In this document: piece after piece, positions 1-64,000 of the stretch
Position numbering within the stretch: the stretch's first letter is position 1
Layout of the letters: each line of letters starts with the position of its first letter
Assembly (NCBI GenBank): GCA_903837355.1
Contig: CAILUI010000291.1
Coordinates: 2,476 to 66,475, forward strand
DNA length: 64,000 nt
Reading direction: 5' to 3'
DNA from: an uncultured Victivallales bacterium
GTDB lineage: Bacteria; Verrucomicrobiota; Lentisphaeria; Oligosphaerales; JAFGRS01
Made by a program: the position numbers and the translations under genes
The notes under the pieces: model-generated
What the model was told of the DNA's origin: nothing
What the model saw: the letters and a program-made list of their open reading frames with translations, nothing else
Databases searched by the model: none

Positions 1-2289
1 GGCTGGTATGTGGGGTTCAACTCGCTCTTTCAGGCGGCGGCCATTGGCGACGGTGTTCCGGCAACGGGGCAGATATCAGAGCATCCATTCGGTATTCCGT
101 CCGCTTTCCGTGACCATCTCAGGGATATCTTTGACTCCGTGGACGAGCAGGGGCTTGACCACTTTGGCTATAATGAGGCCGGATTCTGCGTAGATGAGAA
201 TCTGGAGATCATCATCGCGTTTTGGAGCTATGTGCTCCATACCGGCGATCAGGATTTCCTACGGAAACAACTGCCGGTGGTGGAGCGAATGCTTGGCTAC
301 TTCATCAACCGCCGCAATGTGGATGGGTTGTTTGACCTCAAGCGCGTGGCGGCCCCGCACTGGTATTACGATACCATAGCCGTTAGCGGAGTGACGACGT
401 ATCACAATGCGCTCTTCTATAAGGCAACATGTGACCTGTCCCAAATGGAGCATGCGGTTGGCAATGAGGCGAAAGTCTCTGAATACGCCATGCTCGCCTC
501 ACAGACTAGAGACGCGGTCAACCGAGTCCTCTGGAAAGAGAATGCTCCGGGAGGGCCGCGTTACCTCGATTGGATCGACGCTCAGGGTCGGGAGGTGAGT
601 TACTTCTGCGATATGTGCCAGTGGCCTGCGCTGGCGTATGGTCTCGCTTCTCCAGAACAAGCCCGCAAAGTCGTGGCCACGGCGGATGCGCGCCTCAAGC
701 AACTCGAGAAGGAGGAAGGCTACAAGGGCTATGCCAGCATGTCCGCGCTGTGGTGCGTGCCGGATTTTGTCAACCCGGAAAGCCTCCGGGCGATGCAGGT
801 TTTCCCGATAGCGATGAACGGGGGAAGTTACCTGGCCATGACCTACTGGGAGATTGTGGGCCGCGCCAAGGCCGGCGACCGCGAAGGGGCCTGGAAGCGA
901 ATGAGGTTGTTTGCGCAGCGCGCCGCCCGTGACGGCTGGGCGGGCTGGAACTGTTTCGGACCGGATGGGGAGCTTGAGGAGCGCGCCCGCGCCGAAAGCG
1001 ACGGCGAGCCCTACCTGGCCGACATGGTCGCCGTGCCCGCCGCGTTGGTGAATGGCATCCTCGGCATCGAACCCACGTGGGACAAACTCAAGGTTCAGCC
1101 ACTGTTGCCCGAGGACTGGAAGGAAGCCTCGGCGGAAATCCTCTATCGCGGCCAGCGGACGCGCGTCACGATCAAGGATGGGAAATCAACCATCACGTCG
1201 GTCGGCTCCCCGGAGCCGATGCCGCAGGCATGGTCGGTGGATGGCAACTTCACCGCCGGCCAGGGCTGGAGCGCTTCGGACACCATCGAGCTTTCGCAAG
1301 GCCGCTTGGTTTCGCTCAAGCAAACTTGCGCGGACGGCGGACTCGCGGGCCTTTGGAGACTCGGGGAGTCTGAGGGGCCGGTGCTCGATTCCGGCCCATA
1401 TGCCCGGCACGGAGCGGTTTCCGCCGGCGCGGTCCAGCGCGGGATTCCTGGCCGCGAGGTCGGCGCCAAAGCCGCGGGCTTTGATGGGGCTTCCGCCATT
1501 TCCGTCCCCGACGACGGCGCGTTCCTCTTTGGGCCGGAGCAGAGTTTCACGCTGCAGGCCTGGTTCAAGACGACAGCGACGGGCAACCAGGTCGTGATCG
1601 CTAAGCCCAGCAGCTATTGCGTGGGTGTCAAAGACGGCAAGCTCAGCGCCTGGGCGTGGGGCGCGGGCGACGTCGTGCGCGAAGCCGTCGGCACGACGCC
1701 GGTGGCCGACGACCGCTGGCACCATATCGCCGCCGTCTTCGACCGTCAGGCGCAGCGACTCGCGCTCTACCTCGATGGCAAGCCCGATGGCATTCCGGCG
1801 GACATTTCTCCGGTCGGCGCATCCACTTCGCCCGCGCCACTGAGCATCGGCGGTCTCGGCAACGACTTCCTGTTCACCGGATCGCTGACGGAGGCCTCGC
1901 TTCGCCGCGGCGCGCTCGCACCGGGGAAATTCAGTTTCCAATCCGCCGACGGGCCTCCCGCCGGCGGCTACCAATTCCAAACCGCCGCCACCGGCACCTA
2001 CGCCAGCCGCGTCTGGGATTGGGGCAGCGCGATTGTAATCGAAGGCGTCGAAGTCGCGACCGCATTGAATGGCGGCCAGGTCACCCTCACCCTTGAAGCC
2101 TCTGGCGACGGATTTGCAGCCGTCAGCCAAAGGGAAACGGTCACGCTCCGCGATGGCGTTCAGCGCTACGCGCTCCCAGCCTTGGACAAACCGCAGCGCT
2201 TCGTGCGGGCGACGCTCACCCTGAAGCCGGGATCACAAGGAATGACCAGCCCGCTCGTCCGCGGCTTCCGCGTGAACGCGAAACACTGA
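1..2289 (+). CDS. 5'-truncated six-hairpin (alpha/alpha)6 glycoside-hydrolase-like protein with C-terminal LamG (concanavalin-A-like) module
   Basis: Frame 1 is open from base 1 (no upstream stop; track ORF 10..2289 starts at an internal GTG) to TGA 2287-2289. The central part (WSYVLHTGDQDFL, GGSYLAMTYWEIVGRAKAGD, GEPYLADMVAVPAALVNGILGI) resembles rhamnosidase-type six-hairpin domains. The C-terminal part (FTLQAWFKT...DDRWHHIAAVFD...LALYLDGK) is a Laminin_G_3-type fold. Confidence 0.8.
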   Translation, partial: GWYVGFNSLFQAAAIGDGVPATGQISEHPFGIPSAFRDHLRDIFDSVDEQGLDHFGYNEAGFCVDENLEIIIAFWSYVLHTGDQDFLRKQLPVVERMLGYFINRRNVDGLFDLKRVAAPHWYYDTIAVSGVTTYHNALFYKATCDLSQMEHAVGNEAKVSEYAMLASQTRDAVNRVLWKENAPGGPRYLDWIDAQGREVSYFCDMCQWPALAYGLASPEQARKVVATADARLKQLEKEEGYKGYASMSALWCVPDFVNPESLRAMQVFPIAMNGGSYLAMTYWEIVGRAKAGDREGAWKRMRLFAQRAARDGWAGWNCFGPDGELEERARAESDGEPYLADMVAVPAALVNGILGIEPTWDKLKVQPLLPEDWKEASAEILYRGQRTRVTIKDGKSTITSVGSPEPMPQAWSVDGNFTAGQGWSASDTIELSQGRLVSLKQTCADGGLAGLWRLGESEGPVLDSGPYARHGAVSAGAVQRGIPGREVGAKAAGFDGASAISVPDDGAFLFGPEQSFTLQAWFKTTATGNQVVIAKPSSYCVGVKDGKLSAWAWGAGDVVREAVGTTPVADDRWHHIAAVFDRQAQRLALYLDGKPDGIPADISPVGASTSPAPLSIGGLGNDFLFTGSLTEASLRRGALAPGKFSFQSADGPPAGGYQFQTAATGTYASRVWDWGSAIVIEGVEVATALNGGQVTLTLEASGDGFAAVSQRETVTLRDGVQRYALPALDKPQRFVRATLTLKPGSQGMTSPLVRGFRVNAKH

Positions 2290-2463
2290 ATGAAGACCCT
2301 ACGAACCAAACTAACAATCCCCGCCCGCCTCGCCGCGCTGGGCGGCCACGCCATGGCCGCGCCTGATGCCGACATCGACGCCCGGGCCTTGCTACCGGGC
2401 CAGCATCGAAGAGGCTCCCGGCTCGCTGCTCCTCGAATACAGGAAGGTGCGGCCAAGCGAGAA

Positions 2464-5400
2464 ATGAACCATGACATTCATCTTCTTCCATCCCCTGGCC
2501 ATGCGGTTGTCCCGCACGGTTCTGCTGGCAGAAAACAGCCTTTGCCGAAAGCGGAGTGCCTGGGCCTGTGGGCCGTTCTGCTGGGGGCGTTCGTGAGCGG
2601 CGGGTTCGTGCAGGCGGAGCCGCTGCGATTCCCCCGGGAGTTTGCGCCGGTTCCAGGTTTCGTCTCCGCCCTGGAGAAGCCGCTGCGCCAGGAGCTGTGC
2701 CTGAACGGGCGCTGGCAGTTCCAGCCGGCGTCCACCCCGGCCGGTTGGATGGCGGGCCAGGACGCGCCGCCCGCGCTGCCGGAACCTGCCGCCCATGGTT
2801 GGGACGCCACGCCCATCAGGATCCCGTCTCCGTGGAACATGAATGCGCTCGATTCGTTCGGGGCCGGCGACGGCGCGGACTACCGGAGTTTTCCGAGCTA
2901 TCCGGCGGCCTGGGAGAAGGTGGAGCTAGCCTGGCTGCGGCGCGAGTTCAAGGTGCCAGAAGACTGGGGAGACCGGCGGATCGTGCTCCATTTCGAAGCG
3001 GTCTCGGGTGATTGCGAGGTGCGGGTCAACGGCCAGGTGCTGGCCCGCAATGGCGACAAGTTCCTGCCCTTCGACGTGGACGTGACCGCTGCCGTGCGCT
3101 TCGCCGCGCCGAACGAGTTGCTCGTCGGCGTGCGGGCCATGCGCTTCTTCAACCTGCCTGGGCGCTTTGGCCAGTTCACCCACCCGACCGGGGCCTGGTG
3201 GGCGGGCGAGAACGGCGCGGCGGGCATCTTCGGCATCTGGCAGGATGTCTTCCTGCTGGGGCTGCCGCCCCTGAGGGCGCAGGATGTCTTCGTCCTGTCG
3301 CTGCTGACGGAGAATCTGCTCCGGGCGGAGATCGGGCTGCGCAACGAGACGGGGAGGGCCTGCGACCTGAGCGTGGAGGCGAGGGTCGTGCCGTGGCTTC
3401 CTTCCGGTGAGGCCGATGTGCTGACCGCACCCGAGCGGCGCGGCGGATTCGGCGACACGGTGGTGCTTGCGTTCGCTCAGCCTGCTGCCGCCCGCGTCGA
3501 GCCCGGTGCCACGACCTCCGTGCGGCTGGATCAGGCGATCCATGGCGAGCTCTCGCTCTGGAGCCCGGAGTCGCCGAACCTCTATGGCCTCGTCGTTGAG
3601 GTCAAGTCCGGCGGCAAGGTCGTTGACCGGCTCGTGACGCGGTTCGGCTGGCGGCAGTTCGGCTTCGATGGCAGCCAGCGGTTCACGCTCAACGGCAAAG
3701 CGCGGCGCCTGAACATCGAGCTCTGCCATTTTTTTGGCGTCGCCCACCTCAGCCCGCGTCACGCCCTGGCTTGGTATCGCATGCTCAAGGACTGCAACAT
3801 CAATGCCGTCCGCCTGCACGCCATGCCCTATCCGCGCTTCTATCTCGAGCTCGCGGATGAGCTGGGGATCCTGGTTCACGACGAGACCGCCATTTACGGT
3901 AGCCATGCGAACTTCAACCTTGATGCGCCCGTCACCTGGGAGCGGTTTGCCGGGCACCTCGAGCGCCTGGTGCGGCGCGACCGGAACCATGCCTCCGTTT
4001 TCGGCTGGAGCGTGGAGAACGAAATCCTCAACGCGCTCAAGATCAGAACCCAGGACACGAAGGAGCACGCTGCCGTGCGCGACCGCTTCGTGCCCTTGGT
4101 GGAGAGCGTCCGGCGGCTCGACCCCACCCGGCCGTGGATCTCTTCCGATGGCGGGTATGAGTGGGGCGACATCTACCCAGTGGTGCTCGCGCACTATGGC
4201 CCCGGGGCGGACTACTACCGCAACTACGAGCGCACCGGAAAGCCGTGGGGAGTGACCGAGGCCACCTACCTGTGGGGGCGGATGCCCTCGGAGGTGAGCC
4301 GCTACAATGGCGAGCGCGCCTACGAAAGCTGGCACGGACGGGTCGAGGGAATGGCGTTCGAGGTGTGGGATGAGCTGGTGGAGAAGCAGATCAAGCCGTT
4401 TCCCACTATCAGCGTCGTCTCGGTTTACGACGTCACCTACTACGGCCTCTGGCCGCAGCCTCTTGGCCTGGCCGACCTCACGAAGCCCCCGACCCTTGAG
4501 GATGGCGTCCACTTCTCCGCGCCCTATGTGGAAGGCAAGCCGGGCATCCAGCCGGAACGCCTCGGGCCCTATGCCACGATGCTCAATCCGGGCTACGATC
4601 CTGGCCTGCCGCTGTATCAGCCCTCGCCGGTCTTTGATGCGGCGCGTGCTGCCTATGCCGCAGAGCGCCCGGAGCAGTTTCCCCGGCGACTGTTCGAGAA
4701 CCCAGACGCTCCGGTGCAGCCCGGCCCGCCGCCGCCGCTGGCCAACGCTGGCCAGATCACGCGGGTGGCTTTCCTTGGCGATGCCTCCGGCGTGCTCGCC
4801 AAGTCGCTCGAGAGGGCAGGTGTACCCTTGGAGCCGGACCTCGCTGGCTCTGCCCTCGTGCTGGTGGTGGACACCGGTAGCCTGCCCATGCCGGCTTTCG
4901 CTGTGCGCACCCGAGTTGACGAAGCGCTCACCGCTGGCGGCACCGTGCTGGTTTGGGGCCTGACCCCGGAAACGCTCGCCACTGCCAACGCGCTGTTGCC
5001 TGAGGCGGTGCGCCTCTCCCCCCGCTCCGCCAGTTCGCTCTTGCCGGACGGTCACGACGCGCTTGCCGCCGCGCTGCGTCCCAGCCGGTGCTATTTCAGC
5101 GAAGCTGCTGAAGGAAGGACGATCATGAAACAGGGGCTCGCGGGGCCGCTGGTTGAGAAGGGCCGCACGGTGCTGCGTGCGGCGGACATCAACTGGGAGC
5201 TCTGGCGCGACCGTCAGGAACCGCTCAAGGTCGCTGCCGCGGTCCGCTCGGAGCGCGAGGCGAAGCCGCCCGCCGCGGCCCTGGTGGAGGTCCCCGCCGG
5301 CAAGGGCCGCCTCCTCGTGAGCAGCCTGGAGTCCGCCGCACCCACCCCGGGCCATGTCGAGTTCTTCCGGGCTCTTTTCATTGGGCTGGGCGTTCGCCTG

Positions 5401-6000
5401 CTGGAGCCTGAGGCGATCTCCGGTGGGATCCTGGATGCCAAGGGCGGCGTCACGCGGGTGCTGGTGGCCGGCCCCTTCACGGGATCCAGCTACGAGGAGG
5501 CGCTCGACAAGGAATTCCTCGGCAACGAGGAGTGCCGCGATCCGCAGCCCGGCGCTGCCGCAGGCGGCAGTTCGTGGCGGGAGATGCAGGCGTCCCCGGC
5601 CGGGGTCTTTGAACTCAACCGTCTGGAGAACGACGCCGAGGCGAGGAACAAGGCCGCCTTCCTCAGCTTCTGGCTCTTCAGCCCGCGCTCGGACAACCTC
5701 ATGGAGGGCGGCGTCCTCCTCGATCATTCACAGGGCGCGAAGGTGGAGCTTCTCGCCGGAAGTGACGACGGCGCGAAAGTCTGGCTCAACCGCAAGCCCG
5801 TCCTGGAGAACCGCGGCAAGAATCCGCTGCAAGCGGAGCAATACAAGCTCACGGGGCTGCCCCTGGAACAGGGCTGGAACCACTTCCTGGTCAGGGTGGC
5901 GAACGACCGCGGAGGCTGGCAATTCCAGGCACGCCTCCAGTGTCGGTATCCCACGCTGGCCCCGCTGCTGCGGACGGCCGTGGCCCGACCGGCGCCATGA
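2464..6000 (+). CDS. secreted glycoside hydrolase family 2 (beta-galactosidase/mannosidase-like) with long C-terminal accessory region
   Basis: GH2 sugar-binding domain (WLRREFKVPEDWGDRRIVLHFEAVSGDCEVRVNGQ...FLPFDVDVT). TIM-barrel acid/base motif RDRNHASVFGWSVENEI. Hydrophobic signal-like segment LGLWAVLLGAFVSGGFVQA. The start is uncertain: ATG 2464 is chosen because it lies closest to the signal segment, and ATG 2290 directly after the upstream stop is also possible. Confidence 0.8.
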   Translation: MNHDIHLLPSPGHAVVPHGSAGRKQPLPKAECLGLWAVLLGAFVSGGFVQAEPLRFPREFAPVPGFVSALEKPLRQELCLNGRWQFQPASTPAGWMAGQDAPPALPEPAAHGWDATPIRIPSPWNMNALDSFGAGDGADYRSFPSYPAAWEKVELAWLRREFKVPEDWGDRRIVLHFEAVSGDCEVRVNGQVLARNGDKFLPFDVDVTAAVRFAAPNELLVGVRAMRFFNLPGRFGQFTHPTGAWWAGENGAAGIFGIWQDVFLLGLPPLRAQDVFVLSLLTENLLRAEIGLRNETGRACDLSVEARVVPWLPSGEADVLTAPERRGGFGDTVVLAFAQPAAARVEPGATTSVRLDQAIHGELSLWSPESPNLYGLVVEVKSGGKVVDRLVTRFGWRQFGFDGSQRFTLNGKARRLNIELCHFFGVAHLSPRHALAWYRMLKDCNINAVRLHAMPYPRFYLELADELGILVHDETAIYGSHANFNLDAPVTWERFAGHLERLVRRDRNHASVFGWSVENEILNALKIRTQDTKEHAAVRDRFVPLVESVRRLDPTRPWISSDGGYEWGDIYPVVLAHYGPGADYYRNYERTGKPWGVTEATYLWGRMPSEVSRYNGERAYESWHGRVEGMAFEVWDELVEKQIKPFPTISVVSVYDVTYYGLWPQPLGLADLTKPPTLEDGVHFSAPYVEGKPGIQPERLGPYATMLNPGYDPGLPLYQPSPVFDAARAAYAAERPEQFPRRLFENPDAPVQPGPPPPLANAGQITRVAFLGDASGVLAKSLERAGVPLEPDLAGSALVLVVDTGSLPMPAFAVRTRVDEALTAGGTVLVWGLTPETLATANALLPEAVRLSPRSASSLLPDGHDALAAALRPSRCYFSEAAEGRTIMKQGLAGPLVEKGRTVLRAADINWELWRDRQEPLKVAAAVRSEREAKPPAAALVEVPAGKGRLLVSSLESAAPTPGHVEFFRALFIGLGVRLLEPEAISGGILDAKGGVTRVLVAGPFTGSSYEEALDKEFLGNEECRDPQPGAAAGGSSWREMQASPAGVFELNRLENDAEARNKAAFLSFWLFSPRSDNLMEGGVLLDHSQGAKVELLAGSDDGAKVWLNRKPVLENRGKNPLQAEQYKLTGLPLEQGWNHFLVRVANDRGGWQFQARLQCRYPTLAPLLRTAVARPAP

Positions 6001-8573
6001 ATCCTCACATGACGAACAACAGATCAACATCCCTTCTCTGCGGTTTGGGCGCCGCGCTTTGTCTCGCCACCTTTGTGCGGGCGGAGAACCTGATGCTTGA
6101 CAACGCCAGTTTTGCGCAAGGCCTTGCCGGGTGGACGGCAAATGGCTGGGGCAATGACACGCCCGGCATGGTTTATTCCACCACCCCGGGCACCTATCTC
6201 TACCAGACCGTGCCAGCGCATGCCATCAGCGCGGACACGCTGCGGTACACCGTCAAGGTCAGGATCGGCTCGATGGATCCGCTCTCCGGGTGGGGATTCC
6301 CCGTGATGACGGTAAATCTGGTGACGCATGGAGCTGGCGAGGGGTTTGTGAATGCGGGGTCGAGGCGAATCACCGTGCCACGCGAGTATGTCGGCGAGTG
6401 GCAAGAGAGAACCTGGACCCTGGCTGCCGACGCGGTCGGGAAAAACCTGGCGGTCTCGTTCAACCTGGAGGGCGCACAGAACGGCCAGGTCGCCGTTCAT
6501 CTGTATGAGGTCCAGATCGCCTGCGAAGCGGGCATCCCCCCGCTCTCCCTGCGCGCCGAGCGCCGCTGGCCGGCGGCGACCGTGCCGCGCCCGATTGCGG
6601 AAGGCCCCTTTGCGGGGCTATACCGCCAGGGCCCGCCCGGCGATGTCTCGGCCCTGCGCGTTGATTTTGATGCCGTAAGCGGCGCCTTGGTCCATCTGGG
6701 CGTGGATACCGAAGGCGGCGGACGCGAGAGGCTGAACCTGCTGCGCGAACCGGCGGCGGTTCGCACCGGTGCAGCGGCGAGCCAGCGGCTGCTCGCGGAC
6801 GGCAAGGTCGTGGCGTCCGCGCCCGCCCGAGTGAAGGTGGACTACGCGGGCGCGGCGCTGGAATGGGAAGCGGGAGTGCCCGCTGGCGGGCTCACGCTCA
6901 CCGTCGCCACTCCGGCGGAATCGAAGGACGAGGTCGAACTGTGGCTGCCGCTGCGGCCCGCGCTTTGCGCCGTCACGATTCTCGGCGGGCAGTGGGATAA
7001 GGACGGCACGGTGCGCCCGCCATTTCTGCTCAACGCCCCCGATCTCGGGCTGGTGCTGGTCAAGGTCACGCCCGCCGATGCCGGCCTCGCCCGGATTCAG
7101 GGAATGCGGGATGGCATGGGTACCCGCAACAACACCCTCGACCTGTCGCTGATTTCGAAGGCGACCTCCGGCAAGACGGTGGCCTGGAGCGTCGAGCCCG
7201 TGCAGCTTCCGCCGCCGGAGGGCTTGAAAGACATCGCGCTTTGGCCAGCCGTCCGGCGCGGTTGGCTCAACGTGTTGCAGGCGACCGCGCCGTGGGGAGA
7301 CGCCTCCAGCACCGTCTCGGCCCCGCCCGGCCTGTATGCCAACAACGTGCTGAGCGATCTGGTGAGCGGACTGATGGCCTACTGGGGCGACGCGGTGCTC
7401 CTCTCGCCGGCTTTGCCGAAGGGAATCGAGCTCAACGAAGCGCTGCGCCGGACGGTGGACTTCTTCCTGATCCGGGAGTTTCCGATGGTGGCGACCCACC
7501 CGCGCCTGAAGCTCATCCGCAGCGAGGCGGAGATCGCGGCGCTCGGAAATTCCACGGTGATGGTTTCCGCGGAGACCGACGGGGTCGTGCCGTGCTACCA
7601 CGACCATATCCAGATGTTCGATGGCATCACGGGCACGCTGACCGGAGCCTGGAATGTGTGGCGGACGGATGGCAACAACCGTTGGCTCGTCACGCGCTGG
7701 GAGGTGTTGGAGAAGCTGGCCGGATTCCTTGAGCGCCACGACACCGATGGCGACGGCCTGGTGGAATCTCCCAACAGCGGCAACGAGGGGACCTTCGCGA
7801 TGGAGTTCGGTTCCGGTTCCAGCGCCAACGACTGCGTCAACGCGGGCCACAAGGACGCCTTCATCAACATCCAGGTTTATCGCGCCTGGCGCGGCCTGGC
7901 GGAGATGGCGGCGGCCCTCGGCCACCCGGAGCGGGCCGCCCATTGGCGCGAGCGGGCCGCCAAGCTCCAGGCCGCATTCCGACCGTGCTTCTACAACCCG
8001 GAAACCGGCTGGCTCGGTTGGTGGCGCAGCCGCGACGGCGTGTTGCACGACTATGCCTCCCCGTGGGTCACCGGCTATGCGGTGAAATGCGGGCTGCTTT
8101 CTCCCGCGGCGGGCCGACCGATGCTGGAAAAACTCTGGGCGAAGATCGATGAGGTGGGGTTCGCCCGCTCTGACCTCGGCACCCCCGTCACGCTCCTGCC
8201 GATTAAGCCCGGCGACTACCACTTCGGGCCAGGCGGCGACCGCACGGTAGCGGCCCATGCGTTCAAGCACTACCTGAATGGCGGGTGCTGCGTCTCGGAC
8301 ACGTTCCACTTTCTGGTCGCCTCCCACATGGCCGGCCTCGGCGACCGCGCTGACCGCATGCTGGCCGCCATGCTGCAGCGACAATGGGCGGGCGTCCATG
8401 AGAACGGCGGTGGATTTCAGAACGGGATTGGCGGCGGCGGCGAGTTCTATACCTGGGAGGGCACCCCGTGCGGCTATGAGGGGCACCTGACCTATAGTTA
8501 CACGTTCCTGCAGGCCGTGCTGCTCCGCGAGCCCGCCTTCCGCCTGGGGCTCTATGGGAATCTCTACGATTGA
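5997..8573 (+). CDS. secreted six-hairpin glycosidase-like protein (unassigned GH family) with N-terminal beta-sandwich region
   Basis: ATG 5997 overlaps the upstream stop (ATGA) and is followed by the signal peptide MNPHMTNNRSTSLLCGLGAALCLATFVRA. The C-terminal half (HDTDGDGLVESPNSGNEGT, YRAWRGLAEMAAALGHPERAAHWRERAAKL, YLNGGCCVSDTFHFL) is typical of (alpha/alpha)6 glycosidases. Family not assignable by eye. Confidence 0.75.
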   Translation: MNPHMTNNRSTSLLCGLGAALCLATFVRAENLMLDNASFAQGLAGWTANGWGNDTPGMVYSTTPGTYLYQTVPAHAISADTLRYTVKVRIGSMDPLSGWGFPVMTVNLVTHGAGEGFVNAGSRRITVPREYVGEWQERTWTLAADAVGKNLAVSFNLEGAQNGQVAVHLYEVQIACEAGIPPLSLRAERRWPAATVPRPIAEGPFAGLYRQGPPGDVSALRVDFDAVSGALVHLGVDTEGGGRERLNLLREPAAVRTGAAASQRLLADGKVVASAPARVKVDYAGAALEWEAGVPAGGLTLTVATPAESKDEVELWLPLRPALCAVTILGGQWDKDGTVRPPFLLNAPDLGLVLVKVTPADAGLARIQGMRDGMGTRNNTLDLSLISKATSGKTVAWSVEPVQLPPPEGLKDIALWPAVRRGWLNVLQATAPWGDASSTVSAPPGLYANNVLSDLVSGLMAYWGDAVLLSPALPKGIELNEALRRTVDFFLIREFPMVATHPRLKLIRSEAEIAALGNSTVMVSAETDGVVPCYHDHIQMFDGITGTLTGAWNVWRTDGNNRWLVTRWEVLEKLAGFLERHDTDGDGLVESPNSGNEGTFAMEFGSGSSANDCVNAGHKDAFINIQVYRAWRGLAEMAAALGHPERAAHWRERAAKLQAAFRPCFYNPETGWLGWWRSRDGVLHDYASPWVTGYAVKCGLLSPAAGRPMLEKLWAKIDEVGFARSDLGTPVTLLPIKPGDYHFGPGGDRTVAAHAFKHYLNGGCCVSDTFHFLVASHMAGLGDRADRMLAAMLQRQWAGVHENGGGFQNGIGGGGEFYTWEGTPCGYEGHLTYSYTFLQAVLLREPAFRLGLYGNLYD

Positions 8574-8639
8574 GATCCGTTAGTCTAGTCAGCGGCTATG
8601 GGGGTTCGTCTCCGACCCAAGCGGATGGAAGGATGTAGC

Positions 8640-11600
8640 ATGAGAGTTCAGCATGTGCTTTGCGTTCTGTGTTCGCTCGGCAGCCAGGTGTTCGCGGCCG
8701 ACGCGCCGGCCCCGGGCGGCAGCGTTGTGGTGGCGGACTACCCGTTCGACGGTGACGCCAGGGATATCTCCGGCAGTGGCCGTGATGGGACTCTGCATGG
8801 TAAGCCCGCCTTCGCGCCCGGCAAGACCGGTTCGAGCATCGTTCTTGACGGGGAGCACGATTTCGTCGATTGCGGTCTCTGGCCCGTGGACTTGGCACGG
8901 GAGTTCACCATCGAGTGCTGGGTCAAGCCGGAGGCCAAACAGAACCCGTGCGCCGACCTCTTCGGCAATCACTACCATGGTGCCTTGGGCATTGCCCTGG
9001 AACAGGCAGGGGGCAACACCAACCAGTTTGCGGCCCACTATGGGGCAGGGGAGGGTCGCTGGGTCTCGACGCCGCCGGTCAGACTCGTGGCCGAGCGCTG
9101 GCAGCACGTGGCGGTGGTGAAGAGCGCTGCCGAGCTGCGCCTCTATGTGAACGGCATCCTGCTGGGGGCGGCGCGCGACTCGGCGCCGATGGCAGCCTCG
9201 CCGCAGCCCTTCCGCATTGGCCAATCGCTGGGGATGGACACGCGCTGCTTCCGCGGCCAGGTCGGCAGGTTCCGCGTCCACCGTCAGGCGCTCAGCGAGT
9301 TTCGCGAGGAGATAGCTGCCGAGGACCGCCTGGAGACGATCGTCGGCAACTTCGGGCTGACCGTCCGCCCCGGCGTCGCTTCCCGCGTCTTCGATCGGGA
9401 GCACCCGCCTGAGGTCGAGCTCGGCTATGCCGGGCCGGAGGTGCCGCAAGCCGTCGAACTCATCACGGCCAGCCTCCAGTGTGTCGATCTCACGGGGAGG
9501 GTGGAGTCGCTCGCGCCGGTGAGCCTCAGTGCCAAGGACGGGTTCAAGGCGAAGGTCCAGTTGGCGTTGGGCGAGGGGTACTACCGGCTGACGGTAACAC
9601 CCACGTTGCTGGCGGGCGGGGTGCGCCGGGCGCTGCCGCCGAGTTCGTGCTCCTTTGCCGTGCGGGTCGGCCGCGAGGAGGTGCTGGCCGCGAGTGCCGC
9701 TGCCACGCCGGCGCCCGACCGCGGGCCGACATCGCCTGGCGCCGCGACCAGCGCGCCGACGCGGGTGCTGTCGCTGGATGGCGACGGCTGGCAGCTCGCC
9801 GTGGACCCGCAGAACGTGGGTCGGCAGGACGGCTGGGCCAGCGCTGCGCGGCCCGCGGCCAAGCCGACCAAAGTGCCCTGGATCATCCAGGACGTGTTCC
9901 CCGATTACCACGGCGTCGCGTGGTACTGGCGGGAGTTCGCGGCGCCGGCCAACCCACATGCGGAGGGTCGCACCATCCTCCGCTTCGCGGCGGTGGACTA
10001 CCTGGCCGAGGTCTGGCTCAATGGCACGCCGGTGGGCGGCCATGAAGGCGCCGAGGACCCGTTTGAATTGGACGTGACGGCGGCGCTCCGCCCCGGCGCC
10101 GCCAATCTTCTGGCGGTGCGTGTGGTCAGTCCTACCCACGAGCCTATCGACGGGATCGCCCTGGCCGCTACGCCGCGCAGTTGTCGGACCTACCCGGTCA
10201 CCCCCGGCACGACCTACAGCGTCGGCGGGATCGTGGACTCCGTGGAGCTGCTGAGCGCGCCTGCGGTCCGTATCGAGAACCTCTACGTGAAGCCGGACTG
10301 GCGGAGCGGCCGCGTCGAGATCGAGGCTAACCTGCGCAACGCTGCGCCCGGGCCCCTCCGCACCACCCTGCGCTTGACGATCGGCCCGGCCAGCGGTGGC
10401 GAGACCCTCGACGGCCTCACCTTCGACCGCGAACTCCGGTCCGGCGACACGCTGGTACGCGGCCACGTACAGGTTGCTCAGCCGCGCCTGTGGAACCTGG
10501 AAGACCCGTTTCTGTACCGCGTGACCGCGCAGGCTGCGCTCACCAATTCACCCTCCTGCGACGAGCGCTCCACACGCTGCGGCTTCCGCGATTTCCGCTA
10601 TCAGAACGATGCCTTCCGGCTGAATGGTCGGCGGCTCTATCTGCAGGGAGCGCTGATTCTGCCGCACTACCCGGTCGGCTTTCGCCTGTCGCCGCGCGTC
10701 GACACCCTGCGGCGCGACCTGCAGGCGTACAAGGCCATGGGGCTGAACACCTGTCGCATCATCTGGGGCGGCCTGCGGGCCCGCGATCTCGATCTCTTCG
10801 ACGAGATGGGAATCCTGGTCCAACAGGAACACTACGGCGCCATCCAGATGGCCGACACGCCGGAGATGCCCGGCCGCTTTGACGCCTCGCTCGCCGGCGT
10901 GCTGCGCCGTGACCGCAACCACCCCAGCATCGTCATCTGGTGCCTGCTTAATGAGATCAGCGCTGGCCCGCAGTTCCAGCATGCCGTCGAGAGCCTGCCA
11001 CTGGTGAAGTACCTCGACGACACCCGCGTCGTGTGGCTTAACAGCGGCGGCTTTGACATGCAGTTGGCGCAGGGCTCGGTGAGCAACCCTGGGTCGACCG
11101 GTTGGGAGTATCTGCTGGGGAACGAGCGGCCGGATGGCCCCGTCACCAGCCACGCCATGAGCGGCGGGCAAGCCGAGATCAAGGCCGATATCCATCCCTA
11201 CCAACCGGTACCGCATACGGCTGTGGAGATCGAGCGCATGCGGACCCTGGGCGCCCGCGCCAACGGCCGCAAGATCATGATCACCGAGATCGGCACCGGC
11301 TGTGCGGTCAACCTCCCCCGCTTTGCCCGGCACTACGAACAGATGGGCGCCGAGTCCGCCGACGATGCGCGCTACTACCGCGACAAACTCGAGCAGTTCC
11401 TCGCCGACTGGCAGACGTGGGACCTCGGCCGTATCTGGCCGCGCCCCGAGGATTACTTCAGCGACAGCGAGCGGAACATGGTCAGGCTCCGCCGCGAAAC
11501 CGGCAACGCGTTGCGGGCCAATCCCTACCTGGCGGGCAGCTACTTCTGCGCGCTGCCCGATTCCGACTTCAACGGCATTGGGTTGCTCAACTCCTTCCGC

Positions 11601-12683
11601 GAGTACAAACCCGGCGTGGTGGACTTGCAGGCCGATCTCACGGCGCCGCTGCGCTGGTGCCTGTTCGCCGAACCGGCCGCGGTCTACCGCGGCGGGACGC
11701 TGAAGCTGGAGGCGGTCCTCTCCAATCTCGATGCGCTGCGGCCGGGAACCTACCCGGTACGCGTCGCGGTGCTGGCGCCGGATGGTGGCCGGGTGTTTGA
11801 AGAGGCCATCAGCGTCGATGTCGCCGACCCGCAGGCGGCGGGGGAAGCGCCGCTGGTGCGCGGGGTGTTTGCGCGTGAGTTGCCGATCAGCGGCGTCGCC
11901 GGCGAGTATGCCTTCGTGGTCCAGTTCGAGCGTGGCGCAGCGGCCAGCGGCGAGGAGATTCACTTCCGCGTATTCGATCCGGCCGAGATGCCGCCGGTGG
12001 CGCCCGCAGTCACGCTCTGGGGCCGGGATGAAGGGCTGTCTCAGTGGCTTGCCGAGCACGGCATTGCTACCCGCCCCTACGCCGTGGCGGCGGCCGACCG
12101 GCGTGAGGTGATCCTGGTGGGTAACGGCGGCGGCGACGTCGCCGCCTTCCGCGACCTGGCCCAGCGCCTGGCCCGCGGGGCCACGGCCATCTTCCTGTCG
12201 CCGGCGGTGTTCACCCTCGGCGACCGTCCCACGGCTCTGGTGCCCTGCGTCAACAAGGGGACGCTGGGGGCGCTCGACTTCTGCGGCGGCTACTATCGCG
12301 GCGACACCTTCGCCCCGCGCCACCCGGTCTTTGCCGGGCTGCCTGCCGGCGGCGTGCTCGACTACTCGGTCTACCGCAACCTGATCCCCCAGGGCGGCTG
12401 GGCCTGGTGCGGCCTGGAGGCGCCGGCGGAACTGCTCTGTGGCGGCATCCGGGCGCAGTTCGGCTACCAGTCCGGCCTCTTGCTGGCCACCTACCGCCTC
12501 GGCGCCGGCCGCTTCACCCTCAACACCCTGCGGATTCGCGAAAACCTGGGCAGCGACCCCGTCGCCGAGCGCCTCCTGCGCAATCTGCTCAACCACGCCG
12601 GCAGCGAGTTGGGCAAGCCCCTGATGGACATGCCGTCCGCCGATCTCGACAAGCTGCTGGAAACGATCGGATACCAGCCATAG
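8640..12683 (+). CDS. LamG-GH2 glycoside hydrolase, tandem paralogue 1
   Basis: Signal peptide MRVQHVLCVLCSLGSQVFA from ATG 8640. N-terminal Laminin_G_3 module (FTIECWVKPEA...ERWQHVAVVKSAAELRLYVNG). GH2 N-domain (VPWIIQDVFPDYHGVAWYWREF...LRFAAVDYLAEVWLNG). Acid/base motif RDRNHPSIVIWCLLNEI. Putative nucleophile region KIMITEIGTG. About 380-aa C-terminal module shared with the next two genes. Confidence 0.85.
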   Translation: MRVQHVLCVLCSLGSQVFAADAPAPGGSVVVADYPFDGDARDISGSGRDGTLHGKPAFAPGKTGSSIVLDGEHDFVDCGLWPVDLAREFTIECWVKPEAKQNPCADLFGNHYHGALGIALEQAGGNTNQFAAHYGAGEGRWVSTPPVRLVAERWQHVAVVKSAAELRLYVNGILLGAARDSAPMAASPQPFRIGQSLGMDTRCFRGQVGRFRVHRQALSEFREEIAAEDRLETIVGNFGLTVRPGVASRVFDREHPPEVELGYAGPEVPQAVELITASLQCVDLTGRVESLAPVSLSAKDGFKAKVQLALGEGYYRLTVTPTLLAGGVRRALPPSSCSFAVRVGREEVLAASAAATPAPDRGPTSPGAATSAPTRVLSLDGDGWQLAVDPQNVGRQDGWASAARPAAKPTKVPWIIQDVFPDYHGVAWYWREFAAPANPHAEGRTILRFAAVDYLAEVWLNGTPVGGHEGAEDPFELDVTAALRPGAANLLAVRVVSPTHEPIDGIALAATPRSCRTYPVTPGTTYSVGGIVDSVELLSAPAVRIENLYVKPDWRSGRVEIEANLRNAAPGPLRTTLRLTIGPASGGETLDGLTFDRELRSGDTLVRGHVQVAQPRLWNLEDPFLYRVTAQAALTNSPSCDERSTRCGFRDFRYQNDAFRLNGRRLYLQGALILPHYPVGFRLSPRVDTLRRDLQAYKAMGLNTCRIIWGGLRARDLDLFDEMGILVQQEHYGAIQMADTPEMPGRFDASLAGVLRRDRNHPSIVIWCLLNEISAGPQFQHAVESLPLVKYLDDTRVVWLNSGGFDMQLAQGSVSNPGSTGWEYLLGNERPDGPVTSHAMSGGQAEIKADIHPYQPVPHTAVEIERMRTLGARANGRKIMITEIGTGCAVNLPRFARHYEQMGAESADDARYYRDKLEQFLADWQTWDLGRIWPRPEDYFSDSERNMVRLRRETGNALRANPYLAGSYFCALPDSDFNGIGLLNSFREYKPGVVDLQADLTAPLRWCLFAEPAAVYRGGTLKLEAVLSNLDALRPGTYPVRVAVLAPDGGRVFEEAISVDVADPQAAGEAPLVRGVFARELPISGVAGEYAFVVQFERGAAASGEEIHFRVFDPAEMPPVAPAVTLWGRDEGLSQWLAEHGIATRPYAVAAADRREVILVGNGGGDVAAFRDLAQRLARGATAIFLSPAVFTLGDRPTALVPCVNKGTLGALDFCGGYYRGDTFAPRHPVFAGLPAGGVLDYSVYRNLIPQGGWAWCGLEAPAELLCGGIRAQFGYQSGLLLATYRLGAGRFTLNTLRIRENLGSDPVAERLLRNLLNHAGSELGKPLMDMPSADLDKLLETIGYQP

Positions 12684-13237
12684 AGCAGCCGGTAGCCGCA
12701 ACCAAACTGCGAAGCGCCACAGCGACCGCCGCGCTGATCAAGACCTGGCGGTATGGACACACGGCGCAACGGGGGCCGGGCTCCCGATACCAAGCAACCC
12801 TTCGCCGTGTTCATGGCCGAGTGGAGTACGACGGTGACGCGGGCCACCATGGGCGGTTCGGCGGTGGATGGGAAGAGTTCGGCCACCGTCTGGGTATACC
12901 AGTGCCCAGAGGCACGTCTGGTCGGGCGCCACGACGCAACCGGTGGTATCGGCGGTAACACCAGCCGTACCCACGCCCTCTACAAGATAGTGGAGGGTGC
13001 TTCTGCCGACACGTGGTGAAGGCTGGGCCGCTGCCGCGGGATGCGGGTTCCGCTGAAGGCGGGGCTCCTGACTACGGACGTCGCCCCGGCATCGGCCTGC
13101 GCGCCGGATCGGCGGCGCTGGCCTAGAAAAGCCGTGGACCGATGGTATGCTGCGGGGTCGTTCTGATGATGGCCGTTCCCCGCTGTCAACCATGGGCGCA
13201 GGCTCATTGGCGGCGGTGATCATTGATAAAGGGGCGT

Positions 13238-13516
13238 ATGCTGATCACGGTGATCGGTCGAGGGCACGGGGGCACCCGGGCCATGTCGCACACACTGAGT
13301 GCCAGCGGCGTGGACATGGGCGCCCCGCTCAACGAGTCTGGCGATCTGCTGCCACCGGATGATATGTACGAGGCCTGCCGAGTTCCCGGCGCCCACCTGA
13401 CCGATGATCTGGCTGACTTCGGCGTGCCTTACGAGCACACCTTCCCGTGCTTCGCCGATGATGAGTTCTACGACCTCAAGGGCGTCATGCAGGCCGCCGC
13501 CACCGTCGCGCCCTGA
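13238..13516 (+). pseudogene. possible truncated sulfotransferase-like N-terminal fragment
   Basis: 92-codon ORF from ATG 13238. MLITVIGRGHGGTRAMSHTL resembles the N-terminal PAPS-binding loop of sulfotransferase-family proteins, but the ORF stops at roughly one third of the usual length. It sits in an otherwise gene-poor ~950 bp spacer. Weak, recollection-based call. Confidence 0.25.
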
Positions 13517-13632
13517 ATGACGGCTGTCAGCGGACCGCCGCTGGAGCGCGAGCGTCCAGGGGGGCTCTGCACCCAGCGAGTTTCTGGTTTCGCAGGAGGT
13601 CGTTGAGGCCCGCACAGCAGGAGAGCAAGACC

Positions 13633-16600
13633 ATGGCGACTCCACGTTTTCCGGCGACCGTCGGCTTTGCGGTTGGCGGCATCCTGACAGCGCTTGGCGG
13701 TTTGGCGTTCGGCCAGACGTCGAGCTCGGTCGTGTCCCTGGACGGCACCGACTGGCAACTGGCCACGGACCCGCAGAACGTCGGTCGGGAGCAGCAATGG
13801 TACCAGGCGGCCCGTCCCGAGGCGAAACCCACCCGGGTGCCATGGATCATCCAGGCGACCTTTCCAGCCTATCACGGCGTGGTGTGGTACTGGCATGACC
13901 TTGACGCGCCGGTGAACCCACATCCGGGCGGGCGCTCCCTCCTGCGCTTCTGGCAGGTCGACTACCTGGCCGAGGTCTGGCTCAACGGAGTGAAAGTGGG
14001 TGGGCACGAAGGGGGCGAAGGGGTCTTCGTTCTGGACGTGACCGACGCCATCAAGCCCGGCCAGAGGAACCGTCTGGCGGTGCGCGTCCTCAATCCCACG
14101 AATGAGTCGATTGATGGCATCGTGCTCAGCGAGGTCCCCCGGCGCTGCAAGGTGGTCCCGTTCGGGCCGGGCGCCTTGTACAATGACGGTGGCATCGTGG
14201 ATTCCGTCGAACTGCTCCTGGTTCCGGCGGTCTATCTGACGGATCTGCATCTGAGCCCCGATCCGCGGACCGGCGTCATTGCCATCCGCGCCACGGCCCG
14301 CAACACGCTGCCCACGGCGATCCCGGCCCAGTTTGCGTTCGCGGTTGCTTCGGCGTCAGTGGGCGAAACCCTGCAGACCGTCCGTGTGGATCGCGAGCTG
14401 CCGCCCGGCGCGGCGCTCATCGAGACCACCCTGTCGGTGAACCAGCGGCGGCTCTGGGAACTGAACGATCCGTATCTGTACCGGGTCACGGCGCGGGTGC
14501 AGTCCGCCGCCGCCGCTGCCGACGAGCGCTCCAGCCGCTGCGGTTTCCGCGACTTCCGCTTCCAGGACGGCGCTTTCCGACTCAACGGCAAGCGGCTCTT
14601 CCTGAGATCGTCCCACACCGCCACGCACTATCCGCTGGGGCAGCACTGGCCTCACGATCCGGATCTGGCCCGCCGCGATGTCCTCCTGTCCAAGGCGATG
14701 GGCTTCAACGCGATCCGCTTCTTCTGCGCCGTGCCGACGCGCTATCAACTCGACCTCTGCGACGAGGTGGGCTTGCTGGCCTACGAGGAGTGCTACGCGG
14801 GCTGGCTGCTGCAGCCTTCGCCGCAGATGGCCGAACGCTTCGACCGCGCCATCACGGAGATGATCGGACGTGATCGGAATCACCCGAGCGTGGTGATGTG
14901 GGGCCTGCTCAACGAGACGGCCGATGGGCCCGTGTTCCGGCACGCGATCGACACGTTGCCGCTGGTGCGGGCGCTGGACGACACCCGCATGGTGATGCTC
15001 AACAGTGGCCTGTTCACCTTCGTCGACGGGGGTGGAGGCCTGGCGGGCATCGCGATCTGGAAAGGCGACGCTGGCCTGGAACCGAACGTCACCTACAACC
15101 GCACCCAGCGGTCCATTCAGGCCCTCGGCGTCACCTGGGAGCCCGGCCGGCTCGCACTCCACCCTGGCCCCAAGGGCGAGGTCGCCGTGCTGCGCTGGAC
15201 CGCGCCGGCGGCCGGCGAGGTCCTCGTCTCCGCAACCTTCAGCGGCATCGCCCAGCGCGCGACCACCGACGTGCATGTGCTCCACCAGGGCACGTCGCTG
15301 TTTGACGGCCTGATCAATCTGCAGGGGCAAGGCAACGAGGCGGCCTGGGAGAAGGCGGTAGCGGTCCAGGCTGGCGAGACCATCGACTTTGCCGTCGGCT
15401 GGGGCAACGGGCAGTATGGCGGCGATACCACGGCGATCGCCGCTACGATCCGTGCCGGGACTGGCATGGCCCTCGACGCGGCCCGCGAGTTCTCGATCGA
15501 GAAGAACCCGCAAGGCGTCTGGAGCTATGGCTGGTTCGCGGTCGGCGAGGCGCCTGGCGTGGCCAGCTTCCAGGCCTTCAGCAAGGGTGAGGTCGTGGGC
15601 GCAAAGCGCTCCTGGGGCGCCCTGAGCAACCCCGGTTCGAAGGTCTGGGAAGACGTTCTGAGCGACCAGCATCCGTACAAGCGGGTGCCGCATACGGCCG
15701 GCATCATCAACGAGTTGCGCACGGTCAGCGACGGCGGCAAGCCGGTGTTCATCTCGGAGTACGGCATCGGCAGCGGCATCGACCTGGTCCAGTTGGCGCG
15801 GCAGTTCGAGCAACTCGGCGCGGAGCACCTCGAGGACGCCCAGTGGTACCGGCAGCGCCTTGACCAGTTCCTGGTTGATTGGCAGCGCTGGAACCTGGAC
15901 GACACGTTCGCCAGTCCCGAAGACTATCTGGCGCAGTGTGTGGCCAAGATGGGCAAGCAACGGCGCTTGGGGCTGAATGCGATTCGCGCCAATCCCAACG
16001 TGGTCGGCCACAGCCTGACCGGGTTTACGGACTGCGGCGATGCCGGGGAAGGGGTTGTCACCCTGTTTCGCGAGCTGAAACCCGGGGCGGTCGACGCGAT
16101 CGTTGACGGCTGGTCGCCGCTGCGCTGGTGTCTGTTCGCCGAGCCCGTCAACGTCTACCGCGGGATGCCCGTCCGGCTGGAGGCCGTGCTGGCCAACGAG
16201 GATCGTTTGCCGCCCGGAGAGTACCCGGCGCGGGTGCAGGTCGTCGGGCCTGGTGCGACGCGTGTCTTCGACCGTGCGATCACGGTCACCGTTGCCGACC
16301 CGAAGGGCACGCCGGAGCCGCCGCTGGCCAGCCTGGCCTTCGCCGAGGATGTGGTCATCGACGGCCCGCCGGGCCAGTACCGTTTCCTGGTGACGTTCGC
16401 GCGGGGCGCGGCCGCTGCCGGCGGTGAGACGGAGTTCTACGTCGCGGCTCCGGCGGAGTTGCCCAAGCTTGAGAACGAGGTCGTGCTCTGGGGCGACGAC
16501 GCCCAGCTGGCCGGGTGGCTGAAGGCTCACGGCTTGCGGACGCGGCCGTGGGCGGCGGCCGCGCCCACGGGCCGGGAGCTGATCCTGGCGGCCGGCGCGC

Positions 16601-17145
16601 CGCCCGCGCCGGGTGGCGCGGCGGCATTTCGTGTGTTGGCACAACGCCTCGCCCGCGGCTCCGCGGTCGTCTTCCTCTCGCCCGCCGTCTTTGCCAAGGC
16701 TGACCAGCCCGGTGGCTGGCTGCCCCTGGCGAACAAGGGCAGCCTGACCGCCTTGCCATCCTGGCTCTACCACAAGGACGAATGGGCGAAAGCGCATCCG
16801 GTTTTCGCTGGCCTTCCCGCCGGCGGACTGCTGGACTACACGTTCTACCGTGAGATCATCTCCGATGTCGCGTGGACGGGCCAGGACGTGCCCGCAGAAG
16901 TGGTGGCCGGCGCGATCAACACGTCGCTGGGTTATTCGGCCGGTCTGACGGTCTCCGTCCACACCCTCGGCGCTGGCCAGTTCATCCTGAACACACTGCT
17001 GATTCGCGAGAATCTGGGGCGCCACCCGGCGGCGGACCGGCTGCTGCTGAACCTGCTCCGGCATGCCGCTCGCGAGCTGACGCAGCCGCTGGCGGAACTG
17101 CCTGCCGATTTTGGCCAGCAACTCAAAGCGTTCGGCTACGAATGA
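13633..17145 (+). CDS. GH2 glycoside hydrolase, tandem paralogue 2 (with ~200-aa insertion in the catalytic region)
   Basis: AGGAG about 10 nt upstream of ATG 13633. Signal peptide MATPRFPATVGFAVGGILTALGGLAFG. GH2 N-domain (VPWIIQATFPAYHGVVWYWHDL...LRFWQVDYLAEVWLNG). Motifs RDRNHPSVVMWGLLNE and PVFISEYGIGSG. C-terminal module collinear with paralogues 1 and 3. Confidence 0.85.
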   Translation: MATPRFPATVGFAVGGILTALGGLAFGQTSSSVVSLDGTDWQLATDPQNVGREQQWYQAARPEAKPTRVPWIIQATFPAYHGVVWYWHDLDAPVNPHPGGRSLLRFWQVDYLAEVWLNGVKVGGHEGGEGVFVLDVTDAIKPGQRNRLAVRVLNPTNESIDGIVLSEVPRRCKVVPFGPGALYNDGGIVDSVELLLVPAVYLTDLHLSPDPRTGVIAIRATARNTLPTAIPAQFAFAVASASVGETLQTVRVDRELPPGAALIETTLSVNQRRLWELNDPYLYRVTARVQSAAAAADERSSRCGFRDFRFQDGAFRLNGKRLFLRSSHTATHYPLGQHWPHDPDLARRDVLLSKAMGFNAIRFFCAVPTRYQLDLCDEVGLLAYEECYAGWLLQPSPQMAERFDRAITEMIGRDRNHPSVVMWGLLNETADGPVFRHAIDTLPLVRALDDTRMVMLNSGLFTFVDGGGGLAGIAIWKGDAGLEPNVTYNRTQRSIQALGVTWEPGRLALHPGPKGEVAVLRWTAPAAGEVLVSATFSGIAQRATTDVHVLHQGTSLFDGLINLQGQGNEAAWEKAVAVQAGETIDFAVGWGNGQYGGDTTAIAATIRAGTGMALDAAREFSIEKNPQGVWSYGWFAVGEAPGVASFQAFSKGEVVGAKRSWGALSNPGSKVWEDVLSDQHPYKRVPHTAGIINELRTVSDGGKPVFISEYGIGSGIDLVQLARQFEQLGAEHLEDAQWYRQRLDQFLVDWQRWNLDDTFASPEDYLAQCVAKMGKQRRLGLNAIRANPNVVGHSLTGFTDCGDAGEGVVTLFRELKPGAVDAIVDGWSPLRWCLFAEPVNVYRGMPVRLEAVLANEDRLPPGEYPARVQVVGPGATRVFDRAITVTVADPKGTPEPPLASLAFAEDVVIDGPPGQYRFLVTFARGAAAAGGETEFYVAAPAELPKLENEVVLWGDDAQLAGWLKAHGLRTRPWAAAAPTGRELILAAGAPPAPGGAAAFRVLAQRLARGSAVVFLSPAVFAKADQPGGWLPLANKGSLTALPSWLYHKDEWAKAHPVFAGLPAGGLLDYTFYREIISDVAWTGQDVPAEVVAGAINTSLGYSAGLTVSVHTLGAGQFILNTLLIRENLGRHPAADRLLLNLLRHAARELTQPLAELPADFGQQLKAFGYE

Positions 17146-17180
17146 GAGACATGCACGTCAGGCGAAGGTAAGAGCAACCT

Positions 17181-20100
17181 ATGCGAAGGCTTGTTGCGGT
17201 TCTCGCCGCGCTCAGCGGCAGCGGCCTCACACTTGGCGCAGCCCCGACCATTGGGCGGATCATCTCTCTTGACAGCGCGCAAGCCTGGGTCGTCGCTGCC
17301 GATCCTGCGAACGCCGGCAAGCAGGAGAAGTGGTTCGCTGCTCCCCGGCCGGACGCGAAGCCGATCAGGGTTCCGGGGATGATGCAGGAGGTCCTCGGCG
17401 AGTACCATGGCGTGGCGTGGTATTGGCGGACCATCAGTATCGCCGAGAACCCCCATCCGGACGGCCGCTGTATCCTGCGCTTCTGGAGCATCGACTACTA
17501 CGCCGACGTCTACGTCAATGGCCAGTACATCGGCAGCCACGAGGCCGCCGACACCATGTTTGAGCTTGACATCACCACGGCGGTCAGGCCGGATACCCAG
17601 ACCCTCATCGCGGTCAGGGTGATCAACCCCACGGACCAGGACATCGAGGGATTCGTCATCGGGCAGACTCCCGGCAGGAACCGGACCGTGACCTGGGGGC
17701 CTGGCGCGAGCTACAACGCAGGTGGGATCATGGACTCGGCCGAAATCCTGATCACCGCGCCCGTCCGCGTCGAGGACCTCTACGTCAAACCCAACTGGAA
17801 GAGCGGCGTCATCGAGGTTGATGTCAACGTGCGGAACGCGCTCGAGCAGCCCGTGCTTGGCCATGTCGTCGTGGCGGTCGCGACCGCGGCGCGGGGCGAG
17901 ACGATGGACCTGCAGACCAGCGACCAGGACCTCCCCCCGGGCGATACGCTGGTGACGATCAGCGTCAAGGTCAACGACGTCCGGCTGTGGGACCTGAACG
18001 ACCCGTACCTCTACCGGGTGACGGCCAGAGTCGGCTACGGCAGTGCGAGCGCCGTCGACGAAAGGTCGACCCCCTGCGGGTTTCGCGATTTTCGTTTCGA
18101 GGACGGGTACTTCAGGCTGAACGGGAAGCGTATCTTCATCAAGAGCGCCCACTTTGGTGGCGAGGTGCCGGCGACGTACATGGCGCCGTTCGATCTGAGC
18201 CTCGTGCGGAAGGACTTCCTCAACCTGAAGGTAATGGGCTTCAATACCGCCCGCTGCATCTCGGGTCTCGGCCACCGCGCGATCATGGACCTTGCCGACG
18301 AGATCGGGCTGATGGTGTATGACGAGAGCTACGCCGCCTGGTGCATGTCGGCCTCGCCGAAGCTGGGCGAACGCTGGAGGCGGGCCACGGCGGGGATGAT
18401 CCGGCGCGACCGGAACCATCCCTGCGTGACCTTCTGGGGACTGCTTAACGAGACGGCTTACGGCCCCGTCTTTCAGGAGGCGGTCGGTGCGCTTGGTTTC
18501 GTCAAGAGCCTCGACGACACGCGGGTGGTGATGCTGAACAGCGGCCGGTTTGACAACCAGATAGACGAAGGCCCGGTCGAGGCCGGGAAGGTGCTGCTGC
18601 CGCAGGCGTGGACCGCCGGGCGGGGCCTGATGGTGCCCTTTGTCGCCTGCAACCGGAGCGGGGCCGACATCAACCACGATGGCACGATCTTCCCCACGGG
18701 CCTGATCGCCATGCATGTCGGTGCCAACGGCGAGCCCGCGGTGCTGCGTTTCACGGCTCCCGTGGCTGGTCAGTATCAGGTCAAGGGCGCCTTCAGAGGC
18801 ATCGCCGGGCCGCCGGCTCCCGGCCCCATCGCGACGGCCGCGATCCACCTCTTCGCCAAGGGCGAGCGGCTGTTCACCGACACGATCAACGTTGCGGGCC
18901 GGGGCAATGAGACCGCCTACGCAGGCACGGTCGCCCTGCAGCAGGGGCAGACCATTGATCTCCTTTCCGGGTCGGGCGATGAGCGCTTCAACAGCGACAC
19001 GACAGGCATCGAGTTTACCGTTACCGGTCCCGATGGGAAGGTCCACAGTGCCGAGTCGGAGTGGTCGGTCACGAACCAGAATCCGAACGGAGTCTGGGCG
19101 TACGGCTACGTGCCGGAGAACCGCGCGGAGGTGACCACGTTCGCGGCGTTCGGGGGTGCGTTCGACGGCAAGCGGCAGAGCCTCGGGAGCCTCAGCAACC
19201 CCGGTTCCAAGGACTGGGAGGATGTGCTCGCGGACAAGCATCCCTACCAGCCTTGCCCGCATACGGCGGGAGTGATCAACACCCTGCGGACCATCGCTGG
19301 GGGCACAAAGCCGCTGTTCATCTCCGAGTACGGCTTCGGCAGCGCCAACAACTTGGTTCACCTGCTGGGGCACTACGACCAAGTCGGCGTCGCCTACGCC
19401 TTCGACCGGGCCGCGCTCGAGCGCTTGTTGGCGGCGTTTACCAACGACTGGAACCGCTGGGGCCTGGCCGACACCTTCGGCAACATGGAGACCTACTTCC
19501 GTCAGTGCATCGCGTTGGAGGCCGAGGGCAGGCGGATCGGGACGAGCGCCATCCGCGCCAACCCCAATGTCGTTGCCCACAGTCTGACGGCCTGCCATGA
19601 TACGGTCCTCGCTGCCGAAGGCCTGATCACCTCGTTCAGGGAGCCCAAGCCGGGAGTGTCCGACGCCATGTTCGACGCCTGGGCGCCACTCCGCTTCTCC
19701 GTGTTCGCCGAACCGCTGCAGGTCTACAAAGGCGGGAGCGTCCAGGTCGAGGTGGTGCTCGTGAACGAGGACATCCTCCGGCCCGGCACCTACCCGGTTC
19801 GCGTGCAGGTCATCGGCCCGGACGGCCACCGGGCGCTTGACACGGCGTTCGAGGTCGAGGTGCCCGCTCTGGGCGCCAGGCCGGAACCGCCGTTTGCCAA
19901 GCTTGTTTTCAAGCAGGATGTGCGGATCGACGGTCCGATCGGCAAGTACGGTCTCTGCGCTTTCTTCGAGCGCGGCGCGGCGGCGGAGGGCGGTGAGACG
20001 GGGTTCTGGGTCGACGACTCGGCGGCCATGCCCGCGGTGGCGTCGGCCATCACGCTCTGGGGCGATGACCAGAGCCTTGCGGCCTGGCTGGCGTCGAGAG

Positions 20101-20711
20101 GGATCGGAACGGGGCCGTTCGCCGCGAACCAGACCCAACGCGAGGTCATCCTCGTGGGGAACGCGGCTGGCAACGACTTCGCCGAACTGGCGCGGCATCT
20201 CGCCAGGGGGTCGGCGGCCGTCTTCCTCAGTCCGGAAGTCTTCGCCAAGGACGGGAACCCGACGGCCATGCTGCCGCTGCCGAACAAGGGCAGCCTAATC
20301 AGCGTCAACGACTGGCTCTATCAGAACAACGACTGGGCGCGGAACCATCCCGTCTTCGCCGGGTTACCGAGGGGTGTCCTCGACTACTCGTTCTACCGGG
20401 AGATCCTGGGGAACTCCTTCTGGTCCGGTCAGGACGCTCCGGCGGAGATCGCGAGCGGAATGATCAACACCGCGATCGGTTACGCCTCCGGTCTGACGGT
20501 CTGCGCCTACCGGCTCGGCGAGGGCAGGTTCGTGCTCAACTCGCTGGCCATCCGGGACCATCTGTCGGGAACGACCTCGCACCCCGTTGCCGAACGGCTC
20601 CTGCGTAACCTGCTCAACGACGCCGCCCGCGATCTGGACCGGCCCTTGGCCGAGTTGCCCGCTGATTTCGCCCAACACCTCAAAGCGCTCGGTTACGAGC
20701 CGGCCCCATAG
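17181..20711 (+). CDS. GH2 glycoside hydrolase, tandem paralogue 3 (with ~210-aa insertion in the catalytic region)
   Basis: Signal peptide MRRLVAVLAALSGSGLTLGA. GH2 N-domain (YHGVAWYWRTISI...LRFWSIDYYADVYVNG). Motifs RDRNHPCVTFWGLLNE and PLFISEYGFGSA. C-terminal module (LRFSVFAEPLQVYKGGSVQVEVVLVNEDILRPGTYPVRVQV...) collinear with the other paralogues. Confidence 0.85.
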   Translation: MRRLVAVLAALSGSGLTLGAAPTIGRIISLDSAQAWVVAADPANAGKQEKWFAAPRPDAKPIRVPGMMQEVLGEYHGVAWYWRTISIAENPHPDGRCILRFWSIDYYADVYVNGQYIGSHEAADTMFELDITTAVRPDTQTLIAVRVINPTDQDIEGFVIGQTPGRNRTVTWGPGASYNAGGIMDSAEILITAPVRVEDLYVKPNWKSGVIEVDVNVRNALEQPVLGHVVVAVATAARGETMDLQTSDQDLPPGDTLVTISVKVNDVRLWDLNDPYLYRVTARVGYGSASAVDERSTPCGFRDFRFEDGYFRLNGKRIFIKSAHFGGEVPATYMAPFDLSLVRKDFLNLKVMGFNTARCISGLGHRAIMDLADEIGLMVYDESYAAWCMSASPKLGERWRRATAGMIRRDRNHPCVTFWGLLNETAYGPVFQEAVGALGFVKSLDDTRVVMLNSGRFDNQIDEGPVEAGKVLLPQAWTAGRGLMVPFVACNRSGADINHDGTIFPTGLIAMHVGANGEPAVLRFTAPVAGQYQVKGAFRGIAGPPAPGPIATAAIHLFAKGERLFTDTINVAGRGNETAYAGTVALQQGQTIDLLSGSGDERFNSDTTGIEFTVTGPDGKVHSAESEWSVTNQNPNGVWAYGYVPENRAEVTTFAAFGGAFDGKRQSLGSLSNPGSKDWEDVLADKHPYQPCPHTAGVINTLRTIAGGTKPLFISEYGFGSANNLVHLLGHYDQVGVAYAFDRAALERLLAAFTNDWNRWGLADTFGNMETYFRQCIALEAEGRRIGTSAIRANPNVVAHSLTACHDTVLAAEGLITSFREPKPGVSDAMFDAWAPLRFSVFAEPLQVYKGGSVQVEVVLVNEDILRPGTYPVRVQVIGPDGHRALDTAFEVEVPALGARPEPPFAKLVFKQDVRIDGPIGKYGLCAFFERGAAAEGGETGFWVDDSAAMPAVASAITLWGDDQSLAAWLASRGIGTGPFAANQTQREVILVGNAAGNDFAELARHLARGSAAVFLSPEVFAKDGNPTAMLPLPNKGSLISVNDWLYQNNDWARNHPVFAGLPRGVLDYSFYREILGNSFWSGQDAPAEIASGMINTAIGYASGLTVCAYRLGEGRFVLNSLAIRDHLSGTTSHPVAERLLRNLLNDAARDLDRPLAELPADFAQHLKALGYEPAP

Positions 20712-20781
20712 CTCCCAACGCTCCGGGTTACGGAATGACACCCGTGGCCCGGACCAACCCGTTCACGGAGGAGTTCTCGCC

Positions 20782-22791
20782 ATGAGTGACGCCCGTCGTC
20801 CAGAGTGCCAGTGTGAGCCCGGAAGGCGCCCCATGACGCTCTCGTTCCGCCTTGGCTCTCCGCAGTGGTTGACCGACGCGCAGTGGGGGCGGCTTCTGGC
20901 GTTGCTCGCCGCGCACCGCCCGGCGGTCGACGAGTTGAGTCTCTTCACCAACGAAGCGATGGGTTGGTTCGGGACGATGGACGAGATGGCGCGCGACGTC
21001 GAGCTGATGGCCCGGCGCATCCGTGAGGCGCACGCTGCCGGCTACCGCTCGGTGGGTATCAACGTGCTCTGTACGCTGGGCCACGGTGATCCGGTGGGTG
21101 AGTGGTCGCCCGAGTTCAGGCTGCCGCCTACGGTAGGGCATGATGGCCAGCAGGCCACCCACTGCCCGTGCCCCAACAGCGTCCCCTTCCGCGAGCACGT
21201 CAAGGCCAAGTACCAGCTTTTCGCGCGTGCCAAGCCCGACTTCATCTGGGTGGACGACGACCTGCGCCAGAGCCACCACGGTGTGACCTATCCCTGCTTC
21301 TGCCCGCTCTGCCTGGAGCGCTTCGGCCACGGCGCCGAGCGCGCCGCACTCGTCAAACGCCTGGAGAACCCGGCTGAGAGCGCCCTGCGGCGCGCCTGGG
21401 TTGAGTTCAACGCGACCACGCTCGAAAGCCTCTGCGCGGACATCGGCGTTGCCGTGCGCGCGGTGGATCCCACCATCGAGCTGGGTCTGATGACCATCGG
21501 TTCGAGCCACTCGACGCACGGTGGGCACGCGCTCGAGCGCTGGACGGCGGCGCTGGGCGCGGTGAGAGGGCGCCCGGGCCACGGTTTCTACTGGGATGAC
21601 TCGCCGCGCGGCATCTATGCCAAGGCGTTCGATGTCGGCCGGCAGACGCGTGACTACGCCCCGGCCGTCACCGACGTGCAGTATGAGCTTGAGAACTACC
21701 CCTATGTGGCGCTGGACAAGGCCGACCGTACCGTGCTGAACGAGGTCTACCTGGCGGTGATGATGGGCTGCAATGGCGCCGCCTTCAACGCGCTCAAGTC
21801 AACGGCCACCGGCACGCTTGACGATTACCAGTCGTTACTGGCCGCCATCGTGGCGGAACGGCCGGCGTGGGAGTCGCTGGTCGCGCACGTCGCTGGCCTG
21901 CCGGCCCTGGGGTTCTGGCCGGCCGACGACAATGCCCTGATGGGCAAGCGCGCCGTGGACGCTTCGGGCTGGTTCTGGGAGGGGGGCGTGTACAACATCC
22001 AGCAGCCCAACGCCTTGGTTGAAATGGGCCTGCCCCTGACGCCCGCCGGTTGCGCGAGTTGCGGCGCCCTGCTGGCCGGCCGGATCGCCGAGGCGTTCAC
22101 CGACGTGGAGTTGCGCGCCCTGCTCGCCCGCGGTGTCCTCATGGACAGTCTCGCGCTTGAGGTACTCTGGGCCCGCGGCTTGGGCGAGCTCGCCGGCGTC
22201 CGTCCCGGCAAGCGGGTGCTGGGTGGTGCGGTCGAGACCCTGACGGCGCACGCGCTCAACGGGCGTTTCGCCGGCGACAACCGCGACGCGCTGATGGACG
22301 CGGCCGATAATGTGCGCGGGTTGGACCTGGTGTCGCCGGGCGCAGCGGAACTCGCGCGGCTGACCGGCTATGACGGGCGCGACCACGGCTGCTGCCTGAG
22401 TGTGTACGAGAATCCCCTGGGTGGGCGCGTGGCGGTGAGCAGCTATGTTCCCTGGCGGCGGCTGGGGACCCTGGGCAAGCGGAGTCAGTTGACCGAGCTT
22501 GCCGACTGGCTGGCCTACGGCAGGATGCCCGTGCGCATCGACGATTTCCGGCGTGTGGCGCCCTTCGTGCGCATGAGCGCCGATGGGGCCCGCTACGCCG
22601 TCGTGCTGCTGAACTCGACCCTCGATGCCGCCGCACCGTTCGAGTTACGGGTGCGGGCGACGGCGACGAAAGCCACGCTGGTTACGTCCCAGGGGTCCGT
22701 ACCGCTGGCAGTTCTGCCGGGAGATGGCGAGGTGCGCGTGGCCGTGCCAACACTGGGGCCATGGCAGCCAGCCGTGATTCTAGGGAGCTGA
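20782..22791 (+). CDS. hypothetical cytoplasmic protein, last gene of the glycosidase cluster (possibly TIM-barrel-like)
   Basis: GGAGGAG lies 9 nt upstream of ATG 20782 and there is no signal peptide. Cys-containing segment THCPCPNS...YPCFCPLCLERFG. I do not recognise a characterised family. Codon usage is consistent with its neighbours. Confidence 0.7.
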   Translation: MSDARRPECQCEPGRRPMTLSFRLGSPQWLTDAQWGRLLALLAAHRPAVDELSLFTNEAMGWFGTMDEMARDVELMARRIREAHAAGYRSVGINVLCTLGHGDPVGEWSPEFRLPPTVGHDGQQATHCPCPNSVPFREHVKAKYQLFARAKPDFIWVDDDLRQSHHGVTYPCFCPLCLERFGHGAERAALVKRLENPAESALRRAWVEFNATTLESLCADIGVAVRAVDPTIELGLMTIGSSHSTHGGHALERWTAALGAVRGRPGHGFYWDDSPRGIYAKAFDVGRQTRDYAPAVTDVQYELENYPYVALDKADRTVLNEVYLAVMMGCNGAAFNALKSTATGTLDDYQSLLAAIVAERPAWESLVAHVAGLPALGFWPADDNALMGKRAVDASGWFWEGGVYNIQQPNALVEMGLPLTPAGCASCGALLAGRIAEAFTDVELRALLARGVLMDSLALEVLWARGLGELAGVRPGKRVLGGAVETLTAHALNGRFAGDNRDALMDAADNVRGLDLVSPGAAELARLTGYDGRDHGCCLSVYENPLGGRVAVSSYVPWRRLGTLGKRSQLTELADWLAYGRMPVRIDDFRRVAPFVRMSADGARYAVVLLNSTLDAAAPFELRVRATATKATLVTSQGSVPLAVLPGDGEVRVAVPTLGPWQPAVILGS

Positions 22792-22858
22792 TCATGGATG
22801 ACCGGCGGTCATTCCTGAGCTCCATCCGTGCCAGCCGCGATACTCGAGGTCAGGTCGG

Positions 22859-24175
22859 TCATAGGGACCACGGCGCGCGCAGGGGCCGTGTCAGCCGGCG
22901 GTTGGCATCCGCGTCGCCGACGAACTCCTCGCGCTCCGGGCTCCAACGCAGCCGCCGCTGCAGTTGGAAAGCGCACCAGGCGAGTTGGCAGACCGTGTCG
23001 GAGCGCAGGGCCACCTCGACGTTGCAGAGGGTCGGCTGCCGGGTGCGGATGCAGTCCACGAAGTTCGCCTGGTGGAAGGTGCTTACCGGCAGGTGGATCT
23101 CCTCCGGGCCAAAGCGTTCCTTGAGCAGTGACGCCGGTTCAGCCTCGATGGCGCCGCGGTTGACCCATACCCGGCCCGCCGGGCCCTCGAAGGTGACGCC
23201 CTGGCGCACGCCGGCACAGCCCGGGCCTTCGCCGGTGAACCGCAACTCGACGCCGTTGGCGTACTGCATACGGGTATCCCAACTGAGCGGGTTGTCGCAC
23301 AACACGTCGTCGTTGGGGAAGCGTGCCGAGCCCTCGACCTCGACGGGGCCGGTGAGCTCGCTGCCGTTGCCCCACTGGGCGATGTCGATGTGGTGAATGC
23401 CCCAGCCGGAGACATACCCCAGCGAGTAGTCGCTGATGTGGAACCAGTATGGGTAGGTCAGCCGCGCCGTGGTGTAGGGCGCCCAGGGCGCCGGCCCCAG
23501 CCAGAGCTCGTAGTCGAGGCCGTCAGGGACGGGTTCTGGCACGTAGGTCTTGAGGCCGGAACGTTCGGCGGCCCCGGCGTGCACACCGACCTTGATCGTC
23601 TGCAGCTTCCCCAGGCGGCCGTTGCGGGCGATCTCGCAGGCGTGGCGGAACTCCTGACTCGAGCGCTGCTGGGTGCCGAGCTGGAAGACACGGCCGTAGC
23701 GCTGCACGGCGGCGCGCAGGACCTTGGTCTCACCGATGCTCATCCCCATGGGCTTCTCGAGATAGACGTCCTTGCCGGCGCGCACCGCCGCCAGGGCGTG
23801 CGGCACGTGCCAGGAGTCGAGGGTGGCGATGCACACCGCATCGATGTCGGCGCGGGCGAGGAGGTCGCGGAAATCGTTGTACGCCGTACAGCCCGTCGTG
23901 CCGTAGTGCGCGTCGACGGCCTGCTGGGCGCGCTCCCGCATGGCGCGGTTGACGTCGCAGACGGCCACCACCTGGACCTCGGGGATACTCATGAAGGAAT
24001 TCAGATCGCCGAAGCCCATGGTGCCGACGCCGATGCAGCCCATCGCGATGCGTTCACTGGGCGCAATGCGGCCGGCGCGCCCGAAGGCGGTTGCGGGAAG
24101 GACCAAAGGAACCGCTGCCGCGGCCGTGCGGACCGTCGTTCTCAGGAACTGGCGCCGATCCATGGTCGTCGTCAT
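22859..24175 (-). CDS. TAT-exported Gfo/Idh/MocA family oxidoreductase
   Basis: AGGAG lies 7 nt upstream of ATG 24175. Twin-arginine signal MTTTMDRRQFLRTTVRTAAAAVPLVLPATAFG. Rossmann N-terminus IAMGCIGVGTMGFGDL...VVAVCDV and EKP motif (VYLEKPM). The track ORF start at 24559 is an upstream over-extension. Confidence 0.9.
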   Translation of the reverse strand: MTTTMDRRQFLRTTVRTAAAAVPLVLPATAFGRAGRIAPSERIAMGCIGVGTMGFGDLNSFMSIPEVQVVAVCDVNRAMRERAQQAVDAHYGTTGCTAYNDFRDLLARADIDAVCIATLDSWHVPHALAAVRAGKDVYLEKPMGMSIGETKVLRAAVQRYGRVFQLGTQQRSSQEFRHACEIARNGRLGKLQTIKVGVHAGAAERSGLKTYVPEPVPDGLDYELWLGPAPWAPYTTARLTYPYWFHISDYSLGYVSGWGIHHIDIAQWGNGSELTGPVEVEGSARFPNDDVLCDNPLSWDTRMQYANGVELRFTGEGPGCAGVRQGVTFEGPAGRVWVNRGAIEAEPASLLKERFGPEEIHLPVSTFHQANFVDCIRTRQPTLCNVEVALRSDTVCQLAWCAFQLQRRLRWSPEREEFVGDADANRRLTRPLRAPWSL

Positions 24176-24263
24176 CGGCAATCTCCTACAGCCCGGGCGA
24201 ACCCCGGAGCCTCCAACGGGCGCGCCCTGCGCCGTCGCGGCCGGGGCGCTCGGGGTGCCTTCT

Positions 24264-27200
24264 TCAGGGCGGTGCGGCGAACTCCTGCCACTCCCTCTCG
24301 AGGGCTTCCGGTTCCAGGCGCCCGGGGTGGACGATGATGCGGTAGCGCAGCGCGAACTGCTGCCCCGCGGCCAGCGTATAGGGTTCGCTCCAGAGCAGCG
24401 CTGGGCTGAAATAGCCGAAGTGCCCCTTGGCCGCCATGATGTTGTGCCATGGCGCAGGGTGCCGCGGGTTGGTCGGGTGATCGAGGATGGCGATGCCGCC
24501 GGGCTGTTGCGTGGCCTCGTCAACGAGGGCGAAATCCGCCCAACGCGCCCGCTGGCCATGCGTGTTGGCGGCGAGCCCTGCGGCCTGGCCGGGATCGCTG
24601 TCGGTGGGGACGTCGCGTCGACCTTCGCTGTCGATCAGTACCCAGTCGCTGGAGGCTTGGGAGACGCGGACGGAGAGCCCGGCGTACCCGCCCCCGGCGC
24701 TGCCACCCTCCAGCCGCAGGTCGCGGTCGCCGGCGCTGAAGGTGCCGCGCCAGTCCAGCCGGTAGGCGCCCTTGGCGTCAGGAGCACCGATCGCGATGAG
24801 ACGGCTCTCCGTCAGCACGGGAGGCGCGTTCGGAGGGTGGTAGCTGAGGGTCATTGCGATCCGGGCCGCGCCATCCGGGCCAGGCCACGCCTGGGCGGAG
24901 ACCACCTCCGTGAGTCCCTGGGCTCGGCCCGTCGCCGGGTCTTCCTCCCAGTAGTTGACGCCGTTCAGCAGCTTCCAGGAGAACCACAGCGCCCGGTGCC
25001 ACGGGTGATCCGCCGGGCTCGGCGCCGTGAGCACGGTTCCGTCGAGCAACGCCAGCGGGTGGAAATATGGCTTGGCCAGGTCGGCGGCGTAGTTGCACTG
25101 CCAGACGGTTCGGCCGTGGTTGAGCAGGGCCAGCCCGGCCGGGGTCTGCTGCCATGCGAAGGCCGGCGCTGCAGCGCTGCGCGGCGGGGCGGTAGTGGCC
25201 GATTCCGGCGCAAAGCGGCCGAAAACCTGCAGTTCGTGGATCGCCGGGCTGACCAGCCCGTTGCGGCCAGGGATGACTAACTCCACCGTGGTGCAGCGCA
25301 CGGGCGCCAGGGCAATGAACATCTCGTGGTCGAGGCAGCGCCGGTCGCGGACCGGCGCTGCCAACCTGCCATCGCAGAGGACGTCGAGGTTCTTGGCCTG
25401 GTGCTGTTCGTACGGGTGCCAGAGGAGGTTGACAGCCGTCACCTCCTGCGCGGCAGGGAAGGTCACACGCAGGCGGTACTGCTCGCTGCCGTTGACCTCG
25501 TCCCAGTAGGTCCTCGGATCGCCGTCAATGGCCGCGGCGTCGCCGCCCGAAGCCCCGTCCGAGTCGACGTTGTCCGGACTGTCAGCGCTGGCGCCGAGAG
25601 CAAGGTTGGCGGGCTTGAGGATGTCCAGGAGCTGTTTGCCGGCACGGGCGCTGACGGCGGGATCGCGGTCCGCTGCCAGCAGCGGTGCCAGGACTTCCAG
25701 GACCCGGTCCCGGTGGCTATCCCGGAGCGCCGCCGCAATCTGGGTGATGGCGACGCCGGCCTCGGTCGCCAGCTCGGGGTCGGCCAGGTACTTTCCGGCG
25801 AGTTCCAGCGCCTCAAGGGTCGGGCAGCGCCCGAGCTCGGCCAGCACGGCCTTGCGCTCCGCGGCCGCTCCGGCCAACTGCATCAGTTCCCCGACCAGCC
25901 GCACCATCTGCTCGGGATTGCGCCCGTCGGCCTGGCTCGACAGCCGGATGGCGCCGCGCAGCGCCAGGACGCGGTGTACGGACTCCGTGGCGTGGCCGGC
26001 CAGGCCAACCAAGTCCGCCAGGGGTGCGGCTGAGGGCCACGCCGCCAGGCCGCGGATCGCGGCATCGCGCACGCTGGCATCGGTGGACTGCAGGGCCTGG
26101 CGCAGGGCGGGCAGCAGGCGGTCGTCGCCGAGGCTGCTGGCGACCCGCACGAGCGCGGCGCGGACGGCCGGCGCGGCGGCGGCCTCGAGCCGCGGCAGCA
26201 GGACGTCGCCGCCGGTCGGGCCGCGCAGCACGGTCCCCACGGTCTTCTCCGCCTCGTCGCGTTCGTCGTCGCGGGCGCGCTCCAGCAGATCCAGGAGTGC
26301 CGCCGCGTCGTCCGCCCGTGCCAAGGCGCCGAGGGCCTTCCACGACTCCAGGCGGACTGCTGCTTCCGGGTCAGCGGCCAGGCGTTGCAGGTCGGGCCGC
26401 GCGTCCGCGGCGCGGCGCGCGGCGAGGAGGCGGATGATCTCGACCTTGGCGCGAGCGTTTCCCGACGCCAGCAGGTCGATCAGAGCCCGGTTGGCACGGG
26501 AGCTGCGTAGGCGCACGAGGCTGTCGCGTGCGGCGGCGCTGTCGGCCGTGTCAGCGCTGGTCAGGACCTGGGTTAGGAGCAGGCTCACCGTGGTCTCATC
26601 CCCCAGGGCACCGAGGGCCACTAGGGCGGCACGGCGAACCGCAGGATCGGCGCTGGTGGCCATGGCCTCCACCGGGCCGCGGGCGGCCGTGTCGCCACGC
26701 CTGGCGAGGGCCTCAAGCAGCAGCGCCTGCATGGGAGTCGATACCTTGCCCAGGCACGCCGCGAACGCTGCCGTCGCGGTCGCGTCCGCAACCTCCGGCA
26801 CGCATTGGATGGCCATACTTTCGAGCGCGGGGTCGCCGCTGCACAGCGCGGCGCAGACCGCCGCGGTGCCCGCTGCGGGGTCGGCCAACGTCAGGCCGCG
26901 CAGGGCCGCCATGCGTATCGGGTCGGCCTGGTCAGGACCGCTGAGCCGGGTGTAGCACGCGGTTGCCTGGCCCCCGCGGTTGGTGTTCAGCAGGTGTTCC
27001 GCCTGGACGAGGCAGGCGTCCGCGAGGGCTGCCCGCAAGGCGCCCGTGGCCGTGCTCAGGGCCGTCTGCAGCGCCGCTCCGGCGGCCTCCGAACCGATCT
27101 CGCCCAGGGCCTTTGCCGCAGCGCCGGCCAGAGGTTCGTCCGCGCTCTGAAGCAGCGCCGCCAGGGCCTCGGTGGCGCCGTCGTCGCGGCGCTGGCCGAG

Positions 27201-28442
27201 GGCGTGAACAGCGCTGAGTCTGAGGTCGCCCGGAAGGCCTTTCACAGCCTCTCGCAGCAGGCGATCGACGGCGGGACCGGGGATCTGGGCCAGGGCGTCG
27301 AGGGCTGCGGGCGCGACCTCGGGGTCCGTGAGGACGGGTTGCAGAAGCAGGGCCTGGTCCGCTGTCGCCAGCACGGCGAACTGGGCACACAGGAAAACCT
27401 TGGCGGCAGCGGTGGTGGTGGTTGACGTCAGGAGTGCTGCCAGGCGCTCCAGCAGGCGCTGCCGGTAGCCGCTCGGGTCGGCGGCCGCCAGGCCGTCGGC
27501 GTAACGGACGAGTTGCTCGACGTCATGCAAAGGCTGCCGCGCATCACCGTAACGGTACGCCGTCAGGGCGGCGAAGGCGGTGTCCGCGTCGACCCCCGCG
27601 GCCGCCATGGCCGCCGGGGTTTCTGGCCAGAGCGCGGGTGGCGGGATGGTGACAGCGCCGGTCGCGGCCCACTCCGCGCTGCGTTGCAGCAAGGTCTTGA
27701 ACCCGGCCCCCATGGCGCCAGCGTCGTGCCCCAGCACGAGGTTGACGCCGCGGCCTTGGCCCAGACTCGTGCAGACCAGCATCGGCTCGTCTTTGCCGGT
27801 GCCGCCCTGATCTTTGGCGGAGAAGGCCGTGAAGACGACCTGCAGGGGCGTCCCGGCAAGGTGCACCATGTTGTGGTAGAGCTCGTCTGTCGTGTAGAAA
27901 TCCGTGAGCCCTCTGGCGATGGGGTGCTGCGGGTCCGCGACCGCGACCTTGAACGTGTGGTAGGCCCCGTGTGCCGTGTAGTCTGCCTTCCAGGTCAGCG
28001 CGATCAGTTCCTGGAAATCTGGCCAGACCTGGAAGGTGCACGCCGCCGCGTGGATGACGACGAAGCCGCCGCCTTGGCGGACAAAGTCGAGGAACGCCGC
28101 TTCGGTTTCCGGCGACCAGATGCGCCGAGTGTCGGGGTAGGGGGTCCAGTTACTGACGATCACGTCGTACCCGGCCAGCGTGGCTGTGTCGAGGCGGGTG
28201 GGGTCGTCGATCACCTCCACCTGACCGAAGCGCGGACAGCCTGCGAGCAGCGCCCGGAGGACCGGCGTGGTACTGCGCCAGTCATGGTTATTCAGACCAC
28301 TGTAGATCAGCACGCGCAGCGGTGGCGCCGCGTCGGCGGCCCGCGCGCGGTCAGCCCCGGCGGCCGCCGCGACGAGGGCGAGGCCCAACGCGAGGGTGCT
28401 CAGTACCGAGCCGCCGTGTGGAGGCTGCGCTGTACCCGTCAT
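24264..28442 (-). CDS. 1392-aa multidomain exported protein: ThuA-like domain, HEAT repeats, F5/8 type C (discoidin) domain, PmoA-like (DUF6807-type) C-terminal domain
   Basis: ATG 28442 is followed by the signal MTGTAQPPHGGSVLSTLALGLALVAAAAGA. ThuA-like block LRVLIYSGLNNHDWRSTTP...GGGFVVIHAAACTF. Long Ala/Leu-rich HEAT-like repeats (AVHALGQRRDDGATEALAALLQS...). Discoidin-like AIDGDPRTYWDE...YRLRVTFPAAQEVTAVNL. C-terminus YFHPLALLDGTVLTAPSPADHPWHRALWFSWK...WEEDP matches my recollection of PmoA-family/DUF6807 proteins. Confidence 0.8.
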   Translation of the reverse strand: MTGTAQPPHGGSVLSTLALGLALVAAAAGADRARAADAAPPLRVLIYSGLNNHDWRSTTPVLRALLAGCPRFGQVEVIDDPTRLDTATLAGYDVIVSNWTPYPDTRRIWSPETEAAFLDFVRQGGGFVVIHAAACTFQVWPDFQELIALTWKADYTAHGAYHTFKVAVADPQHPIARGLTDFYTTDELYHNMVHLAGTPLQVVFTAFSAKDQGGTGKDEPMLVCTSLGQGRGVNLVLGHDAGAMGAGFKTLLQRSAEWAATGAVTIPPPALWPETPAAMAAAGVDADTAFAALTAYRYGDARQPLHDVEQLVRYADGLAAADPSGYRQRLLERLAALLTSTTTTAAAKVFLCAQFAVLATADQALLLQPVLTDPEVAPAALDALAQIPGPAVDRLLREAVKGLPGDLRLSAVHALGQRRDDGATEALAALLQSADEPLAGAAAKALGEIGSEAAGAALQTALSTATGALRAALADACLVQAEHLLNTNRGGQATACYTRLSGPDQADPIRMAALRGLTLADPAAGTAAVCAALCSGDPALESMAIQCVPEVADATATAAFAACLGKVSTPMQALLLEALARRGDTAARGPVEAMATSADPAVRRAALVALGALGDETTVSLLLTQVLTSADTADSAAARDSLVRLRSSRANRALIDLLASGNARAKVEIIRLLAARRAADARPDLQRLAADPEAAVRLESWKALGALARADDAAALLDLLERARDDERDEAEKTVGTVLRGPTGGDVLLPRLEAAAAPAVRAALVRVASSLGDDRLLPALRQALQSTDASVRDAAIRGLAAWPSAAPLADLVGLAGHATESVHRVLALRGAIRLSSQADGRNPEQMVRLVGELMQLAGAAAERKAVLAELGRCPTLEALELAGKYLADPELATEAGVAITQIAAALRDSHRDRVLEVLAPLLAADRDPAVSARAGKQLLDILKPANLALGASADSPDNVDSDGASGGDAAAIDGDPRTYWDEVNGSEQYRLRVTFPAAQEVTAVNLLWHPYEQHQAKNLDVLCDGRLAAPVRDRRCLDHEMFIALAPVRCTTVELVIPGRNGLVSPAIHELQVFGRFAPESATTAPPRSAAAPAFAWQQTPAGLALLNHGRTVWQCNYAADLAKPYFHPLALLDGTVLTAPSPADHPWHRALWFSWKLLNGVNYWEEDPATGRAQGLTEVVSAQAWPGPDGAARIAMTLSYHPPNAPPVLTESRLIAIGAPDAKGAYRLDWRGTFSAGDRDLRLEGGSAGGGYAGLSVRVSQASSDWVLIDSEGRRDVPTDSDPGQAAGLAANTHGQRARWADFALVDEATQQPGGIAILDHPTNPRHPAPWHNIMAAKGHFGYFSPALLWSEPYTLAAGQQFALRYRIIVHPGRLEPEALEREWQEFAAPP

Positions 28443-28590
28443 GGCGAGCCCTTTCTGCCATGGGCGCTGAGGCACGAACGACGTTGAGCCTGCCGCGTGC
28501 TCCGGTGGCCGCGCCCGGATGCGAGTCCGAGACCCAAAAATACCGCGCCGGGGGCGGCGATGCAACGGGCCCAGCCGTGTCGCCGCGGCG

Positions 28591-28618
28591 TGGCAAGGCG
28601 CGGCCATGGTGGTATAGT
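28591..28618 (+). promoter_or_regulatory. candidate sigma70-type promoter with extended -10 for cdaA
   Basis: TGGCAA (28591-28596), 16 nt spacer, then TGgTATAGT (28610-28618), about 100 nt upstream of cdaA ATG. Followed at once by the direct repeat CCGATGGTTA / CCGATGGGGTTA (28619-28640). Sequence pattern only. Confidence 0.3.
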
Positions 28619-28719
28619 CCGATGGTTACCGATGGGGTTAGTGAGACGTGTTGGTCGGGGCTTGGTGTCGGGGCGCGCTGCGGAGCCTGCCGCGGCGCGC
28701 CGCAGGGTGGTGCATAACC

Positions 28720-29574
28720 ATGTTCGGATTCCTACTTCAGCATGCCATCGAATGGGCAAAAGTGGCCACTGAGGTCGGCCTCCTGGCGGTGCTCATCTAC
28801 CTCGCGTTGCAGTTCGTACGCGAGACCCGCGCGGTGGCGATTCTGGCGGGGATCATCATCCTGGCCTTGGGGTTGAGCATTCTGTCCCGCGCCTTCGATC
28901 TGGAGGTCATCGGCTGGCTGGTCAGCCGCATGTGGGCCGTCCTGGCCTTCACGACGGTGATCGTGTTCCAGCCGGAGGTGCGTCGTGCCCTCAGCGAACT
29001 GGGGCGGCGCCGTGGTTTCCTGCATGCCCATGGCAATGAGGCGCGCGGCGTCGACTTGGTCAACACCCTGGTGGATGCGACCTACTTTCTGGCCGACCGG
29101 CGGATCGGGGCCCTGATTGCCATCGAGCAGTCCATCGGCTTGCGCAGCTATGCCGAGACCGGGACGCCGATCGACGCGGCGGTGTCCAGCAAGCTGCTCA
29201 GTTCGGTGTTCTTCCCCAACACGCCGCTGCATGATGGCGGCGTCATCATCCGCCGGGACCAACTGGTGGCGGCCGGGTGCATCTTCCCGCTGTCGCAGAG
29301 TCCGGAATTGGGGAAGACGCTGGGCACGCGCCATCGCGCCGGGGTGGGCCTCTGCGAGGAGACCGACGCCGTCGTGATCGTGGTCTCCGAGGAGTCCGGG
29401 GCGGTTAGCCTGGCCCGTTCCGGACGTCTGACGCGGGGCGTGGCCCGGGATCGGCTGAAGCGGCACCTGACCAACTACCTGGTCAAGAAGCCCGCCACCC
29501 GCCGCTTCGGCACCTCGTTCCGGCTGGTGCCGTCGCGGCCGGCGGCCGAGGCCCCGGCCGCCGGGGAGGCGTGA
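28720..29574 (+). CDS. cdaA: diadenylate cyclase CdaA (DisA_N domain, membrane-anchored)
   Basis: N-terminal TM helices (VGLLAVLIYLALQF, VAILAGIIILALGLSIL, VLAFTTVIVF). DAC domain motifs GALIAIE, PLHDGGVII, GTRHRAGVGL and DAVVIVVSEESGAVSLA. Confidence 0.9.
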   Translation: MFGFLLQHAIEWAKVATEVGLLAVLIYLALQFVRETRAVAILAGIIILALGLSILSRAFDLEVIGWLVSRMWAVLAFTTVIVFQPEVRRALSELGRRRGFLHAHGNEARGVDLVNTLVDATYFLADRRIGALIAIEQSIGLRSYAETGTPIDAAVSSKLLSSVFFPNTPLHDGGVIIRRDQLVAAGCIFPLSQSPELGKTLGTRHRAGVGLCEETDAVVIVVSEESGAVSLARSGRLTRGVARDRLKRHLTNYLVKKPATRRFGTSFRLVPSRPAAEAPAAGEA

Positions 29575-29577
29575 CCC

Positions 29578-30594
29578 ATGCGGCCAAGGCTTCCCGGCTT
29601 CATCACCCGCGACTTCCTGCGCAAGGCAGCAGCGCTGTTCTTTGCGATTCTCATCTGGAGCTCGGTGTCGTCGGACGTGCGGGACAAAGAGGTCGAGCTC
29701 CGGAATGTTCCGGTGACCGTCAAGTACGACCCCAACGTCGTGGTCCTGCGCGAGCTTCCCAAGACGGTCGACGTGTCGCTGCGTGGCAGCCAGCGCCGGC
29801 TGGAGGAAGTCAGCAGCCAGGACGTCTCGATCGTGGTTCAGGTACCCTCCGACATCCATGAAGGGGTGTATTACCACGATGTTGGCATCTCCTCCAAGGC
29901 CAACGTTAAGCGTGTGCCGCCGGGTGTGCGCGTGATTGGCATTACGCCCGACCGTCTCGAGCTGTACATCGATCGTCTGGTGACCAAGCCCAACGTGTCG
30001 GTGAAGGTCGGCTTTACCGGTGCCCTCAAGGATGGTTACGAGGTCATCCGGGCTGCGGCCACGCCCGATGCCGTGATCTTGCGCGGACCGCACCGGGAGT
30101 TGCTCGATATCACCTCGGTCAACACCGAACCGATCCCTCTGGATGACACGATCGTGCAGGATTTCAGCGTCTCCGCCAAACTGGCGCCGATCCTGGGGGT
30201 ACGCCTGCCGGAGGCGGTACGGGTGGACTTGGTCGTCGGGCGCCACAGCACTCCTCGGACCCTGCACGGAGTGCGCTTGGCGGTGCTCGTGGATCCCGCC
30301 AGCGGCCTGCGCGTCGAGGGGCCGTTGCCCGAGATCGCCGTCACGCTGCGCGGCCCGAAGGCGGCGATGGACGAGCTGAATGAGCTGTCCGTGTGCCCCT
30401 TCGTCGACCTGAGCGCCATCACCAGCCCGGGACGCTACCGGCGTCAGGTCTGCACCTGGCTGAGCCGCGAGTCGGAGGCCGTGGCCGAGTCGACGGCACC
30501 AGCGTCGGTGGAGGTCAGCCTGGTCCCGGCAGAAGCGCTGCCGACGGCACCGGACGTCGCTCCGGCTGGGCCCGGCACCGAGGCCCAGCCGTGA
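29578..30594 (+). CDS. cdaR: YbbR-domain protein (CdaR-like regulator of CdaA)
   Basis: Starts 3 nt after the cdaA stop. N-terminal anchor AAALFFAILIWSSV followed by repeated YbbR-like beta units (LRNVPVTVKYDPNVVV, VSIVVQVPSD, VSVKVGFTG). The conserved cdaA-cdaR arrangement is established knowledge. Confidence 0.75.
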   Translation: MRPRLPGFITRDFLRKAAALFFAILIWSSVSSDVRDKEVELRNVPVTVKYDPNVVVLRELPKTVDVSLRGSQRRLEEVSSQDVSIVVQVPSDIHEGVYYHDVGISSKANVKRVPPGVRVIGITPDRLELYIDRLVTKPNVSVKVGFTGALKDGYEVIRAAATPDAVILRGPHRELLDITSVNTEPIPLDDTIVQDFSVSAKLAPILGVRLPEAVRVDLVVGRHSTPRTLHGVRLAVLVDPASGLRVEGPLPEIAVTLRGPKAAMDELNELSVCPFVDLSAITSPGRYRRQVCTWLSRESEAVAESTAPASVEVSLVPAEALPTAPDVAPAGPGTEAQP

Positions 30595-31610
30595 CCGGCA
30601 CGACGGGTACTGTCCCGGCGGTTGCGGTCACGGCGCCGCTACGCTGCGTGTTTGTGGTCGGGCCGACGGCCACCGGCAAAACGGCGCTGGCGGTCGACCT
30701 GGCGCGCCGGTTCGGGGGCGAGATCGTCAGCGCCGACTCGCGGCAGGTCTACCGGCGGCTGGATCTGGGGACGGGGAAGGACCTCGCGGAGTACGGCGCC
30801 GGGGCGAACCGCGTGGCGCATCACCTGATCGACGTCGCCGAGCCGCAGGAGGACTATCACCTCTTTCGGTTCGTTGCCGAAGCGCGCGCGGCGCTGGCGG
30901 CCATCGCCGCGCGCGGCCGGTTGCCCATCGTCGTCGGGGGTAGCGGTCTCTATGTCAACGCCCTGCTCGAGGGCTACGGCCTGGATGGCGCGGCTACGGA
31001 TCCCGCCCTGCGGCGCGAGTTGGAGGGTGCCACCGATGCCGATCTGCTCGTCCTGCTCCGGCGCGAGGCGCCCGATCTGGCAGAGCGTGTGGATAGCAGC
31101 CAACGGCGGCGCTTGCTCCGCGCCGTGGAGATCGCCCGCAGCCGGAACTTGCCCGCCACTCCGTCGCTGACACCGCTGCCGCTGCGGGCGCTGCTGTTGG
31201 GTCCCTACTACGCCCGCAGCGTGGTGCATGCGCGCATTGCCCGCCGCCTTGATGCCCGCTTGGAAGCCGGCTTGGTCGAGGAGGTGGCGGCGTTGCACGC
31301 CGACGGGCTGTCCTGGGACCGGCTGGCGTGGTTTGGTCTCGAATACCGCTGCGTGGGACTGTACCTGCAGGGGGAGCTCAGCCGCGCACAGATGCGCGAG
31401 ACGCTACTGGCGCGCATTCGCCAGTTCTGCCGGGCACAGGATGTCTGGTTCCGCAAGATGGAACGGGAGGGCAAGGATATCTACTGGCTCCCCGGCGGCG
31501 AGCTGGAACCGGCCGCGAGCCTGGTCCAGCGCTTCCTGGAGGAGCGGGAACTGCCGCTGCCGACGCTGCGCCTGAGCGCCACGCTGTACGGACCGCAGAC
31601 CAGCCGCTGA
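30591..31610 (+). CDS. miaA: tRNA dimethylallyltransferase
   Basis: P-loop VVGPTATGKTALAVDLA, then IVSADSRQVYRRLDLGTGK and HHLIDV. GTG 30591 overlaps the cdaR stop (GTGA). A later in-frame GTG just before FVVGPT is an alternative start. Confidence 0.85.
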   Translation: MTGTTGTVPAVAVTAPLRCVFVVGPTATGKTALAVDLARRFGGEIVSADSRQVYRRLDLGTGKDLAEYGAGANRVAHHLIDVAEPQEDYHLFRFVAEARAALAAIAARGRLPIVVGGSGLYVNALLEGYGLDGAATDPALRRELEGATDADLLVLLRREAPDLAERVDSSQRRRLLRAVEIARSRNLPATPSLTPLPLRALLLGPYYARSVVHARIARRLDARLEAGLVEEVAALHADGLSWDRLAWFGLEYRCVGLYLQGELSRAQMRETLLARIRQFCRAQDVWFRKMEREGKDIYWLPGGELEPAASLVQRFLEERELPLPTLRLSATLYGPQTSR

Positions 31611-31779
31611 GAACCTGTGTGGCGGTGTCGCCTGCGCCGGGAGAAAGGGATACGGCGGAGGCACCCCTGCGCGTGCGGGGTGCGAACCGCCAGTTCCAGG
31701 GATCGCGGCAGCGAGTCCGCGGTCTCCTGCCGTACGGCAGGACGGCAGCGGGCTTCCGCGGTACCCTGGGGTCGACGGG

Positions 31780-32820
31780 CTAGCGGCTGCGGTTGTCGCG
31801 GAAACGCCGCCCCGCTTCCTGCAGGGTTTGCCGCTCGGCGTCAGTGAGGCTCTGCATGCCCTCGTGGCCGATCTTGTCGAGGATGCGGTCGACCTCGGTC
31901 GAGGCTGGGCCGCCTCCGCCCGCCGCGCCGCCCATGAGTTTCTGGAACTGGCGCCGGGTCCGGCGCCCGCGCCAGGCGTCCAGGAGGTTTCGGCAGAAGC
32001 CCCATGGACTGCTGTGGCCGAGGTGCTTCATGTAGAGGAAAGCGCCGGCCAAACCCCCCAGATGAGCCAAATGGGCGATCTTGGAACCCATGTGCCCGGT
32101 GGCCGAGGTCCAGGCCATGCCGGCCTCGATGAGGGCATAGAGGGCGACGAAGGTCTTCAGTTTCATGGGCACCGGCGGCAGCAGCAACAGGATGCGCAGG
32201 TTCGGCGCCGTCATCGCGGCGGCCATCATGACCCCAAAGATGGCCCCGCTGGCCCCGACCACGCCGCCCAGGGCCTGGACCACCCGCACGCCATCGATGT
32301 TCAGAAAGGCGGAGGCGGAGCCGGTGGCGATGACCTCCCCCTGGTAGGAAACCACCTCGGCGCCCAGGCGCTGCAGGGCGGCGATACTGGCGGCGGGCAG
32401 GCGCGGGTCGAGGCTGACGACGATGGGGGACCACCAGTTGGCCAGCAGCCAGGCGAGACCGCCCAGGACGCCACTGATGAAGTAGAGTCGCAGGAAGCGT
32501 TGCGGCCCGAGGCGGTCCTCCACCAGTCGGCCAAACAGGTGCAGCCCCCACATGTTGAAGAAGAGGTGTGTCAGGCCGCCGTGGACGAACATGTAGGTGC
32601 CGAGGCGCCAGACCTCCCAGCGGTGGATGTAGTAGGGGTGCAGGTGGAGCAGTTCGAAGAAGCCTCCCGAGAAGGTGCTGGCGTCGCCGGGTCGCCCGAG
32701 GCCCGTGACCAGGAAGACGAGCACGTTGGCCCAGATGAGGGGCTTGATGACGGAGCCGAGGGGCCGTTGCCAGGGGCGCCCGGCGTCGCCGGGGCGCATG
32801 TAATCGCGATCGGAGAGCAT
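31780..32820 (-). CDS. rhomboid family intramembrane serine protease with C-terminal soluble extension
   Basis: Multi-TM core with HGGLTHLFFNM, catalytic GASGAIFGVM (GxSG) and HLAHLGG (catalytic His) motifs. Confidence 0.85.
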   Translation of the reverse strand: MLSDRDYMRPGDAGRPWQRPLGSVIKPLIWANVLVFLVTGLGRPGDASTFSGGFFELLHLHPYYIHRWEVWRLGTYMFVHGGLTHLFFNMWGLHLFGRLVEDRLGPQRFLRLYFISGVLGGLAWLLANWWSPIVVSLDPRLPAASIAALQRLGAEVVSYQGEVIATGSASAFLNIDGVRVVQALGGVVGASGAIFGVMMAAAMTAPNLRILLLLPPVPMKLKTFVALYALIEAGMAWTSATGHMGSKIAHLAHLGGLAGAFLYMKHLGHSSPWGFCRNLLDAWRGRRTRRQFQKLMGGAAGGGGPASTEVDRILDKIGHEGMQSLTDAERQTLQEAGRRFRDNRSR

Positions 32821-33120
32821 GCTGCGTAGTCCGGGCCGGTCGATGCCGGCAGTTATGACCTATCTTGGTAACGACCCGGTAATGTAGCGTCCCGCGGGCA
32901 ATGTGCCCGACCGTCCCGGCCGCGCGCTGTCAGCGCTGCCCTTTCCAGCTCGGCGCGCCGGGGCTCCGGTGCTGGGAACGCCGAGGCCATCGGCAAGCGG
33001 CCTGCCAAACCGGCAATTCCGGGCTATGGTAGCGGCTCGCGCCGCCGCCTTGTCTTTTCAGGGTCCCGCCTGCAGCGGGCCGCAGCGGTGGCGGGACAGC
33101 GCAAAAGGATAAGCGTCTTG

Positions 33121-34068
33121 ATGAAGTACCTCTATCGGGTTGCGGTCGCCTCCGGGCTCGACTACGAATGCATGGGCGATGCTGCCCTTGACCTGCACCG
33201 GGACGACCGGGTGATCGTTCGTTGCGATCGCTATCAGGACTACGCGCGGGTGGTGGGTTGTCTGGCGGCGCAACCGATCGATGTGTCGGAACTCGAACGC
33301 AACCGGGCGGAACAGGCGCGCGGGCGGCATGTCGAGGGCCAGCACACCCCCGAGATCATCCGGCGGGCGACGCCACAGGATGATATCCATGCCGCAGAGA
33401 ATGATGAGCGTTCCCGGACGATGCATTCGCGGGCGCGCGAATGCATTACGTTCCATCGCTTGGAGATGAAGCTGATCGAGACGCACTGCTCGTTCGACCG
33501 CCGGCTGGCCGTGTTCCAGTTCAGCGCCGAAGGCCGGGTGGACTTCCGCGAGCTGCTGCGTGATCTCTCTCAGGAGTTCCACATGCGGGTGGAACTGCGC
33601 CAGGTAGGAGTCCGCGATGAAGCGTCCATTCAGGGCGGCATCGGTCCCTGCGGTCGGGCGTTCTGCTGCTGCACCTTCCTAAAGCGCTTCAACAGCATCA
33701 ACGTGAAGATGGCCAAGATCCAGGGACTATCGCTGAATCCCGCGAACATCTCGGGTGCTTGTGGTCGGCTGAAGTGCTGCCTCGGTTACGAGGTGGAGCA
33801 CTATCGTGAGCTGTACGACGCGGCCAAGGCCCGTGCCAAGGCGGAGGCGGCCGGCGGGGGACGGGCCCCTGGCGGTAGCGGTTCCGAGGACAACGGTGCG
33901 GATCGCTGCCGGGACGACCGCGCCGCCGCGGGAGGTGCGCCGGACAGCGACGACTCCGAGGGCGCCCCGGACGCGGCCGCCCCGGTCGCTGCGGCTCCGG
34001 CAACCGCGTCTGCGGCCAGCGCCGCGGCGTCGTCGCCGGCGTCGACGCCGGGGGGCGCACAGGGTTGA
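33121..34068 (+). CDS. PSP1 domain protein (RicT/YaaT-like) with Ala/Pro/acidic low-complexity tail
   Basis: PSP1 C-terminal block with the conserved Cys cluster GPCGRAFCCCTFLKRFNSINVKMAKIQGLSLNPANISGACGRLKCCLGYE. ATG 33121 (MKYLYRV...) chosen. Confidence 0.8.
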   Translation: MKYLYRVAVASGLDYECMGDAALDLHRDDRVIVRCDRYQDYARVVGCLAAQPIDVSELERNRAEQARGRHVEGQHTPEIIRRATPQDDIHAAENDERSRTMHSRARECITFHRLEMKLIETHCSFDRRLAVFQFSAEGRVDFRELLRDLSQEFHMRVELRQVGVRDEASIQGGIGPCGRAFCCCTFLKRFNSINVKMAKIQGLSLNPANISGACGRLKCCLGYEVEHYRELYDAAKARAKAEAAGGGRAPGGSGSEDNGADRCRDDRAAAGGAPDSDDSEGAPDAAAPVAAAPATASAASAAASSPASTPGGAQG

Positions 34069-34082
34069 CAGGTTTGGGCTCC

Positions 34083-36119
34083 ATGTCACGGCAGACGACC
34101 CGGCCCAGCGTGCTGGCCTCCCCCGTGCAGCCGGGAGCGGTACCTCGCCGCCGCGCCCGGAGTGTCGTGCTCTTGCGCTGGTACCTGTGCGGTCTGGCCC
34201 TGCTGGCGCCGCTGAAGTTCGGCAGTGCCATCGGTCCGGCCGATATCCCCCTGCTTCCGGTGGGCCTTTTGGAGTGGCTTTTCGGGGCGTGGCCGCCGTT
34301 TCTGCTGGGCGGTCTGGCAGGGATCGGCCTGCTCTGGGCTTTGCTCGCGTGCAGGCGGTCGACGGTGTCTCACCCGGCGCGCGTCGCGCTCTGGGCCTGG
34401 TCGGCGCTGCTGCTCTCCTGCCTTCCGGGTCTGATACGGACTACGGAATGGGACTACGCCGTAACCTTTACCCTCTATCTCGGCGGTGTCTGCGCCTTCC
34501 TGGCGGCCGCGCTGCTGGTGTCGCTTGAGGACGTGCACTTCCGGCGCTGGCTGCTGGTGGCGGTGGCCGCGGGGACGTTGTTGAGCGGCCTCAACGGTTG
34601 GCATCAGCGGCTGTGGGGCTTCGCGGAGATGCGACGCTTTGCGGCGGCACAGGCGCGGGAGCAGGGGCGCGAGTGGAGCGCGGCGATGCAGGGCAAGTTC
34701 ATGCAGACGCGCGTGCATCTGCCGTTCTTCCACCCCAACAGCTACGCGGCGCACCTGATTCTGACAGCACCGCTGGTGCTGCTGCTCCTCTGGCGGGCGG
34801 GGCGGCAGGTCGAGCCCAGGCGCCTCTCGCAGCGGCTGTTCCTGGCGTTCGGCGGTGTCGTCGTGGTCGGGGCTCTGGCGCTGAGCCAGAGTCGGGCCGC
34901 GCAGTTGGCTCTGGGGGGTGGGGTGGGGGTGGCAGTGCTGGGCTCGGCACGCTTGCGGCGTTGGCGCTGGCCGTTGCTGGCGGCGGCGCTGGCGGGGGGT
35001 CTGGGACTGATGCTTCTGGTGAACTCCGGCCGCGATCTGCTATCGGCCAGTGCCCGCGTGGACTACTACCGTTCAGCGCTGGTCATGTTCTGTGCCCAGC
35101 CGCTCACTGGGGTCGGACTCGGCGAGTTTTTCCCACAGTACCTGCGGATCAAGCCGTTCGGTGCCGAGGAGACGCGGGCGGCCCACAACATGGTGCTGGA
35201 GATGCTGTCGCAGGCCGGCGGCCTCGGCGGACTGGCGGCGCTGCTTTGCGTACTCCTGCCAGTGTGGTTTATCCTTGGTCCCGGGAGCGCCCAGCGCGGT
35301 GCTGACGACCCGCTGGCGCTGGCGGCGGTGGCCGGCCTGGCTGCCTGGGGGCTGCACGCGCTGCTGGATTTTGACCTGCAGATTCCGCCCACGGTCATGA
35401 TCGCCGCCGCCTTGCCGCTGTTCTGCTGTCGGCCGCCAGACGGGCTTCAGGCGGGGCCTCTGCAGCGCGCCGAGCGTCTGCTCCTCGCCGGCCTGGCCGT
35501 GGTGGCGCTGCTGGCCTGGTGGCGGGTGCCGGGGGAGCACGCCTTCCGGGGCCTGGCAGACAATGCGGAGCGGTTCACCCTTGAGGAACTCGGGCGGGAG
35601 ACCGTGCGTGCGGGGCGGGCGTTGCCCCTGTCTCCCGAGCCGTGGGCCACGTGCGGCCGGGCGGCCCTGACGAGAGGTCGGCCGGCCGAGGCCGCCGAGG
35701 CCTTCCGTTGGGCCTTGCTGCGGGCGCCGCACCGCTCCGCCTTCGAGGCCTGGCGGGCGCAGTCGCTGTTGCTGGCTGGGGATCTCCCTGCCGCCGTGGC
35801 CGCAGCGAGTGAGGCCTGGGCGCTGTATCCGGGCAGCAGTCGCGCCATGGTGCTGAGTGCCTTGCTGGCCTGGCTGGAGTCTGGAGCGGTTCAGGATGCG
35901 GGAGTCCGTTCAGCCTGGATCGAGGCCGCCCTGTCGTGCCAGGCCGATCTCAGTTGTCGACCGGGTGAGATCGTGGTTACGCTGATCCCGGCAGCGCTGC
36001 CCCTGCCTGCCGCAGTCCGTCTGCCGGAACTGTGTCGCCGCTTCTCGGCGTCCGGCCTGCGGACCCCTGGTCCGGTGGTGGTGCCGGTGCGGTTCCGGGC
36101 GGCGGGGGACGGCGAGTGA
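34083..36119 (+). CDS. O-antigen ligase (Wzy_C)-like polytopic membrane protein with C-terminal TPR-like region
   Basis: About 10 predicted TM helices. Wzy_C-like segment ALSQSRAAQLALGG...AAHNMVLEMLSQAGGLGGLAALL. C-terminal Ala/Leu-rich helical repeats (AAEAFRWALLRAPHRSAFEAWRAQSLLLAGD). Confidence 0.7.
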   Translation: MSRQTTRPSVLASPVQPGAVPRRRARSVVLLRWYLCGLALLAPLKFGSAIGPADIPLLPVGLLEWLFGAWPPFLLGGLAGIGLLWALLACRRSTVSHPARVALWAWSALLLSCLPGLIRTTEWDYAVTFTLYLGGVCAFLAAALLVSLEDVHFRRWLLVAVAAGTLLSGLNGWHQRLWGFAEMRRFAAAQAREQGREWSAAMQGKFMQTRVHLPFFHPNSYAAHLILTAPLVLLLLWRAGRQVEPRRLSQRLFLAFGGVVVVGALALSQSRAAQLALGGGVGVAVLGSARLRRWRWPLLAAALAGGLGLMLLVNSGRDLLSASARVDYYRSALVMFCAQPLTGVGLGEFFPQYLRIKPFGAEETRAAHNMVLEMLSQAGGLGGLAALLCVLLPVWFILGPGSAQRGADDPLALAAVAGLAAWGLHALLDFDLQIPPTVMIAAALPLFCCRPPDGLQAGPLQRAERLLLAGLAVVALLAWWRVPGEHAFRGLADNAERFTLEELGRETVRAGRALPLSPEPWATCGRAALTRGRPAEAAEAFRWALLRAPHRSAFEAWRAQSLLLAGDLPAAVAAASEAWALYPGSSRAMVLSALLAWLESGAVQDAGVRSAWIEAALSCQADLSCRPGEIVVTLIPAALPLPAAVRLPELCRRFSASGLRTPGPVVVPVRFRAAGDGE

Positions 36120-36144
36120 TGTGCGTCAGCACCGGATAGTGGGC

Positions 36145-36174
36145 TTGGCCAGTGTCGCGACGCTGTGCTATAGT
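36145..36174 (+). promoter_or_regulatory. candidate promoter with extended -10 for aroQ-accB-accC
   Basis: TTGGCC (36145-36150), 18 nt spacer, then TGcTATAGT (36166-36174), about 55-65 nt upstream of the aroQ ATG candidates. Same TGnTATAGT element as upstream of cdaA. Confidence 0.3.
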
Positions 36175-36229
36175 GTACCGAACGGCGGTGCCCGGCGGTG
36201 GCCTCGCCCTGTATGCATACGCTGAGGCG

Positions 36230-36694
36230 ATGGATGGCTCGATGCAACAACGTTTGCGTATTCTAGTTCTGAACGGCCCGAACCTGAATTTGCTGGGGCG
36301 TCGCTCTCCCGAGATCTATGGGAGCCAGACGCTCGCCGACGTTGAGGCCTTGGTGCGGCGGACGGCCACGGAGCTCGACTGTGAAGTGGAGTGCCGGCAG
36401 AGCAATCACGAGGGCGATCTGGTGGACTGGATCGGCGCGGCCATGGGAGGCATCGATGGGCTGGTCATCAACCCGGGCGCCTACACCCACACCAGCGTGG
36501 CCTTGCGCGATGCCATTGAGGGTACCGCTATCCCCAGCCTGGAAGTGCATATCAGTAACATCCATGCGCGCGAGGATTTCCGTCACCGTTCGTTGACCGC
36601 TGCGGTCTGCATCGGGCAGATCAGTGGCTGCGGCATCGCGGGATACGGTCTGGCGTTGCGGGCTCTGGCACAGTGGTTGCGGGAGCACGCATGA
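36230..36694 (+). CDS. aroQ: type II 3-dehydroquinate dehydratase
   Basis: [43 protein letters not shown] and [17 protein letters not shown] motifs. Start is ATG 36230 or ATG 36242. The track start 36152 lies inside the putative promoter. Confidence 0.9.
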
Positions 36695-36717
36695 ACAGAG
36701 GAAGGACGAGGGACACC

Positions 36718-37161
36718 ATGGATATCCGCAAGATTTCCCAGCTTGCCCAGTTGATGAGCACGCACGAGCTGTCTGAGATCAGCTTCGAGAGCGCGGACGT
36801 CAAGCTGCTGCTGAGGCGCGGGCGCTTGCTGGAAGTCGGGGCGGCTCCGGCGCCGCTCGTCTCTGGGCCGTTACCGGTGGCGACGGTGAGTTCGGTGGCG
36901 CCGGCGGCAGCGGTCGTCGCCGCCCCGACCATTACCTCGCCGATCGTCGGAACGTTCTATTCCGCGCCGTCCCCGGAGGCGGCGCCCTTCGTGCGGCCTG
37001 GCGACAAGGTGGGGCCAGAGACTGTCGTCTGCATCGTCGAGGCGATGAAGGTCATGAACGAGGTCAAGGCGGAAACCAGCGGGGTGATCCGCCGCATGCT
37101 GATTGACAATGGCATTCCGGTGGAGTTCGGCCAGCCGTTGTTCGAGCTGGAGCCCGCCTAG
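36718..37161 (+). CDS. accB: acetyl-CoA carboxylase biotin carboxyl carrier protein
   Basis: Biotinylation motif [12 protein letters not shown], Ala/Pro linker and N-terminal [13 protein letters not shown]. The aroQ-accB-accC order is a well-known conserved arrangement. Confidence 0.9.
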
Positions 37162-37271
37162 GGCGCTGGCTACGGGCCGGCGGAAGAGCAACGAGGACCC
37201 GTCGGCGGGTCGGGGGTGGTGACGGCTGCGGGCCGGCGGGACGCGGGTTGGTGTTGTGTGGGGCGAACGAC

Positions 37272-38624
37272 ATGTTTTCACGTATCCTGATAGCGAACCG
37301 CGGGGAGATTGCGCTGCGGGTGGTGCGCGCCTGCCGCGAGATGGGTATCAGCAGTGTGGTGGTGTACTCAGAGGCCGATGAGCGGACGTTGGCGGTACAG
37401 GAAGCCGACGAGGCCGTCTGCATCGGCCCGGGGCCTGCCAAGGAGAGTTACCTGCGCATCGACCGGATCGTCGCGGCGGCGGAGATCTGCGATGTCGATG
37501 CCATTCACCCGGGCTACGGCTTCCTGGCTGAAAACGCGCACTTCGCCGAGGTCTGCGGGAGCTGCAACATCACCTTCATCGGCCCCAGTCCGGAGGCCAT
37601 CCGCCGGATGGGCGACAAGGCCGAAGCGCGCAAGACCATGAAGGCGGTCGGGGTGCCGGTGACACCCGGGAGTGAGGGCATCATCGCCGACGAAGCGAGC
37701 GCCCTGCGCCTGGCTCATGAGATGGACTACCCCGTCATCATCAAGGCGGTGGCGGGCGGTGGCGGTAAGGGCATGCGCGTGGTGCACAATGATGGCAGTC
37801 TGGTACGCAGCTACCACGCCGCCCGCAACGAGGCAGAGCGGGCCTTCGCCTGCGGCGACGTCTACATGGAGAAGTTCATCGTCCAGCCGCGGCACGTCGA
37901 GTTCCAGATCCTGGCGGATCGACATGGCAACGTCATCCACTTGGGCGAGCGCGACTGCAGTCTCCAGCGCCGGCATCAGAAGCTCATCGAGGAGTCGCCC
38001 TGCATCGCGCTGGACGCGGGCACGCGTCGGGCCATGGGCGAGGCGGCCGTGAAGGCGGCCCGCGCGGTCGACTACGCCACCGCGGGCACGATCGAGTTCC
38101 TGCTGAGCGCCGACGGCTCGTTCTACTTCATGGAGATGAATACGCGTATCCAGGTTGAGCATCCGGTCACCGAGATGGTGACGGGCATCGATCTGGTCAA
38201 GGAGCAGATTCGTTGCGCCGCGGGTGAGCCCCTGCGTTTCCGCCAGGAGGACATCCGCTGGCGCGGCCACGCCATCGAGGTACGCATCAACGCCGAGAAC
38301 CCGGCGCGGAACTTTGCGCCCAGCCCCGGCCGGATCGAGGTCTATAATCCCCCTGGCGGTCCTGGGGTCCGGGTGGATTCACATGCCTATGCGGGCTATG
38401 TGATTCCGCCATTTTACGACAGCATGATCGGTAAGCTCATCGTCCATGGCGAGGATCGTCCGGAGGCGCTGGCGCGCTGTGTGCGGGCGCTGCAGGAGTT
38501 TACCATCGAAGGGGTCTCGACCACGATCGACTTTGCGGTGCATCTGCTGCACCATGAGGGTGTTCGGCGCGGTGAGTACCACACGGGGTACATCGAGAAA
38601 CTGCTTGAGGCGGAGCCGCTCTGA
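37272..38624 (+). CDS. accC: acetyl-CoA carboxylase biotin carboxylase subunit
   Basis: [29 protein letters not shown]-grasp [10 protein letters not shown] and [14 protein letters not shown] motifs. Confidence 0.95.
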
Positions 38625-38664
38625 TGGGCTGGCGCCAAACGGTCGAGGATAAGGAGGTACAGCG

Positions 38665-39135
38665 ATGAACGGCGGGCGAATGGTGGATGCCCAGCGTCTG
38701 GAGGATGCCGAGCGCCTTCGGTCTCAGGTCCTGGGGACCCATGATCTATTCATGGATGAAGAGGCCGAGGGCGGCGCTATTAAGATCAGCGAGAACGTGA
38801 TCGCGGCGGTGGTGCGCAAGTATACCCTCGAGGTCGATGGCGTGGTGCGTTTCGCCAGCGGCAGCATCGTCGGCGGCATCGCCGGGATGATCGCGAAGCG
38901 CAGTTACGAGAGCAGCATGGTGATCGACCTGGATGAGGACGCGGTCAACATCTCCATCACCCTGGTGTTTCGCTTTGGGGTCCGTATCCCCGATGTGGCC
39001 CAGGCGGTCCAGGAAGTGGTTCGGCTCCGCGTTGAGGAGTTCACCGGTAAGCACGTGAGTCGGGTCAATGTGTTGGTGCATGACCTGGAGGACGCATCGC
39101 CCTCGCGCAAGGGCGATGACGTGGGTGCCCGCTGA
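38665..39135 (+). CDS. Asp23/Gls24 family envelope stress protein
   Basis: AAGGAGG lies 8 nt upstream of ATG 38665. IKISENVIAAVVRKYTLEVDGVV...VNISITLVFRFGVRIPDVAQAVQEVV is typical of Asp23. Confidence 0.8.
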   Translation: MNGGRMVDAQRLEDAERLRSQVLGTHDLFMDEEAEGGAIKISENVIAAVVRKYTLEVDGVVRFASGSIVGGIAGMIAKRSYESSMVIDLDEDAVNISITLVFRFGVRIPDVAQAVQEVVRLRVEEFTGKHVSRVNVLVHDLEDASPSRKGDDVGAR

Positions 39136-39201
39136 GGGCGGAGTGACGCGGGCTCCCGTCGGTGTGCTGCCCGAGCCGGGAGATACTAAGGAGTGTCGGA
39201 T

Positions 39202-39795
39202 ATGCTGACGATGGCCGATGTGACCGGATGGTTCATGTCGTTTCGGAGCATCTGCGCAGAGCGGGCTGTCGGCGAGGGCTTTCTGTGCGGGCTTGGGCTG
39301 GGTCTGGTCCTGCCGCTGGGGCTGGTGCTGCTGGTGTGGATGGTCCTGCACCGCCGGCGGACGTGCCGCTCCATGTGCATCGAGAACGAGGGCGGCAATC
39401 TGACCATTGGCGCGGCGGCGATTCGCGACTTCCTGCAGCGGATCGTAGCGGAGTTCCGCGATGTGGAGTTGCTGGGTGTGGTGCTGTTGCGGCGTAAGCG
39501 CACTACCGATATCCGCCTGCGCATCAATGCTGTACCCATGGCCAGCGTGCGTCACCTGAAGGATGGGCTCAAGGAACGCGTGCGCGCGGAGATGGCTGAC
39601 AAATTGGGCCTGGAGGAACTGCTGGGGAACGTGCACATCGACGTCATGCGCTACTCGGCTGACGAGAAACGCATCGCCCGCAAGGCTGCCAAGTGCCGGC
39701 GGTCGGAGACGCCGACGCGGCGTCCCCCGACCTATCCGCCCTATGCCACCGGCGTGGGGTTCCGCAGCCACGGCGGGGACGACACCGCCACGTGA
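39202..39795 (+). CDS. membrane protein, possibly AmaP-like anchor for Asp23
   Basis: AAGGAG (39188-39193) lies 8 nt before ATG 39202. One TM helix (GLGLGLVLPLGLVLLVWMVL) then a soluble domain. Position directly after an Asp23 gene matches the known Asp23-AmaP pairing. Function is inferred from context only. Confidence 0.6.
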   Translation: MLTMADVTGWFMSFRSICAERAVGEGFLCGLGLGLVLPLGLVLLVWMVLHRRRTCRSMCIENEGGNLTIGAAAIRDFLQRIVAEFRDVELLGVVLLRRKRTTDIRLRINAVPMASVRHLKDGLKERVRAEMADKLGLEELLGNVHIDVMRYSADEKRIARKAAKCRRSETPTRRPPTYPPYATGVGFRSHGGDDTAT

Positions 39796-39820
39796 GTGAC
39801 CGGCCCCGCCGGCGGGGGCG

Positions 39821-40516
39821 TCAACCTTGAGCCAGGAACTCGTCGCGCTCTGACTCCATCACCAGCCGCATGACGTCCTGGGGCGTCGGGCAGGTCATGC
39901 ATTGCGCGAGAAAGTCGTTCTGTCGCAGCAACCGTGCCATGCGCCCCATCAGGTGGAGGTGCAGCTCAATACTCTGGGAGCACATCAGGAAGAAGAGGTG
40001 GACAGGCTTGCCGTCGGCAGCTCCGAAGTCGACGCCCTCGGCGGAGCGACCGAAGACGATGACGGCCGGCGCCCGCAGCGTGGTTACCGGGTCACGCGGG
40101 TGCGGCAGGGCGACGCCATGGCCCACACCCGTGCTGAGGAGCTCCTCGCGAGCCACGCACTTCAGGCGCAGGTCGGAGACGTCGAGAAGGACGGGGTTCA
40201 GCATGCGCGGGTTGGTCAGTTCCTCGATCACGCTGGCAGTGTCGCGGCCGCTGAGGGCCAAGACCATGCGCGTATCGCTCATAACCCGGCTGATGGGGAT
40301 GCCGAAATGTGAGCGCGTTAACTCTGACAGTGGGATCTCCTCCGCGTTCTCGCGGGGTGCGTCGCCGGGGAAGAAGAGCCCATCGATCTGGCTGCTGTTG
40401 AACCGCCACTGCCCACCGATCTTGGCGCCCTGCAACTGCCCGCTTTTCAACATCCGTAAGATGGTCCGCTCGTTGACGCGCAGCATCTGCGCCAGTTCCC
40501 GGAGTGTCAGAATCAT
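39821..40516 (-). CDS. fusion of excisionase/MerR-type HTH domain and PTS EIIA type-2 (PtsN-like) domain
   Basis: N-terminus MILTLRELAQMLRVNERTILRMLKSGQLQGAKIGGQWRF (HTH_17-like). C-terminal EIIA-2 with phosphorylatable His context GVGHGVALPHPR and VHLFFLMCS. Confidence 0.8.
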   Translation of the reverse strand: MILTLRELAQMLRVNERTILRMLKSGQLQGAKIGGQWRFNSSQIDGLFFPGDAPRENAEEIPLSELTRSHFGIPISRVMSDTRMVLALSGRDTASVIEELTNPRMLNPVLLDVSDLRLKCVAREELLSTGVGHGVALPHPRDPVTTLRAPAVIVFGRSAEGVDFGAADGKPVHLFFLMCSQSIELHLHLMGRMARLLRQNDFLAQCMTCPTPQDVMRLVMESERDEFLAQG

Positions 40517-40596
40517 GGTTCGCGGGCTCCTGTTTCCCTGTCTATGGCCTGCTCTGCAGCTTAATGACAACTGCTGACAGACGTGTAAGAATTATC

Positions 40597-42480
40597 ATGT
40601 TATATGACAATAAACGAAGGGTTGGTACCTGTCAACCTCGCTGCCTCAGTTTTTCGCGGGTGTGGGCTGGCCACCTAGGCTGCGGGCTGCGGCGGTGGTG
40701 CGTTTTGCTGGCGCTGGTGCTGGGCGGCGTGGGTGTGCGCCTGGGCGCGGAGCGCATTCCTCTCTACAACGGTGGCGAGGCCGAGTTCGAGGTCGTTGGG
40801 CGCAGCACCAAGGGCCTGGACGTGCGCACACGCGATGGTACCGTCCGCCGCTTGCGCTGGGACCAGATTGACCGGTCGTACGTGCAGCACCCCATGCACG
40901 GGCGCAGGTTTCGCTACGAGGAGGGTTCTCCGGCGCCAGCGGACAACGTGTTACCGGGAGTCGTCGATGCGGGTTCTGGGGGGCACTTTACCGCCGTCTT
41001 GGGCCTGGCGTTCGCGCTGTTCTGGCTGTGGGTGTACAGCCTTTGGCGCATGGGGATATCGGGGATCTACGACAGTGACCGGCAGCGGTGGGTGAACCTC
41101 GCCACGTTCCTGTTCGGGCCGCTGCTGGCCATCCCGATCGTGCTTCGGCACCGGGGGCTTGCTGGGCTGGGGGCCTTCCCGCGGCGCAAAGACCCGACCT
41201 TCAGCGACCCTGGGGTTCCGGCCTGCCGTTTCTTCACCTGGGACAACGAGCCCCTGGTGGCCACGTCGAAGCGCCGCTTTGCGTCTGGGTTGGCGCTGGC
41301 GGAGTTGGTGATGTCACGAGCGGTGAAGGCTGGCGCCAGCGATGTGCATTTCGACATGTCGCCCAAAGGGGTCAAGATGGCGATGCGCGTCGACGGGGTC
41401 CTGCGCGCGCCGGAGATATTGGATGCGGACTACGGCCGCAAGGCGATGACGGCGATCAAGATGGCCGCCGGCATGGATCTCGCCAAGATGCAGGAGACTC
41501 AGGATGGGGCCTGCCATCTGGAGTCGGGCAGCCAGTCCTACGATCTGCGTGTCGCGCGGGCTTGGGCGGTCACCGGCGAGACCTTGGTCGTGCGGCTGCT
41601 GCGGGCCGGCGGAGTCGGCGAGGACCTGGCCTCGATGGGCATGCCGGCCGGCATGGCGGCGGTGACGCAGGACCTGACCAAGGAGACGGCGGGATTGGTC
41701 ATCATGTGCGGCCCCACCGGGTCAGGTAAGACCTCCACTATCTACGCGTTACTGCGGCGCACTCAGGGAACCGGGCGGAACATTCTGACCATCGAGGACC
41801 CGGTTGAGTACCGCCTTGAGCACGCCACGCAGATCAGCCTCAACGCGGCCTTGGGTACCACCTTCGCCAGCGCTCTGAAGGCCTCGATGCGGCATGATCC
41901 GGACGTCATTCTGGTGGGCGAGATCCGGGACCGCGACGCGATGAATGTGGCCTTCCAGGCGGCGCTGACCGGGCACCTGGTGTTCACCACGATCCATGCG
42001 ACCTCGGTGCTGGCGGCGTTCGGGCGACTGAAGGAGCTCGGCCTGAGCGCCTACATGATCAATACCGGCCTGAAGGCGATCGTCTGTCAACGCCTCATCC
42101 GCCTGCTGTGCCCCGAGTGCCGAGAGCCCTATGTACCGGACGCGGCGGAGTTGCGTTTCTGGGGCATCGCACCGCGTCCCGCAGACCCCACCCACGTCTT
42201 CTATCGCCCGGCCGGGTGTAAACTGTGCGAGCAGTCTGGCTACCGCGGTCGGCGCGGGGTGTACCGTGTTCTGGTGATGAACAACGCGGTACGCTCCGTT
42301 GTCCGCGATGATATGGCCACCGGGGACTTGCAGGAGGCCGTCGAGAGGGCGGCGCTGGGGACCGCCGCGGACTTCGCCGCAGCCCTGCTATGGGACGGTA
42401 TCACCTCGCCCGATGAGATCGTCAAGACCCTGGATATGTTTGACTTCGGAAAGAAGTTGAGCCATGATGATGCGCTATGA
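40597..42480 (+). CDS. GspE/PilB-family secretion ATPase with unusual N-terminal hydrophobic/membrane region
   Basis: Walker A CGPTGSGKTS, Asp box ILTIEDPVEY, Walker B DVILVGEIRD, His box GHLVFTTIHA and tetracysteine CPEC...CKLC. The N-terminal ~200 aa contain three hydrophobic segments (WCVLLALVLGGVGV, FTAVLGLAFALFWLWVYSLW, VNLATFLFGPLLAIPIVL). Start is uncertain: ATG 40597 is chosen, and later in-frame GTGs are possible. Confidence 0.8.
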   Translation: MLYDNKRRVGTCQPRCLSFSRVWAGHLGCGLRRWCVLLALVLGGVGVRLGAERIPLYNGGEAEFEVVGRSTKGLDVRTRDGTVRRLRWDQIDRSYVQHPMHGRRFRYEEGSPAPADNVLPGVVDAGSGGHFTAVLGLAFALFWLWVYSLWRMGISGIYDSDRQRWVNLATFLFGPLLAIPIVLRHRGLAGLGAFPRRKDPTFSDPGVPACRFFTWDNEPLVATSKRRFASGLALAELVMSRAVKAGASDVHFDMSPKGVKMAMRVDGVLRAPEILDADYGRKAMTAIKMAAGMDLAKMQETQDGACHLESGSQSYDLRVARAWAVTGETLVVRLLRAGGVGEDLASMGMPAGMAAVTQDLTKETAGLVIMCGPTGSGKTSTIYALLRRTQGTGRNILTIEDPVEYRLEHATQISLNAALGTTFASALKASMRHDPDVILVGEIRDRDAMNVAFQAALTGHLVFTTIHATSVLAAFGRLKELGLSAYMINTGLKAIVCQRLIRLLCPECREPYVPDAAELRFWGIAPRPADPTHVFYRPAGCKLCEQSGYRGRRGVYRVLVMNNAVRSVVRDDMATGDLQEAVERAALGTAADFAAALLWDGITSPDEIVKTLDMFDFGKKLSHDDAL

Positions 42481-43066
42481 ACTGGTCGTTGGCGGGGTTC
42501 TGCTGCTCGCTTGCGTTCTGGTGGTGAAGGTGGTCTGGGATCTGCACACGCTGCCGCGCCTGGCCGTCTGCCTGAACCTGCTGTGGGCCATGTTCGCGGC
42601 CTTCCACGTCTGGCCCGTGGTGCAGGGCTGGGTGGGGGGCCTGGCGCTGGCCTGGGAAGGGTTCCCCATCGCCGCGGCGTCGTTCTGGATCGCCTTCCTG
42701 CTGGCCGCCTTGCCGGGTGCCGCCCTCTATCGCTGGACGGTGCGCGACGCACCGGTGGACTTCCCCGTGTTCTTTGACTGGCTCAGCGGCTTGGCGTGCA
42801 GCGCTCTCGGGGTGTGGCTGGTGCCGTGCCTGGTCGTTATGACGGTATCGATAACCCCGGCCACGGCGAGCAACGTGCTGCCCAGCGAGGGGGCTTCCGG
42901 TCGTCTGGCCGCGATCATGCGTGCCACCCCGTTGCAGCTTTACCTGGGCGTGGCTGAAGCCGCTGGGGGTGAGCGGCGCGAGGCCCTGCTGGCAGCGCGA
43001 ATTCCGGCGGCACTCAAAGACCAGGTGTTTCCGCGCAGTCCCGCTCGCCGGGGCAAGCAGCCCTGA
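42464..43066 (+). CDS. small four-TM membrane protein (CvpA-like architecture), translationally overlapping the ATPase gene
   Basis: ATGATGATG at 42464 overlaps the ATPase 3' end by 17 nt. Four hydrophobic helices followed by a charged tail. The CvpA resemblance is architectural only. Confidence 0.65.
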   Translation: MMMRYELVVGGVLLLACVLVVKVVWDLHTLPRLAVCLNLLWAMFAAFHVWPVVQGWVGGLALAWEGFPIAAASFWIAFLLAALPGAALYRWTVRDAPVDFPVFFDWLSGLACSALGVWLVPCLVVMTVSITPATASNVLPSEGASGRLAAIMRATPLQLYLGVAEAAGGERREALLAARIPAALKDQVFPRSPARRGKQP

Positions 43067-43169
43067 GGTTCCACGCGGTCGAGGGCAGGGGGGAGTTGCG
43101 TTAGGCGTCGCCGTGGCGGACGCCAGGGTCGCGGTCCGTCCCGCGGGAGCCTGCTGGATGCGTCGCGGC

Positions 43170-44264
43170 TCAGGTGAGGTTGTCGAGGATGTGCTGCTGC
43201 CTGTCGATGGACTCTTCGTGAATCGCCTTGAAGATGACATCGACAAAGCTCTGGCTGAGTCCGTGCTCCGTGCCCCGCTGGTGAACCCGCTTGACGATCT
43301 GGTCCCAGCGGCCTGCTTGCAGCACGGTAATGCCGTTCTCTTTCTTGATCCGCCCGATGTGCTCGACGACATCCATACGGCGGGCCAGGATGGACAGCAG
43401 GTCACCGTCGAGTTGGTCGATCGCCTCGCGCAGTTCGCTGAGATGGCGCTGGTAGTCGGAGTCAACACTGTTCGCCTCGCGCAGCACAAGGGCGCGGAGG
43501 ATGCTGCCCAGTTCCTGCGGCGTCACCTGCTGGGCGGCGTCGCTCCAGGCGCTATCGGGGTCGCAATGGGACTCGACCATCAGGCCGTTGAAGTCGAGGT
43601 TCACCGCACGCTGTGCGATATCGTGCAGCAGATCACGGCGGCCGGCGATGTGGCTGGGGTCGCAGAACATGGGCAGGTTGGGCAGGCGCCGCCGTACCTC
43701 GATCGGGATCTGCCACTGGGGTTCGTTCCGCAAGGTTGATTTCTCAACCCCCGAGAAGCCGCGGTGCAGCGCCGCAATACGGTGGATTCCGGCCTTGTTC
43801 AGGCGCTCGATGGCGCCGATCCACAGCTCCACGTCCGGGTTGATCGGATTCTTGACCAGTACCGGGATGTCGACGCCGATCAAGGCATCCGCGATCTCCT
43901 GGATGGCGAAGGGGTTGACGCTGGTGCGGGCGCCGACCCAGAGGAGGTCGATACCGGCCTTCAGGGCCTCGTAAACGTGCTTCACATTCGCGACTTCGAT
44001 GATCGTCAGCAGGCCGGTTTCGGCCTTGACGCGCTGCAGCCAGCGCAGGCCGGGCGTACCGACCCCCTCGAATGAGCCGGGCCGGGTACGGGGCTTCCAG
44101 ATGCCGGCGCGGTAGATCTCGACGCCAAGTTCCTTGACGCCGCGCGCCGTGCTCATGACCTGGTCTTCAGTCTCGGCGCTGCACGGCCCCGCGATGACGA
44201 TCGGCTTGCGGATGCTGCGCAGGCCCCAGGAGCTGAGGGGAGCGATGTTGAGTTCGGTGGCCAT
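43170..44264 (-). CDS. bifunctional 3-deoxy-7-phosphoheptulonate (DAHP) synthase / chorismate mutase
   Basis: N-terminal type I-beta DAHPS/KDO8PS-like barrel (VIAGPCSAETEDQV, YRAGIWKPRTRPGSFEGVG, FCDPSHIAGRRDL). C-terminal AroQ-type chorismate mutase (LRALVLREANSVDSDYQRHLSELREAIDQLDGDLLSILARRMDVVEHIGRIKKENG). Confidence 0.85.
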   Translation of the reverse strand: MATELNIAPLSSWGLRSIRKPIVIAGPCSAETEDQVMSTARGVKELGVEIYRAGIWKPRTRPGSFEGVGTPGLRWLQRVKAETGLLTIIEVANVKHVYEALKAGIDLLWVGARTSVNPFAIQEIADALIGVDIPVLVKNPINPDVELWIGAIERLNKAGIHRIAALHRGFSGVEKSTLRNEPQWQIPIEVRRRLPNLPMFCDPSHIAGRRDLLHDIAQRAVNLDFNGLMVESHCDPDSAWSDAAQQVTPQELGSILRALVLREANSVDSDYQRHLSELREAIDQLDGDLLSILARRMDVVEHIGRIKKENGITVLQAGRWDQIVKRVHQRGTEHGLSQSFVDVIFKAIHEESIDRQQHILDNLT

Positions 44265-44319
44265 GGTGGCGGTTCCTGCCTGGCTGGTATTCGGGTCGCG
44301 GCGGCGCACCCAGCGGCGT

Positions 44320-45213
44320 CTAGCCGTTGAGCACGCGGCGGATGCGGTTGGCGTCGCTGATCAGGTCATGCAGCGGCTTCTCGGCCTTCTCGGCGATATG
44401 CCGTCTAAACTCTTCGAGTTTGCGGATATAGGCATCCAGGACGTTGACCACGTTCTCGCTGTTCTGCTGGAAGATCGGGGTCCACATGTCCGCGGAGCTT
44501 TTGGCCAGGCGTGCGGTGGAACTGAAGCCGCCGCTGGCCAGGTCAAAGATCGCCTTCTCATCCTTCTCTTTGTCGAGGACGGTGATGGCCAGGGCAAAAC
44601 TGATGACATGCGAGATATGGGACACATAGGCGACGTGCATGTCGTGTCGCTCGGCCTCCATGTGCACCATGCGCATGTTCAGGGCGGCATACAGGCGTTC
44701 GATGCTGCCGACGGCGTCTGGGGCACTGTCATCGCGGTCGCAGATGATCGCCGCTTTGCTGTCAAAGAGCCCGGAGAGGGCGGCCCAGGGCCCGGAGAAC
44801 TCCGTGCCGGCCATGGGGTGGGAGGTCACGAAGCGGCGGCGGTGAGGGTGGTGGCGGACCGTCTCCACCAGCGTCTGTTTGGTGGAGGCCACGTCGGTGA
44901 CGACCTGGTGCTCGCCGATACGGTCCAAGACCGTGGGGAGCAGGCTGATGGTGACATTCACCGGGACTGCCAGCAGGATCACATCGGCTCGCGCCATGGC
45001 TTCGTCGAGCTCGGCGAGGTCATCCACCAGACCAATCCGCAAGGCTGTAGCCGCGTGCAGGCGGTCGCGATCGACGCCGATCACCTGCCGCGCATAGCCA
45101 CGGCGTTTGAGGTCGATGGCCATCGAGCCCCCGATCAGGCCGAGGCCGACGACCGCCAACACGATCCCGCCCGCGGGCGGTTCCGGCAAACGACTGGGTG
45201 CAGGGTTGTCCAT
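44320..45213 (-). CDS. tyrA: prephenate (or arogenate) dehydrogenase
   Basis: Rossmann motif LAVVGLGLIGGSMAIDLKRRGY, PMAG motif (SHPMAGTE) and ARLAKSSADMWTPIF, typical of TyrA. Confidence 0.85.
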   Translation of the reverse strand: MDNPAPSRLPEPPAGGIVLAVVGLGLIGGSMAIDLKRRGYARQVIGVDRDRLHAATALRIGLVDDLAELDEAMARADVILLAVPVNVTISLLPTVLDRIGEHQVVTDVASTKQTLVETVRHHPHRRRFVTSHPMAGTEFSGPWAALSGLFDSKAAIICDRDDSAPDAVGSIERLYAALNMRMVHMEAERHDMHVAYVSHISHVISFALAITVLDKEKDEKAIFDLASGGFSSTARLAKSSADMWTPIFQQNSENVVNVLDAYIRKLEEFRRHIAEKAEKPLHDLISDANRIRRVLNG

Positions 45214-45219
45214 GGGATT

Positions 45220-46122
45220 TCAGCAGGGCACTTCCACGCCCGCCCCTTGGGGTTGTCCGATGTTCTGTTTATACATGCTCTCAAAAGACTTCTGTCCCTG
45301 TCTGTACTCGCCAAGCACCTCGAAAATGTCGGTGAGGGGGCGGATGGCTGACAAGGCCTGTCGGTAGCGGTTGAAGTCGCTGAAACAGACGTCCACATAG
45401 AATAGGTAGCGCCACTCCTCGCCGATGATGGGGAGGCTCTGGATCTTGGTCAGGTTCATGCCGTAGAAGGCCAGGACACTGAGTACCTGCGACAGGCAGC
45501 CGACCTGATGCTGGAGCGAGAAGCAGATGCTGGATTTGTCGGCGTTCCTGATCTCCCTGGCGTTGAGTTCGTCGGTCAGGATCAGGAAGCGCGTGTAGTT
45601 GACCCTATTGGCCTCAATCTCGTCAGCGAGAACCTCCAGGCCGTAGAGCTCCGCCGCGCGGACGTTGGCGATCGCGGCGGTGCCGGGGCGGCGTTCGTCG
45701 GCGATGCGCTTGGCGCTAGTGGCGGTGTCCCCCGCCGCGATCAGTTTGATTCTGGGCAGGGACTTGAAGAAGGTCCGGCACTGGTTGATTGCCATCGGGT
45801 GTGAGTAGACCTCGGTGAGCTCCGCTACCTTCTGCCCCTTAAGCCCGACCAGGCTGAGGGCGATGCGCAGGTAGGACTCGCCGACCACCCGGAGTTTCGA
45901 CTCCCGCAGCAGTGCGTAGTTAGGCAGAATACTCCCCGCAACCGTGTTCTCGATCGCCATGACCCCGTAGTCGGCGTCGCGCCGCCCCAAGGCGGCGAAG
46001 AGCTCGTCAAAGGTCTCCGTGGTGACCAGCACTACAGGCTGCTCGAAGTAGCTGACGGCAGCCATCTCGTGGAAGGACCCACTGATCCCCTGAATGGCGA
46101 CTCGAACCGGCTGGCTGGCCAT
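45220..46122 (-). CDS. pheA: prephenate dehydratase with ACT domain
   Basis: VRVAIQGISGSFHEMAA, TRFLIL motif (NYTRFLILTD) and C-terminal ACT region with ESRP-like motif variant (IQSLPI). Confidence 0.85.
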   Translation of the reverse strand: MASQPVRVAIQGISGSFHEMAAVSYFEQPVVLVTTETFDELFAALGRRDADYGVMAIENTVAGSILPNYALLRESKLRVVGESYLRIALSLVGLKGQKVAELTEVYSHPMAINQCRTFFKSLPRIKLIAAGDTATSAKRIADERRPGTAAIANVRAAELYGLEVLADEIEANRVNYTRFLILTDELNAREIRNADKSSICFSLQHQVGCLSQVLSVLAFYGMNLTKIQSLPIIGEEWRYLFYVDVCFSDFNRYRQALSAIRPLTDIFEVLGEYRQGQKSFESMYKQNIGQPQGAGVEVPC

Positions 46123-46156
46123 GGCGACATCTCACAGGTTGCGGTCCATAAGAACG

Positions 46157-46188
46157 AAAAACCGACCTCGTTTTGGCGAGGCCGGTCG
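46157..46188 (-). terminator. intrinsic terminator (segment 3:4 of the pheA attenuator)
   Basis: Minus strand reads ACCGGCCUCG-CCAAAA-CGAGGUCGGU followed by UUUUUCGUUCUU. That is a 10-bp GC-rich stem (one G-U) plus a U-run, ending about 35 nt before pheA ATG 46122. Confidence 0.75.
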
Positions 46189-46225
46189 TTGTTCCGTCAT
46201 CCGTGCGGGAAACCACGACCACGCC

Positions 46226-46279
46226 TCAGCCGCTAAAGCGGAAGGCGAAGTCATAGCGGTAATAACGCACGGTCTTCAT
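46226..46279 (-). CDS. 17-aa Tyr/Phe-rich leader peptide (pheL-like)
   Basis: Minus strand reads ATG AAG ACC GTG CGT TAT TAC CGC TAT GAC TTC GCC TTC CGC TTT AGC GGC TGA = MKTVRYYRYDFAFRFSG. It has 3 Tyr and 3 Phe codons. The stop codon lies inside the antiterminator segment. Too short for the supplied ORF track. Confidence 0.65.
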   Translation of the reverse strand: MKTVRYYRYDFAFRFSG

Positions 46280-46336
46280 CGTCTACTCGGTATTCCGCGG
46301 CTCAGGCATCGTCACCCAACCGCAATCAACACCCAA

Positions 46337-46365
46337 ACAGTATCCTCTCGCCGGGCCTCTGTCAA
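46337..46365 (-). promoter_or_regulatory. candidate sigma70-type promoter for leader-pheA-tyrA-DAHPS/CM transcript
   Basis: Minus strand has TTGACA (46365-46360), 17 nt spacer, then TACTGT (46342-46337). The -35 is consensus and the -10 keeps T1, A2 and T6. It lies about 55 nt upstream of the leader ATG. Confidence 0.4.
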
Positions 46366-46371
46366 GGCGGC

Positions 46372-47559
46372 CTACACCGGCTTCGCTGCCGGGAGGGCAG
46401 CCAGGACGCTGGCGCGAAAGGCTTCGAGGTTCTGCACGTCGTAGTGGACGTAGCGACCGCGGCTGACGCGGCGGTCGAACTCATCGCCGGCGAGCATCAG
46501 GCTGGTGATATGGCGCCCTTCGCGGCTGAAGGCGTGGACGCGTCCGCTGCGTCCGGCGACGATGACCGACTGCTTGAAGCGGTCGGTATAGACATCCTGC
46601 ACCGAGGCGGCGACCATGTCGTCGAAGGCCTTATGGACCGGCCGGTTCTGGCCGGCTCGGAGCTCGGCGTGCTGGGTACGTCGCCACTGCTGGCGCCCCT
46701 TCTGCTCGATGGAGTGCGCCAGATGGCGCAGGATGGCAAAGGCCTTCTCGCGCGTTTCGTCGTCCTGTTCCCGGCGGTTGGCGTGCTGCCAGAGATCGCC
46801 GAGTGCAGCGGTCTGGCGTCGCGTCTCGGCGATGGCGTCGTAGACGCGTCCGCAGGCAGAATGCTGGTCCTGGGGGGCATCGGCGAGCGCCTCGCGCAGC
46901 CGCGGGGCGGCGAGCACCTGCAGGTGCAGTTGGTGGCGTTGGTCCTCGACGATCTGCGCGCTGAGGGCTGCCCGCGTGCCCTTGACCTGCAGGTATCCCG
47001 CCACGACCTGTCCCCAGACTCGGTAGGTGAAGGAGTTGCGTCCGAAGGTCCGCAACTGGGTGGCGACCAGACGGGTCCTTCCCACCACTCGCGCCAGCAA
47101 CTCCGGTTGCTCGTCGAAGAGCCTATCGGTGCGCTCATCGCCTAACTCGAGAAGGAAACTGAAGAACTCCTGCCAGCAAGGCCGGCCGGTCGACTCGTAG
47201 CCCGTGAAAACCTCGCCGGCGAGGGCCGGGATGGCATGGTCGCAATCTGCACCGCCGCACGCATAGCAGTAGGCGCGGCCGCTGGTGAAGACGCGCGCCA
47301 CTGACGACATTTCCGAGAAATGCCGGAACGCCTCCGCTGCCAGTTCGGCGGGCGAGACGCCCGGATGCCAGTGCAGGTGGAGCCCGGCAGCGCTGGGCGG
47401 ATCGGCGGCGCGGCCGCTGCTTTCCAGGGCCGCGGCCTGGACCAGATCCTGGAGGGCGCGGTGTGCGACGGCCGCGGCCTGCACCAGGTGTGCCGGGCAG
47501 GCTGCGCTTGCCTCGCCGTCTGGCGGGGGTACTGCGGGGTGCTCTTGGCCTGCCGCCAT
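46372..47559 (-). CDS. hypothetical 395-aa protein (no recognised domain), 21 nt downstream of parC
   Basis: Long ORF with codon usage like its neighbours. Contains CYACGGADCDH and a charged helical middle part. No family recognised. Confidence 0.65.
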   Translation of the reverse strand: MAAGQEHPAVPPPDGEASAACPAHLVQAAAVAHRALQDLVQAAALESSGRAADPPSAAGLHLHWHPGVSPAELAAEAFRHFSEMSSVARVFTSGRAYCYACGGADCDHAIPALAGEVFTGYESTGRPCWQEFFSFLLELGDERTDRLFDEQPELLARVVGRTRLVATQLRTFGRNSFTYRVWGQVVAGYLQVKGTRAALSAQIVEDQRHQLHLQVLAAPRLREALADAPQDQHSACGRVYDAIAETRRQTAALGDLWQHANRREQDDETREKAFAILRHLAHSIEQKGRQQWRRTQHAELRAGQNRPVHKAFDDMVAASVQDVYTDRFKQSVIVAGRSGRVHAFSREGRHITSLMLAGDEFDRRVSRGRYVHYDVQNLEAFRASVLAALPAAKPV

Positions 47560-47580
47560 GGTGGCACGGCTCCCATCCTG

Positions 47581-50004
47581 TCATTCGAGGAAGAAGGGGG
47601 TTTCCTCGTCGATCAGCCGGTGGGCTGGATCGCGTTTCGCGGGTTTTGCGGGGGGCGTCGCCGGTACGCCTTGCGGCGTTGTCTGGCGCGGTGGTGGCGG
47701 TGTCGCGGGCTCGACTCGCGGGGTCGCGCTGTCATGGGCCGCCCCGGGGCGTTCGCCGCGCCGCTTGCTCGCCGTCACGGGCCGTGACGCCTCGGGGGCC
47801 GGGGGTGCCGCCACGGTCGGGGTCGGCACCACGACAGCCGGAATGACCGGTGTCGCCGCGGGCGGCGGCGCCGCCACTGCGTCCGGGACCGCGGCGGTTG
47901 CCGGCAATTCAGGCACGGGCTCAGTGGCGGTCTCGTCGGGGGGCACGGGCTCCTCCGCGGGTGCCGCGCCACGGTCCACCAGCACCACGCTGTCAACCGG
48001 GTAGCCGCTGACCTTGAAGCCGCGCGCCGTGGCGGCGCGCAACTCGATCTCTGCGAAGGCGACTCGGACGGTATCGACCTGGCGGCGCGCGTTCGGCGTC
48101 AGCACCAGGTCAAGGACGACGCCCTGGTTGGTGTAGAGGGCCTCGATGATGCAGTTCTTGGGCAGAGAGGCGTACTCCTTCTCCATGATGTAGCGGTCGA
48201 TGCGGAAACGCTTTGCGTAGTACGCATGGGTCTGCCGGTCCCGGTACAGGATGGAGTACACCTGGTCGCGCTCGGCACGCAGGAGGTACTTGACCGGCCC
48301 GATGTAGAGCTTTGTAGGGATCGGGATGACCAGGTAGACGCCGTCGTTACGCAGCAGCACCAGCCGGTCAAACTCGCTGCAGAGCAAGGGTGCGTCCGTC
48401 TTACTCGAGTTGCGGATCTCACGGCCCACGAAGTGGTTAGCCCGGTCGTGCCCGACCTTGACATTGCGCAGCGCCACATCGCGTGCGTCGACCTGTTCCA
48501 GGTCCGTGATCTTCGTGCGCCGCGGAAACTGGCTGCCGTATTTCGCCAGGAGGCCCTCAAGGTAGGCCACGGTGAACTCCACCAGATGCTTGAGGTGGTG
48601 CCGCGCTTCCTTCATATCCTCGACGATCTTCTCCAGTTCCTCACGGTTACGGCCGATGTCGAAGCGGGAGATGCGCCGGATCTGGATCTGCAGCAGCTTG
48701 TCGATATCGTCGTTGGTGATGTCCCGCTTGAGTTGGTCGCGGAAGGGGTCCAGGCCGGCGCGGACCTCGGCGACCACGGCCTCGTACGTCTCCGCCTCCT
48801 CAATGCGCTTGTAGATACGGTGCTCGATAAAGAGCTGCACGAGGGTGCGCTCGTGGAAGCGCTCCTGGAGTTTGCTCAGTTCGAGCTCGAGTTCCTGGCG
48901 CAGATAGATGAGCAGTTTCTCGGTATTGCGTCGGACGACCTCGCTGACGGTCATCTCCACGGGCGAATGGTCACGGATGACCATGATGGTCGAGGGCACG
49001 CTGACCTGGCACTCCGTATAGGCGTAGAGCTGCTTGATGGCCTCTTCGGCGTAGACGCCACGCGGCAGCAGGACCTCGATCTCGACACTCTCCGCCGTGT
49101 AGTCGTTGATACCGGCGATCTTAATCTTGTTGCGCCGGGCTGCCTCCTCGATGGAGGCCATAATGGACTCCGTGGTCGTCGTGGCCGGAATCTCGCGGAT
49201 GACGAGCCGCTTGTCGGAGTCGGGCTCGATGCGCGCCCGCAGGACGATGCGGCCCCGGCCGTCGGCGTACTCGCTGACGTCCATCAGGCCGCCCTGCTGG
49301 AAGTCGGGGAAAAGGCGGAACGGCCGATTGCGCAGGATGGCAATCTGCGCCTGCAGCAGTTCGTTGAAGTTGTGCGGCATGATGTGCGTGGTCATGCCGA
49401 CGGCGATGCCCTCAGCCCCCAGCAGCAACAGGGCCGGCACCTTGGCGGGAAGCGTCACGGGCTCACGATTGCGGCCGTCGTAACTATCGGTGAACGCGGT
49501 GATCTCGGGGTTGAACATCACCTCACGGGCGAGCGCGGTCAGCCGGCACTCGATGTAGCGCGCGGCGGAGGCCGGATCGCCGGTGAGGATGTTGCCGAAG
49601 TTGCCCTGACGGTCGATGAAGTACTCTTTACAGGCCAGCCCGACCAGGGCACTGCCGATCGAGGCGTCGCCGTGCGGGTGGTACTGCATGGTGTGGCCGA
49701 TGACGTTGGCCACTTTGTGGAAACGGCCGTCATCCATGACGTGCAGCGAGTGCAGGATCCGGCGCTGCACGGGCTTGAGCCCGTCGTCGACGTCGGGTAT
49801 CGCCCGGTCTTTGATGACGTAGCTGGCATACTCGATGAAGTTCTGCGCCATGAGCTGACGCAGCCCATCCGGGTCGGCCGCCGGGTGCGCCGGCATGGCG
49901 AGCGGCGTGGAGGCATCGCCGTCGCTGTTCGCGGCATCGTCCTCTTCAGGACTGCGGCGGACCACGTCATCGTCGAGGGGTGGGGGGGTAGTTTCGTCGG
50001 CCAT
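47581..50004 (-). CDS. parC: type IIA topoisomerase subunit A (ParC-like, topoisomerase IV/gyrase A family) with Pro/Ala-rich C-terminal tail
   Basis: FIEYASYVIKDRAIPDVDDGLKPVQRRILH, catalytic Tyr context AARYIECRL and a beta-pinwheel CTD. The short paired B subunit suggests topo IV type rather than gyrase; that assignment is an inference. Confidence 0.85.
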   Translation of the reverse strand: MADETTPPPLDDDVVRRSPEEDDAANSDGDASTPLAMPAHPAADPDGLRQLMAQNFIEYASYVIKDRAIPDVDDGLKPVQRRILHSLHVMDDGRFHKVANVIGHTMQYHPHGDASIGSALVGLACKEYFIDRQGNFGNILTGDPASAARYIECRLTALAREVMFNPEITAFTDSYDGRNREPVTLPAKVPALLLLGAEGIAVGMTTHIMPHNFNELLQAQIAILRNRPFRLFPDFQQGGLMDVSEYADGRGRIVLRARIEPDSDKRLVIREIPATTTTESIMASIEEAARRNKIKIAGINDYTAESVEIEVLLPRGVYAEEAIKQLYAYTECQVSVPSTIMVIRDHSPVEMTVSEVVRRNTEKLLIYLRQELELELSKLQERFHERTLVQLFIEHRIYKRIEEAETYEAVVAEVRAGLDPFRDQLKRDITNDDIDKLLQIQIRRISRFDIGRNREELEKIVEDMKEARHHLKHLVEFTVAYLEGLLAKYGSQFPRRTKITDLEQVDARDVALRNVKVGHDRANHFVGREIRNSSKTDAPLLCSEFDRLVLLRNDGVYLVIPIPTKLYIGPVKYLLRAERDQVYSILYRDRQTHAYYAKRFRIDRYIMEKEYASLPKNCIIEALYTNQGVVLDLVLTPNARRQVDTVRVAFAEIELRAATARGFKVSGYPVDSVVLVDRGAAPAEEPVPPDETATEPVPELPATAAVPDAVAAPPPAATPVIPAVVVPTPTVAAPPAPEASRPVTASKRRGERPGAAHDSATPRVEPATPPPPRQTTPQGVPATPPAKPAKRDPAHRLIDEETPFFLE

Positions 50005-50034
50005 GGGCGCTTCCGGCAGTCGACGCGCTCCGCG

Positions 50035-51867
50035 TCAGACCAGGTTCTGCATGATGTAGCTGCGGCGCTCGGGCGTGTTCTTTCCCATGAAGAACTCAAG
50101 CATGGCGGGTACGGTCCGCTGGTTCTCGACGGTGACTTTCAGCAGGCGCATGTCGCCCCCGATGAACTGTCCGAACTCATGGGGCGAAATCTCGCCGAGG
50201 CCCTTGAAGCGGGTGACCTCGCAGGCCCGTCCCAGCTTGGCACAGGCCTGGTCGCGCTCCCTGGCGTCGTAGCAGTATAGAGTCTCACGCTTGTTCCGTA
50301 CCCGGAACAGCGGGGTCTCGAGGATGAAGAGGTGTTCGGATAGGGCCAACTGCTCAAAGAAGGTCAGGAAAAACGTCACCAGCAGGTTGCGGATGTGCAT
50401 GCCATCGACGTCTGCGTCCGTGGCGATGATGACCTTTGAGTAGCGCAGTCCCTCCAGGCCGTCCTCTATGCCCAAGGCGCGCATGATGAAGTACAACTCC
50501 TCGTTGCTGTACATGGTCTTGCGCAGGTGGCCGTAGCAGTTCAGCGGCTTCCCCTTGAGCGAGAAGATGGCCTGCGTTTCCACGTCCCGGCAACTGATCA
50601 TCGACCCCGACGCCGACTGGCCCTCGGTGAGGAAGACCATGGATTCGCCGCCGCGCCACTCCTTGGCTTTGCGGCCGTGCGTGGGGACGTCATCGCTCAG
50701 GTGGTACCGGCAGTCACGCAGTTTCGGGATCTTGAAGCTGGCCTTGCGCGCGTTCTCCTTGGCCTCCTTCTTCACCAACTGGATCTCTTTGCGGACCTTC
50801 TCGTTCTGCTCGATCTTGGCCAGCAGTCTTTCGCGCACCTCATGGTTCTGGTAGAGGTAGCGGGCGACCACATCCTTGACCTTGGCAACGATCTCCGGGC
50901 GGATCTCGGTGTTGCCCAGTTTGTTCTTGGTCTGCGACTCGAACACCGGGTCTTTGAGCTTTACCGCCACCGCCCCAACGACACCATTGCGGACGTCGTC
51001 CGCATCCAGGGTGCGACCGGCGACGTCATTGACGCCCTTCAGAATGCCTTCCCGGAAGGCCGACTCATGTGTGCCGCCGTCGTTGGTGTACTGGCCATTG
51101 ACGAACGAGTAGTACGTCTCCCCAAAACTATTGGTGTGACAGAACGCGAACTCCAGGTAATCCTCTTTGTGGGAGATGATGTCATAGAGCATCTCCTCGT
51201 TGACCTTCTCGCGCAGGAGATCGAGGATGCCGTCGCGGGAGTAGAAGCGTTCGCCGTTGAGATAGAGGGATAGGCCGCTGTTCAGATAGGCGTAGTTCTG
51301 CAACCGCCGGCGCACAAACTTCTCTTCGAAATGGAAACCGGGGAAGTGCTCGGCGCTGGGGACGAACGAGACCGCGGTCCCGGCCGGTTCCGTCGCGCTG
51401 CCCTCACTCTCCGTTTCCATCACGCCCCGCGCGAACGTCACCGAACGAAAGTGGCCATCACGCACGGACCGCACGGTAAAGCGGTCGGACAGTGCGTTGA
51501 CAGCCTTGAGCCCAACCCCGTTGAGGCCGACCGAGTACTGGAAGGCCTCCGTGTTGTACTTACCGCCGGTGTTGATCTGCGAGACGCACTCGACAAGCTT
51601 GCCGAGCGGGATGCCACGCCCGAAGTCGCGAACGGCAGCGCTGCCATCAGGATCGAGGGTCACGTCGATCCGTCGGCCCTGCTTCATGATGAATTCATCG
51701 ACGCTGTTGTCGATGACTTCCTTCAGAAGCAGGTAGATGCCATCATCGGGGTGCTCGCCGTTTCCCAGCCGGCCTACATACATCCCTGGTCGCGTACGGA
51801 TGTGATCCAGGGAGCTAAGGGTCTTGATGTGGCTTTCGTCGTAGCGGGCGTCGTTTGCCTTCGTCAT
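50035..51867 (-). CDS. parE: type IIA topoisomerase subunit B (ParE-like)
   Basis: GHKL ATPase motifs (LDHIRTRPGMYVG, EVIDNSVDE, GLNGVGLKAVNALS), TOPRIM region EGQSASGS, IIATDADVDGMHI and KGLGE. Confidence 0.9.
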   Translation of the reverse strand: MTKANDARYDESHIKTLSSLDHIRTRPGMYVGRLGNGEHPDDGIYLLLKEVIDNSVDEFIMKQGRRIDVTLDPDGSAAVRDFGRGIPLGKLVECVSQINTGGKYNTEAFQYSVGLNGVGLKAVNALSDRFTVRSVRDGHFRSVTFARGVMETESEGSATEPAGTAVSFVPSAEHFPGFHFEEKFVRRRLQNYAYLNSGLSLYLNGERFYSRDGILDLLREKVNEEMLYDIISHKEDYLEFAFCHTNSFGETYYSFVNGQYTNDGGTHESAFREGILKGVNDVAGRTLDADDVRNGVVGAVAVKLKDPVFESQTKNKLGNTEIRPEIVAKVKDVVARYLYQNHEVRERLLAKIEQNEKVRKEIQLVKKEAKENARKASFKIPKLRDCRYHLSDDVPTHGRKAKEWRGGESMVFLTEGQSASGSMISCRDVETQAIFSLKGKPLNCYGHLRKTMYSNEELYFIMRALGIEDGLEGLRYSKVIIATDADVDGMHIRNLLVTFFLTFFEQLALSEHLFILETPLFRVRNKRETLYCYDARERDQACAKLGRACEVTRFKGLGEISPHEFGQFIGGDMRLLKVTVENQRTVPAMLEFFMGKNTPERRSYIMQNLV

Positions 51868-51885
51868 CTCGGTCTCTGACCGCTC

Positions 51886-52149
51886 CTACGGATCCAGAAA
51901 CTCGTCATCCTCATCGTCGAGGTCCTCGTCGGTTTCCAGGTTGTGGCCATGCAAGGCGACGGGGAGATCGGCATCGGCATCGATCTCCGCCTCGGTCGCG
52001 TCACCGGGTTCCTCCGCGAAGTCGTCCATCAACTGCGAGCCGAGTAGGGGCGCACCGCACTCAGGGCACGCGCCGTCGTCGTCCTCAACATCGCTCATCA
52101 ACACCTTACATTCGCAGTAGGGGCAGCGTATCGTTTCCATGGTGGTCAT
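51886..52149 (-). CDS. 87-aa zinc-ribbon protein with strongly acidic tail
   Basis: CPYC-x17-CPEC (IRCPYCECKVLMSDVEDDDGACPECG) followed by a D/E-rich tail (ETDEDLDDEDDEFLDP). It ends 18 nt before parE ATG. Confidence 0.65.
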   Translation of the reverse strand: MTTMETIRCPYCECKVLMSDVEDDDGACPECGAPLLGSQLMDDFAEEPGDATEAEIDADADLPVALHGHNLETDEDLDDEDDEFLDP

Positions 52150-52270
52150 CTCCTGCGTGCTGGTTCAGGCCTCCGTTCTGTCCGTTGCCTGGGAGCTGTT
52201 ACGTGCGGTCAGTGGCCGACCGCCACACGGCAGCGCCCGCGATGGTGGTACGATACACCATTTCCAGCCG

Positions 52271-54205
52271 CTACATCTGCAGTGATAGCAGAAACTCGAT
52301 ATTGTTATTGGTCTTCTTGAGTTTGTTGATGAGCAACTCCATCGCTTCCACCGGCGGGACGCCATTGAGCGCACGGCGCAGGGTCCAAACGCGCTCCAGT
52401 TCGTCGGGGTGCAGCAGCAGTTCCTCACGGCGCGTTCCGCTGCGTTCGATACTGATGGACGGGTAGATGCGCTTGTCGACGAGGTGCCGGTCGAGGTGCA
52501 GTTCCATGTTACCGGTGCCCTTGAACTCCTCAAAGATCACCTCGTCCATGCGACTGCCGGTATCGATGAGGGCGGTGGCCAGGATGGTCAGACTGCCGCC
52601 CTCTTCGATGTTACGGGCCGCCCCGAAGAAGCGTTTCGGCTTGTGCAGTGCGTTAGCGTCCACGCCGCCCGAGAGGATGCGCCCGCTGTGGGGTTCGATG
52701 GTGTTGTAGGCCCGCGCCAGCCGGGTGATGCTGTCGAGCAGGATGACCACGTGCCGCCCGTGCTCTACCTGGCGTTTCGCCTTCTCGATGACCATCTCGG
52801 CAACCTGCACATGCCGGTCTGGCGGCTCGTCGAAGGTGCTGCTGACGACTTCGCCCTTGACCATGCGCCGCATATCGGTGACCTCTTCGGGACGCTCATC
52901 GATGAGCAACACGATGAGGATGATATCGGTGTTGTTCTCGGTAACGCTATTGGCGATCTTCTGCAGCAGTACCGTCTTGCCGGTGCGCGGTGGGGCGACG
53001 ATGAGGCCGCGCTGGCCGCGTCCGACCGGCGTCACAATATCCACCACGCGCATGCTGATCTCGTCCCTGCCGCGCTCGAGGATCAGGCGCTGCGTTGGGA
53101 AGAACGGGGTGAGGTTCTCGTAGGGGACTTTGCCCTTCTTGAGCTCCGGGGCCTCGCCGTTGATGGACTCGACCTTCAGCAGGGCGAAGAAGCGCTCCTT
53201 CTCGCGCGGCTGGCGGATCGCGCCCATCACGGTGTCGCCGGTACGCAGGGAAAAACGCCGGATCTGCGACGGGCTCATGTAGATGTCTTCGGGGCAAGGC
53301 AGGTAGCTGTAGCTGGGGCTGCGCAGGAAACCGAAACCGTCCGGGAGGACCTCGAGGGCACCGCCCCCGTACATGACGCCGTTCTTCTCGTTGCTGGTCT
53401 TCAGAATCTCGAAGATCAGGTCGTGTTTGCTCAGCGAGCCCACGCCCTCGACATTCAGCCCCAGCGCCATCTGGGTGAGTTGGGTCATCTCCGTGTTCTG
53501 CAATACCTGCAGATCCAGATTGGGGTTGACGATGGGATTGGCTTCGATCGGGGCCGACTCCGCGCCGGCCGTGTCACCGGCGAGTTGCGCCATGCCGTTG
53601 CCGGTGGGTTCTGCCGCTGGCGGGGGTGGCTGCAGGGGCTGGCCGGGAGCCTGAACCGGCGGCGGATTGAGGGGCTGGATGAGCCGTGGCGTGACACTGG
53701 GCACCTGGGCACTGCAGTTGCCGTCGACATCGCCGGGACGGGGAGCGCCCGCGGCGGCAGAGCCCAGACGCCCGTCCGCAGACAGGTCACCAACATCCTG
53801 GCGAGGCTCGACCCGGACGCGCCGGAAGCCGCGGTTGTGGGGGTTATCGCTACGGCCCTTGCCGTCACCACCCCTGCTGCCGGGGCCTTGCCGGCGGCCG
53901 CGCGGGTCCGGACGGCCGCCGCTCTGGGGTGCCGGTTCGCGCCCCTGATGTCCACGGTGGCGCTCCCGAGGCGCTCCGCGCTTCTCCTGCGGGGCGCGCC
54001 CGGGGGGGGCCGATGGCGCGCCGTTCTGCAGGGCTCGCTCCGCAGGGGCCGGGGGGGCCGCGTTCTGGGGGGCGCGCTCTGGCGTGGCCGGGGGTGCCGC
54101 GTTCTGGGGGGCCCGCTCTGGCGCGGCCGGAGGTGCCGCGTTTTGGGGGCCGAGATCGCGGTTGGGTGCCACTTCGCCAGCGTTGTTGTCCGAGGACTTC
54201 GCCAT
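52271..54205 (-). CDS. rho: transcription termination factor Rho with ~230-aa low-complexity N-terminal extension
   Basis: Rho_N ([27 protein letters not shown]), CSD-like RNA-binding domain (GFGFLRS), Walker A APPRTGKT and the C-terminal ATPase core. The N-terminal extension is Pro/Ala/Gly/Arg-rich. Confidence 0.95.
53954..54148 (-). repeat. in-frame 39-nt tandem repeats (about 5 copies) encoding 13-aa units in the Rho N-terminal extension
   Basis: Peptide units [13 protein letters not shown] / [13 protein letters not shown] / [13 protein letters not shown] / [13 protein letters not shown] / [12 protein letters not shown]. The DNA periodicity is visible on the plus strand (GCCGCGTTCTGGGGGGC recurring). 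Confidence 0.8.
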
Positions 54206-54285
54206 GTCCCTGTTCCTCTGTTCGTACCTCTACCGTCGAGGCGGTTGACTCCAGGCGCTTTCGCCGAGAGTACGGGAGCGCCTCT

Positions 54286-54864
54286 TCAGGAGGTGAACGT
54301 ATCAAACAGCCAACGGCACTGTTGCCGCAGCATCTCAAGGGGACCCGTGTTGATCACGCCGTAGGTCGCGCGGGTCAGTTTTTCATCCATGCTTATCTGG
54401 CGGGCTTGGCGGGCGCAAATGTCCGACTCCGACCAGCCCCGGCTCAGCAGGCGCGCTTTCTGGGTAGGCGGATCGCACCAGACGGCGACGGTGAACTCCA
54501 TGATCCGCTCCCAACCGGTCTCAAACAGCAACGGCACTCCGCACCACAAGACCCCCTCTGTCAGAGCCGCGACGTCAAGCACGTGCTGCTGGACCAGAGG
54601 ATGTACGAAGTCATTAAGCCACTGCAACTCGTGCTCGTCGCCAAACACTCGTTGCGCGATGGCCGCACGATTGGCCGTACCGTCCGGGTTGAGGACCGCG
54701 CCGCCCCAGCGCCCGACCATGGCCTGGTAGGCCTTCTGCCCAGGCAGGTAGAGCCGGTGTACGACGTCGTCGGCATCCACCACTGCAGCGCCCCACGCCC
54801 GGAAGCAGCTCAAGGCTGTCGACTTGCCGGCAGCCATGCCACCGGTAACACCCACCAGAGTCAT
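54286..54864 (-). CDS. coaE: dephospho-CoA kinase
   Basis: P-loop VGVTGGMAAGKST, and LLFE and VW motif contexts typical of CoaE. Confidence 0.85.
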   Translation of the reverse strand: MTLVGVTGGMAAGKSTALSCFRAWGAAVVDADDVVHRLYLPGQKAYQAMVGRWGGAVLNPDGTANRAAIAQRVFGDEHELQWLNDFVHPLVQQHVLDVAALTEGVLWCGVPLLFETGWERIMEFTVAVWCDPPTQKARLLSRGWSESDICARQARQISMDEKLTRATYGVINTGPLEMLRQQCRWLFDTFTS

Positions 54865-55052
54865 CGCTGGAAAGCTCTCGCCATTACCTGAGGCTGAATG
54901 CAGGGAGTCCTAGTCTGCCGCTCGACCATGGCCTCGCAACAGACAAACAGCCAGCTTAAGAATACCGGGTTTCAGGGGAGAAGCTACCCGTGGTCAGAAT
55001 CCGGGTACTCGATCAGGGATCAGCCCCAAGAGGATCACCGCTTCGTCCGCAC

Positions 55053-55148
55053 TATAGCATGCCCTCTGGAGGGCTGCAAGCGTTGGGCGGAATATAGGGC
55101 CCTCTGGAGGGTTGCAAGCGTTGGGCGGAAATATAGGGCCCTCTTGCC
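55053..55148. repeat. 2.4 copies of a 39-40 bp tandem repeat, each containing a GCCCTC-TG-GAGGGC hairpin
   Basis: Unit A is 55053-55092 (TATAGCATGCCCTCTGGAGGGCTGCAAGCGTTGGGCGGAA). Unit B is 55093-55131 (TATAGGGCCCTCTGGAGGGTTGCAAGCGTTGGGCGGAAA). Partial unit C is 55132-55148. The units abut directly with no spacers. Confidence 0.85.
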
Positions 55149-55260
55149 CCCGCCCTGCCTGTGCTCTACTGTAGGCGTTCGTGGAATGGGAACTCGGGGG
55201 GTGGCCCCCTGGTTCGACTGCTCAGGGGGCTAAGGCCGGGCTGACGGAGAAGGCACTGCC

Positions 55261-55713
55261 ATGCTGAAACATGCCATCAGGATCATCGCGCCCATCGGCG
55301 TCATTCTCCTCCTGCAATCCGGCTGTGCGACGGTTCGACCCAGGCAGCAGGCGGGCGAGGCGCGCATCGTCGCCAAAGAGCTCATCGTGGCTACGAGGAG
55401 CTGGGATGGAAAACCTCTGCCAGCGTATCCGCAGGGTCAGCCTGAGGTCACGATCCGGCGGATCAGCATTCCTGCGGGAGCCCGACTTGACCCGCACCGC
55501 CATCCGGTGATCAACGCTGGAGTCTTGCTGAGCGGGCAACTCACGGTCGTATCTGCGGACGGGAAGACGTTGCATCTGAAAGCCGGAGACCCCGTCGTCG
55601 AGCTGGTGGACACGCAACACTATGGGATCAACGAGGGGAACGTTGCTGCGGAGATCATGGTCTTCTATGCCGGGATCGTAGGCACGCCGATAGCCGTTGG
55701 CAGGCCGCATTGA
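55261..55713 (+). CDS. cupin-domain protein with lipoprotein-like signal peptide
   Basis: MLKHAIRIIAPIGVILLLQSGC (Cys after the hydrophobic core), then cupin motifs ISIPAGARLDPHRHPVINAGVLLSGQLTV and HLKAGDPVVELVDTQHYGINEG. Confidence 0.8.
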   Translation: MLKHAIRIIAPIGVILLLQSGCATVRPRQQAGEARIVAKELIVATRSWDGKPLPAYPQGQPEVTIRRISIPAGARLDPHRHPVINAGVLLSGQLTVVSADGKTLHLKAGDPVVELVDTQHYGINEGNVAAEIMVFYAGIVGTPIAVGRPH

Positions 55714-55754
55714 GGAACGGTCCGCCCAAGCGGAGCCCGTACCGGTGGCAGATC

Positions 55755-56423
55755 ATGGCCCCGATCTGCTTCGACCCGAAATCCAGGAGAGCCCCGATGG
55801 CCCTGAGGATCACACGGGACGGCATCGAACTGATGGGTGCAGCAGCACGGGCCGACTGCCGCCGCGCGGTCGCAGCCGAGGTCTCCCGGATCGCCGTGGA
55901 GCTCGAGCGAGTTCTTGCTCCTCGAGATGGCAGGTACGTCCCGCAGACAACCGTGAACTTCGACTCTGACGGGAGGATATGTACCGTGGTTGACGAGGGC
56001 AGCAGAACCATCCTCATCCACATTCCTCTGTCCTGCATGGAAGCGGACCCCGCCTCTCTCTACCAGCGGAGCTTGAACCTCTCCCACGAACTCGCTCACA
56101 CCCTGACACCTTGCGGGGAACCCGGTAGGGCGACCCTCCTGGACGAAGGTCTGGCCGTCTTCTTCGCGGAGGCATACACGGGGCGCCCAAGCCGTCCTCC
56201 GCGGCGGTACAGGGAAGCGCGTGACCTGGTGAGAATGCTGCTCGCCACCGACAATGGGGTTGTCCGGAGGTTACGAGCCCGGCATCCTGGTAAGAGGATC
56301 TGCGACTACACCGCGCCTGACATCCTGGGGGAAGTGCCAGCCCTTGACCCGAGTGTGGCTGATGATCTGGTCAGGCGCTTCTACTGTGCCTCATCCCGCG
56401 GTACTCGCTTGACCTGCAGGTGA
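55755..56423 (+). CDS. hypothetical protein with HExxH motif (possible metallopeptidase-like)
   Basis: LNLSHELAHTLTP contains HELAH, followed by LDEGLAVFFAEAY (possible third ligand Glu). Start is ATG 55755 or 55797; the track start 55710 is TTG. The gene ends at TGA 56421-56423, and the same frame continues into the next feature. Confidence 0.55.
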   Translation: MAPICFDPKSRRAPMALRITRDGIELMGAAARADCRRAVAAEVSRIAVELERVLAPRDGRYVPQTTVNFDSDGRICTVVDEGSRTILIHIPLSCMEADPASLYQRSLNLSHELAHTLTPCGEPGRATLLDEGLAVFFAEAYTGRPSRPPRRYREARDLVRMLLATDNGVVRRLRARHPGKRICDYTAPDILGEVPALDPSVADDLVRRFYCASSRGTRLTCR

Positions 56424-56672
56424 CACGGGTGGGAATACCGGCTACGGGACGCCACTCTCGATAGGGGCACCGACCAAGCCCTGGCGCTGGCGCCGGTACG
56501 CTCACTCGCTCCGGGCCAGAAGACGGCGGTGACTAACACCTCGCTGCGCCTGGGCCGGCGACTGGCCCCCGGCGAAGTCGTCTACATTACCGCCGAAGCG
56601 GATCCCGACGGCGTCGTGGACGAGGCCGATGAGACCAACAACACGGCGGTGCTGAAGGTGGTGGGGATCTAG
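56424..56672 (+). pseudogene. CARDB-like C-terminal domain remnant, in frame with the preceding ORF after a single TGA
   Basis: There is no start codon. Translation reads ...DRGTDQALALAPVRSLAPGQKTAVTNTSLRLGRRLAPGEVVYITAEADPDGVVDEADETNNTAVLKVVGI*. The ending ADPDxxVxExxExNN is characteristic of CARDB domains as I recall them. A strong terminator follows. Confidence 0.45.
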
Positions 56673-56699
56673 GTCCGGCGGTTCGGTGTTGGAGCTTAC

Positions 56700-56745
56700 G
56701 GCGCCTGAGCGGGATGAGATCCGTTCAGGCGCCTTTTGCGTTTTC
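56700..56745 (+). terminator. intrinsic terminator
   Basis: GGCGCCTGA...TCAGGCGCC (9-bp perfect outer stem plus inner pairs) followed by TTTTGCGTTTT. It lies 28 nt after the TAG at 56670-56672. Confidence 0.75.
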
Positions 56746-56762
56746 TGGGGGGGGGCCTGGCG

Positions 56763-58214
56763 CTACTCCGTCACCACCACCGCCTCGATTCCCAGGCAGT
56801 CGGCGACGCGGACCACGGCGCGGGCGTGGTGGCCGATGCCGAGCGCGAAGTGATGGGTCGGTCCGGCCGCCACCCAGCGCCGCAGGAAAGTGCGCACGTC
56901 CGGCTTGAAGCGGCCGTGGGTGTTGGTGTTGCCGGTGGGCGGAATCGGCCAGCACACCGATTCGCCCTCTGCGACCACGAACTTCAGCTTCCCGTCGGCT
57001 CTGACGCCGAGGCTCAGCATAGTGATGGGCCCCTCTTTGATGCGGAACTCGACGCTGGCGCCCGACCCCGGTTTGCCGTGGTATTTCTTCAGGCTGCGCA
57101 AGACCGGCCGGCCAGCGGCGATATTGAGGTGGTGCGGCCCATCGTGGCCCACCAGCACCGAGTCACGGGTGAAGTCTACAGGGTGGAACTCGGCGAAGCT
57201 GCCACCGATGTCGAGGCGGTCGAAGATGAGCATGGCCAGGCAGGTCTTGAGGTCGTACTCGCCGCACATTGGGAACCCCGCGGCGCTCAGCAGGGAGTTG
57301 CCGACGATGAGGTTCGTGACCACGGTACGGACCTCCGAGCCGGGTTCGCCCTCGTAGTAGTAGGCCAGGCCGTCGAGCCGTTTCTCCGCAACGAAAGCAT
57401 CGAGTGCGACCGCGACGCGGGCCGCGGTCGCGAGGTCAGTTTCGGTGAGTCGCGTGGTGATCGGGTCCGACTGCGGGTCGGGGGTGTCGAAAAAGCCCAG
57501 GATCTGCTGGCGCTTGGCCGCCATGGTGTCAGGGCTGGCACTGCGGTAGTGCCGCACGATGTCGTCGGGTTCGCAGAGCACGACGTGACTGCCGAAGGCC
57601 GCGGTGATGGCCGTCGGGTCAGCGTGCATGTCGAGCATGGACTCCAGCACGTGCCCCATGAGCCCGATGCGCGCCCGCTTCAGGTCATGCAGCACCTTGG
57701 CGACCTGGCACCACTCGGCCAGGTCGGCCTCGGCGGCGGGGTCCGCGTGCAACGTCCCCAGGATGACGGGGGGTGGCCGGCGGCCCAGGCGGATGGCCAC
57801 GCCGGTGAATTCGGGAACCGAGCAGACGTCGTCGTTACAGAGTTGCATGTAGGTACTGCCCCGCTCGTAATCCATGGCGGCCAGGGGTTGCAGAGCCACC
57901 AGGACGATGGGGCAGTGAAGCTCGCGAGCCAGGATGCCGAACGTCGACGACGTGGCATAGGTAACCATGTCGATGAACAGCAGATCGAGGTCGGCAGCCT
58001 GGATGCGGGGTAGGACGTCGTAGGCAGCCGGAGCCTGATCGACCATGCCGAAACGCACGACCTCGACGCCATGCTGCTCACAACGCGCCGCCAGCACATC
58101 GACCTTGCCCATGAGTTCGGCGAGCAGTCCCTCGAACTGAGCCCAGTAGGTATGGTGCCCCACCGCCATCAGGCCAACCCGTGCCGTGAGCCGTTTCCGT
58201 CTATCGATGGCCAT
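56763..58214 (-). CDS. L-fucose/L-arabinose isomerase family protein
   Basis: The size (483 aa), N-terminal VGLMAVGHHTYW...VVRFGMVD and central/C-terminal blocks (GEYDLKTCLAMLI, AEFHPVDF, HHFALGIGH) resemble the FucI/AraA-like isomerase superfamily. Substrate unknown. Confidence 0.7.
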   Translation of the reverse strand: MAIDRRKRLTARVGLMAVGHHTYWAQFEGLLAELMGKVDVLAARCEQHGVEVVRFGMVDQAPAAYDVLPRIQAADLDLLFIDMVTYATSSTFGILARELHCPIVLVALQPLAAMDYERGSTYMQLCNDDVCSVPEFTGVAIRLGRRPPPVILGTLHADPAAEADLAEWCQVAKVLHDLKRARIGLMGHVLESMLDMHADPTAITAAFGSHVVLCEPDDIVRHYRSASPDTMAAKRQQILGFFDTPDPQSDPITTRLTETDLATAARVAVALDAFVAEKRLDGLAYYYEGEPGSEVRTVVTNLIVGNSLLSAAGFPMCGEYDLKTCLAMLIFDRLDIGGSFAEFHPVDFTRDSVLVGHDGPHHLNIAAGRPVLRSLKKYHGKPGSGASVEFRIKEGPITMLSLGVRADGKLKFVVAEGESVCWPIPPTGNTNTHGRFKPDVRTFLRRWVAAGPTHHFALGIGHHARAVVRVADCLGIEAVVVTE

Positions 58215-58461
58215 ACCTGCTCCCCGCTGTGCGGCGCGCTGCGGCGGCGTTTGCCGCCACAGGGGCAGGTACTATACACTCCTGATGTTCGACCGATTCG
58301 CATCCGTGTGGAGTGGCGCTAAATTACCTAATGCGGCTGCTCTGATTTGGCCAGGCGTTCTGGATCGTGCCGCAGGCAGACGCGGCTGTCGCTTGTTGGT
58401 TCGGTAAGGCCCCGTTGCCGCACCGATAGGCCGTAGAGTTTACAAAGCCGGGGGTGTCGTA

Positions 58462-59892
58462 ATGACCAGTGTCCCGCAGATTATCCAAGGCGGCATGGGT
58501 GTTGCCGTCTCCCATTGGGGCCTGGCTCAGACCGTATCCCGGCTGGGCCAACTGGGGGTCGTCTCCGGTACTGCGCTGGACCAGATTCTGGCACGGCGTC
58601 TGCAGGATGGCGATCCGGGCGGGCACATGCGTCGGGCCCTGGCCAGTTTCCCGTACCCACGCATCGCGCAGCGCATTCTGGATACCTGCTTCGTTCCCGG
58701 CGGGAAGGGCCGCGGTACCCCCTACCGGCTGTTCGGCATCCATTCGATCGAGAGCACGCGCTGGCTCCAGGAGCTCTGCATCGCCGGGAATTTCGTGGAG
58801 ATTTTCCTGGCGCGCGAAGGGCATAGCAACCCGGTGGGCATCAACTACCTTGAGAAGATCCAGTTACCGCACCTGCCGTCGATCTATGGCGCCATGCTGG
58901 CGGGTGTGGCCGTGATCATTGTCGGGGCAGGTATCCCGATGGAGATGCCTGCGGTTCTGGACGCATTGGCCTCTCACCAACCCGCCAGTTACCCGGTGCG
59001 CATCATCGGTGCGCCTTCCGGCGCCGCCTTCCGTACGACCTTCGACCCCGCCGACTTCGAGTCCGAGGCCGTGGCTGGCCGTCCGGACATACCACGCCCG
59101 GACTTCCTACCGATCGTATCGTCGGATGGTCTGGCCTCGATCATGGTGCGGCGCACGCGTGGCAAGATTGCGGGTTTCATCGTTGAGGGCAATCGTGCCG
59201 GTGGGCACAACGCGCCACCCCGTGGCCCCCTGCAACTGACGCCCGAGGGCGAACCGATATACGGCCCGCGCGATACCGTGGACATGGCGGCGATGCGGGC
59301 TCTGGGGCTACCGTTCTGGATGGCCGGTTCTTACGGTTCCGCCGAGCGCTTGCGGGAGGCCCTGTCGGAGGGTGCCGCCGGGGTGCAGGTGGGAACCGCG
59401 TTTGCGCTCTGCACGGACTCGGGGCTGGCCCCTGAGGTCAGGAAGGCGCTGGTGCGCAAAGCGCTTGCCGGCGAGGCCAGGGTCTTCACGGACCCCTGCG
59501 CGTCCCCCACCGGGTTCCCCTTCAAAGTGGCCTGCCTTGCAGAAACGCTTTCCGAGGCCGACGTGTACCAACGGCGGCATCGTCTCTGTGACCTGGGCTT
59601 CCTGCGGGAACCCTATCTGCGTGAGAACGGTACCGTCGGCTACCGCTGCCCCGCCGAGCCGCCCTCGTCCTACCTGGCCAAAGGGGGCAAGGTGGAGGAT
59701 CTGGCCGACCGCAAGTGCCTCTGCAATGCGCTGGTCGCCAATGTGGGCATGCCGCAGCGGCTGGGGAACGGAACCGACGAGCCCTGTCTGGTCACCATGG
59801 GGGACGATGCGACCGATGTGCACCGTTTCTGCACGGTGGAGCAGCCGGATTTCAGCGCCGCGGATGTGATCCGCGTACTGCTGGGCGGCTGA
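58462..59892 (+). CDS. nitronate monooxygenase (NMO/2-nitropropane dioxygenase) family FMN enzyme
   Basis: IIQGGMGVAVSHWGLAQTVSRLGQLGVVSG, IVEGNRAGGH and AGVQVGTAF motifs. Confidence 0.8.
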   Translation: MTSVPQIIQGGMGVAVSHWGLAQTVSRLGQLGVVSGTALDQILARRLQDGDPGGHMRRALASFPYPRIAQRILDTCFVPGGKGRGTPYRLFGIHSIESTRWLQELCIAGNFVEIFLAREGHSNPVGINYLEKIQLPHLPSIYGAMLAGVAVIIVGAGIPMEMPAVLDALASHQPASYPVRIIGAPSGAAFRTTFDPADFESEAVAGRPDIPRPDFLPIVSSDGLASIMVRRTRGKIAGFIVEGNRAGGHNAPPRGPLQLTPEGEPIYGPRDTVDMAAMRALGLPFWMAGSYGSAERLREALSEGAAGVQVGTAFALCTDSGLAPEVRKALVRKALAGEARVFTDPCASPTGFPFKVACLAETLSEADVYQRRHRLCDLGFLREPYLRENGTVGYRCPAEPPSSYLAKGGKVEDLADRKCLCNALVANVGMPQRLGNGTDEPCLVTMGDDATDVHRFCTVEQPDFSAADVIRVLLGG

Positions 59893-59898
59893 GAGAGT

Positions 59899-61305
59899 CT
59901 ACTTCCGACGGGCTCGGGGGCCCTTGGCGGTATCCTCGATGACCCAGCCCGCTGCGGCCAGTTGATCCCGGATCTGGTCTGCCCGCCGAAAGTCCTTGGC
60001 CTGGCGCGCGGCCTGGCGCGCGGCGGCGAGTCCCAGGATCGATTCCGGAACGCTGTCGCCATCGTCTGGAGTGACGACCGCCAGGACCCGGTCCATGTCC
60101 TGCAGCGCGGCCAGTAGTGCCGTGGCGCCGGTGCCTGAGGCGCTGCCGGCGTCGAGCAGACGGTTGGCCTCGCGGACCAGATCGAAGAGGGCCGCGAGGG
60201 CCGCCGAGATGTTGAGGTCGTCCTCCATGGCGGCACGGAAGGCCGCACCCGCCTTAGTCCCGACCGCGCGCGCCCCCTCTACCCCAGCGTCGGGTAGGCG
60301 CGCGGCCTCTTCCAGGCGGCTGCGGCAAGCGTCCAGACGCTGCAGGGCGGCGCGGGCGTCCTCGCAACTGCGGAATGAGAAGTTCAAGGCTTGCCGGTAG
60401 TGGGTAGCCAGCAGCACGTAGCGGATCTCGCGGCCGCTGTAGCCGCGGTCGAGAACGTCACGCAGGGTGTAGAAGTTCCCCAGTGACTTGGACATCTTCT
60501 CGCCGTCCACCACCAGATGCGCGCAGTGCAGCCAGACGTTGACGAAACGGCAGCCGTTGGCGGCCTCGCTCTGCGCGATCTCGTCCTCGTGGTGGGGGAA
60601 CATGTTGTCGACCCCGCCGCAGTGGATGTCGAAGTGCGGGCCGAGGTAACGGCTGCTCATGGCCGAGCACTCGATGTGCCAACCGGGCCGACCCTTGCCC
60701 CAAGGGCTGTCCCAGACGACGTCGCCGTCGGTCTCGGTCCACGCCTTCCAAAGGGCGAAGTCCGCTACCGACTCCTTGGCGTACTCGTCATGGCTGACGC
60801 GTTCGCCGGTCCGCATCTGATCGCGGTCGATATGGACGAGTTGCCCGTACGCTGGCCAGCGCGCGATGGAGAAGTAGACGGAGCGGTCATCAGCCTGATA
60901 GGCCACACCTTTGGCGATGAGCGTCTGGATCAGGCTGATCATCTCCGGAATGTGCTCCGTGGCGGCAGGGTAGACGTCGGCCGGAGCCAGGCGCAGACGC
61001 TGGCTGTCGGCGAAGAAGGCCTCCTTGAAGCGCCCCGTGAAGGCGGCCAGACTCGTCCCCGCCGCCCGCGAGTCGCGAATGGTCTTGTCGTCGACGTCGG
61101 TGAGGTTCATCACATGGCGGACGCGGTAGCCGCAGTAGAGCAACGTACGCTTGAGCAGATCCTCGAAGACATAGGCGCGGAAGTTGCCGATGTGGGCGAT
61201 GTTGTAGACGGTGGGTCCGCAGGTGTAGAGGCCAACCGCGCCAGCTTGGATGGGCTCAAACGGCTCCTGCCGCCGCGTCAATGAGTTGTGGAATTCCAGC
61301 GCCAT
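59899..61305 (-). CDS. cysS: cysteine--tRNA ligase
   Basis: HIGN (HIGH) motif in CGPTVYNIAHIGNFRAY, plus WHIECSAM and KMSKSLGN. ATG 61305 is chosen; the track start 61311 is TTG two codons upstream. Confidence 0.95.
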   Translation of the reverse strand: MALEFHNSLTRRQEPFEPIQAGAVGLYTCGPTVYNIAHIGNFRAYVFEDLLKRTLLYCGYRVRHVMNLTDVDDKTIRDSRAAGTSLAAFTGRFKEAFFADSQRLRLAPADVYPAATEHIPEMISLIQTLIAKGVAYQADDRSVYFSIARWPAYGQLVHIDRDQMRTGERVSHDEYAKESVADFALWKAWTETDGDVVWDSPWGKGRPGWHIECSAMSSRYLGPHFDIHCGGVDNMFPHHEDEIAQSEAANGCRFVNVWLHCAHLVVDGEKMSKSLGNFYTLRDVLDRGYSGREIRYVLLATHYRQALNFSFRSCEDARAALQRLDACRSRLEEAARLPDAGVEGARAVGTKAGAAFRAAMEDDLNISAALAALFDLVREANRLLDAGSASGTGATALLAALQDMDRVLAVVTPDDGDSVPESILGLAAARQAARQAKDFRRADQIRDQLAAAGWVIEDTAKGPRARRK

Positions 61306-61661
61306 GTCCAACCTGCCCTCTGCCGCCCGGCCGCCACCGCAATCTGGCCCTGACCCGACCCCAGAAAACCGCCGTGGCGGCGTTCCGGTGGGTGGTGAGG
61401 GCTGCGCGAAACCGCTGCACGCCTGCCCGTTCTGCGGGCGGCGCGGAGACCACTGTCCAGATCCTGGGCGTGCCGACCCGCGACCTCGCTAGTATAGCAG
61501 CGCAATGGCTCCAGCGCCGCGTTTCCCGGGGCTTGAATGCCTGGAAAACACCGCAATATTCCACACCATCCGCTAGGCGGGCGTGTCGGAGCCCGGTCCC
61601 CGAATGGCGTGGTGCTTCTGGCTCCGGAGTCTCCGCTCCGGCAGCCGTGTGAGAGGGTCGC

Positions 61662-62528
61662 ATGAGCCAGCAACTGCAGTTCACGTGGAACCGGGGTGCC
61701 GCGGCTGCGCCTGCCGTCGCGGTCGAGGAGAGTGGGACGGGTTCCGCTTCGGCGCGTCGGCAGGCCATTCGGCGCGCGGCGCTGTGCTGGCTGGAACAGA
61801 CGGCCCCGCCGACCGGCGTGGCGACGTTCGTCGTCACCCGCATCCAACGTACGCGGGCCGATGTCGCCGCCTTCTGGAGCGCGCCGGTGCGCAACCCTGC
61901 CTGCGAGGGGCCGGACCGCATTCTGACCCCGGTACGCACTGCGGTTATCCAGTGCTATGCCGAACGCGAGGAGTGCTGGCCCGACTGCACGCGCTCCCAG
62001 GAGATGCTGCCCAAGCTCAAGGGTCTGAAGAGCGAACTGGCCGAGGTCGAAGCGACGATCCGGCAGGAGGAGCCCCGCTTGCGCGACACCAACGCGCTCT
62101 TCGAAGAGTACGCCCTCTGGCGCTATGAGGAGAGTCACAATCGGCGCTACCACGCGCTGCGCCGTGCCATCAGTCGCGTCGAAGGCAGTCTCTATGAGGG
62201 GACGTCGTTCGAGCGTATCCGCAGTGCGCAACTGGCTGACCATCTGTATCTGGCGGTGCCGGCAGGGCTGGTGGAGCGCTCGGAACTCGCGGAGGGCTGG
62301 GGCTTGCTCTGGGTCGATGACGACCTGAGCGTTCGCGTGGTGGTCGAGGCAGAGGCGCGTGAGTGCCTGCCTGCCAATCGTTTCCACCTGGTACAGAACA
62401 TCGCGGCTGCGGCCAAGGTCAGCGAACTGCTGGCCAACGGGGTGGCCCGTCGCGAGGAGGCGGTGATCCTGGCCCGGCCCATGCGTTGCCGGCGGGCCGA
62501 GGAGACGGTCCGCCTCTCGGCCCTCTGA
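61662..62528 (+). CDS. hypothetical protein, possibly MmcB-like PD-(D/E)xK fold with a helical insertion
   Basis: RADVAAFW...VIQCYAEREEC...HLYLAVPAGLV...GWGLLWVD is reminiscent of MmcB-family nuclease-fold proteins. A ~70-aa charged helical segment (LKGLKSELAEVEATIRQEEPRLRD...) interrupts it. Low-confidence functional call. Confidence 0.55.
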   Translation: MSQQLQFTWNRGAAAAPAVAVEESGTGSASARRQAIRRAALCWLEQTAPPTGVATFVVTRIQRTRADVAAFWSAPVRNPACEGPDRILTPVRTAVIQCYAEREECWPDCTRSQEMLPKLKGLKSELAEVEATIRQEEPRLRDTNALFEEYALWRYEESHNRRYHALRRAISRVEGSLYEGTSFERIRSAQLADHLYLAVPAGLVERSELAEGWGLLWVDDDLSVRVVVEAEARECLPANRFHLVQNIAAAAKVSELLANGVARREEAVILARPMRCRRAEETVRLSAL

Positions 62529-62565
62529 GTCACGGCTGAACCTGCCGACCTTCGGAGCCGCGCGG

Positions 62566-64000
62566 ATGAGTGTCAGAGCCGTGTTAGTGGCCTGTGCCGG
62601 GGTGGCGTTGATCTGCGGCTTCGGCTTCTTCAACGACTTCGTCTTGCGCCAGACCTACATGGTCGGCACGTTCATGCCCATTCCCGTCTACGGTGGGCTG
62701 ATCCTCTTCCTGCTGCTGATCAACCCACTGCTGGGCCGGATCCGGCGTTCGTGGATGTTCACCGGGCCGGAACTGGGCTTCGCCATCGCCGTCATGCTCT
62801 TCGCCTGCTTCATCCCCGGGCGCGGCCTGATGCATCACGCCCTGGGCACCCTGATGCTGCCCCACCACTATGCCAAGACCGATCCTACCTGGAAGGAGGT
62901 CAAGGCCCTCGACCTGGTGCCGCCGCAGATGCTGGCGGATGTGAGTACGGACGAGGATGCTGCCCTCGGTGGTTTCGTGCAAGGCCTGGGGCAGGGGAGT
63001 ACCCACATCAGCCTGTGGAAGATGCCGTGGAGTGCCTGGGCGCGGTCTTTCCTGTTCTGGGGGCCGCTGATCTTCACCACGATCGTCGCCCTCACCGGCC
63101 TGGCGCTGGTCGTACATCGGCAGTGGGCCCTGCATGAGCAGATACCGTACCCGATCGTCACCTTCGCGGAGGCCATCCTGCCCGCCCCGGGCAAGCCCTG
63201 GGGGGTCGTCTTCCAGAGCCGGCTCTTCTGGATCAGCATGGGCAGCGTCTTCATCATCCACATGAATAACTGCGCCGCGGTGTGGTGGCCGGAGACCATG
63301 ATCCCTGTCCAGCTCCGCTTCGAGTTCCGGCCGCTGGTGCAGCTCTTTCCGGCCTTCGCCCGCGGTGATGGCTGGGATATCGCCTACCCGCGCCTCCTGT
63401 TCACGGTGGTCGGGTTTGCCTATTTCCTCTCCTCGGAACTGTCCCTGTCCATGGGACTGGCGCCCTATCTCTATGCCTTCTTCAAGGGGATCTGTCTTGG
63501 CTACGGGATCGCGCTGGGCACCAACTTCATGGCCCTCGAGAACATCGAGCGCGGGCTCTACGGCGGTGCCTACCTGGGTATCGGGTTGGTGATGCTGTAC
63601 AACGGCCGCCGCTACTACGCCAACGTGGCGCGCCGCAGCCTCGGGTTGCGCGCTCCTGAGCAGCCGCAGTCCTACGCGGTGTGGGGCGCCAGGATGCTCG
63701 TCCTGGCCACGGTGGCGTTCGTCGCGCAGCTGGTGACGCTGGGCATCGACTGGCAGTTGGCGGTGCTCTACACGTTCTTCTTCCTGCTCATCTCCGTCGT
63801 GCTCAGCCGCGTTGTGGCCGAGACCGGCGCCTTCTTCATCCACTGCTACTTCTACCCCTGTGCGCTGCTGCTCACCTTCCTCGGGGCGATGGCCTTCGAC
63901 CCGCGGACCCTGGCCACGCTGTTTCTCATCACCGTGGTCCTCATGGTTGACCCGCGCGAGGTCTTTATGCCCTTCGCCACGCACGCTATCGCCTTGGTGG
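62566..64000 (+). CDS. 3'-truncated large polytopic membrane protein (unknown family)
   Basis: The frame from ATG 62566 stays open to the window end, so it is absent from the track. Translation MSVRAVLVACAGVALICGFGFFNDFVLRQTYMVGTFMPIPVYGGLILFLLLINPLLG... has more than 10 hydrophobic helices. The listed minus-strand ORF 62584..63984 is its antisense artefact. Confidence 0.75.
   Translation, partial: MSVRAVLVACAGVALICGFGFFNDFVLRQTYMVGTFMPIPVYGGLILFLLLINPLLGRIRRSWMFTGPELGFAIAVMLFACFIPGRGLMHHALGTLMLPHHYAKTDPTWKEVKALDLVPPQMLADVSTDEDAALGGFVQGLGQGSTHISLWKMPWSAWARSFLFWGPLIFTTIVALTGLALVVHRQWALHEQIPYPIVTFAEAILPAPGKPWGVVFQSRLFWISMGSVFIIHMNNCAAVWWPETMIPVQLRFEFRPLVQLFPAFARGDGWDIAYPRLLFTVVGFAYFLSSELSLSMGLAPYLYAFFKGICLGYGIALGTNFMALENIERGLYGGAYLGIGLVMLYNGRRYYANVARRSLGLRAPEQPQSYAVWGARMLVLATVAFVAQLVTLGIDWQLAVLYTFFFLLISVVLSRVVAETGAFFIHCYFYPCALLLTFLGAMAFDPRTLATLFLITVVLMVDPREVFMPFATHAIALV

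Follow-up and report, generated by a model that had tools for sequence, protein, structure and literature searches.

A putative phenylalanine/tyrosine leader-peptide attenuator upstream of the pheA-tyrA-DAHPS/CM operon in a Lentisphaerota genome

Does the short region ahead of a Lentisphaerota pheA gene switch transcription of its operon according to the supply of the two amino acids that the operon makes? The region lies on the minus strand of a 64-kb stretch of DNA, called the window below (GC content 66.7%). The named relatives of PheA and of topoisomerase IV subunit A place the genome in the Lentisphaerota, a phylum that is mostly uncultured and has been little studied, and the region offers a concrete and testable element in the control of aromatic amino-acid biosynthesis there. 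The region very probably works as a ribosome-mediated leader-peptide attenuator of transcription, with charged tRNA-Phe and tRNA-Tyr sensed jointly and read-through into pheA-tyrA-DAHPS/CM under its control. This reading rests on sequence anatomy, conservation, covariation and predicted thermodynamics; translation of the ORF, ribosome stalling, termination and the physiological response are presumed steps of the model.

The locus, its promoter and the leader ORF

The regulated operon (43170–46122, minus strand) was identified by Pfam and NCBIfam matches and consists of pheA, encoding prephenate dehydratase (45220–46122, with its ATG at 46122), tyrA, encoding prephenate dehydrogenase (44320–45213), and a gene for a fusion of DAHP synthase and chorismate mutase (DAHPS/CM, 43170–44309). 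The genes are separated by gaps of 6 and 10 nt, and the same gene order was also found on related Lentisphaerota contigs. The upstream neighbour of the leader is an unannotated ORF of 395 aa on the same strand, whose stop codon was read from the sequence at 46374–46372; neither this ORF nor the ORFs downstream of the operon matched a Pfam or NCBIfam entry. A reading made earlier from the sequence alone had placed a promoter, a Tyr/Phe-rich mini-ORF and four pairing segments between the 395-aa gene and pheA, and all of these parts were present on the minus strand at the coordinates given here when the sequence was re-read.

The promoter (46337–46365, minus strand) combines a −35 element, TTGACA (46365–46360), and a −10 element, TACTGT (46342–46337), across a 17-nt spacer. 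It was not listed by a consensus promoter scan whose −10 rule demanded at least 4/6 matches to TATAAT, because TACTGT matches TATAAT at only 3/6 positions. An equivalent match, TTG(A/C)nn-16/17-TAnnnT, lies upstream of the leader in 13/13 related loci examined, with 56–58 nt between the end of the −10 element and the leader ATG in seven of the 13, and on this conservation TTGACA-17-TACTGT was accepted as the putative sigma-70-type promoter. A hairpin at 46295–46327 (minus strand; GCGG...CCGC core, 46323–46297), downstream of the predicted transcript start and ahead of the leader ORF, has a predicted folding energy of −14.3 kcal/mol. In L081, L161, L082, L164, L162, L168, L001 and L170, the corresponding position is taken by hairpins of other sequence, and this 5′-UTR hairpin may belong to the switch.

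The leader ORF, MKTVRYYRYDFAFRFSG (46279–46226, minus strand), runs from an ATG at 46279 to a TGA at 46228–46226 and comprises 17 codons plus the stop. Three Tyr (codons 6, 7 and 9) and three Phe (codons 11, 13 and 15) make up six of its 17 residues, as had been claimed, and among the 1652 mini-ORFs of 8–45 aa in the 64-kb window it alone carries at least five Phe/Tyr in any 11 residues. Against a background of 5.8% Phe plus Tyr codons in six neighbouring genes, the probability of such a content is 1.8e-4 (at least 6 of 16). No other mini-ORF enriched in an amino acid and followed by a T-run was found when the whole window was scanned. The Shine-Dalgarno-like sequence ahead of the leader ATG is weak (GAG). 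A small ATG-initiated ORF (46148–46131) was also observed downstream of the terminator described below.

Each of the 15 other Lentisphaerota-clade loci whose upstream DNA extends far enough carries the leader ORF and the terminator, and the remaining parts of the element recur there as well; the PheA proteins of these loci are 56–94% identical to that of the window. The close relatives were collected by exact-protein look-ups and one metagenome scan, the contig scan giving just two Lentisphaerota loci among 80. The start, the stop and the 17-codon length are unchanged among the 10 closest relatives, and Phe and Tyr exchange with each other at codons 6, 9, 11 and 13; the leader of L082, MVSVRYHGHIAAFRFSG, retains only one Tyr and two Phe. 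The upstream neighbours vary among the clade loci (AA-kinase, PAP2, transposase), and the element therefore travels with pheA. Across the loci of the PheA family in Bacteroidota, Chlorobiota and Lentisphaerota, a mixed Phe/Tyr pheA leader is nearly universal, occurring at 137/156 related loci with a mean content of 5.4 Phe and 3.4 Tyr; the corresponding controls gave six on the antisense strand and none in shuffled sequences. A comparable terminator hairpin follows the leader in 133/138 unique related loci.

Alternative RNA structures and their conservation

All segments lie on the minus strand. Segment 1, CGCCUUCCGC, was read from the sequence at 46247–46238. Segment 2, GCGGCUGAGGCGUGGUCG (46233–46216), has the leader stop codon inside it, and its antiterminator core, GAGGCGUGGUCG (46216–46227), starts within the TGA. 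Segment 3, CGACCGGCCUCGCC (46188–46175), is common to the antiterminator and the 5′ arm of the terminator. The 1:2 structure (46201–46272), an anti-antiterminator or pause hairpin, was recovered both in the minimum free energy (MFE) fold and by RNAalifold. Its inner helix joins 46247–46238 to 46233–46222 and includes the CCGC-UUUA-GCGG hairpin, and its outer helix joins 46272–46266 to 46207–46201, so that leader codons 3–5 pair about 20 nt past the stop. The 1:2 pairing proposed from the sequence alone is upheld, but its extent was underestimated, the element being a long imperfect hairpin extended by the outer helix. The proposed pairing of segment 2 with segment 3 was borne out: the core pairs with 46188–46178 over 11 bp with one bulge (duplex energy −19.2 kcal/mol), and 0/200 dinucleotide shuffles gave an equally good duplex.

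The intrinsic terminator (46150–46187, minus strand) was identified by a terminator scan and by folding. The earlier reading had given it a 10-bp stem; the terminator itself stands, but the stem comprises 11 bp (46187–46177 with 46170–46160), seven of them G-C. It is closed by a 6-nt loop, CCAAAA, and followed by UUUUUCGUUCUU, with the U-run at 46161–46157 and CGUUCUU after it. The hairpin is predicted at −18.6 kcal/mol and is the sole terminator-like site on the minus strand in 42–48 kb. Rfam matches to mir-278 and snoRNAs (E 0.15–0.7) were rejected as chance matches to this hairpin. The 161-nt leader as a whole folds at −69.4 kcal/mol (z = −4.2), and 0/200 shuffles were as stable.

The alternative structures are conserved in the clade. 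RNAalifold, run on 10 sequences, independently predicted the same combination of 1:2 structure and terminator. In the 10 relatives, the pairs of these two elements are kept in 91.8% of sequence-by-pair cells, compared with 31–54% for slid partners; the outer helix is kept in 96% of cells, the inner helix in 94%, and the terminator stem is 100% paired. Six pairs of the 1:2 structure and terminator change on both sides, five of them in the outer and inner 1:2 helices. The antiterminator is paired in 99% of cells and shows a single compensatory change, from C-G to U-A. The 1:2 helix and the antiterminator are both supported by compensatory changes, although all of these together amount to few independent events among related sequences. 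In 15/16 clade sequences, the stretch that forms the best duplex with the 5′ arm of the terminator is located at 0 to +15 nt relative to the leader stop. In divergent relatives, the antiterminator differs in sequence and keeps its position; L177 and L173 have stop-linked antiterminators of unrelated sequence (GGCGGGGUU/GGCCCCGCC and GCGGGGCCGG/CCGGCCCCG, respectively). Among the 10 close relatives, the block GCCUUCCGCUUUAGCGGCUGAGGC is unchanged, and most pairs there are uninformative. A 24-nt block around the leader stop is invariant at all codon positions and shows RNA-level constraint; the invariance is explained by the fact that segment 2 must be able to pair with each of segments 1 and 3.

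Folding also bears on when each structure would form. In the free RNA, the terminator state is favoured (−53.7 kcal/mol, against −39.1 for the antiterminator state), and the antiterminator does not form without a ribosome. When the full-length transcript was folded at equilibrium under a ribosome mask, the terminator won at most positions and the antiterminator was the MFE structure only for A-site codons 11–12. Since the terminator is favoured at equilibrium, the switch would depend on co-transcriptional kinetics, and it was therefore judged on a transcript cut after segment 3, a proxy for co-transcriptional folding on which the conclusion depends. In the cut transcript, the full 11-bp antiterminator is the MFE structure with the A site at codons 5–14, partial at codon 15, and absent at codons 2–4 or at the stop codon. 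The contribution of Tyr codons 6 and 7 is uncertain, because these codons precede segment 1 and a ribosome stalled on them would allow the inner 1:2 helix to form first. Across the family, antiterminator pairing drops to 9% with a simulated ribosome at the stop codon; this profile has no shuffled control and serves as supporting evidence only, and part of the drop near the stop is expected because less upstream RNA stays unmasked.

Proposed mechanism and rival explanations

Features of a classical attenuator were found computationally at this locus, namely an ORF of end-product codons, an intrinsic terminator, a stop-linked antiterminator, a 1:2 hairpin and conservation. The four-segment ribosome-stalling geometry with the stop codon in segment 2, as proposed in the sequence-only reading, is strongly supported by the comparative and folding evidence. 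In the proposed mechanism, the transcript would start about 50 nt upstream of the 17-codon leader ORF. With ample Phe and Tyr, the ribosome would reach the UGA stop and place its footprint over segment 2; with segment 2 covered, segment 3 would pair with segment 4, and the terminator and its U-run would halt RNA polymerase before pheA. When Phe or Tyr is scarce, the ribosome would stall on the Tyr/Phe codons, of which codons 9–13 are best placed. The stall would break the 1:2 hairpin and free segment 2 to pair with segment 3 once it is made, the terminator could then not form, and the operon would be transcribed. At zero translation, the long 1:2 hairpin would sequester segment 2, and transcription would terminate.

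A strong hairpin (−18.6 kcal/mol) lying 185 nt downstream of the stop of the 395-aa gene, behind an ORF with a weak Shine-Dalgarno-like sequence, might also be explained as a constitutive or leaky terminator, an insulator or the terminator of that gene, the mini-ORF being incidental and untranslated. However, a conserved promoter separates the leader from the upstream gene in 13/13 loci, the leader and terminator stay with pheA where the upstream gene is a different one or is divergently oriented, and the frame, length, start and stop of the ORF are invariant. The Phe/Tyr richness at 137/156 loci despite unrelated nucleotide sequences, and an antiterminator whose position follows the ORF stop codon, likewise make this explanation scarcely credible. 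The antiterminator could in principle answer to something other than ribosome position, such as a ligand, uncharged tRNA in the manner of a T-box, or an RNA-binding protein resembling TRAP or PyrR, as the existence of alternative structures does not by itself tell what the sensor is, and the 24-nt stop-codon block is invariant at every codon position. That invariance is explained by the pairing of segment 2 with segments 1 and 3. The sole family-wide feature is an ORF rich in codons for exactly these two end products, carried on RNAs of completely different sequence, and Rfam, T-box and riboswitch families included, gave no match at E ≤ 1 in 40–52 kb and none at gathering score in the whole window; such a sensor is very unlikely.

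The leader might instead act on translation or mRNA stability, through coupling or re-initiation at pheA, or in trans through an sRNA or peptide. A small ATG-ORF (46148–46131) follows the terminator, and attenuator-derived sRNAs and trans-acting leader peptides exist, with rnTrpL and peTrpL of Sinorhizobium as examples (PMC7298713, PMC7968998). On the other hand, the distance from the leader stop to the pheA ATG, 103 nt here and 230 nt in L083, is too great for translational coupling, a canonical intrinsic terminator with its U-run is conserved, and a role in trans would supplement attenuation rather than replace it, so a mode of action other than transcription attenuation is improbable to a similar degree. 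Ribosome-mediated attenuation thus remains the preferred reading.

Relation to known leader-peptide attenuators

The sequence-only reading had considered a mixed Tyr and Phe leader to be undescribed, a view that did not survive the comparison with relatives and literature. Apart from the 137/156 loci that carry one, a transcriptome study of Flavobacterium psychrophilum annotates a Phe/Tyr pheA leader, MNTNNTFYSNNSFYFYWNIGRDCYMVI (PMC9723704), designated THC0290_N_0195 and located upstream of pheA-aspC3 (PMC9723704, Table S7). This Bacteroidota counterpart yields a 171-nt 5′ transcript, and its read-through depends on condition (PMC9723704), which lends indirect support to a short terminated transcript and starvation-induced read-through at the window locus. 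A 2011 paper mentions pheL-like genes in Bacteroides (PMC3082878). In the literature on pheL, Tyr/Phe leader peptides and Bacteroidetes aromatic attenuation, no description of a Lentisphaerota leader attenuator was found. An Rfam search of 12 related loci gave no family, and because Rfam has no family for the leader, genome annotation overlooks the small ORF as well as the attenuator. An Rfam-type family could be seeded with the alignment A2 and the covariance model R1.

The Bacteroidota pheA leaders share much with the window element: they precede an orthologous stand-alone prephenate dehydratase (the window PheA is 50–58% identical to Bacteroidales PheA), they consist of a short ORF with mixed Phe/Tyr runs 120–170 nt upstream of pheA, the 5′ arm of the terminator can pair with the 3′ end of the ORF, and DAHPS/CM and tyrA are also present in the operon. 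In contrast, the window element comes from a member of the Lentisphaerota (PVC group) with about 67% GC, its aromatic codons are fewer and more dispersed (6/17, against typically 8–11), and its putative promoter is of the sigma-70 type, TTGACA/TAnnnT. The RNA sequences appear to be unrelated, and the Lentisphaerota covariance model R1 gives Bacteroidota-like loci at most 21 bits: it scored 33 and 26 bits for the divergent Lentisphaerota L173 and L002, only 12–21 bits for a few metagenomic loci of higher GC content (L155, L112, L154 and L160), and nothing for typical Bacteroidales. The strong 1:2 anti-antiterminator of the window also seems to be missing from many AT-rich Bacteroidota versions; by a rough measure, antiterminator pairing without a ribosome is 0.18 in the window, compared with a family mean of 0.56.

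Linkage to orthologous pheA suggests common descent with the Bacteroidota leaders. It is possible, if somewhat doubtful, that the window element is an independently remodelled, GC-rich, four-segment form of a leader that arrived together with a pheA operon of the Bacteroidota type. A strong anti-antiterminator would then have been gained, making untranslated transcripts terminate, the AT-rich Bacteroidota forms would be mostly three-segment switches with read-through as the default when untranslated, and the tRNA-Tyr and tRNA-Phe signals would be integrated via mechanistically different codon positions. If this holds, the family would provide a natural series in which attenuator logic is rebuilt as base composition changes, and the PVC group would have its first described leader-peptide attenuator.

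With enterobacterial pheL-pheA, the window element shares its predicted class of mechanism, with the ORF of regulatory codons, the 1:2 pause, the 2:3 antiterminator and the 3:4 terminator (established background and PMC3082878). In both, the position of the stop codon would let a ribosome that terminates there block segment 2, and the controlled enzyme is a prephenate dehydratase. The Rfam Phe_leader covariance model was not matched at E ≤ 1 in 40–52 kb or at gathering score in the whole window, and given no Rfam match in sequence or structure, the element is an analogue of pheL rather than a demonstrable homologue. The E. coli pheL has Phe codons only and controls a single CM-PDT fusion gene, tyrA being regulated separately by TyrR, whereas the window leader mixes Tyr and Phe codons ahead of an operon that makes both amino acids and the first enzyme of the common pathway. 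Multivalent leaders are known from E. coli thr (Thr and Ile codons) and ilvGMEDA (Ile, Leu and Val codons), in which one ORF likewise carries codons for several end products of the controlled pathway; the amino acids and pathways are different, and there is no sequence relationship. The Bacteroid-trp leader of Rfam, which transcriptomics has located in F. psychrophilum (supplement of PMC9723704), also belongs to the Bacteroidota lineage and likewise attenuates an aromatic amino-acid operon by means of a leader peptide, but it has Trp codons, lies upstream of trpE, and was not matched in the Rfam search of the window. The understanding of attenuation itself is unchanged, and the Lentisphaerota element is a GC-rich addition to a kind of control already known from Bacteroidota and enterobacteria.

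Organization of the leader region

Direct reading of the minus strand at 46450-46050 recovered every feature listed in the sequence-only reading, which had placed a promoter, a Tyr/Phe-rich leader peptide and a four-segment attenuator before a pheA-tyrA-DAHPS/CM operon. Downstream of the TAG stop (46374-46372) of a 395-aa ORF, TTGACA (46365-46360) lies 17 nt from TACTGT (46342-46337), followed by the 17-codon leader ORF MKTVRYYRYDFAFRFSG (ATG at 46279, TGA at 46228-46226), a G+C-rich terminator hairpin with a CCAAAA loop (46187-46177 with 46170-46160), UUUUUCGUUCUU directly 3' of the hairpin, and the pheA ATG at 46122. The genes after the leader, also on the minus strand, encode prephenate dehydratase (45220-46122), prephenate dehydrogenase (44320-45213) and a DAHP synthase and chorismate mutase fusion (43170-44309), with intergenic gaps of 6 and 10 nt. 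All but one of the named relatives of PheA and topoisomerase IV subunit A are MAGs of Lentisphaerae, Lentisphaeria or Victivallales, the other being labelled Verrucomicrobiota, and they assign the host genome to Lentisphaerota.

The leader stands out from its surroundings in a window with a G+C content of 66.7%. Among 1652 mini-ORFs of 8-45 codons surveyed on both strands of the whole window, only the leader ORF and its nested GTG version contain at least five Phe/Tyr in 11 residues. Phe and Tyr make up 5.8% of the codons of six neighbouring genes, and the 6/16 Phe/Tyr residues of the leader have a probability of 1.8e-4 under protein composition and 2e-6 under base composition. Apart from the hairpin and U-run of the leader, the minus strand has no terminator-like site in 42-48 kb, and the predicted folding energy of the 161-nt leader is -69.4 kcal/mol (z = -4.2).

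Several further features flank these elements. The 395-aa ORF directly 5' of the attenuator (46372-47559, minus strand) has no Pfam or NCBIfam match; its sole match is a sub-threshold Csm6 HEPN domain (E = 0.022), and the same gene adjoins the 5' side of the leader in L161 only. A 5'-UTR hairpin (46295-46327, minus strand) comes after the predicted transcript start and ahead of the leader ATG; it might make the RNA more stable or influence how the leader is translated. Its position is filled by hairpins of differing sequence (-14 to -32 kcal/mol) in the related loci L081, L161, L082, L164, L162, L168, L001 and L170. A tiny ATG-ORF (MDRNL and a stop; 46131-46148, minus strand) begins immediately after the terminator U-run; UUAUGGACCGCAAC at this site is conserved in L081 and L161, and in L081 pheA, if read from this in-frame ATG, would be 9 codons longer. 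At the other end of the operon, where ~690 nt (42481-43169) separate the DAHPS/CM gene from a convergent T2SSE-type ATPase gene, no terminator-like site was found, and the ORFs within this region, such as that at 42464-43066 (plus strand, 200 aa), have no family match.

Conservation in Lentisphaerota and alternative explanations

A genome scan, a metagenome scan and twelve exact-protein look-ups yielded 177 loci encoding PheA relatives. Wherever the upstream DNA reaches far enough, the loci of the Lentisphaerota clade (PheA 56-94% identical) all carry a Tyr/Phe-rich mini-ORF and then a terminator. The leader peptides are MNTVRYYRYAFAFRFGG (L081), MNTVRFYSYYFAFRVGG (L161), MVSVRYHGHIAAFRFSG (L082), MVSVRYYGHVVAFRFSG (L164), MTAVRYYSYYYAFRFSG (L083), MATVRYHGYYYAFRFSG (L162), MTTVRYYGFGFAYRFSG (L168), MTALRYYGTSYAFRFSG (L001), MTAPRYYGTSYAFRFSG (L170), MTCTATFFFGEGYRFTY (L172), MTARFEYGYAYVFAF (L173), MTQNHNTCYRFYFYARFTG (L174), MNLNTYSFAFYFYRFYR (L002), MNRNRYYEFSYYFP (L177) and, for its start only, MRTTTTQGWYGYYRFSFRSG... 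(L176). A TTG(A/C)nn-16/17-TAnnnT promoter match precedes the leader in all 13 loci examined. Because the genes 5' of the leader vary by locus (the 395-aa gene, a divergent AA-kinase gene, a PAP2 gene or a transposase), the element belongs to pheA and not to the preceding gene. In L083, L166 and L167, the last with a DDE transposase gene 5' of the leader, the terminator-pheA spacing is ~130 nt longer than that of the window and the leader is otherwise typical. In L082, L164 and L162, leader position 7, position 9 or both have a His codon (CAC/CAT) instead of Tyr; the L082 leader, with one Tyr and two Phe left, may be less sensitive to Tyr.

In an alignment of the ten closest leaders, the ATG, the TGA and the 17-codon length do not vary, and substitutions at codons 6, 9, 11 and 13 exchange Phe and Tyr or place His for Tyr. 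The GCCUUCCGCUUUAGCGGCUGAGGC block is invariant at all three codon positions, as expected if segments 1 and 3 both need segment 2 as a partner. An independent RNAalifold run predicted the long 1:2 hairpin and the terminator, a structure in which 91.8% of cells are paired versus 31-54% with slid partners. Six of its pairs change on both sides, three of them in an outer 1:2 helix (46272-46266 with 46207-46201) absent from the sequence-only description. For the antiterminator (46227-46216 with 46188-46178), pairing is retained in 99% of sequence-by-pair cells, and one pair shows a compensatory change from C-G to U-A. Both signs of conservation that the earlier reading had proposed seeking in relatives, a Tyr/Phe mini-ORF and compensatory stem changes, were found.

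The terminator 5' arm finds its best upstream duplex partner 0 to +15 nt from the leader stop in 15 of the 16 clade sequences, and among divergent relatives the paired sequences are unrelated. Equally good duplexes arose in at most 8 of 200 dinucleotide shuffles for the ten close relatives and in 1 to 49 of 200 for the five divergent ones; in the sixteenth sequence, L176, a different antiterminator was spotted by eye within a longer ORF. The position of the putative antiterminator in divergent relatives is the strongest argument. The terminator might be a plain one accompanied by an incidental ORF, the RNA might sense a ligand or protein, or its role might be mainly translational or trans-acting, but all three explanations fit this conservation pattern poorly. 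We consider it very likely that the window element is a transcription attenuator controlled by the Tyr/Phe leader ORF.

Predicted switching by the stalled ribosome

Comparison of the alternative states, also suggested earlier, gave -53.7 kcal/mol for the terminator state and -39.1 for the antiterminator state in free RNA. To simulate ribosome footprints, the RNA was folded under a mask running from the 5' end to 13 nt past the first base of the A-site codon, and a transcript ended just after segment 3 served as a proxy for the moment preceding segment 4 synthesis. With codons 2-4 in the A site, the antiterminator is absent from the MFE and segment 2 is held by the 1:2 hairpin; at codons 5-14, which span 3/3 Tyr and 2/3 Phe codons, the complete 11-bp antiterminator forms; it is partial at codon 15 and codon 16 (6/11 pairs at the latter) and absent at codon 17 and the stop codon. 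Codons 9-13 would be the best-placed stall sites, while the contribution of Tyr codons 6 and 7, where the inner 1:2 helix can form first, is uncertain in these folds. At equilibrium the full-length RNA favours the terminator unless codon 11 or 12 is in the A site, so the predicted switch would have to be kinetic, like that of classical attenuator systems.

A wider Phe/Tyr leader family

The DNA 5' of pheA spans at least 300 nt in 156 loci. Of these, 137 have a sense-strand ATG mini-ORF with at least five Phe/Tyr in 8 residues, against 6 for the antisense strand and none in shuffled sequences; two loci seemingly lacking an ATG leader use a GTG start. Two or more Tyr occur in 134 of the 137 leaders, which contain 5.4 Phe and 3.4 Tyr on average. 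The loci are from Bacteroidales, Marinilabiliales (including cultured Carboxylicivirga species), Lentimicrobiaceae, Rikenellaceae, Chlorobiota and Lentisphaerota, and a terminator hairpin lies 3' of 133 of the 138 unique leaders. Several Bacteroidales loci, including L029, L031, L032, L051, L058, L060 and L077, have two separate Phe/Tyr-rich mini-ORFs ~130-155 nt and ~250-300 nt 5' of pheA, which may be tandem leaders or mark a second attenuated gene upstream.

The fraction of the terminator 5' arm paired upstream falls from ~0.7 while the simulated ribosome occupies the Phe/Tyr run to 0.09 once it has reached the stop codon, a profile made without a shuffled control and taken only as support. 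In truncated folds without a ribosome, a rough and uncontrolled measure, antiterminator formation averages 0.56 for L003-L160 versus 0.18 in the window, which suggests that many AT-rich Bacteroidota and metagenomic leaders, unlike that of the window, are three-segment forms without a 1:2 anti-antiterminator. No Phe/Tyr mini-ORF or attenuator was found 5' of pheA in a Kiritimatiellae (L014), a Victivallales (L022) or a Flavobacteriales (L009) MAG, whose PheA is of the same type as that of the window (51-55% identity); some lineages have either lost the leader or never acquired it.

A covariance model built from the Lentisphaerota clade found a single window site (153 bits), scored 26-33 bits on divergent Lentisphaerota leaders, and gave no match to typical Bacteroidales leaders. 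Rfam held no matching family for the window or twelve related loci. The thr and ilv operons are the classical examples of control by multivalent leaders with mixed codons. The proposal that a mixed Tyr+Phe leader was undescribed did not hold, as the Phe/Tyr leader family is widespread and has already been noted in Bacteroidota. The F. psychrophilum transcriptome paper (PMC9723704) describes a 171-nt 5' segment, read-through under some conditions, and highest operon expression in minimal media; the F. psychrophilum leader peptide is typical of the family described above. An earlier account is that of Gurvich et al.; pheL-like genes were already mentioned for Bacteroides in 2011 (PMC3082878). 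No description of such an element in Lentisphaerota was found in the searched literature. The window element is a GC-rich Lentisphaerota member of this widespread family; what is new here is the phylum, the strong four-segment design, and the evidence for a near-universal family without an Rfam entry. It resembles enterobacterial pheL in mechanism, as a classical attenuator, without detectable homology.
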